From Prorocentrum cordatum (lineage: Eukaryota): DNA of 41,543 nucleotides. Both the position numbers and the translations under genes were made by a program. Positions within the stretch are counted from its first letter, which is position 1, and the number at the start of each line of letters is the position of its first letter. The notes under the pieces are model-generated. The model made no database searches, was not told the DNA's origin, and was given only the letters and a program-made list of their open reading frames with translations. The DNA is taken from contig CAUYUJ010000314.1 in NCBI GenBank assembly GCA_963575745.1, forward strand, positions 620,001-661,543, written 5' to 3'. Below are positions 1-41,543 of the stretch, in pieces.

Positions 1-797
1 TCTTTTCAGCAGCTGCGCCTCGCCGAGAGCGTTTGGAGGATGCCCAGATCGTCCCGAAGTGCCGCCCGAGAGCCGAGTTATGGCCCGAAAGCCCGTGATC
101 ACCAGTAGGGTGGGGATAGGCTCAGGGGGGTATGGCCCGATAGCCCACCCCGCCCAGGAACGTGGCATTCGCAATCGAGGGCGCATCGCCGACCTATGGG
201 CGATGTATCGCCGATTCGAGGTCGATGCCCCCCCTAAGCCAGTCTCCCTTATCGCTCCCCCTCTAACCTCACAGCAGGCAGCGAAGTACGCAAGACGCAG
301 CTTGCTCCAGGTAGCATCGGCACAGATCTCTTCATCTCCCTCTGTTCGCTGTTCTCTCTATCCATGCTGTGCTCTGCCCCGTCCTCGTCTGCTCATTCCG
401 TGCTCTCTCTCTCTCTGTTTTTCTGACTGTACCTGATGGCCTTCGGCCCATCCCGCCGTGCCTGGGTTGTGGGTTGGTATGAAGCCTATTGGATTTTCCG
501 TTGGGATCTCGTGGGAGGCCTCCCGGGGGCCTCTTGGAGGCACTTTTGAGGTATCTTGAGGGTCGTTTTGGGGTCTCTTTTGGGCCTCTCGGGGGCCTCT
601 TGGGGGACTCTTCCGGGCCTCTTGGGGCCCTCTTGGACACCTCTTGGGCCGTCTTGGGGTGGTCTTGGGAGCCTTTTGGGAGAACAGGCGAGACCGCCAA
701 AATCCTTTAATGAGTCAGGGAAATCAATGATTGGAGAGGCCTGACGGCCGGTGCCGCCGACCCTGATCGAAAGGGCTAGGAGTGGGGGGAGGAAGCG

Positions 798-953
798 GAG
801 GAGGAGGAGGAGGAGGAGGAGGAGGAGGAGGAGGAGGAGGAGGAGGAGGAGGAGGAGGAGGAGGAGGAGGAGGAGGAGGAGGAGGGAGGAGGAGGAGGAG
901 CAGGAGGAGGAGGAGGAGGAAAAGGAGGAGGAGGAGGACCAGGAGGAGGAGGA
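798..953. repeat. (GGA)n microsatellite
   Basis: Direct reading. Confidence 0.97.
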
Positions 954-1704
954 AGTGCATCCCGTGCGTGCCCGCTCGAGGAAAGTGCGCCCCGGCGGGC
1001 GTCGTATCTGCCCCGGGCCCCCCCCCCTCCCCCCCCCCTGCGGGGAAGGGATCAAAGGGAAGGGGCTTCCCTTCGACTCCACTACGACGTCGTTTAATTT
1101 CGCTTTGGATAGCGCGCTTGAGGAGGAGAGCCCTGGGAGGGGGAGAACGGAGACGACGGAGACGACGAGTCGAACGGAGAAACCCCTCACACACGCCGAC
1201 AGTGTCGGCGGATTTTTGCCTCTGGCGGCCCTCTTGGGAGGCCTCTTAGAGGCCTCATGGGGCGCCTTGGAGGCTTCTTGGGCCATCTTGAGGCCATCTT
1301 GGGCGTCTCGGAGCGATCTTTCGGCGACTCGGGGCCCTCTTGACCGTCTTGGGGCCCTCTTGGCCCGTCTTGGGGTCCTCTCGGCTCCGACAAAGTCTCG
1401 CGACAAGACGCGAGAAGCCCCGAGAGGTTTGGCAATTTTGGTTCTGGGCCTTAAGAAAGACTCCTCAGGATTGAGGGCTGAAGCTCAGGGGATTCGGCAG
1501 AGGACCTGAGGACGACCACATCGTGCCCAGAGGCAAGGTGGCGGATACCCGTCATAGTTCAGATCTTCCCGACTCTCTTCGTCTCCGTCTCGCTCCTCCC
1601 TTCTCCCTTCGCTGCAGCTCTCTTCCTCCCCCTTTCGTCCCTGAGGTTCCCAGGATGCTTGGCTGGACAGCGGGGGGCTGGTGCCCACACGAGCGTGCCG
1701 CCAG

Positions 1705-1766
1705 GTCGAGGCAAGGCCGGCCAGACGCTCCTGGACTTCAACGAGCGCACGCTGCCTCCGCCCAAG
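1705..1766 (+). CDS. hisC: Exon of histidinol-phosphate aminotransferase-like host gene (N-terminal region)
   Basis: ccag|gt cga ggc... translates (G)RGKAGQTLLDFNERTLPPPK, resembling the HisC N-terminal GR...LxLDxNE..P motif. AG acceptor at 1703-1704; AAG|GA donor at 1767. Confidence 0.65.
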
Positions 1767-2867
1767 GACAGAGGGGAGGAACGGCTGCAGGGAGTCCGAG
1801 CGCTGTGGCTTATTCAGTCCTCCTTCCCCTGCTCCTCCTCCTTCCCCTGCTCCACCTCCTCCTCCTTTTCCTCCTACTCCCGCTCCTTCCGCTGCTGCTG
1901 CTGCTCCTCCTCCTCTTCCTCCCTCCCATCCGCGCGGCCTGTGGGAGCGTCCGGGCAGCCGCTGGACGTCTTGGGCCCCAAACGCTGCAGTAAGGACGCG
2001 GTGTGAGGGCGCAGGCTGTATGCACCGGTGCACAGATCTCCGCCACGGCACTCATGCCTGGCGTCCAGGTTCGGGCCAGACCAGGTGAGTGCGAAGTGCT
2101 ATCGTCGATGCGGGCCCCGTTGCAAGAGTCATTAGGACCACGGCTTAGGCCAAGTCATTGGCACAGCAGGTACTCGCGATGCAATGTGGGTCGACATGTG
2201 CTGACCGCATTCATGCCACATGGAGGGGACGTGAGTCGCCACCGTTTTGCGTTCGTTGCAGAAGCCCTACAGCCGTTTACGCCGACGGGAAGAAATTAGC
2301 AGCTTGGGCGCAGGAGGCGGAAGGGGGACAGGGGGCAAGGGGCAGTGGCGGCTTTGATGTGAGGGTGGAAGTCTCGTGGGCCTCGGCCCATGCCGCCACT
2401 GCGCCTGGGTCGTGGCCCAGAGAGGCCTTGTGGACACCTCGGGAGATCTTGGCGGGCTTCTTGGGGGGCTCCTGTGGGCCAGTGAAGCCACTGGGGTGCG
2501 TCTTGGGGCCTCACGGATCCTCTTGTGGGCCTCTTGTTGGCCTCTTACTCTTGTGGGCCTCGCGATCATGCTGGAGGGGTTGGCTTCCAGTGGTGCGACA
2601 GTGGCGTGCTTCTTCGGCCCCTCGTCGGCCGTCCTGGAGGCCTCTTGGGTCATGCTGGGCCGGTCTTGGGGAGATTTTGGGCCGTCTTGGACGCTCGCGC
2701 GACCGATGCGGCGAGAATGCTAAGACCACGGAGAAGCTCAAGGGCTTCCACGGATTTTTTGGCCTCCCGGGCTGGCCCCGGGGACCTCCAGAGTGGCCCG
2801 CGAGACTCCCAGGAGTGCCCTGGTTGGCCCAGAGAGGGCTCTCGGACGCCCAGGCGGCCCAAAGATA

Positions 2868-3041
2868 CAGTGGAGGCCCATGCCGAGAACGCCCTGCTTG
2901 CCTCCAGGGTGCCCTGGGTTTCTTGGGATTCGATCGTTTTGCTATGGAGTACGTGACGCTCCCACACTAAAAATCCATGGACGTCCTGGGTCTCAGAGTT
3001 GGGTTTCTTGTGGAAGGTTTCTTGTGGTCGAGCTCCTACTG
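2868..3041. mobile_element. 174-bp Tc1/mariner-type MITE, copy 1
   Basis: TA|cagtggag...ctcctactg|TA with imperfect TIRs starting CAGT; near-identical second copy at 28243-28417 with different flanks. Confidence 0.85.
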
Positions 3042-3684
3042 TAGCCAAATTCCTGACGCTTCGCATGTCTCCACCAGCCCATCCAAGATGGGTCACCAGG
3101 CGAGTTGCCCTGATCAGGGATGTGCAGCAGCGGCATGCAGTCACGCTCTGGGGGCCTCTTGGAGGCATCCTGGGGCCATCGTGGGGCCCTCCTGGGTCCA
3201 TTTTGGGGGCCTCTGGGGCTAGGTGGACCGTTCCCTAGGGTCCCCGGCCCCCGTCCCCTGGGACCCCCCTTCCAGGGGACCCCCCCTAGCAGGCGGGGAA
3301 TCAATCAGAGGGAACGGACTTCCGTTCGACTCGGCTCCGGACTCGGTCGAGTCGCTTCGGACGGTCGAGCTTGGAGAGCCGCAGGTGGCCGCAGGGAGAG
3401 GAGGGGAGAGCTTCGAGTGGAACAACGTAGGCGCAGAGTACCCTGGAACAGGCGTCTCCTGAAGAGGGGTCCGCAGCGCCCACCGCGGGGCGCCCGGGGA
3501 CAAGGCCGAGTTTGGACCTGCTTCACTGCGCGCGAGCATCGCTGCGGACGTCGCCACTGTGTTTGATTTTATAGGGTCGGTGTACGTACGCGCGCGCGAC
3601 CGACCATCACGTGAGTGGGCTCGGGGACAGGGTGCGCTGCATGGCGGAGTGGACGAGCCAGAGAGCAAGAGAGAGAGAGAGGGG

Positions 3685-4228
3685 TATGTCTGTCTGTATG
3701 TATGCATGTATGTGTGTATGTATGAATGTATGTATGCATGTATGTTTGCATGCATAGATGTAGGTGTACATGTGTATGTGTGTATAATCCTTTGCATATG
3801 TATAAATATGTCTACATATATGTGTATGTATACATATGTATACGTACAGGCATATTTGTTTATATGTATATATCTACACATGTAAGGCTTTAAATGTGTA
3901 CAGCTGTGATGATAAACGTGTGCAATGTTTATACGTATTTGTATGAGTGTATGTATATGTATATGTAGAGGTATGTGTCTTGAATAGGTACATATATATG
4001 TATATGCATATGCATTTGTACATGTATATGTATATGTGTATGTATGTCGATGCAGCTCTATACGTAAATGCATATATTATTCATATATGTATTTGTATTT
4101 TTATGTATATGCGCATGTATACATATGTACAAGTAGTTGTACATGACTGTGCATGTGTAATTATATGTATATGATTATGTATATGTATATGCTTATGCAT
4201 AAACATAAATATACATGTATGTACTTGC

Positions 4229-4323
<95 letters not shown>

Positions 4324-4430
4324 CATATGTATATGTATATGTTTGTCCACACATATGTACTTATATGCATGTTTGTATACGTATGTATTTAGATAGATCG
4401 ATGTACAAGGACAGTTATATGTTTTGTGAC

Positions 4431-4495
<65 letters not shown>

Positions 4496-4840
4496 GTGTA
4501 AATGTATATGCATGCGTATAGGGATCTGTATATCAATATTTGTATATGTATATGTATATGGCTATGTTTATGTTGAAGTATAAGTATATGTATATGCATG
4601 TGCACATGTATATGCAGATGTATCTGTATATGTTCATGTACATATATACGTATTTGTATATGCATATGTATTATATATCTATATACATGTATGCATCTAC
4701 GTGTATATGTATATGTATGTGTATATGCATATGTACATGTACATGTGCATGCGTATGTATATGATTTTGTATGTATGTATATACATGCACATACACACAT
4801 GTATACGTCTATGTATATGTATATGTGTGCATGTGTGTGT
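3685..4840. repeat. (TATG)/(TATATG)n compound microsatellite
   Basis: Direct reading. Confidence 0.97.
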
Positions 4841-4920
4841 AGGCGGGGTTTCAGGTCTCCTGGGGGGCCCGGCCCCAGTTCTCCATGGGGAGACCGGGGC
4901 TCCAGGACCTCCTGTTCCTG

Positions 4921-6420
4921 ATCCAAGACGGCCCAAGAGGCATATAAGACGCCCAAGATGGCCTCCAAGACGGCCCTGGAGCACCCCAGGAGGGCCCAAG
5001 ATAGCGTCAGACGGGCCAGGAGCCCACCAAGACGGCCCAAGATGGCTCTAAGATGGCCCAGGAGGCCTCCCAGAGGGCCTCCAGGAAGGCCCGAAGAGCC
5101 AAACTCATTGATTTTCTTTTGGTGAGGGATTCGGGCATTTGCTTCTTTTCGGCCTTCCGACGGCGAGAGGGCCCAAGAGCTCCCAAAGATCGCCCCAAGA
5201 TCGCGCAAGAGGTTTCCAGGATGGCCCCAGAACGACCCACGAGGCCCCCAAGACGGCCCGAAAAGGGCTCCAAGACGGCCCAAGGGGCCTCCAGGACGCC
5301 CAAGATGGCCTCTAAGACGGCCCTGGAGCACCCCAAGAGGGCCCCAAGTCAGACGGGCCAGGAGCTCACCAAGACGGCCCAAGATGGCTCTAAGATGGCC
5401 CAAGACGGCCCAGGAGGCTTCCAAGAGGGCCTCGAGGAAGGCCCGAAAAGACCAACATCATTGATTTTCGTTAGGTTTTTGAAAGGTTTTGTTGGATTTT
5501 GTCATTTGCTTCTTTTCGGCCTTCCGACGGCCCGAGACGGCCCGAGAGCCTCCAAAGATCGCCCCAAGATCGCCCAAGGGGCCTCCAGGATGCCCCAGAA
5601 CAGCCCTAGAGGCCCCCAAGACATCCCCAGAAGGGCCCCAAGACGGCCCAAGAGGCCTCCAAGACGCCAAGATGGCCTCCAAGACGGCCCTGGAGCACCC
5701 CAAGGGGGCCCCAAGTCGAGGGGGGCCAGGCCGGTGCCTGTACCCTCCATGGGCGCCCACCGGTGTTTTCACGGGGGTCCCAGAGCTCTCGAGAAGGCCC
5801 TGGCCCGCCCCATAACGGGCCACGACAGGCTAAGGGGGTCCCAAGAGGGCCCAAGACAGTTCCAAGAGGCCCCGAAGACGCCCAAGATGCCCTCAAGGCG
5901 GCCGACGAGGACCCCAACACGCTCAAGGACGGCCTCAAGAGGCTCCCCAAGAGGGTCCTCGGAGGCAGAATTCATACATTGTTCGAGGTTTTTTGGAGGA
6001 TTTTGGCGTTCTCGCTTTTCCCGCTTACCGATGCTCCCTCACGGCCTCGGAGGCCCTTCAGATCGCTCCAAGACGGCCAACGGGGCCCCGAAGAGGGCCC
6101 CAAGACGGCCCAGGAGGCTCCCCAGACAACCCAAGTGTGCCCCACGAGCGCCCCAGGAGGGGGCCCAGAGGGGGACCGCGAACGGATATTTTGAGGTCTC
6201 TGGCCCTAGAGGCCCCCAGTAGGCTCCCAGAGGCCACCAAGAGGCTCCCAAGAAGCCCCGTGAGACCCCCGTGAGGCCCCCAGGAAGCCCCAAGAGGCCC
6301 CCAAGGGGCTTCCAGGGAACGCCCAAGAGGCCCCCCAACACGCCCCAACAAGTCATGTCCCCAGAAGGCCTTCGGGGACATGGTTCATCATGGGCCCGAG
6401 AGCCTCCGGAGGCTCCGAAG
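4921..6420 (+). repeat. ccaagacggcccaagaggcctc-type dispersed low-complexity repeat family
   Basis: Dense ccaaga/ggccc motifs with an internal duplication of about 340-370 bp. Same family inverted at about 500-720, 1220-1430, 2420-2790, 17260-17480 and direct at 20140-21330. Confidence 0.85.
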
Positions 6421-7050
6421 TCCCATCGCGCTGCCGGAGAGCTGTCTGGGAAGTTGACTGGGAACATGATTGATCGCCTTCTCTGCCGACGTCTGCCGAC
6501 GACGACGACGACGGCGGCGGCGACGACGAAGACGACGACGAATTTCGAACGTCGATTTTCGAAACCGTTGTTCGGCGCTTTCTGCCTTCGGGGGCCGTTC
6601 TCGTGCCCTGGGGTCGTCGGGCTTCGATCTGGGGTGGAAAATTGTGCTGGATGGATCCTGGAAGGGGCCCATCCGACGACGACGACGACGACGACGACGA
6701 AGACTACGAAACGAAGAAGACGAGGACGACGACGACGACGGCGCGCCCCAAGAGGCGACGATGACATTTTGACGACGACGACGACGGCGCGCCCCAACAA
6801 GCTCCCACAGACGCCCCATAAAGCCATGTTCCCAGAAGGCCTTCTGGGAGCCCGATTCATTATGCATTATGCCTCCGCTCCCCTACGCAACGATCTTCCC
6901 CGAAAGCCTCCCGGAGTGCGGATTGACATGCGTGGACTTCTCTCTGCCCATCATGCGTTCAGCGTTATGAGCACTTTTTCTTTTCCCGGTCAAGCCATCT
7001 GTGGTCCACTACTTCAGCGGAGCAGTGAACTCGTCAAGGCTTGGGGCCTA

Positions 7051-7088
7051 CTAGAACCTAAGCGCGCGTAGCGCGCGCGTGGTTCTAG
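7051..7088 (+). repeat. Hairpin-CTAG terminus motif, copy 1
   Basis: ctagaacctaagcgcgcgtagcgcgcgcgtggttctag followed by T; recurs at 21459-21496. Confidence 0.7.
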
Positions 7089-7220
7089 TGTGTATCCGTA
7101 AGGGCTTCGCCCCCATGCCGCCGGCCCTTCTCTCTTGGAATGGGACTTGCCAGAGCTGTGTTGAGATGTCTGGACGCTGACGTGAAGCAATGTCGGGACT
7201 TCACGCGAGGGCCAATATTA

Positions 7221-7710
7221 ATTTACGAGGGTTTATGGCTTCGGTGGCGCGAATATCAGGTCATTTACGATGGTTTATGGTTTCGGGAACGCGAACATTG
7301 CGTAATTTATAAAGCTTTGTGGCCTCGGGGACGCAAACATTGTGTAATTTACGAGGGTGTATGGCCTCGGGGGCGCAAACATCGCGTAATTTACTAGGGT
7401 TTATGGCCTCGGGGACGCGAACATAGTATAATTTGCGAGGGTTTGTGGCCTCGGGGACGCAAGTATGGTATAAATTGCGAGGGTCTATGACGCGAGCATT
7501 GTATACTTTCCAAAGGCTTATGTCTTCGGGGGCGCGTATAGCATTTAATTTACAACGGTCTATGGTTTCGGAGGCGCGAATATGGTGTAATTTGGAAGGG
7601 TTTCTTGGGGACGCGAATATGGTATAATTTACGAGGGTTGATGGCTTCCGGGACGCGAATATGGCGTAATCTGCTAGGGATTATGGTTTCGGGGACGCGA
7701 ATCTCATGTA
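7221..7710. repeat. 42-bp minisatellite, about 12 diverged copies
   Basis: Unit approximately atttacgagggtttatggcttcggggacgcgaatatngtgta. Confidence 0.88.
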
Positions 7711-7792
7711 TTTTGTGTGTCCCCCGATCCCTCGGCGGCCCCGCTCACCCTGGGCAGCGCGGCTCCGGCCCGGCCCACGGCAGGCGGACACA

Positions 7793-8047
7793 GTCGGCTT
7801 TCATGCCGATTTTCGTGGCTGCTACCTGGACGTGGATTGGACTACCACCCCAGGCAGCTACTGATCACCCAGTGGCACAACGCTGCACATCGACTTCGTG
7901 GTCGCCCGCATGTCTTGGCCCTTCCTTACCAGGCTGTGGCACCTGGTGCATTTCGCCTTCCTGGTCTTCCTCTACCTCGCGGACGTTGACTTGATCACGG
8001 CCCTCCTCACGCAGCACTCGAGGATGGTGTTCTTGGCGCGCCGATGA
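7793..8047 (+). pseudogene. Coding relic, unknown protein
   Basis: VGFHADFRGCYLDVDWTTTPGSY*SPSGTTLHIDFVVARMSWPFLTRLWHLVHFAFLVFLYLADVDLITALL; GC3-biased codons, one internal TGA at 7862. Confidence 0.3.
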
Positions 8048-8485
8048 CGGCAACACCAATCCATTTTCCCTGTGGGACCGCGCCCCCTGCTCCAGTCCAC
8101 GGCGTACCTGGTCCTGTGCAAAATCTTCGGCGCCGGCTCTTTTCTGAGCCTTCGGGCCGCCTGAGGCCCCGCCCGCCCACGCCCTGTCTCCCCAATTAGG
8201 GCTACCCGCGACCCGTTTAGCTCTTGACCGGAAGGGGCCCGCTCCCGACCCGCATACCAAAAAGTCCCACGACCGCCCGGGACAACGCGATTCGGGGACG
8301 CTAACCAGGACGCTTTTCGGCTCCCCCCTCGCGCGTTCAGCAACGATCAACAGTGAGGAAGCAGAAAACAAGACTGTAACAGTGGAAACTGGGAACTGCA
8401 ACTGGCGCAGGGAGCTGCGAGCCTAGTCTTCGCAGCCGGATGGTCCCGCAAGGGGGCCGGCGGATTTGTGCATATGTTTACATGT

Positions 8486-8507
8486 TCCGTATCAATTTGG
8501 CCTCAAG
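8486..8507 (+). other. Relic dinoflagellate spliced leader (DinoSL)
   Basis: tccgtatcaatttggcctcaag vs consensus DCCGTAGCCATTTTGGCTCAAG: 18/22 ungapped. It abuts the left TSD and lies 58 nt upstream of the ORF1 ATG at 8566. Confidence 0.8.
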
Positions 8508-8565
8508 GGTTAAGGCGACTTCAGTCAGAGTGTAAGCCTGCGCCAACTCTTCCCCTAGAGCTGCC

Positions 8566-9736
8566 ATGGCGCCGACGTGGTCCAGTGGCGACTGCGGCTC
8601 CGAGTACTGGTGGTGCTAGTGCGGCAGCTGGCAGTGGGCGCAGGAGAAGAAGTGTGCACGGTGTGGCATCACGAATAGGGGAACAAAAAGTGACATGAAC
8701 ATAAAATCTCGGAAGTCCGCGCGGATTTCTCGGATCGGCGCTGGACCCCCCTCCCTGGCGCGCGGAGCGCGCCAGGGGCGGCGCCAGAGGCGCCGCCGGG
8801 GGGCCCCGGCGCCGATCCGAGAAATCCGCGCGGATTTCCGAGTTTTTATGTTTATGCCACTTGTTGTTCTCCTAAAGAAGGCCTGGGGCCAGGTTCAGAC
8901 GCCGACCGAGTCCCAGGAGGAGGCGCTGCCGCCGTGGCAACAAAACGCCGCGGCGCGCCCCTCGCCTCCTGCTCCCGACCGCACCGGCGGCACCGACGCG
9001 GCAGCGCTACGCGGAGGAGAGCATTTCCCCGCCAGTTGTGGCCAGGCATGTGGAGAATTCGTTGGCGGCGCTGCTTGACGAGCCTTGCTGCGCAGATGCC
9101 CGCTCCTCCCTCGTGCATCCGATAGCGGAGAAGAAGCGGGCCACCACGATGTCAAAGCCGATCGCGTCCCAGCTGGCAGGTGCAGCGGCTGCCTGGGAGC
9201 GGGCTGACGTGAAGGTGGAGAGGGCCGAGACCGCGCTTGCGGCTGCCTTGGCCGACGTGGAGAGTGCGAAGGCCGCCGAGGCGAAGCTCGCATCGGAGGT
9301 CCAGGAGCTGCGGGCGAAGGTCACCCAGAGCCAGCAGCCCGACGCGGATAGCATAACGAACATGATGAGTGGCATGGCGACTGTGCTGGAAGACGTGAAG
9401 AAGTTAGGCCGCGTTGCGCCTGAGATCATGGCCGGAGCGGAGCAGGCGATGGCCAAGCTCGTCTCGGACATCGAGGAGGTGGCCAGTCGTGCTCAGGCGC
9501 AGGGCGCTCGGGCGTCGGAGGTCCGAGTGCCGACGATGGGCGACGCTCTTGGTCGCCGTCTGAGGCGCGCCGCATCGGAGACGCCGCGTCGTCGTGGTCA
9601 CGCTGCTGCAGGTCAGCCCGTGCCGAGGTTCCCGTTGCGCGCCGGGAATGGCGCCGCAGCCGCGGCGTATGGCGCTGCCGCCCCTGGAGATCGCAGCCGT
9701 TCTCCCCTTGGCGGCGGCGCGGTTGGTGGCGAGTGA
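8566..9736 (+). pseudogene. LINE ORF1 (N-terminal Cys4 RanBP2-like zinc finger, Ala/Glu-rich coiled coil, C-terminal RSRSP), disrupted
   Basis: MAPTWSSGDCGSEYWWC*CGSWQWAQEKKCARCG, then a MITE insertion, then heptad-like AETALAAALADVESAKAAEAKLASEVQELRAK (ORF 9038-9736). Confidence 0.65.
8678..8872. mobile_element. 195-bp foldback MITE flanked by TA, inserted in LINE ORF1
   Basis: Arms ggggaacaaaaagtgacatgaacataaaatctcggaagtccgcgcgg... and ...ccgcgcggatttccgagtttttatgtttatgccacttgttgttctcc are inverted repeats of about 65-70 bp with about 6 mismatches in the first 64 bp; TA at 8676-77 and 8873-74. Confidence 0.85.
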
Positions 9737-9772
9737 CTTGCGGCGGGTGCAGGGTCCAGCGATGGCATCGAC

Positions 9773-12700
9773 GTGAGAGTGGCCACCGCGAACGTGCAGA
9801 CCCTGCGCCCAAAGCGCGACGAATTCATGATTGCCCAAGTAAGTGGAGAGACGCTGGTGGGGGATATCCAGCTTCTCGAACATCAATGTGATGAGCGCGA
9901 GCTCCGGATAGTCGGTGTCCAGGAAGGGCGTGCCAAGAGTGACCGCGTTCGAGGCGGTACCTATTATGAGCAGTGCATTACGCAGAGCACGCCTGAGGGG
10001 GAACTAGGTGTGCAGATCTGGATTCATACTAAGTTGAATGTGTCAGCATGTTGTGGTGCGCAGGTCTCATCGTTTGATGTGCACTGTGGGCAATTTGCAG
10101 CACTCCGAGGGGGCGTTGGCCGTGGTCGCTCACGCCCCCACTTCTTTTTCGTCGCTGGCCGAGCTGGAGACCTTTTGGGCTGAGGTCGATAGCGTCCACT
10201 CGTGGCTCGCTCAGGAGTACAACGATGCATGCATATTAAATTTGTCGGACGCCAACGGCCGCCTCGGTCCCGAGGGATCTGTGGGAGTGAGTGCGCGTCA
10301 GGATCCCAACGCGGAGGGCGACGACAGCAATGGCACGTTCTTGCGCGCCCATGCCGATACTAACCATAGGTTCGTTCTCAACACTTTCGGCGAGTACGAG
10401 ACGACGTGGAGGTCACGGCGACGTGGGGGTCAGCACGGTCTCGCATCGACTATAACTTGTGCAGTGGCAGGCGGCTTCCCTCCTTTCGGCGAGCATGGGT
10501 GGACGCGAGCGCCGACTTCGCTCTGTCCACTTACGTCGACCACAAACTCGTGATAGCGTTGCTGGAGAACGTGTTCTGTTCACTGAGCTTGCCAAACACG
10601 CTGCCCCGAAGTGCCGAGTGAATAATTTAGCGCTGGCCGAGCCGCGCTAGCGTGAGCAGTTCCAGCAGAATATGTGCCGGTCCCAGGCTCGAGCCAAATT
10701 GGATCTCGAGCGCCGCGCGGCCAGGTGCGCGGCCATCACGAGGAAGGGCGCGATCGAGACCTTCGGCCGTGCCGAGAAGGTCCCGAGGGAGCCGTGGACA
10801 CCTCGGCGGACGTGGGCAGTGCTGCGGCATTTTGCTCCCGCCAGGGGCCTTACCCACTCGTGCTTGCAACTTGCGCGCCTGCAGTGGAGAGTGGTGTGCT
10901 CCTTCCGGTGGGCGTCGGTGCTGGCGGAGACCTTTCCCGTGCAAGACAAGAGCGCTACCTCTGGGAATCCTGCGCGAGACAGAAAACATTACCTTTGGGA
11001 GGCCTGCGCATGACAAGAACGCTACCTACGGAATGCCCGCGCAAGACAAAAACACGTTACCTTTGGAATGCCCGCACAAGACAACAACGTTACTTATGGA
11101 AGGCCTGCGCAAGACAGGAACGTTACCTCAGGAAGGCCTGCTCAAGACAAGAACGTTACCTCTTGATGGCCTGCGCGAAACAAAAACGTTACCCATGGAA
11201 GGCTTGCGCAAGACAGAAACGTTGCCTCTGGCCCTTCCGGCTACCCTTGCCGTTGCACCGGTGCCAAGGTATGCCGCGCCCCTGCAGCGGCTGTGGCTGC
11301 GCAGCGCGACGGTCGCGCTGCCGTGAGGTTGTGGCGCATGATCGACGCCGGCGGCCGTGCTGCGTCAGCCGGCCCGCGCAACTTCGCGCGCGAGGACCGC
11401 CGTGAGTTTCTGGAGCGGAAAGCGCTGGAGGCCCAGGAGGCAGCGTGCAGGAACGACACCCAGACCACATTTGTCATCGTTCGGCAGCTCGGTGGCAAGT
11501 CAGCCAGCAGCGACCAGTCCATCCGTGATCGCGATGGCGTGTTGGTGGAGTCGTCGGATCTCCGTGAGGCGCGCTGGGAGGAGCACCTTTGTGACGTGTT
11601 CCAGGGCCAGACCGTCGACAGCGTCGGGCACATCCCGACGACCGCCAGCATGATGTGCAGCGAGGCCACGGCTGCTGTCCCGCCTCCTTCGCTGTTCCGT
11701 CCATCCGTTGTGGCTGAGAGTATGAAGAACATGAAACGTAACAAAGGAGTTGGTATCGATGGAGCCCCTGTCGACGTGCTGCAAACCGCTGGTGACGCAG
11801 CCGCTGTGAAGATATCGGACACTGGACAATTCGTCGAAGCTCAGCGCGGCTGGCCGTCTGCGTGGAAAGGCGGCAAGATCGTAGACGTCTACAAGCGCAA
11901 AGGCGACAATGCGATATGCGATAACAGCCGGGGCATTTTGTTGCTGGATTGTACCTTCAAAGTGTTATTTGGTATTCTTATGTGCTCGGTGACCACCATG
12001 TACCCGCTGCAGTTGCCCGCGTCCCAGTTTGGAGCAGTGCCGCACGGTGGCTGCGATATCGCTTCCCGTTAACTTCTGGCGGCAAATGATCTTGCATTGC
12101 TGAAATCTTTATCGATCTTCTTTCTATGTTTAAAAGCATGGCGAAGGCATTCGATATAATCGCGCGCGAGATAGCGTTTGGCTTCACCCCCGAGAGTGCG
12201 AAGGACCCAATTTCACATCTTCGATCTCTCGGTCTTTCTGAACGTCAGGCATGCTGGACTTCAGAATTCTTGAAAACACAGAGTCCGGTCCTGCAGAGAT
12301 GGAGGCTGGACCCGCTCGTGATTGAGTTGCTCTTCGGCGCCCGACATGGGCCATGGTTTGCCTGTGGCGCTCGAACGTCGCGAGTGATCGCGCAGAAAGG
12401 TGGGCGTCAGGGCTGCCAGTCGGGCGCCTGCGTCTTCAACGCTGTATATTCTGTTGGGCTGATTCTGCTGCGCATTTCCATGAGCGCGGCGGGCATTGGA
12501 TTCTGTGTCAGGCGCAGCTCTGATGTATTCTGGTGTGGCGAGCCCGTCGGTCCCGAGGAGGAGTTCGTAGATATGACGTTCGTCGGTGATGAATGCATTG
12601 TTCTGCTCGCCGACTCCGCTCGCAAACTATCGAACGCCATGCGCGTGCCGCTGGAATTGTTGGCGCTCACATTCGGCGTGCTGGATTTGAAGGTCAACTT

Positions 12701-13832
12701 TGAGCCGGGCAGGACAGAGGCGATGATTCACTTCCGAGGCCATCATGCTACATGCTGCTGGGGAGAGTTTGTCTCGGCTGATGGGACGCGCATGCCATTG
12801 TCAAAGTCGGAATTCTTGAACGAGGATCAGACGAATGTGCGCGTGGTGAAGTTGCGCAAGCACCTTGGTGCAACAGTAGCGGCAGATAAGTATGATGTTC
12901 CCGACGCGAAGCATAAGTGTCAGATTGCGATGCTGGCGTTCGTCCCAATCTCAAAGAAGATTATTGGGAACCAGAAGCTTGCGCTTCATCTTCGCCTCGT
13001 TCTTGCTGGTGCTCCCGTGTTCAGCCGACTGCTGTGCGGCGCCTGCATCCTCGACCCGTCCATCCAGTTCACGAGGCAGTTAAATGGAGTATTCCTGCGA
13101 GTGTATTGTTATTTATGGTCAGCTTCGCCATTGTCGAGTTGTACCTGACCATCTGTTTCGTGCTGGACACTGCGTCCCGAGCCTAGATTGTTTACTAGCG
13201 CGTGAGAGGTTGTTATATCTGAAGAGGCTGCTCGCCCACGGTCCCGAAATGTTGAAAGCGTTGCTTGCACAGAGGGGCACTGGTGACTGCATGGTGCGAT
13301 GGAGTTCGCGGATTCGGAAAGATATGGAGTTTCTCAGAGATCTGGTGCTACCTGAGATGCCTGAGTTGAAAAACGTGAGCAAATTGGTGCAAGTCATCAG
13401 CTCTGAGAAATGGGCCCAGCATGTAGAGCGTTTGTATTTTTGCACCTCTGTGCTAAATAGCGCGCCTAGTGTCAGCGCGAGTGTCGAGCAGCACGTGTGT
13501 GCATAATGCCACTTATTTTAGCTCCTCCAAAGCGCTTGCACAGCATGCCCGTATCAAACAGAAAGCGCGAAATCAAATGTGAGTGTGCGCGTTTGCCGAT
13601 TGCCGTTGCCGTGCATGTGATACTGTTTTCTCGAATCGTTGGTGTTTGATTCGCCACCTGTAGGGAACGCATGATCTGTATGGAAGTCCCCCCTTTCACT
13701 GGCCCCGAGCTCGAGAGCCTTGATCGCGAGGAGGCTGAATCCAGCCGTCTTGCGAGAAGGGAAGGCCACTCACAAGCCCAACCGATTAGACCTGCCCCAA
13801 AGAATGGCAAGCTGGTCGGGTGGATTAGCTAG
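9773..13832 (+). pseudogene. LINE ORF2: APE endonuclease, reverse transcriptase, two C2H2 zinc fingers; multiple frameshifts and stops
   Basis: Endonuclease motifs ATANVQTL, GVQEGR, AHAPT, DANGRLG, LNTF, RIDY, DHKLV. RT motifs KGVGIDG, YKRKGD..CDNSRGILLL, QFG, AKAFD, GGRQGC, FVGD (decayed YADD site), KHLG. C-terminal HVCA*CH..FSSSKALAQH and CRACDTVFSNRWCLIRHL. Confidence 0.93.
10942..11231 (+). repeat. 33-bp minisatellite (about 9 copies) in the LINE endonuclease-RT linker
   Basis: Unit approximately caagacaagaacgttacctctggaaggcctgcg; one frame reads KTxTLPxEGLR repeats. Confidence 0.9.
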
Positions 13833-13982
13833 CGAACCGAGCAGATGTATACAAACGTGAGACATCCTGAGGATATCCTTGCTGGAAAAATATGTACACA
13901 TGTTTCCCAATCAGAGCTTGCTTCTGTGGGCGTCTTAGTGGATTCATATGTGTAGGTGATCTACGTGGCCGATTTCGGTGGC

Positions 13983-14592
13983 CGGCCCGGGTGCCACGCG
14001 TGCCGGGGTGCCCGGATGCCCGGGTGCCCGGGTGCCCGGGTGCTGGGGTGCTCAGGTGCCCGGGTGCCCGGGTACCCAGTAGCCCTATAGCCCTATAGCC
14101 CTACTATAGCCCTATAGCTTTATAGCCTTATAGCCATATAGCCCTATAACCCTACAGTCCCCATAGCTTTATAGCCCTAATAGGTCTGTAGCCCTATAGC
14201 CCTATAGCCCTATGGCCCTAATAGCTTTATCGCCCGATAGCTCTATAACCCTACAAACCTATAGCCCTACGGTCCTATAGCCCTATGGTCGTATAGCCCT
14301 ATGGTCCTATAGCCCTATAACCCTACAGCCCTATACCCCTACCCTATAGCTCTATAGCCCCATAGCCCTGTAGCCCTATAGCCCCTTCGCCCTATAGTTA
14401 TACATGTCTATAGTCATCATAGCCTTAAAGCCCTATAACTTTATAGCCTTATAGCCCACAGCCCTATAGCTCTATAGCTCTACAACCCTATAGCTCTACA
14501 TGCCTATAGCCCTATAGCCCTATAGCCCTATAACCCTTTAACCCTATAGACCTATAGCCCTATGGTCCTACAGCCCTATAGCCCCATAGCCC
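13983..14592. repeat. Adjacent 8-bp satellites (gcccgggt)n then (gccctata)n
   Basis: Direct reading; the unit switches at about 14080. Confidence 0.9.
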
Positions 14593-14629
14593 GAAGCCCA
14601 AAATATATTTTGATGGTTCTCTCCGGTAT

Positions 14630-14911
14630 CATATGTATGTACGTACGTACCTACGTATGTGTGTATGCATGCATGTATGTATGCATGCATGCATGCATGT
14701 AGGTCGGTCGGTTGGTTGGTAGGCAGGCAGGTAGGTAGGCAGGTAGGTGGGTAGGTAGGTATGCATGCATGCATGCATGCAAGTGTGTATGCATGCATGC
14801 ATGTATGTATGTATGCATGCATGCATGCATGTCTGTCTGTCTGCCTGTCTGTCTGTCTGTCAGTCTGTCTGTCTGTATGTATGTATGCATGCATGTATGT
14901 TTGTACATGTA

Positions 14912-14946
<35 letters not shown>

Positions 14947-14990
14947 TATGTAGAGAGACAACTATAGAAAGAGAGAGAGAGAGAGAGAGC
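14630..14990. repeat. Compound TATG/CATG/GGTA/TCTG/TA/GA microsatellite
   Basis: Direct reading. Confidence 0.95.
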
Positions 14991-15089
14991 AGTGAAGTGA
15001 GCGTAGAGACGAAGAAATGATGAACAATCGCTGGAGAGATGGAGGTATGGAGGGTGACACGTCCATCTGTTTTGAGCTGTCCGACAGAG

Positions 15090-15122
15090 GAGATCACCGA
15101 AGCTCTCAAAGAGTACATTCAG
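15090..15122 (+). CDS. Possible small hisC exon (EITEALKEYIQ)
   Basis: AG acceptor at 15088-89, CAG|GT donor, phase 0 matching the previous exon, and a helix of the kind expected between PPPK and RYP. Codon usage is less GC3-rich than the other exons and it does not join cleanly to the next one. Confidence 0.25.
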
Positions 15123-17770
15123 GTGCCTGCGGCAAGTCCCGCCGCTGTGTCAGCGCAGCCCCCTCTGTGGCGACCCGTCGAGATGCAGAGGGCCGCACCA
15201 CGTGACACGGTCTTTGCGCAGGCCCCGGCAGCCGTGACAAGTGCCTTGGTCTTCGCCTGGGCCCGCAGAGCTGCAACACGCGACGCCCGAGAGGGCCGTA
15301 GCACGCAACAGATCGCCTCCCCAGTCTAGGGAGAGCCGTGCCCTTTGGTCAGCACCCCGACTGCCGCGGCCACTGACGGGCTCAACAGGGGTTCGAGGCA
15401 CGTGCAACCAATCACGGCGCTGCCTGGGACCGCCGCAGGCCGAGCTTGTTCGAAGACAAAGACTTTGTTTTTTTGATCTGCGGGGCGAGAGCGAACCTCT
15501 TCCGCTGAAAGCTAAGCGGGACGCGCACAGCTGTAATTAGCAGAGAAAGGGCGAAAGAAGGCGGGGCCTCACGGCGGCCGGGAGAGGGCGAAGCCCTGGG
15601 ATCAGGCGGTGCCGAAGATGACGTGCAGGAAAAGGTACACCTTGGACAGGAGCCCGGTGGCGAAGTCCCGGGCCCGAAGACAAAGACACGGCATATAGAG
15701 ATACGCTTCTGGAGCTCGGACCTCTGACCTCTCCGAGCTCCGGCAGCTCCTGCCGATGCTGCTCTGCCCGCAGAGGCGGGCGCCCGCTCCACGGGGTGCG
15801 GGCCTGGCCAGTCCGACCCCCGCTCGCTGCCAGTGGCCAGCCGAGTGGCGGGACTGCCGGTCGGCTGTGCAGGCTCGGCGTCGGCGCCGGACTGCCTCTC
15901 GGGCCTGTGGCCGTGGGCCCTCGGGGCTGGCTCGCCCGCCGCCGCGGCCGCGAGGGCTGCCCGTGGCTGTCGGCGCCGCAGTCGCTGCTGATGCCAGCGA
16001 GCGTCGTGCAAGATGCCGGCGCCTGCCTGCTGTCCGTCATGAAGGGAGCGGGTCCTGGCGGGGTCCGTCGCCGTTTTTGGGGCGCCCCAGGGGCTTGTCG
16101 GAGAACTGCTCAGGACGAAGGCCTGGTCCTGGGGGAAGGCCCCGGGGTCCAGGACCCACTTGAGCGACGGAAGACACGGGGTCGTCTTCACCGACATTGG
16201 CGCGCAAGCTGCCAGCGTAAGGTCGCGCGTAAGCGCCCTCGTTTCCAGTGTAGCGTGCCGCGCTGGTGGCCCGCGTAAGCCGCCGCGTAAGACCCGTAAG
16301 ACACGTTTCCTTGGCATTGCTCGGACGTTTGAACTTCTTTTCGGCGAGGTCCATCGAGGAGCCCTTTGCGCCATCTTGCGAGAAGAGACGCACGAAGCCG
16401 AGAAGTGCACGGGGAATGGACGTCCGAGCGATGGCGAGTTTTCTGATCGTCGCTCCGTTCCCTCGTGCCATTGAGGTGGGTGCCGAAGTGCGGCTCGCGC
16501 GGGGCGAGCGCCGCCGCGAGCGGTCGTCGAGCCTGGAGGTCGCTGCGAATGGGAGGTCCCCGAGCCCGAGGGCGAGAGCACGCTTCTTCGGCTGCTCGTG
16601 GTCGCAGGTGACTTTTCTCCCCCAATCCCCGAGCTTCGCCGGAAAAGTATGACCTCTCAGAAAAAGAGGGAAACCCTGGGATACACCCCAAGGAGGCTAT
16701 TCGGACGCACCACTATCGAGGATGAACGCCCCCCAATCGTATATCCCAGGGTTGGGGCTCAAATTTCTGCTTCATGCGAAAACCCCACGATGTCTGGGAT
16801 AGGGGTCGACATATGCCCTGTTATGTGGGAGCGACCCTTTGCCGCAGGGACCTGTCGGCGCGGGCCCGCTGGGATCCCCCGATCGTGGACTGCGCATTCA
16901 GCGATCGGCGATGCGCCCCCTCGGCGATGCACGCGCTGCCCGGATCAGCAGTTCGCCGACCGAGAATTGTGAAGTATTTTCTGACATGGCCACTTGTTTT
17001 TTTTAGATCTCAGGTCGATGATCGCGCAACGCAACCACATGCGTTGCGAGAGCAGCGGCTGGCGTGGCTCGGTGTGGCCCCCGTGCGTGCCCCCGAAAGC
17101 CGTGCGCCAAAGGTCATTTTTGCCTGGGGTCACTCTTGCGTGTAGCCGACTCTTGTGGGCCCAGAGACGTCCCCGGGGCGTGCGACGAGCTGCTGGACGA
17201 AAGAGGGTGACAGGCAGGACACATGGTAAATCATTTCTTTTCAAATGATTTTTGGTTCGAGGGCCTCCTGGAGGACCTTCTGGATGCCTCCTTCCGCGTC
17301 CCTTGGAGCTTCTTGGGCGCCTCTCGGGGTCTTCCTGAACGCTGTCGGGTCCTGCTTGATTGAGCTGGCAGCCTTGGACGCCTTTGTGGGCCCGTCTTGG
17401 ACATCGCCTCGGATACCCGTTGAGGGGGCGTAGACCGCGCAGGAGGCTTTGGGATGCCTGGGGGCCTCGGGAGATACGGGATGCACGCGCCTGGATGGCA
17501 GCGGGAGGGGGCCCTCTGAAAGCCACGAAACCGAGTCGGACAGCCCAGTCTGTTCTACAAGGGCTCCCTCGAGGGCGCGAAGTTATTCGCGCTTCGCGCT
17601 TCGCGGTCCTCGTTCCTTCTCCCCCTCCTCCTCGTCCTCCTATTCTCCTTCTGGGAGGGCGGCGCGAGAGCGCGAAGTTATTCGCGCTTCGCGCTTCGCG
17701 CAGCGCGAAGCGCGAAGTTGGGAGCCCTAGGTTCTACCACTCCGCAACGCGCCGTGGAGCGCCGTGGCGG

Positions 17771-17840
17771 ATCGATGGGGGCCACATGCAGCGCTACCCG
17801 TCGTACGGCAGCCTCCAGGCGGACATCGCCAAGTACGCAG
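17771..17840 (+). CDS. hisC: hisC exon (RYP motif); 5' boundary uncertain
   Basis: IDGGHMQRYPSYGSLQADIAKYA-G matches the HisC xxRYP....L...IA.Y.G motif. It ends GCAG|GC (phase 1), joining GT at 23989 to make Gly. No clean AG at the 5' end. Confidence 0.75.
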
Positions 17841-18558
17841 GCGCTGACCTCTGGCCCCGTGCGTCGATGTTCTAGCCGGAGTCTTCCCTTCCGTCGTTGA
17901 TTGGTCTCTTGCAGAGCGTCTGCTCGGAGAAGCTCCCTGGAGCAGTTCGTGGATTTCCCACGCTCGTCTGTCGAAGGCGGCTTTGAGCGTGATTTGGGGG
18001 CGGACTGCCACTCTTGTCCGAAGAGCTGAGTGTGCAGACGTCGTCGTAAATTGCAGTTGCGTCTTTCTGGGGTAGGCCGCGAACGTTCAACATGAGGATC
18101 TGACGTCGGTGCTGACGGGGAGGGTGCTTGAGACAGACGCGGTCTCCCCGATCGTCTGAGTGTTTACCTGTTTATCATGTCCTTGCTCTCCTTTTCGTTC
18201 TTCTGCTTCCTGCTTTTGCATTCCACTGCTGGTTCCTCTTTGGAAGCGGCGCTCGCTCGGTGGCATGTAGGGTGAGGCAGCGGAGAACATCATAGTGCAT
18301 CCGCAGCGGGAGCTTTGAAGCGCAGCACGCGTGCCACGATGCGAGCGCAAAGCGCAACATGCACGACGGATCGCTTTTCTCGAAGCGCATGTGGCCGGCA
18401 TTTGTTCGACATATGAAGTCGGTGGCACACTGCTGTCGTACTAGTCGAATATCGAACAAGTAAGCAGCAGTTCGTGTGGCTGCATCCAGGCCGTCTCAGT
18501 GTCAGCATTCACGGGCTCGTCGGCCCCACAGTTCGCAGCAGGGCTGCGACCATCGTTA

Positions 18559-18688
18559 ATTGGCCACGCGCAGAGGGGGGGTATGGGGGAGGGGTGAAGG
18601 CTTCTTAGAAGCACCCGCGCCTTCTAAGAAGCAGCCTCCTTCTAAGAAACCTTCCCCCTCCCCCTATCCCCCTCTGCGCGCCGCCAAG
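18559..18688. mobile_element. 130-bp foldback MITE flanked by TA
   Basis: attggccacgcgcagagggggggtatgggggaggggtgaaggcttcttagaag pairs with cttctaagaaaccttcccctccccctatccccctctgcgcgccgccaag; TA at 18557-58 and 18689-90. Confidence 0.75.
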
Positions 18689-20245
18689 TAAACTCACATG
18701 TCCTCTGCGTCCTGTGGGCGTTTCCTGTCTCGCAGCGCGGCTCGGCACCCGTCCTCTACCGCAGCTCACTTCTGGAGGCCTCTGCCCAGCATGGCACGCC
18801 ATTTTTTCGGCGCCAGCGGACTCTTCTGTGCAGGGTAAGGTTTGGGTCGCTGTGGCAAGGGACGAGGCGAGTTCGCAACACCGAGATGCTTGTCTTGGCC
18901 GCGCACTGCGAGCTCCTAGACGGACATCTTCGTGCCATGATGGAGTCAACCATCGTTTGGCCGCTGCCATATGAAGGCGTGCTGCGGCCAGGATGTGCCA
19001 CGACTCAGCTGCACTGCGACCTCTGATGCAGAGGATGTACTGAAGGACTGAGGGGCTGCACGTGCACGGGTACTCGCCCGATGCGCACCAGGATGCCGAA
19101 CGCAGGAGTTGCGCTCTGCTGAGCGTTTTGTATGCGGGGGGCCCCGTTGCTGCGGCTTGCGAGCATCCGCCGTCGGGCAGCTTGACGCACGCCTTCCGTT
19201 CTCTATGTCAGCGCCCTCGCAGCATCCCGCTCCTGGTTACTACGACCTTGCCGCGTGCAGGGGCCGCTGCTTCACTGCAGGTACGCGTGCAGCAGGTGGA
19301 GAGTCGCACAAGGCAGGTGCGCTTCACCCTACTCCCATCCCGCCTCCCAGTTGGCGAGTCGACCTCCACCTCCTCCTCGTGCTGCGCCTACCCAGCTCAG
19401 TGTGCCTTTCCTCCATCTCTGGCGCGATGGCCCAGTCGGCCTAGGCCTGCCGCGTGGCGCCGCCGGATTTCACCACCTCGCCTCGGCGTCAGTCCGACGT
19501 GCATTTGCACCGTGCCGCCCGCCTATGTGTCCTTCTGCTCCACCTGTGGCAGGCGCAGTTGTCGCATGCGCCTTTCCTCGTCGCCGCCGCCCACGGCGAA
19601 GGGCGATGGCGGTGGTGGCTCTCCCCCGAGAGTAGGCCCAGCGTTGGCTGCTGTGTTGGCCCGCCATCGTTGGCTGCTGTTGGGCTGCCAGCGTTGGCCG
19701 TGTTGGCCTGACGGTGTTGGCGTTGTGTGGTCCAGGCGTTGGCTGGAGGAGCGGCGCGGGCCGCATCATTGGCTGCTGTGCTGGCCCGCCAGAAGCTCCC
19801 GAGGCCGTCCCAGCTGCGCCGGCCTGCTGGCATGTGGCCGCGCTCGCTGCAGCGCGGGCACAGCTCGTGGTCAGGCTCCCGCCCGCCGCGGCCGCCGCCG
19901 CAGCTGCCAGCGGCAGCGGCGGGTGCAGGCATGTGCGGTATCTCTCCAGCCCGACCCCGTCAGCGAGGCGGTGGGGAATTCCCGCTCCGGAGTCGTGCCC
20001 TGGGATTTCGAGGAGTGGTGGATATATGTACATATATATGTATATACATATAACGGCGCACCGGGTCCGGGGGCCCGGGGCCGGGACCCCGACCGCAAAT
20101 GTGGGCCCCGGGGGGCCCGGAGGCTCGTCGGACCGCCGGACGCCGTCCAAGATCGTTCGCAGGCGGCTTCGGAACGCGCTCCGATGGCTCCAGATGCCTT
20201 CCAAGACGCCTGTCATGACACCAAGAAGGTCCCAGAAGCCTCCAA

Positions 20246-21270
20246 GACGCTCCGAGAGGCAGCCCAAGAGAGGCCCAAGAAGCAAAAATCGTGCCATTCC
20301 TATGGGAAAACGTATATTTTTCGCATGTTCGCCTCTTGGGCTTTCACCGCGTCCAAGACGGCCCAAGAGGCGCCCAAGACGGTCTACGAGGCCTCCGGGA
20401 GCGCTCCAAGGCTGCGCACGAGTGGCCCAGGACGGCCCCAAGACGGCCCAAGAGAGCCCCAAGACGAGTTCGAGAGGGGTCCCAGACGGAGAAAGCCAAC
20501 CTCGAATTCCGAGCTTCCGGCCCAAGAGGCTCCAGGAGGCGCCAAGATGCCGCCAAGAGGCGCCAAAAGGCTCCCAAATGCACCCCAAGACGTTCCGAGA
20601 GGCACCCCAAGAGAGGTCCAAGAAACAAAAATCGTGCCATTCCGATGGGAAAACGTATATTTTTCGCATGTTCGCATCTTGGGCTTTCACCGCGTCCAAG
20701 ACGGCCCAAGAGGCCTCCAAGACGGCCTAGGAGGCCTCCGGGAGCGCTCCAAGGCTGCGCACGAGTGGCTCAGGACGGCCCCAAGACGGCCCAAGAGAAC
20801 CCCAAGACGACTTCGAGAGGGGTCCCAGAAGGAGAAAGCCACTCTCGAATTCCGAGCTTCCGGCCCAACACATCCCAGGAGGCGCCAAAACGCCGCCCAG
20901 AGGCGCCAAAAGGCTTCCAAAATCAGCCCAAGACGTTCCGAGAGGCACCCCAAGAGAGGTCCAAGAAGCAAAAATGGTCCCATTCCTATGGGAAAACGTA
21001 TACTTTTCGCATGGTCGCCTGTTGGGTTTTCACCGCGTCCAACACGTCCGAAGAGGCTCCCAAGACGGCCTAGGTGGCCCCCAAGAGAGTTCCAAGACGG
21101 TTCACGAGGCGCCCAGGACGGCAAAATTGGACTCCAAAATGGCCTAAGAGAGCCCCAAGGCGTGCCCGAGAGGGGTCCCAGAGGGAGAAAGCCACTGTAG
21201 AATTCCGAGCTTTCGGCCCCAAGAGGCTCCAGGAGGCGCCAAGAGAGCTCCAAGAAGCCCCCACGAGAGA
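20246..21270 (+). repeat. Tandem triplication, period 343 bp, within the ccaaga repeat family
   Basis: gacgYtccgagaggcaNcccaagagaggYccaagaa...atgggaaaacgtata begins at 20246, 20589 and 20932. Confidence 0.88.
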
Positions 21271-21458
21271 CCCAGGACGCCCCAAGAGGCTCCAAAGGCG
21301 GCCCAAGAGAGCCCCAAGATGGGCCCGAGAGGGGTTCCACGCAAGTTGTTATTGTATCGCTCGGGAAAGGACGAGGATGAGGAGGAAGACGAGGAGGAGG
21401 AGGAGGAGGAGGAGGAGGAGGAGGAGGAGGAGAGGGAGGAGGAGGAAGAGGACTCGAC

Positions 21459-21496
21459 AGAACCTAAGCGCGCGCGAAGCGCGCGCGTGGTTCTAG
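21459..21496 (+). repeat. Hairpin-CTAG terminus motif, copy 2
   Basis: agaacctaagcgcgcgcgaagcgcgcgcgtggttctag followed by T. Confidence 0.7.
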
Positions 21497-21548
21497 TATG
21501 TATATGTACATGTATATGTATATGTATATGTATAGGTATATGTGTATA

Positions 21549-21585
<37 letters not shown>

Positions 21586-21848
21586 TCATGCATATATGTA
21601 TATGCATGTATGTATGTATGTATGTATGTATGTATGTATGTATGTATGTATGTATGTATGTATGTATGCATGTATGCATGCATGCATGCATGCATGCATG
21701 CATGCATGCATGGATGTATGTAGGTAGGTAGGTAGGTAGGTAGGTAGGTAGGTAGGTAGGTAGGTAGGTAGGTAGGTGTGTATGTATGTATGTATGTATG
21801 TATGTATGTATGTATGTATGTATGTATGTATGTATGTATGTATGTATG

Positions 21849-21880
<32 letters not shown>

Positions 21881-21913
21881 CATGCAGGCATGTAGTATGT
21901 ATGTATGTGTATG

Positions 21914-21953
<40 letters not shown>

Positions 21954-21955
21954 TA
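21497..21955. repeat. Compound TATG/CATG/GGTA/GGCA/TA microsatellite
   Basis: Direct reading. Confidence 0.96.
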
Positions 21956-23464
21956 TCCGGATCCATCGCTCCCCGAGTCGCTAGGACACGACGACCCCGC
22001 GGCAGCGGATGTGGACGCATCCTGGCGGCGTAGCGGATGGTGGCTTTCCAGGTCGCCCGCGGGGGCTCGGAGGAGAGGCGCCCTCCGCGCGTCGCGTGCC
22101 TCGGGCCAGGGCGGTTGCCGTGTTCCAAGGGGGCTGCGCGAAGGCGCGAAGATAAGGGGCAGATATCCTCCTCCTCCTCCTCCTCCTCCTCCTCCTCCCT
22201 CCTCCCTCCTCCCTCCTCCCTCCTCCCTCCCTCCTCCCTCCTCCCTCCTCCCTCCTCCCTCCTGCCTCATGCCTCATGCCTCCTGCCTCCTGCCTCCTGT
22301 CTCCTGCCTCCTGCCTCCTGCCTCCTGCCTCCTCCTGCCTTCACGCGTCGCACATGGCGGGGCTCTATGCGCGAAGTTGGGCTACCGAGGTCCCTCTGCT
22401 CAAGGCCTGCGGGCGGCAAGGGATTGCAACGCTTTGTGGTCTGCGTGGCGTTGTCTGCGTGGGCTCTTGTGCGCGCCAGGAAGGTGTGGTTGGGCTACAT
22501 GCAGGCAGCCATGTTCACAGTCAGCCACAGGCTCCTCCATAGGACAGAAGGCGGGCACATCGAAGGCTTCTGGATCAGCGCACGGCAGGGGCTTCGCCAA
22601 TTCTTGGGCATCCTTCCACTTGCGCGCTCTAACGAGCAGCTCTTCAGAGGACGTCGGCGCGTAGATGGTCGCCCAATTCACCAAGTTGATGATGCCCTTG
22701 GCTATCTATCATGTCCTGTATCGTGAGCCGCAATCGAATGTTCAGAGACCTGCCCATCCTTGCGACAAGGTGACGTCGTAGTGAGAATGATCGCCGATCT
22801 TGGCACCACAGCAGTGTTAGAATTTGTTTGCTAGTCCATGGCTTCATCCTTGCATCGGGGGTGATGGGTGTAGCGAGCCGTTTGATAGAGGGCTTGCTGT
22901 TGCGCGTCTTCAAAGCATGCGCACGTATGACTGCCGAGCGTGCTCTGTGAGTTGAAGGCCGCGGCGGCCTCATCTGCTGCGTCCGCACGGCGACCGACTT
23001 CGTCTGCGTCTTGCATGCTGGGTTTATGCGATTGAGTTCGGGGTACTCCTTGAGATGGTCGTCTGCCTCCACCGCTGCTGTCTCGTCTGTCAGTTCCCTC
23101 GGCCGAGCATGAAGCGTCAGGGGCGACATGGCGATCGTGTTCTCAGTCGTCGCGCGTGCGTAGGCAGGGGCAGCACGTCGTCTGCTGCCCGTGGCAGAGC
23201 TTGATGGCGGTGGCATCTGGGCAAGACTTCTGGCTGGAAGCGTTCTTTGTCTCTGCGCTTCCACCTTTGGCGTCTGCACCTGCATGGCGGGAAAGTCTGC
23301 ACGAGCGGCGTCTCTGGCCCCCCCCGACCGCAGGGCATCTCCTCTTTGATCTGAAGCTGCGCTGCGTTCCGAGTCTCAGCGATCTGCCCCACGACCCGGC
23401 GCAGACGATTCTGCTCGCTGCTCTTGCCTGAGGTGCCCTCGCCATCGTTTTCGCCCTCGACGCC

Positions 23465-23975
23465 GTCCTCCTCCTCCTCCCTCATCTCTCCTCCCTCCTC
23501 CTTCTCTCCACTCCTCCTCCTCCTCCTCCTCCTCCTCCTCCCTCCTCCTCCTCCTCCTCCTCCTCCTCCTCCTCCTCCTCCTCCTCCTCCTCCTCCTCCT
23601 CCCCTCCTCCTGCTCCCCCCCTCCTCCCCCTCCCGCGCCGTGGCCGGAGCTTCCGCCTCGGACGGCGCCCCGGAGCCCGTCCGCTCCCGCGCGCCCGCCC
23701 AGAGGCGGGCCGGGGCCCGCCGAGCCCTTCCGACCCCGAAGGTCGTCCGCCCGCCGCGCTCCTCCTCCTCCTGCTGCTCCTCCTCCTCCTCCTGTTTCTC
23801 CTCCTCCTCCTGCTTCTCCTCCTCGTCCTCCTCCTCGTCCTTCTTCTCGCCCTCCTCCTCCTCCTCCTCCTCCTCCTCCTCCTCTCCTCCTCCTCCTCCC
23901 CTAATCTCTCCTCCTCCTCCTCCTCCTCCTCCTCCTCCTCCTCCTACTGCTCCTCCTCCTACTGCTCCTCCTCCG
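23465..23975. repeat. (CCT)n-rich tract upstream of hisC exon
   Basis: Direct reading. Confidence 0.93.
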
Positions 23976-23988
23976 CCCGTCTTTAGAG

Positions 23989-24077
23989 GTGTGCCTGTGG
24001 AGCAGGTCCTGTTCACCAACGGCTCAGACCAGGGCATCGACCTCGTGGTGCGGTGCTGCTGCGAGAGGGGCAGCGAG
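23989..24077 (+). CDS. hisC: hisC exon (NGSD motif)
   Basis: (G)VPVEQVLFTNGSDQGIDLVVRCCCERGSE is the hallmark class I/II aminotransferase HisC segment. AG acceptor at 23987-88; GAG|GC donor. Confidence 0.88.
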
Positions 24078-24147
24078 GCAGCGGGGGTCCCGCGCGGGGG
24101 ACCCGCCTTTCGGCCAGGAGGGGCCAGGGGAGGAGGGAGGGGCCAGG

Positions 24148-24460
24148 GGAGGAGGAGGAGGAGGAGGAGGAGGAGGAGGAGGAGGAGGAGGAGGAGGAGG
24201 AGGAGGAGGAGGAGGAGGAGGAGGAGGAGGATTAGGAGGAGGAGGAGGAGAGGAGGAGGAGGAGGAGGAGGAGGAGGAGGAGGAGGAGGAGGAGGAGGAG
24301 GAGGAGGAGGAGGAGGAGGAGGAGGAGGAGGAGGAGGTGGGGAGGAGGATGAGGAGGAAGAGGAGGATTAGGGGGAGGAGGGCGATGAGGAGGGCGATGA
24401 GGAGGGCGAGAAGGGCGATGATGATGAAGACGAAGAAGAAAATGATGATGATGATGATGC

Positions 24461-24508
<48 letters not shown>

Positions 24509-25305
24509 CTATGCTGATGATGAAGATCATGATGATGCTGCTGCTGCTGATGATGATGAGGATGCTGCTGATAACGATGATGATGCTGATGATGATGAGG
24601 ATGCTGCTGAGAATGATGATGATGCTGATGAGGATGATGATAATGCTGCTGATGATGCTGCTGCTGCTAATGATGATGCTGATGATGCTGCTGATGATGC
24701 TGCTGCTGATGATGATGATGGTGATGCTATGTTTATGATGGTGGCGGTAGTGGTGGTGATGATGATGAGGAGGAGGAGGAGGGGGATGATGATGCTGATT
24801 CTGATGCTGATGCTGATGTTGTTGCTGTTGCTGATGCTGATGATGCTGCTGCTGATGATGCTGCTGTTGCTGATGATGGTGATGTTGTTGCTGTTGCTGA
24901 TGCTGATGTTAATGCTGCTGCTGCTGATGATGTTGTTGATGATGATGCTGATGATGAAGATGATGATGCTGCTGATGATACTGATGGCGTTGATGCCGAT
25001 GATGTTGCTGCTGATGATGATCATGTCTATTATGGTGATGGTGTTGCTGCTGCTGATGATGATGATGATGATGATGGTGATGGTGATGATGATGCTGATG
25101 ATGGTGATGGTGCTGCTGATGACGATGCTGATTATGATGATGATGCTGCTGCTGATGATGATGATGGTGACTGTGATTGTGATTGTGATGGTGACGGTGC
25201 TGATACTGATGCCGCTGCAATCGCTGCTGCTGCTACAGCTGCTCCTGAGGATGAATATGACGATGATGATGATGATGATGATGAAGATGATGATGATGAT
25301 GATGC

Positions 25306-25343
<38 letters not shown>

Positions 25344-25535
25344 CTGATGGATGATGATGATGATGAGGATGACGATGCTGATGGTGATGATGATGATGAT
25401 GATGATGCTGATGATGATGCTGATGCAGATGCTGATGCTGATGCTGCTGATGATGCTGCTGATCATGCTGATGATGATGCTGATGCTGATGCTGATGATG
25501 CTTCTGATGCTTCTGATGATGATGATGATGCTGCT

Positions 25536-25566
<31 letters not shown>

Positions 25567-25578
25567 ATGATGCTGATT

Positions 25579-25644
<66 letters not shown>

Positions 25645-25875
25645 GTGACGGAGATGCTGATGGTGATGATGGTGATGGTGTTGCTGATGACGATGATGAT
25701 AACGATGATGCTGCTGATGCTGCTGATGATGATGAAGATGACAATGCGGAGGAGGAGGAGGAGGAGGAGGAGGAGGAGGAGGAGGAGGAAGAAGAGGAAG
25801 AGGAGGAGGTGGAGGAGGAGGAGGAGGAGGAGGAGGAGAGGGAGGACGAGGAGGAGGAGGATGAGGAGGAGGGTA
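24148..25875. repeat. (GGA)n - (GAT/GCT)n - (GGA)n compound microsatellite
   Basis: Direct reading; source of the poly-Met/Asp/Glu ORF artefacts. Confidence 0.97.
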
Positions 25876-27350
25876 AGCAAGGGGATGAGAGGGCGGGGAG
25901 GAGGGCGAGGAGGGGCAGGACAAAAACAATGTGGGGTGGTGGTGGTAGGACAGGGCCACCCATATATTCATGTGCCTGTCAGCCAAGCAGCCAGCCTGGT
26001 GCGAGTCGAGAATCGTGCGGTCCTGCTGGATTGTATTTCCCAACCAGAGGCAATTGTCTTTTTATCCATCTGCACACCGCGCGCACTTTACTCCTCATTC
26101 ACTGCACCTCCCTCCCTCCTTCTCTCCTACCCATCTTTTTCGTTCTCAGGTGGGGCCTTGGTTGCGGCACCAGTGGTCGTAGGGCTGCGCGACCGCTGGC
26201 CCGCTCCAACAGACCGCTCACACGTTGCGCGCCCTGTGGGGGGCCCCAGCTCAGCTCATTTGGTCACACCATTCGCACGTGCCGTGTCCCACGGGGGGCT
26301 GCAAACCGCGGCTACAGTACAGTGGCCGTGTGCCAATTTCGGCATACGTCTCCAGTGTTTCGTGCCGCGTAGGGGGCCCCGCCTGTGGCCTCAGCGATCG
26401 GGGGACCATGCGACCATCGGCCCATTCTGGCGCACCGTTCAAGTATTTCGTGCCCCACATGGGAGCCCCCGTTTGGCGCAGGACTGTACGACCGACCACC
26501 TGCAATTTCGGAACACCACCCGCACGTTTCGTACACGCGGGGGCCCACCGCCAGTCCCCAGGGTTGTCGCAGGATTTTGTTAGCGCTGTCCCATCTCTGC
26601 TCACCGCTCACAAGTTCCACGCCCCACAGGGTGCACAGCTGCAGCTCCAGTGGTTGCAGATCAGCTCGGCAGATGTCAACATTCCCATCCAGGAGCTTAA
26701 GTAAGTCCACCGACTTGCGCAGGCTTGAAGCATGAGGCTGCCGAGAAAGCATGCTGTTCGCAGCCCAGCAGCCCAGCAATGGGCCAGCGGACACGCGTGG
26801 CCGCGTGCATGCGCACACACATGCGTATGTGCACGCATACATGAGTGCGCATGTGTGTCTGTGGGTCTATGTATAAGTCTACTCATGTATATGTTTGCAC
26901 ATATATACATATATACATATATATATATATACGTATACACATAACATGTGTCTTTGGAACGCCGCAATCAGTCAGTGAGTGCCTCACTTAGGTCATCATG
27001 TCTACGGCAGTTGGCCCAAAGCTAGCATCATGCATAACATTTATATGATTAGATTGATTATTCTACGGACTGAAGCTGGTAAGTCCGCCGTTCGGTACAA
27101 TGTGACATTTGTGACCTGCTGCCCGCTGAGCAACGACATTCGAGTATACTGGAGATGGAGAGCAAACCGTTCAGCAAATCACGACGAGTGCGATTGCTGG
27201 CCATGCATGGCAAGCGGAGCTCGTCAATGACTCGCCAAGGGCTGGCGGAGATGCTTATGAGCTCGCTGCTGCGATTTTTGGACCCTGTGCTGCTGCGATT
27301 GCATTGTAGTCGTGGGAAAGAATCCTCAGACATTCGATGTCTTGTTTTTC

Positions 27351-28105
27351 TCAATGCGGGGCCCTGGAAGACCCGACCCTTTCCCCGCAGCTGTTTTTTG
27401 CACCTCGAGTTTTTTGTTTGACGACCCTGGCGCCTGGCGAGGGCCCCCAAAGGCCAAAAACGTCCAACTAAAATCCCGTTGTGATTTCTCCACGACGCGA
27501 GCATGTCGTGGGAACGAATCTGGGTGGCGGTCACGCCACGGCGAAGACTGCCCCCCCAAGACGGAACAGCAAACAGCGCGAGAGACGCCGCGCCGCAATA
27601 GGCGGCCGCGGCGCAAGAGGGCCTTGCCCTCTGTCTGGTGTGGCCTCGGGAGCAGCTCGGGGCCGAGCCCCGCGCTGCAGCCCAGCTGCTCAGACAGGCT
27701 GGCGTCACGAACAAAAAGACACGACGGGAGGGTTTTGGCCGTTTTCGACCTCTGGGGGCTCTCGCGCCGCGTCGCGGTTCGAGGTTAGAGGTCTTCGGGC
27801 GTTCTCGCATATAGGTTCTCGGTGTTTTTGCAGCCTAGAGATGCTCTCCAGCAGCCGCGACTCCCTGAGGGCGTTCCCGGGGGTTCCCGGATCGCCTCGA
27901 ACGGCCGCCGGAGAGCCGAGTTACAGCCCGATAGTTAGCCGACCCAGACCTGCTCGCGCCATGCAACAAAAGTCACGACGAGAGGTTTTTGGCTGTTCTC
28001 GGCCCCCGGGGGCCGTCGCTGCGCCGCAGGACCGCAAGAAAGACGGCTCGGGGTGAAAACCCTGCTGTGGGGAAAGGGTCGGGACTTCCGGGGACCCCGT
28101 GTTGA
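27351..28105. mobile_element. Non-autonomous TIR element, about 750 bp
   Basis: ggggccctggaagacccgaccctttccccgcagc (27358) is inverted to gctgtggggaaagggtcgggacttccggggacccc (ends 28098). No transposase recognised; TSD not resolved. Confidence 0.7.
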
Positions 28106-28151
28106 ACACATCATCGCGACATCGCATGCCTGGCCAGCGTGTGCGGCTCAG

Positions 28152-28190
28152 GTGATCATCCCGTCGCCCACCTTCGCCATGTACGAGCAG
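28152..28190 (+). CDS. hisC: hisC exon (PTFxMY motif)
   Basis: ctcag|gtg atc atc ccg tcg ccc acc ttc gcc atg tac gag cag|gc gives VIIPSPTFAMYEQ, the motif that directly follows the previous exon in HisC, in phase 0. Confidence 0.85.
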
Positions 28191-28224
28191 GCCGGAGTGC
28201 CAGGGATGCCCGACACACTGCTTC

Positions 28225-28754
28225 GAGGAACAAATCGGCATACAGTGGAGGCCCATGCCAAGAAACGCCCTGCTTGCCTCCAGGGTGCCCTGGGTTTCTT
28301 GGGATTCGATCGTTTTGCTATGGAGTACGTGACGCTCCCACACCAAAAATCAGTGGACTTCCTGGGTCTCAGAGTTGGGTTTCTTGTAGAAGGTTTCTTG
28401 TGGTCGAGCTCCTACTGTATGAACACGAACTCTCGGAGCTCCGTGCGGATCTCATGGATCGGCGCTCGAGCCCCCTGCGCGCCTGCGCGCACGGGAGGGG
28501 GTCCAGCGCCGATCCAAGAATTCCCCGCGGAGCTCCCAAAGTTCAATGTTCCCTGAGATCCGATGGCGCGGAAAAACCCGATTGACCACCGGAAGTCCTA
28601 GACCCCATCGTTCTGCGCCATTTTTTTCGAGCCAGATCGATCTGTGATGGTCCCAGCTGGCGAAAGCGCCCAGCTCGAACAAAAATGAGACGCCAGGATG
28701 CAGCGCCGATCCAAGATTTCCTCGCGGAGCTCCAATAGCTTTTGGTTCTGCTTA
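28225..28754. mobile_element. Relative of the 8678-8872 foldback family, interrupted by the CAGT MITE; right end uncertain
   Basis: Removing 28243-28419 gives gaggaacaaatcggcatatgaacacgaactctcggagctccgtgcggatctcatggatcggcgct, which aligns to the 8678 arm. Inverted arms cagcgccgatccaaga occur near 28504 and 28701. Confidence 0.6.
28243..28417. mobile_element. 175-bp Tc1/mariner-type MITE, copy 2
   Basis: Same sequence and termini as 2868-3041, flanked by TA on both sides. Confidence 0.85.
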
Positions 28755-28967
28755 GGTAGGGCATTTCCCCCTACAGGCAGATTCTTTGGAGGAGAAATCA
28801 AATATAGCAAAACAATATTCAAACATTGTCAAACAATCATGGGAAAATCGTCCCGGACAATTTTCAGACTAGTTCCCAACCCTCCTGTGTTGGGTTCTCG
28901 TTTTGCATAGAGCAGTTTGGTCTCCACCTTCTCCTCCTCCCCTCCACCTCCTCCTCCTCTCCTACTC

Positions 28968-28991
28968 GTAGTAGTAGTAGTAGTAGTCGTA

Positions 28992-29035
<44 letters not shown>

Positions 29036-29143
29036 AGTAGTAGNNNNNNNNNNNNNNNNNNNNNNNNNNNNNNNNNNNNNNNNNNNNNNNNNNNNNNNNN
29101 NNNNNNNNNNNNNNNNNNNNNNNNNNNNNNNNNNNNNNNNNNN

Positions 29144-29177
<34 letters not shown>

Positions 29178-29199
29178 CAGTAGTCGTAGTAGTAGAAGT

Positions 29200-29274
<75 letters not shown>

Positions 29275-29349
29275 TAGTAGTAGTAGTAGTAGTCGTCGTA
29301 GTCGTAGGGTTAGTAGTAGTAGTAGAAGTAGTCGTCGTAGTCGTAGGGT

Positions 29350-29408
<59 letters not shown>

Positions 29409-29411
29409 ATC

Positions 29412-29460
<49 letters not shown>

Positions 29461-29535
29461 AATATGTACTCGTAGTAGTCGTAGTCGTAGTCACAGTTGT
29501 AGTCGCAGTCGTAGTCGCAGTCGTAGTCGTAGAAG
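28968..29535. repeat. (GTA/GTC)n microsatellite containing a 100-N assembly gap (29044-29143)
   Basis: Direct reading. Confidence 0.97.
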
Positions 29536-29658
29536 ATGTCATAGTCGTTACTCGAGTTCATTTTGTCTGTTTGCGAATTTATCCGTTGGAAGAGAGAAAA
29601 GGAGGGTTGTGGGGTTCCTCGGCGGCCGAGCCGCCGCATACGACAACCATGCGACTAC

Positions 29659-29836
29659 CATAAGAACACCAAACCGCTACCATAAAAACGCCATGCCATT
29701 GCCATGAGAAGACCATGCCATTACCATAAGAAAACCATACCTGTACTATGAGCAAGCCATACCATTACCATAAGAAAACCATACCGTTATCACAAGAAAA
29801 CCAAGACACCACCGTAAGAAAACCATACCATTACCA
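29659..29836. repeat. 22-bp minisatellite, about 8 copies
   Basis: Unit approximately ccataagaaaaccataccatta. Confidence 0.85.
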
Positions 29837-30087
29837 CGAGCTTCCCGGGGCTTCCTCGGGCCTCCTGGAGCTTCCTGCGGTCTCCTGGAACCTCGTGGGA
29901 CCTTCTCGGACTTCGTGGGGCCTCCTGGGTCCTCTTGGGGCCTCCTGGGGCCTACTCCTTCGCGCTCCTCTTTCGCGGCTTCTCCGTGCCTCTTCACCCC
30001 AACGGCGCGGACGGCCACGGGGGCGAGTGGGCCGGCCGGCCGGCCAGCGGGAAGGACGCTGCGGTCTGAGCGGCATGGATGCACGTG

Positions 30088-30233
30088 GACGATGACGACA
30101 ACGACCACGACGACGACGACGATCACGACCACGACCACGACCACGATCACGACCACGACCACGACCATGACCACGACCACGACCACGGCCACGACCACGA
30201 CCACGACCACGACGACAACGACGACGACGATGA
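30088..30233. repeat. (GACCAC)/(GAC)n microsatellite
   Basis: Direct reading. Confidence 0.93.
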
Positions 30234-30422
30234 CTCTCTGATACTGACCATCCTACACCAGACCCCCCCCTCTTCATGTTCCATTTGCCACGAGTTGTTT
30301 TCCTCCTCCACCTCATTCCTCCTCCTCCCTCCTCCTCCTCCTCCTCCTCCTCCTCCTCCTCCTCCTCCTAGTCGAGGGCGCAAGAGACCGCGCCCCCCGG
30401 CGGCCCCCTCTCCAATATCGCG

Positions 30423-31184
30423 ATGGCGCAGGCGGAGGTCGCCTTCTACGAGCAGCACTCCGCTCGGGGGTCAGATGGGGCATCCCAGAACCTCCTAGCG
30501 GCCCGCGAAAAGCTCAAGCGTCTCAGGGACGAGCAATTTGACACCCTTGCCGTCTCGGAGAAACACCGCATCACACAGGACAAGCTCGACAAGGCCAGCA
30601 ACGGACTGGAGGAGGATCTCCAGGCTCTGAACGACATTGAGGTGCAGATCGACCAGTTGTGCGACTCCCACGACGTCAAAGCAGCAGCCAACCAAGCCAA
30701 GATCCTCGAGGTGCGCGGCCTCCGCGAGCAACTCGCGCAGATCACCGCCCAGATGCCGGCCCCCGCCGCCGCTGTCCCCAAGGAGCCGACGTCCGCAGAG
30801 ACGCTGGGATTCCTTCAGAAACACCCGGACATCAAAATCCAAGAGAATAGTGCGGAGGAGCTCCAGAACCAGGTCGTCGCGTACCAGCGCCAGCTTCAGA
30901 CCGAGGCAGCAGAGGCCGTTGCCCCCCTCTCTGAGGCCCGGGCGACTGGGCCCCAGGCGCCATTTGGCGCTAAGATGGCGAATTTGGTGGCCAACAGCCG
31001 GTGCGTGGACGAAGCCGTCGCGGACCTCGACCCTAATGCAGGCGCCCCCGACACCGCGGCGCCGCCAGACGGCGGGCGGCGCGGGCGGACAGGGTGGCGC
31101 CAGCAAGACCTCCCCAGACGGCGCAAAGGAGGACGGAACGGAGGTCCAAAGGGGCCGCGTAGCCGAGCCCGGAGCCCGCGATGA
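30423..31184 (+). pseudogene. LINE ORF1-like coiled-coil protein (probably 5'-truncated)
   Basis: Heptad-rich segment (LLAAREKLKRLRDEQ...LEEDLQALNDIEVQIDQL), ends RSRARSPR; its stop overlaps the ORF2 start as ATGA at 31181-31184. Confidence 0.65.
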
Positions 31185-34100
31185 CGAGCCGCGGGCGGCA
31201 GGGGGCGCCGCCGCTGACGCGGCCCACGCCGCGGCCGCCCCTGCAGCGCCGGGGGCGCCACCGTCGCCGGGGTAACGCAGGTGAAGCCAGTTGCGCTGAC
31301 ATGTTTTCAGCCCTTGTCATCCCGCGGAGTTCTGCGGCGATGCAGTTCCAGACATGCAACGGGGGCGCTTGGACATCGGTCCGCCCCCAGCTGGAACAAG
31401 GGAAACTTAGTGATACCAGGGTATTGTTTCTGCAGGAGACCTTGTTGGTAGACCGGCGCGATATCCAACTGGCGTCCGAGGCCTGCCTTCGCCTCGGATG
31501 GTGCCCGCTTTTTGCCCCTGCCGTCCGCTCGGAGGGCAACGGACCAACTGGGGGGGTTGCAATCTTGGTCAGGCGAGCGAAAGATGTGGGCATCTCCCCT
31601 CTTCCTGGTTCCCCTCCGCCTCCTCCCGAACCGTGGGCTTCTGGCGGTCAAACATGATCTGCCAGGTTTTGCGCTTGTGATTTTGGTTTCTATTTACTTG
31701 CATCCCGTGGTTCGACTAAGCCAGGCGAACCTTGCCCTCCTTGCCCACTTGGGGCTTCTACAGCACCGCTGCAAGTTCCCCCTGTTAGTGGGCGGCGATT
31801 TCAACCTCCCCCCTTCCATGCTCCAGCATATTGGTTTCCTTGATCGCAGCGAATGCTACGTAGTTGCGGCCGCGGACTCAATGTATTTTACAGGGAAGTC
31901 GAAGTCCAAACTCGATTTCTCCCCCATCTCCAAATCGCTCTTCCCGCTTGTGTCAGGCATCACAACTGATTTAGTTTTTCGGGTGAGAGAGGGTTTCAGG
32001 TCATCGCCCAGTCACCCTGCCGGTGTCCCTGGATTGCAATGTCCTCTTTGCCCATTTGTGCAGGCCCAAGAAGTATCCGACAACGCCGCCCTTCGGGCCA
32101 GTGCCGGAGCTCCAACCGTGGGCCAACCTTGAACAGGCAGTCGGCCTTCTCGGGCGCCAAATGCAATCGGACCTCCCGCATCCGACCAAGCAAAGGCTAT
32201 TGGACATATTCTATGCAGGCTTAGTTTCTGCTTTGAGCAAGACATTGGATGCAATTATGTGTCTCCCCCTAGACCGGCCATGGTGTTGCCGCGGGCCTCG
32301 CATTGCTTGGGAATCTCCTGAGTCTCAGGTGCCGGTTTCCTGGGCCTCCCAATCAGAGCCCCTCCGGTGGGCTGTCCAGGCCCTGGCCAACGTGCATCGA
32401 GTCATTGCCACAACAGAGCCCCTAGAGCTAGCGATCTCTGGTCTGTCTCAGCCCCCCCTGGACCTATCCCCCCCCCTCCATCTGTTGCGCTCCTTGTGGG
32501 CCAGGCGGTGGAGGTATGTCGCCAATTCGCCCCTGGCGGAACGTGCTTCAGCACTTCCGCTGAGCAAGCTATTGCGCTACTCAACCCTGTCATGGCGGCG
32601 CTCGAAAACGCCTTGGTCACTGAGCTGAGGCAAGAAAAGGTAGATGGCATCCAGGCGTGGAAACATTGGGTCCCTCAGGCCAACTCCTTCTGTTCGCTGG
32701 TCCCACAAGCGGACCAAGGGCGCTCCAGCGTGGCTGCCAGCCCATGTCGAGGCTGGCGCGGCTTGGTCGGCAAGACCTTCCACAATGCTGGAAGGCGAAG
32801 CCGCGCGCGCCTCTCGCCTTTGGCAGTCGTCCTCTGCCCAGCTCAAGGCCTTCATCCCTGAAAGCCCCCCCCTCCCAAGGTTCGCGGCCGAAGAAATCAG
32901 AGCTGCGGCGGAGGCATTCCCTTCCAAGACGGCGCAGACTTACGACGGAATCCACCCGCGGCACTTTTCCCTCCTCACTGATGGCCACCTCGAGGTAATT
33001 AGTGCTTTCTTTTTCGGAGTGGGGGAACATTGTTCTTTTCCAACCGCGATCCTGGCCATTATGACAACGCTGCTGCAAATGGCAAAGCCCGAAGGCCCCG
33101 GCATGCCGGCTTTTCGGGGCATAGCCTTGATACCAGCACTTTATCGTGTCTGGGCCAAATGTCGACAGCCCCTTGCGCGAGCTTGGGAAGCGGATCATAG
33201 GCGCCATTTTATTTGACATCAACAGAACCGCTCGATTGAAGAAATTATTTTCTTGCAGGACGAATGATTATGAACACGTAGACCGCCCTCTCTGGGGGCG
33301 TGCGCGGCGGGAACGCGTCCCGATGAAGGTACTTTGCGTGGCACTCAACCAGTGCCGGGGGAGAGGCATCGTAACGATGCATGATTTAGCAGTCGACGTG
33401 GGGCACCCCTGCCGCGGCCTCGCTGCCGGCTGTGGTTTCGCGACCTTCGCGGTGCAAGTCTATGCTGTAGAGCCTCTTGACAACTGGTCCGCCCGCAATG
33501 AACAGCTTGCCTTTTCGGTTTTCATCGATGACCTTTTGCAGGGGATCACCGGACCCACCTTAGGCGAGGTTGTAAGCCACCTGGTGAAAGGCGTGGCTGA
33601 TTTGCATGTGGTCATCAGGACCGAGCTCAAATGTACGATTGCCGTCGCCAAGTCCGCAACCATTGCCAACCGTGCAGGTCTGAAGGCGCGGCTCGCCAAG
33701 GCAGTGGGCAGACATGCTGACGCTCTAGCTTCCTCCGCCCGTATCCTTGGCATCGATTTCGCAGTAGGCAATCGCCGGCTTTTTCAGAAAAACCGGCCGA
33801 TCCTGACAAGCCGGCTGACCAAACTGCGCGGCCGTGCCCGCCGACTTCTGGCACTCAGGAGGGCTGGCGCAGACCTCCGAAGAATTTGCATTTCGGGCTT
33901 AAGACCAATTCGGCATTTACGGGGTCTCGGTTACAGGAGTAGGCGAGTCGGAATCGTTTACTGCCCAATCATTCTTCTAGAAACTGGTGGGCGCCAGGGG
34001 TGATTCAAGGTCGCGCTCAGTATCCTTGGCTGTCCACAATGACCCCACTTGGCGACAAGGCCTCGCCCCTGCCTTGCTTTGGTCAAAGATAGTTTGGAAA

Positions 34101-35990
34101 TCGGGCATTGGCCATGTCGCTTCCAACCCTCACCCCCTTCCTCGCCTCCTGTCCCTCGCCCGGCCCATCCCAACCCGCCCCCCTGGCGCGTGGGTCCAGG
34201 TCAGGGGCCCTCTCGGCGCAGCCATTCGATCCTTGGCTCGCATAGGGTGGTCGTTTCACACGCCGCTTGTACTGCGGGGCCCTGCGGGCAGGAGGTGGCC
34301 CCTCATATCCTTTTCTCCCAAGTTCATGGAACTCCAATTCCTAGAGTATTGGGCGCAGAGCCATTCCAGCGCCACTGCAGGCAAATTAGAACAGCCTGCG
34401 TCGACTACTTACGATTTCAGCGTGGCCCGGCGTTTAATCCAAGAATGCAGCCTGCAGAAGCACGAGCAAGGGCTGCTTCTGTCATTCGTCTGCCAGTCGC
34501 TGTGGACAGCACGTCAACTCAGGCAGGCAGGGTACGACGTCGACGCCACTTGCATGTGCGGGGCGCCTTCCGATAGCATCTCTCATCGCCTCCACTTCTG
34601 CCCCTGCGCCCGTGGCCTCAGGGGCGAGATGCTAACTGAGGGTGGCAGGGCCCTCATCTCTGATTCGGCCGGGAACTTCCCATCTGTGTGTGGGTTCCAG
34701 GAGCAGCCGGAGCCGGCGTCCACGCCGCCGCCAGGCACTGGCATTGCCAATCGTCGGTTCTGGTGTGCCGCCGAGGGCGCCGCCGCAGCGGAGGCCTTCA
34801 TCGGCGATGTGTTCGCGGACGGTTCCTGCTTCAAGGATGGGCCCGTCGTTTTCCATGCCGCGGGGTGGGCGGTGGTGAAGCTGGCGCCAACGGGCAAGCT
34901 CTTCGCCGCTCTCTGGGGGGCCGTCGGCGCGGACTCTCCGCAGACCTCCCCAGCAGCTGAGCACATTGCCGTACTCGCGGTAATGAAATTGTGCCCGCGT
35001 GCCATTCTTCGTTACTCGGATTTCTTAGGGCTCGTCGAGCTCTCGGGGGCTCCGTGGCGGCAAGTGGCGGCCCGGCAGCGCGTGTGCGCTGGCCTCCATG
35101 TGCAGATTCGGGGATCACCGGCCTGGTCCCACGATTTCCGCAGTGTCAAAGTCCCAGCTCACGTGAACCCTCCTGATCTGCCAGCTGGATCGTTGGAGTG
35201 GTGTCGAGCCGTGGGCATCGACTCTGCTGACAGTTATGCAAAGAGAGGTGCACTCACTGCAGGGCAGCCGTCTGCGTCAGAAATATCGGCATGGATTGAA
35301 GAGAGCGCCTCCTTGAGGCGATATCTCATGTATGCAGCGCGGGCGTTACTTTTGCACCCGGGAGTCGCCCCTTCCAAAGCCGCGCGCTCCTCTTTCAACG
35401 CGCGGCGAAGGGCGCCAGGTCTCAAAACTGGCGTTGGGGCTGCCCGCCAGGCGCTCCCGCCCCCGCCGCCCCTGGCCCCGCCCCCGCCACCGCCGCCCCT
35501 CTCCCCGCCCGACGCGGCATCTTCGGCAGCTGCTCTGGCGAACGCAGAGGGGCATGCGTGGGCTTGGCGTCGCAACCGTTGGGCGTGTCAGCGCTGTTTG
35601 CGCTTTGTGGCGAGCGACCGCAAGCCCGCGCCACGCGTGGCGCCGCGCCCGGGGTAAAATGCAGCCTTCTCTGCTCTGGTCGCCAAACCAAGGGGGCGCC
35701 GACTGCGCGCGGCAAATTACCCCCACGGTGTCATCTTTATTTGCGGCAGTTGTGGCGCCTACTCTGAAACTGGCGCCGTGCGTTCTTTGGGGAAGGTATG
35801 CCCACCAGGACGCGCTTTCCCGTCCAATGGGGCAACGCAATCCTGGAATCGCTTTGCCGGGGGGCAGCGCCCCAATTCGAAAGTTGGCCCCGCTTATCGC
35901 CTTGGCGAGCGTCTCCCCGTCTCCGCCCTCTGTTCGCCCAAGTGCACTTTGAGTCCGTGGTCTGTGACAAAGTTGCTTCGCCTAACGCAG
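31181..35990 (+). pseudogene. LINE ORF2: APE endonuclease, RT, Cys-His knuckle, RNase H, Cys-rich tail; frameshifted
   Basis: Endonuclease TCNGGAW, FLQET, GGVAILV, SIYL, GGDFN, SGHRPV. RT KTAQTYDGIHP, FRGIALIPALYRVWAKCR, YEHV, RGLAAGCGFAT, VFIDDL, ILGIDF. Knuckle CMCGAPSDSISHRLHFCP. RNase H FADGSC, GWAVV, QTSPAAEHIA, YSD, KVPAH, ADSYAKRG. Confidence 0.92.
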
Positions 35991-36740
35991 GCGCCATCGC
36001 GAAGTCTGCTGCTCGGTTTCTTCTGCGGGGTTGGGGGCCCGTTCCGACTGTGCTCTCCGCATGTCGAGATATGTTGCCCCAGACGCACGCCCTTCTGTGC
36101 CTCTCCTACATATCCCTCGCGTGCTGGAAGGCCCAGGGGGGGAATTACGTCCGCAAGGGCAGTTTTGTACGGAATTTCCCCCCCCCCCTCCCCCCCCCTT
36201 TCCATGCATTTCTTTATTGTGCGTGAACGCGTGCTGCGAACGGCCCTGCCGGGCACGGGGGGGCACGCTTGTTAACATCGCTCCGTCCTCTTTCCTTGGT
36301 CCCTGCCCTGAGAAGGGCCATGCGCGCCTCCGAAGCAATTCGCATCACTTGCGCGAAGCCCCTTCCCGCGCACTTGAGCAGCCCTTCCGGCTGTCGTGTC
36401 CGAGGATGGCCGAAACCAAGCCGAGGGGGTTCAGAAACCGTGGGGGGCGTACCGCGTCAGTGGCCACCTAGCCCATTCATAACATTCATCTCCCATGCGT
36501 TGAGACCCCCGGAAACCATTTAACTCAAAGGATTGTTTTCTGCTATCTTCGAGACTTTAAGGATGGGACCTCCTAGAGTCTTTGCAACTCCCTTTCTGCA
36601 TGGGCATGCTGTTTTGGGCAGCGGGTGAGTGGGGGCGCGCAGTAACCTTGACCAGGGTTCTGATGGTCGCCTCATCCTTAAAGATAGGTTCTAAGTGCCC
36701 TCAAAGCCTATAGCGTGCCTGGCAGTCCTCCTCCTCGTCC

Positions 36741-36762
36741 TCCGTGGCAATTTTGGCTCAAG
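36741..36762 (+). other. Relic dinoflagellate spliced leader (DinoSL)
   Basis: tccgtggcaattttggctcaag vs TCCGTAGCCATTTTGGCTCAAG: 20/22 ungapped. Confidence 0.9.
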
Positions 36763-36856
36763 GTCGATCCCGAGTGAGTGTGGTCTCCATGGAGTTCTGT
36801 AGCCCTAGCCGCGGCAGGGCACGCATCAACGGCAGCAAGTCAGCCGCGGTTTCAGG

Positions 36857-38170
36857 ATGGCGGCGCCGGCCATCGGGGCCTTCCAGTCGGCGAACGTCCA
36901 CGCCGCGGGGGTGGTGGGCCAGAACTTCGTCGTCAATGGTGCCGGGGACGTTGAGTGCCTCGGGGCTAATGTGGGCCCTGCGGTGTAGGTCCTGGCCGAG
37001 GCTGGTTCGGTGGAGAACGGCGTGTGCAACCGTGCGCGCAGCCTCGCCCCGAAGCAGTGCGTTGCGCCTGGGGTTAAGCTCAACCTCGTGCGCAGCGAGC
37101 CGCCGCCGCGCCATCATAACCCGCGGGCCAAGGCCAACGCGGCCCCGAGCGTTCCCAAGGGCAAGGGCGGCGGCGAGAGGAAGCTGATTATGACCCAGTG
37201 CCGCGCCGAGCTCTGGAGGGGCGCCGCCCTCGACCAAGTCCAGGATGTCGACGGGTGGTTTCGCTTCGCGGCCGTCGAGGCGCTGGCGGGCGTGGCCCCC
37301 CCCTGCCGCGTGAGGTCGTCTCGATGGTCGCTGGCTTCCAGGGGGGGTCGTTGATGCTCATGACGGCGCTGGGCCTCCGGCTGCGCGGGGTCCTCTGGGA
37401 GGTGGCCCTTCGCGACTCGTTGACGGCGATGCTCATTGCGAGCCTGGGGCGCTCGGTGCGCGCCCGGGTGCCGGTCGCGGATGCGATGATCGGCGGCTTC
37501 GTCGACGCCGGCGCCTACTCTTGGTTCGCCAGAGTACCGGCTGTTCTACGGCGGGGCGGAGGCTGCCCAGCACATCTTCCGCGTGGCAAGCGCCATCTGG
37601 AACTGGGAGGTCGTGGCCGTGAGCCCAGCCTCTGGGGCGCAGGCGTTTCCGCTGGGCGCCGGCAACCGCGCCGAGCTCGCGGCCGCTCTCGAGCTCGACA
37701 GGGCCCGCGCCGCCGCGTTGTTCGCATGGGCCCTGGTCCAGCCGAAGGAGTTCTGGCACTTCGACGGGCTTAGCTGCCCGGCGAGGCGCCGATCGGGCAT
37801 GCCGTCCCGGAGCAGCGTTGGCCGGAGCTGCTGTCGTCCGCGGAGTGACAGGCGGCGTGCCGCGTCGTCAGCGTGGACGTGCGCCGCGACGAGGTCCGCC
37901 GCGTCCGCCGCGACGCGCCGCTGGCCCGCCCGTGCCAAGGGGCGACGTCCAGAAGGCTGCGGCCTACTCGGCCGCCGTGGCGCGCGCCGAGGCCGTCATG
38001 GGCGGCCGCGGCCGCCGCGCGCGCAGGCGCGCGATGGAGAAGGACTCGCCGGACTTCCGCGCGTTCATCGCGCTGCTCTCGGTGCCCCTCGGCTGCGCGC
38101 TGACGGCGGGCGAGGCGCATGCGTGCGACCCCGGCGTCCTCGACAGCTGCAATTGGTGGGGCGAGTTTAG
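36857..38170 (+). pseudogene. Intronless decayed ORF of unknown function downstream of SL relic (retrocopy)
   Basis: GC3-rich protein-like reading MAAPAIGAFQSANVHAAGVVGQNFVVNGAGDVECL... with a stop at 36986 and frameshifts, continuing through ORFs 37010, 37198, 37583 and 37818; cut off by the ggaatcc satellite. Confidence 0.55.
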
Positions 38171-39520
38171 ATTCCCAAGGGGAACCAGTGATCCTCAGGA
38201 ATCCCGGAGAATCTTGAGATCCCGAGGAATCCCGAAGGAATCCTCGTCATTCCCAAGAATTTCATTTGAACTCCTCGGGTCTCCAAGAATCCGCTCTGAC
38301 TACTTGGGCCCGCAGCAGCCCTTAGGGATTTCTCCGACCTTAGGAATCCTTAAGGAACCTTGGTGATTCTTTAGGAACCCTAATGGAGCCTTCGTCGGCT
38401 CCTCAGGAATCCCGAGGGAATCCTCGGGTCTTCAGGAATTCCAGCGGGCTTCTCGGTTCTTGAGGAATCCTTGCAGGGTCTTCGGATCCGCAGGAATCCC
38501 CGAGGAAGCCTCGCGCGCCCTCAGGAATCCCTAGGGAACGCCACATCATCAGGAATCCATGAAGAGTCCTCGGATCTTCGGGGAACGATCTGGAAGTCTG
38601 CTGAATTCGTAGGAATCCATTACGAATGCTCGGGAATCCATAGGGGGCACTCGGATCCTTAAAAGCCACATGGAATCCTTGGGAATCCCGATGGAACCCT
38701 CGGACTCCAGGATCACCAGGGAATCCCGAGGAATCCCTAGGGGATCCTCTGACCCCCAGAACCCCGACGGAATCCCCAGGGAATCCTCGGATCTTCGAAG
38801 GTCCGTAAGGGGCGCCTCGGATAGTCAGGAATTCTGGGGGAGTCCTCGGGCCTTCAGGAATCCCTAGGGGATCCTCTGGCCCTCAGGAACCACTCGGGAA
38901 TCTTTAGGCATCCTCGGGATTTCAGGGAACTTGGAGGAATCTCACGGAATCCTCGGATCCTCACGATTCCGTAAGGACCCCTAACAGATCTTCGGATCCT
39001 TTGGAACCCTTCGGGGATATTCGGGTCCACGGGAACCCTTAGGGCATCCTTCGATCCGCAGGAATCCGTAAGGAACCCTCGGATCTTCAAAATTCCGGAG
39101 GAAATATTCGGGACCTCAGGAATCCTTGTGGGGTCCTCGGGCCCTCAGGGATCCGCCAGGAATCCTCGGGCCTTCAGGAAACCCAAAGGAATCGTCGGAT
39201 GTCCTCAAGTCGATCGGGCATCCACGTGAACCTTTTTGGAATCCCACAGGAATCCTCGGATCTTCAGGGATCCTTCTGGAGTCCTCAGGAATCCCATAAA
39301 GGGATCCTCGGATCCTCGAGAATCCTCATGGAATCCTCGGACCGTCAGAACCCCCTCAGTAATCCCTGTGCATCCGAAGGAATCCTTCGGGGACCTTCTA
39401 GCCCCAGCGAGTCCTAGGGGACCCATGTGAATCCCGACGGGATCTTCGGGTCCTCAGGAATCCATCCGAAACCTTCCAATCTTCAGGGGTCTCTAAGGAA
39501 CCCGAAGGAATCCCATAGCC
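38171..39520. repeat. Degenerate ggaatcc/ggatcctc satellite
   Basis: Dense aggaatcc, cctcggatc and tcaggaat motifs over about 1.35 kb. Confidence 0.88.
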
Positions 39521-39552
39521 TTCCTGTGGCAAGCAGAGTAAGGTCAACCCTT

Positions 39553-39569
39553 GTAGTAGTAGTTGTCGC

Positions 39570-39608
<39 letters not shown>

Positions 39609-39660
39609 CGTAGTAGTAGTAGTAGCAGTAGTAGTCGTAGTAGTAGTAGTAGTAGTAGTC

Positions 39661-39697
<37 letters not shown>

Positions 39698-39759
39698 GAG
39701 TAGTAATAATTGTAATCGTAGAAGTCGTGGTAGGAGTGGTAGTAGTAGTCGTCGTCGTG

Positions 39760-39801
<42 letters not shown>

Positions 39802-39891
39802 TCAGTAGCAGTATTAGTCGTAGTCGTAGTCGTAGTCGTAGTGGTAGTGGTGGTCGTAGTAATAGTAGTAGTAGTAGTAGCAGCAGTAGTG

Positions 39892-39928
<37 letters not shown>

Positions 39929-40034
39929 TTGTAGTAGTCGTAGTCGTAGTCGTCGTCGTAATCGTCGTCGTCGTCGTCGTAGTAGCAGCCGTGGTAGCGG
40001 CAGTCCTAGTCGTAGTAGTCGTAGTACCAGCACC

Positions 40035-40083
<49 letters not shown>

Positions 40084-40086
40084 GTC

Positions 40087-40122
<36 letters not shown>

Positions 40123-40161
40123 CTAATAGTAATAGTAGTAGTAGTGGTAGTGGTAGGAGTA

Positions 40162-40217
<56 letters not shown>

Positions 40218-40319
40218 ATAGTAGTAGTAGTGGTAGTAGTAGTAGTACTACTAAAACGAGTATTAGTCGTATTAGTAGTAGTAGTAGTAGTAGTAGTCGT
40301 AGTAGTAGTAGTAGTAGTC

Positions 40320-40361
<42 letters not shown>

Positions 40362-40428
40362 CTAGTAGTAGCAATCGCAGTCGTAGTCATTGTTGTGAGC
40401 AGTAGTCGTACTAGTCGTAGTAGTCGTC

Positions 40429-40508
<80 letters not shown>

Positions 40509-40642
40509 CATAGTTGTGGTAGTAGTCGTAGTAGCAGTAGTAGGCGTAGTAGGAGGATGAGTGGTAGTAAGTTAGTAGTCGGTAAGTAGTAGTACTGTAG
40601 TATTAGTAGGAGTCAGTAGTACGGTAGTAGTAGTAGTAGTAT

Positions 40643-40673
<31 letters not shown>

Positions 40674-41031
40674 TAGTGAGTGGTAGTCGTAGTAGTTAGT
40701 AGTAGTAGTAGTATAGTAAGGAGTAGTATGAGTGGGGGTAATGTATGGCGTGGTTTAGTAGTAGTAGTAGTAGTAGTAAGTAGTATTAGTAAGAGTAGTA
40801 TAGTCGTAGTATTAGTAGTAGTAGTAGTAGTAGTCGTAAGTAGTAGTAGTAATAGTATAGTAGTCGTATCAGTAGTATAGTGTTCGTGCTCTTCTAGTAG
40901 TAGTATTAGTATAGTAGTAGTAGGAGTAGTATAATTAGTAGTGGAAGTAGTAGTAGTATAGTAAGTAGTAGTAAGTTAGTTAGTAGTAGTCATTGTTAGT
41001 CGTAGTAGTAGTAGTAGTAGTAGTAGTAGTC

Positions 41032-41071
<40 letters not shown>

Positions 41072-41124
41072 CATTCGTGTTCTTTGTAGTAGCAGTTGTA
41101 GTATTAGAAGTAGTAATAGTAGTG

Positions 41125-41178
<54 letters not shown>

Positions 41179-41409
41179 CTCGTAGTAGTAGTAGTAGTTT
41201 GTGTATTGGTAGTAGTTGTAGTTTTCGTGGAAGTAGTAGTAGTAGTAGTAGTAAGTTAGTAGTAGTAGGGTAGTCGTAGTAAGTATAGTAAGTGTTATAT
41301 GTGGCCGTAAGTGGTAGTGGTAGTCTAGTAAGTAGTAGTCCGTGTAGTATAAGGTGCTGTAGTAGTAGTAGTAGTAGTCGGAGCAGTAGTACTTAGAAGT
41401 AGCAGCAGC

Positions 41410-41504
<95 letters not shown>

Positions 41505-41543
41505 CAATAGTAGTAGTTATTAGTAGTAGTAGTTGTTGTAGTA
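39553..41543. repeat. (GTA)n degenerate microsatellite, about 2 kb
   Basis: Direct reading. Confidence 0.98.

Follow-up and report, generated by a model that had tools for sequence, protein, structure and literature searches.

A spliced-leader relic at the 5′ end of a dinoflagellate LINE and its recurrence among related elements

A structurally full-length LINE copy was read directly at 8472-13904, flanking duplications included (element proper 8486-13889), in a 41,543-nt stretch of Prorocentrum cordatum DNA (the window), and its exact 5′ end was formed by a relic of the dinoflagellate spliced leader (DinoSL). We consider it probable (roughly 75%) that this LINE was copied from its own spliced-leader-capped, trans-spliced mRNA and that the leader is a trait of its family. 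Insertion would have occurred by target-primed reverse transcription at a TA/TG-rich site, producing a 15-bp duplication; the template would have been the mature mRNA of the element itself, with the host spliced leader added by trans-splicing, and the reverse transcriptase (RT) would have reached the very 5′ end of this template, so that the first 22 nt became the DinoSL relic.

Every cycle obliges a LINE to restore its 5′ end, and the solutions known for this are internal promoters and self-cleaving ribozymes. If the proposed origin is correct, borrowing that end from the host spliced leader would add a third, one that would arise naturally in dinoflagellates, where, according to the literature, nearly all if not all nuclear mRNAs undergo trans-splicing and read-through covers long arrays of genes. 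No earlier report of leader-headed LINEs was found in a literature search.

Boundaries and anatomy of the window copy

The left target-site duplication atatgtttacatgtt (8472-8486) was 13/15 identical to the right target-site duplication atatgtacacatgtt (13890-13904), which follows the A run, and both were confirmed by direct reading, as a preliminary description of this DNA had proposed. The DinoSL match that it had placed at 8486-8507, without a gap to the left duplication and followed by a 58-nt leader, was likewise recovered; this relic (tccgtatcaatttggcctcaag, plus strand, as are the leader and coding features given below) matched at 18/22 positions and differed at 4 of the 21 bases that are specified in the DinoSL reference motif as printed in PMC7245778. 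The last T of the left duplication (8486) may equally be leader base 1. That the leader adjoins the left duplication and that the right duplication comes after the A run counts for a leader lying inside the copied unit. The microsatellite-like target and the very short A run weigh against the proposed copying.

Chance was excluded as the source of the leader match and the duplication. When up to 6 mismatches were allowed on either strand, the whole window yielded the site at 8486, a second relic at ~36741-36742 (2 mismatches), and two minus-strand sites with 6 mismatches each (0.85 expected); 0/100 shuffles contained a DinoSL match at ≤ 3 mismatches, and the left 15-mer was matched at at least 13/15 positions in 0/5074 random 61-nt segments of the repeat-rich window. 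At the second relic there was no duplication and no A run, and its downstream frames carried no Pfam family; the plus-strand DNA preceding the element contained no further leader-like site (≤ 6 mismatches). Contigs of run X1, possibly the sample this DNA came from, spanned both junctions without difference (8388-8538 and 13791-13952, depth ~2.3-2.5), and no joint skipping the element was seen among the 15 listed of 114 joints in these contigs, holes in which are uninformative.

The 58-nt leader (8508-8565) contains a conserved motif GTAAGCCTGCG (8532-8542), located 24 nt past the relic, and ends at the ORF1 ATG (8566). The start of ORF1 (MAPTW..., 8566-8675) encodes a RanBP2-like Cys4 finger, a type assigned by eye, and carries a premature TAG (8617-8619). 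It is interrupted by a secondary insertion, a MITE-like foldback of 199 nt (8676-8874) with 76-nt arms that are 88% complementary; a relative of this insert lies within the window at 28419-28551, and its summed depth in X1 was ~36,000 vs ~2.5 for single-copy DNA. The rest of ORF1 (8875-9736, frameshift near 9075, TGA at 9734-9736) is coiled-coil-like, with weak coiled-coil-type Pfam matches only. The frameshifted apurinic-type endonuclease region (9767-10597) aligned, over window positions 9785-10552, to residues 157-407 of the related protein P0017, in which Pfam placed Exo_endo_phos at residues 163-393 (E 7e-10). In the linker between endonuclease and RT, a 33-nt tandem repeat of 8.7 copies (10941-11231) had no counterpart in the alignments of relatives. 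The RT region (11314-13187) is split over two frames and was recognized by homology to RVT_1-bearing relatives, and a pair of C2H2 zinc fingers (13493-13660) that contains in-frame stops aligned to P0017 residues 1286-1341 (C2H2 by Pfam). The final frame ends at 13829 (stop 13830-13832) and is followed by a 3′ UTR of ~57 nt (13833-13889), corrected from the ~50 nt given previously, which closes with the expected short A run, here of only 4-5 A (13886-13890).

No RT or endonuclease Pfam match was obtained in the window copy's own ORF pieces, and the assignment of apurinic-type endonuclease (APE), RT, and C2H2 fingers to its ORF2, claimed from the outset, is made by homology to intact relatives; its frames are broken. 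With a non-LTR RT and an apurinic-type endonuclease (both via relatives), a duplication, and a 3′ A tail, the element is an APE-type LINE. Its coding capacity is lost to stops, frameshifts, and the foldback insert, and the tandem repeat adds to the decay. LINE body depth was 0-4 in X1 contigs, with no close paralogues seen. We read the window copy as an L1-like dinoflagellate LINE that is old and dead, present once, yet complete in structure, where the apparent likeness to L1 refers to the profile match to human ORF2p described below and the C-terminus is of C2H2 type.

Relatives and their 5′ ends

The RT piece of the window had 742 relatives. Using an RT pattern blind to the leader, 26 metagenome loci (from records that may be DNA or RNA) were gathered, six of which reach the ORF1 start. 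Full-length relatives carry Exo_endo_phos, RVT_1, and C2H2 (Pfam) and align along window positions 9767-13802. When the family profile was compared to solved structures, human LINE-1 ORF2p was the best match (E 2.5e-23), R2 proteins followed at 1e-10, and C2H2 structures were also matched; the L014 ORF, used by itself as a PDB query, had no match. ORF1 products were alike across the six relatives, and Pfam found nothing in their ORF1 regions. Long ORFs were uninterrupted in L004, L007, L008, L011, and L014 (~1650 codons in L008 and L014). At the 3′ ends, A8 was present in L002 and A11 in L004, and L005 and L013 adjoin TA repeats. A word-index protein search returned two relatives only, P0001, whose source label is Karenia brevis, and P0002, and RT-based scans of the viral_contigs and genome_contigs sets returned no relative.

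DinoSL was present on the coding strand in four of the six relatives reaching ORF1, with 0 (L011 and L018), 2 (L014), and 3 (L008) mismatches of 21, where ~0.05 sites were expected by chance across the entire DNA searched. The leader lies 64-81 nt before the ORF1 ATG in these four. With the window copy included (58-81 nt overall), its recurrence in the same place in divergent relatives marks it, by sequence comparison, as a family trait and not a one-locus accident. L004 and L007, both with intact ORFs, had no recognizable leader within the stretches of 149 and 122 nt, respectively, that precede ORF1. The sample of 5′ ends is small (n = 7, window plus six relatives). L025, apparently 5′-truncated, had no leader.

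In the RT tree, each of the five leader-bearing elements (window plus four) fell on a deep branch of its own, and of the ten pairings of their upstream flanks nine were without similarity. Because the leader recurs in these separate deep lineages in mostly unrelated upstream DNA, copying from a trans-spliced element RNA, as inferred in the preliminary description, is well supported; such recurrence is what that description had asked for as support. Shared sequence upstream of the 22-mer, which that description had named as evidence against its view, was found in one pair, the window and L011 (34/40 nt, ~20 nt before the leader, p ≤ 0.0005), whose RTs are only ~32% identical. This block is set off from the leader by a TA/TG repeat of ~20 nt. 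Its summed depth in X1 was 500-3000 vs 0-4 for the LINE body, and it is therefore regarded as a separate repeat.

In the aligned 5′ regions the leader block was the best conserved stretch. An 8-nt motif, GTAAGCCT, lies 16-25 nt past the leader in four of the five elements (window, L008, L011, and L014), at spacings of 16, 17, 24, and 25 nt. L011 and L018 combine perfect leaders with downstream leader sequence diverged almost beyond alignment. The bases directly after the leader were gg, cc, tc, ct, and ca, never the GT of the SL-RNA intron, which indicates that the exon alone was copied. The L008 relic ends in ACG instead of AAG and has thus lost the terminal AG, and the same G-to-T change, which removes an internal AG, was shared by L014, L008, and the window copy; the RT tree lacks the resolution to tell whether these three are kin. 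Junctions were TA-rich in the window, L008, L011, L025, L005, and L013, and in L018 no duplication was found (best 9/12).

Tandem truncated relics were absent from all five copies (leader-vs-relic alignment test, Fisher p 0.44; only L018 gave a hint when copies were tested singly, p 0.04), and the candidate reading of the spacer after the leader as decayed older relics was rejected because the test was not significant. Rfam yielded no ribozyme or other family at the 5′ ends of the window element and six loci searched (E ≤ 1), and it is in this sense only that the earlier term "ribozyme-free" applies. Leader-encoded peptides (AILAQ and similar) were not found at the N-termini of 181 family proteins, and the pattern leader-gap-GTAAGCC gave 0 matches in genome_contigs and viral_contigs.

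Origin and reuse of the leader

Two elements of the proposed origin extend established biology to this LINE. Dinoflagellate mRNAs in general gain their leader by trans-splicing, and we infer that the element RNA acquired its leader in the same way; LINE-1 proteins prefer their own mRNA as template, and by analogy the proteins of this element would do likewise. The 22-mer could instead be target DNA, with a site-specific LINE landing beside leader sequences or SL RNA genes. Non-LTR elements inserting into SL RNA genes are known in trypanosomatids (SLACS, CZAR, and CRE1) and nematodes (NeSL-1), and like these the present element adjoins spliced-leader sequence. In those elements, however, the leader is target DNA and the endonuclease is restriction-like, whereas the present element has its leader within the duplication, differing flanks, and an apurinic-type endonuclease. 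The TA-rich junctions suggest some target preference, and the upstream block common to the window and L011 is the kind of sharing that this alternative expects, but the duplication of the window copy lies outside the leader, which argues that the leader moved with the element; furthermore, the shared block behaves as a separate repeat, the remaining upstream pairs are unrelated, and neither the leader nor the 3′ end is followed by an intron-like GT. Insertion beside pre-existing leader DNA is accordingly very improbable. A template switch in which the RT left the LINE RNA at its 5′ end for free SL RNA, comparable to human U6/L1 chimeras, is given an equally slight chance: SL RNA is abundant in the nucleus, which is general knowledge and not specific to this element, but nothing beyond the 22-nt exon is found, the junction keeps a fixed place with respect to the conserved motif in full-length copies, and the apparently truncated L025 is leaderless.

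An unlikely but weightier alternative is that the leader stems from a single ancient capture and has become an inherited, element-encoded 5′ terminus with an internal promoter starting at base 1 and no trans-splicing per cycle, the 22-mer being kept by selection as a mimic of trans-spliced mRNA or as a core promoter. DinoSL has been proposed as a basal promoter in the accessible text of Song et al. 2017 (PMC5585692), and GTAAGCCT, at +16 to +25, could act as a downstream promoter element. The lack of tandem relics and of the terminal AG in L008 would also suit a single capture, and the mismatched leaders of the intact L008 and L014, together with the shared G-to-T change, fit an inherited leader better than renewal in every cycle. 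Set against this, L011 and L018 keep perfect leaders despite strongly diverged downstream sequence, the spacing between leader and motif is not constant, and the three G-to-T copies may not be kin; leader polymorphism and heavy base modification, described for Amphidinium carterae in the available part of a preprint (10.1101/2024.02.20.581179), could also yield mismatches in fresh copies.

Copying from a leader-capped RNA, the preferred reading, can be separated from the question of how a new copy is expressed. Re-expression without an own promoter, by read-through and new trans-splicing at or near the relic, is conceivable from the sequences but somewhat doubtful: the loss of AG in L008, the mismatches in the intact L008 and L014, the leaderless L004 and L007, and the window-L011 block all call for caution about a re-capping cycle, and the absence of tandem truncated relics counts against repeated recycling as described for retrogenes. 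More tentative still is a wider model in which an ancient dinoflagellate LINE superfamily dispenses with promoter and ribozyme, trans-splicing giving cap and 5′ end in each generation, with both proteins starting bases apart, the ORF2 frame overprinted on ORF1, and the family serving as the engine of leader-tagged host retroposition.

Comparison with retrogenes and other elements

DinoSL-relic retrogenes of dinoflagellates were reportedly described by Slamovits and Keeling in 2008, and leader-tagged retrogenes make up > 20% of genes in some dinoflagellates. Where a leader relic stands at the 5′ boundary of a genomic copy, it marks a reverse-transcribed, trans-spliced mRNA, according to the available portions of PMC5585692 and PMC12014239, and the window copy resembles such a retrocopy, having the leader at its 5′ boundary and inside the duplication, with the homologous place occupied in the four relatives. 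Here, however, the tagged unit is an autonomous element with a duplication, its tag recurs across a LINE family, and tandem truncated relics were not seen. The GO term "RNA-dependent DNA replication" was over-represented among relic-tagged genes (Song et al. 2017, PMC5585692, accessible text), so that RT genes with relics have already been counted in bulk; as far as the text at hand of PMC5585692 and PMC12014239 extends, they were treated as retroposed host genes and not as a 5′-end mechanism of LINEs. Reviews call the RT source for leader-tagged retrogenes unknown or favor copia elements (PMC6050394), and the present family is a concrete candidate for that RT. Endogenous dinoRNAV elements are likewise non-host RNA copied into dinoflagellate genomes and carry relict dinoSL nearby, with LINEs suspected as agents in the available text (PMC10235124), but they are passive passengers, whereas here the leader heads a LINE that could supply the machinery.

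SymbioLINE-Dnmt elements of Symbiodinium are likewise dinoflagellate LINEs flanked by target duplications; their UTRs are conserved at both the 5′ and the 3′ end, a poly(A) tail is lacking, and their ORF1, unlike that of the window LINE, encodes a DNA methyltransferase. Within the accessible main text (de Mendoza et al. 2018, PMC5890265), "spliced leader" and "DinoSL" are absent and a general remark holds the single occurrence of "trans-splic". The L1Tc/ingi Pr77 internal promoter gives unspliced transcripts, as stated in the portions available of PMC1874656 and PMC8190864. Pr77, HDV-like ribozymes, and the leader can be seen as answers to the same problem, that of regaining a defined 5′ end in a trans-splicing or co-transcribing host, although in the present element the host leader itself forms the 5′ end and Rfam revealed no ribozyme. 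HDV-like 5′ ribozymes cut the RNA in R2 and L1Tc.

The order of endonuclease and RT is the same as in human LINE-1 ORF2p (PDB 8uw3, 8sxt, and others). In contrast to human LINE-1, tandem C2H2 fingers replace the cysteine-rich C-terminus, ORF1 has a Cys4 finger, and the ORF2 frame overlaps all of ORF1. This frame was open across the whole of ORF1 in 6/6 relatives, in each of which it has its own ATG 5-8 nt past that of ORF1. The near-coincident starts fit a short-leader mRNA scanned from the cap, and they bear on the old question of how ORF2 gets translated.

Ends and body of the window LINE

The LINE occupies window positions 8472-13904, its flanking duplications included. The left target-site duplication, a 15-mer read from the sequence (8472-8486, atatgtttacatgtt), directly abuts a genomic relic of the 22-nt dinoflagellate spliced leader, DinoSL (8486-8507, tccgtatcaatttggcctcaag), which agrees with it at 18/22 positions, or with four mismatches in the 21 specified bases, DinoSL being printed as DCCGTAGCCATTTTGGCTCAAG in a passage of PMC7245778. 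A 58-nt leader lies between the end of the relic at 8507 and the ORF1 ATG at 8566. At the other end, the right duplication (13890-13904, atatgtacacatgtt), 13/15 identical to the left 15-mer, comes after 4-5 A (13886-13890). This is the layout of the preliminary description, which direct reading of the sequence reproduced.

Both strands of the window were scanned for DinoSL at ≤ 6 mismatches, which returned the LINE relic, another with two mismatches at 36742 and, on the opposite strand, two sites with six mismatches, against an expectation of 0.85 DinoSL-like sites; at ≤ 3 mismatches, matches were obtained in 0/100 shuffles. The DinoSL match at the 5' end of the LINE is not due to chance. Given that TA/TG microsatellites are abundant throughout the window, the flanking repeat was controlled separately, and a partner of the left 15-mer at ≥ 13/15 was present in none of 5074 random 61-nt segments from the same window. 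Contigs from a public sequencing run (X1) span both junctions (8388-8538 and 13791-13952) with zero differences and at single-copy depth; since X1 is possibly the source sample of the window itself, they confirm the assembly and do not represent an independent individual. The leader-headed LINE is a real observation.

The window LINE is a dead copy. ORF1 is closed by a TAG after 17 codons (8617-8619), the reading frames contain several frameshifts, and ORF1 carries a MITE-like foldback insert of 199 nt with 76-nt arms (8676-8874). This foldback reaches a summed depth of roughly 36,000 in X1, where single-copy DNA has ~2.5, and is thus a member of a very abundant repeat family; a relative is located at window 28419-28551. 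At 10941-11231, a 33-nt unit is repeated in tandem 8.7 times.

Family identity was determined by using relatives, given that the window LINE's own ORF pieces returned no Pfam match for reverse transcriptase (RT) or endonuclease. Searching a representative library with the RT piece (12090-13145) gave 742 relatives at E ≤ 0.001. Full-length relatives contain Exo_endo_phos, RVT_1 and C2H2 fingers, and relatives align along window 9767-13802, with the endonuclease followed by linker, RT, C-terminal region and C2H2. A profile built from 25 family members (A1) best matched human LINE-1 ORF2p (E 2.5e-23), then R2 proteins (1e-10) and C2H2 finger proteins. Based upon the relatives' domains, the alignment order and the ORF2p match, the family is classified as an L1-like apurinic-endonuclease LINE with predicted C-terminal C2H2 fingers. 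Depth in X1 was 0-4 over the LINE body and hundreds to thousands over adjacent repeats. By this measure there is no sign of a young family with many close copies, in agreement with a passage of PMC8045281 in which Suessiales LINEs are described as old and diverged. Directly downstream of the LINE, window 13990-14600 consists of GC-rich 8-mer repeats (gtgcccgg) and then an 8-nt satellite of the TAGCCCTA type, with summed X1 depths in the thousands to tens of thousands.

DinoSL at the 5' ends of related LINEs

Public metagenome contigs were scanned with an RT alignment and the pattern GGRQGC[KQ]xG[ASG], a search blind to 5' ends, which yielded 26 loci at RT identities of ~26-43%. Comparison of 5' ends was limited to the six loci spanning the ORF1 start (L004, L007, L008, L011, L014 and L018). 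DinoSL was present on the coding strand in four of these (L011 and L018, 21/21; L014, 19/21; L008, 18/21), where chance predicts ~0.05 such sites in 122,637 bases, both strands counted. The distance from the end of DinoSL to the ORF1 ATG is 64-81 nt in these four loci and 58 nt in the window. After the leader, GTAAGCCT follows at a similar place (24 nt in the window, 25 in L008, 17 in L011 and 16 in L014), which argues that the 5' UTRs are homologous and that the leader is near-constant relative to a landmark internal to the element. The leader block is more conserved than any other stretch when the five 5' regions are aligned (A2). The five leader-bearing elements fall on five deep branches of the RT tree, and their upstream flanks are dissimilar in 9/10 pairs. 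As support, the preliminary description had asked for most full-length copies to begin with the leader behind different flanks, and the four of six loci and the unrelated flank pairs bear this out. The core reading, that the LINE was copied from a leader-capped RNA, is thereby strengthened from a single locus to a family trait, and leader-tagged retroposition, a known kind, would here apply to the autonomous element itself.

The longer form GTAAGCCT(A/G)C is kept 16-25 nt past the leader in four of the five elements (window 8532-8542, L008 221, L011 335, L014 243). It includes a TAA, which is in the ORF1 frame in three of these four. In L014 a similar motif also precedes the leader by ~40 nt (177-187), and in the related locus L025 one occurs upstream of a TA repeat (~28).

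No statement of DinoSL-headed dinoflagellate LINEs was found in the full-text literature searched or in the available portions of PMC12014239, PMC7245778, PMC3229502, PMC6050394, PMC5585692, PMC10235124, PMC3942190, PMC8045281, PMC5890265 and PMC11453091. Genes that carry both a relic and an RT domain are tabulated in the supplements of PMC8045281 and PMC5585692, and many copies of this kind may be among them. Libraries for leader-primed Iso-Seq or nanopore direct-RNA reads are described for S. tridacnidorum, S. natans and P. glacialis (PMC8045281, PMC7245778). The nearest prior result, from the portions available, is that of Song et al. 2017 (PMC5585692), in which "RNA-dependent DNA replication" was over-represented in relic-tagged genes and was taken as high RT-gene expression. 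Symbiodinium LINEs are described in part of de Mendoza et al. 2018 (PMC5890265) as carrying duplications and conserved UTRs and lacking poly(A), and both "spliced leader" and "DinoSL" are absent from its main text.

Origin and maintenance of the leader

The best reading of these sequence comparisons is that a trans-spliced element mRNA served as template. The element mRNA would gain the host leader by trans-splicing, as dinoflagellate mRNAs generally do, the element proteins would take their own leader-capped mRNA as template, and reverse transcription reaching the cap-proximal base would write the leader into every full-length copy. The other sources of a 5' leader that were considered fit poorly. 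Had the template switched onto free SL RNA, more than the exon might be expected, but the exon alone is present and the bases following it are never GT. Insertion into leader genes is at odds with the window duplication, which encloses the leader, and with the differing flanks, while a 5' end made by a known 5' ribozyme is opposed by zero Rfam matches. The preliminary description went beyond a trans-spliced template in proposing a promoter-free cycle in which the leader is renewed each generation at the relic AG. We regard this extension as tentative, with the odds slightly against it; the captured leader may now simply be inherited, without renewal each generation.

Several observations complicate a simple reading. 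No leader is recognizable upstream of ORF1 in L004 (149 nt) or L007 (122 nt), both of which have intact ORFs and may have longer UTRs or be leaderless source copies. Sequence shared upstream of the 22-mer, named in the preliminary description as evidence against its proposal, is confined to one flank pair: window 8422-8465 and L011 238-274 have 34/40 nt in common, ending ~20 nt upstream of the leader, a score reached in 0/2000 shuffles. The RT identity of this pair (~32%) is no closer than that of other pairs. On the window side the shared stretch is a repeat in X1 (depth 500-3000), separate from the LINE and set apart from the leader by a TA/TG microsatellite. Given the TA-rich junctions of six elements (window, L008, L011, L025, L005 and L013), a common kind of target, perhaps a conserved one, is a possible explanation. 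Part of the upstream repeat (8074-8263) recurs inverted at window 15470-15669.

The relics themselves are imperfect. Uninterrupted ORFs of ~1650 codons are present in L008 and L014, yet their leaders have three and two mismatches, respectively. A G-to-T change (CCGTAG to CCGTAT) is common to three of the five LINE relics (window 8492, L008 180, L014 211) and removes the relic-internal AG, the reported acceptor of retrogene relics; the change may stem from selection, from inheritance or from a modified base having been misread. L008 has lost the terminal AG as well. The mismatches, the shared change and the lost AG fit either transmission of the leader inside the element or source copies that persist for long with a drifting relic. 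A third possibility is that the leaders were already variant, or were misread, when copied; it is based upon the leader polymorphism and heavy base modification reported for Amphidinium carterae in part of a preprint (10.1101/2024.02.20.581179). Tandem truncated relics, which passages of PMC12014239 and PMC7245778 treat as a sign of repeated recycling in retrogenes, were undetectable in the leader-bearing elements (Fisher p 0.44), L018 giving the sole hint.

Overlapping ORF starts, further relics and 3' ends

The first 1.0-1.4 kb of the same six loci were examined for overlap between ORF1 and ORF2. In all six, a second ATG (ATGNN(NNN)ATGG) lies 5-8 nt past that of ORF1, in the ORF2 frame (-1 relative to ORF1), and this frame is stop-free over the entire ORF1 (301-390 codons) in each of them. 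Codon-shuffled ORF1 contained 6-17 stops on average in that frame (P 0.0012 for L008 and 0.0002 for each of the remaining loci); 2-13 stops are present in the +1 frame. The ORF2 frame thus seems to be kept open, overprinted on ORF1, with entry at a cap-proximal ATG of its own, to which leaky scanning perhaps gives access. ORF1 products resemble one another across loci, with 16 significant pairs; where the ORF2 frame overlaps ORF1 it has zero protein similarity among the six. No similar arrangement was found in the literature searched, including the available portion of the review PMC3894237. In the window (8566-8579) GTG replaces the second ATG and the frame is broken, which is in keeping with a dead copy. 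Two close ATGs would suit a short-leader, cap-scanned mRNA.

The second DinoSL relic of the window (36741-36762, plus strand, tCCGTGGCAATTTTGGCTCAAG, two mismatches) is followed by GC-rich sequence, and no flanking duplication, A run or downstream Pfam family was found for it. It shares with the LINE relic an A for the second C of GCCATT. A degenerate relic in L001 (4113-4130, CCGTAGCTTTGGCTCGAG) heads a different ORF ~280 nt past the LINE ORF stop and appears to mark a leader-tagged retrocopy directly behind the LINE. Two related elements end in A8 (L002, ~4093-4135) and A11 (L004, ~5459-5505), each followed by the same ~30 nt (gatatattaggcgacgggc...), beyond which the flanks differ; either these elements have their true 3' end past the A run, or a specific target is common to both.
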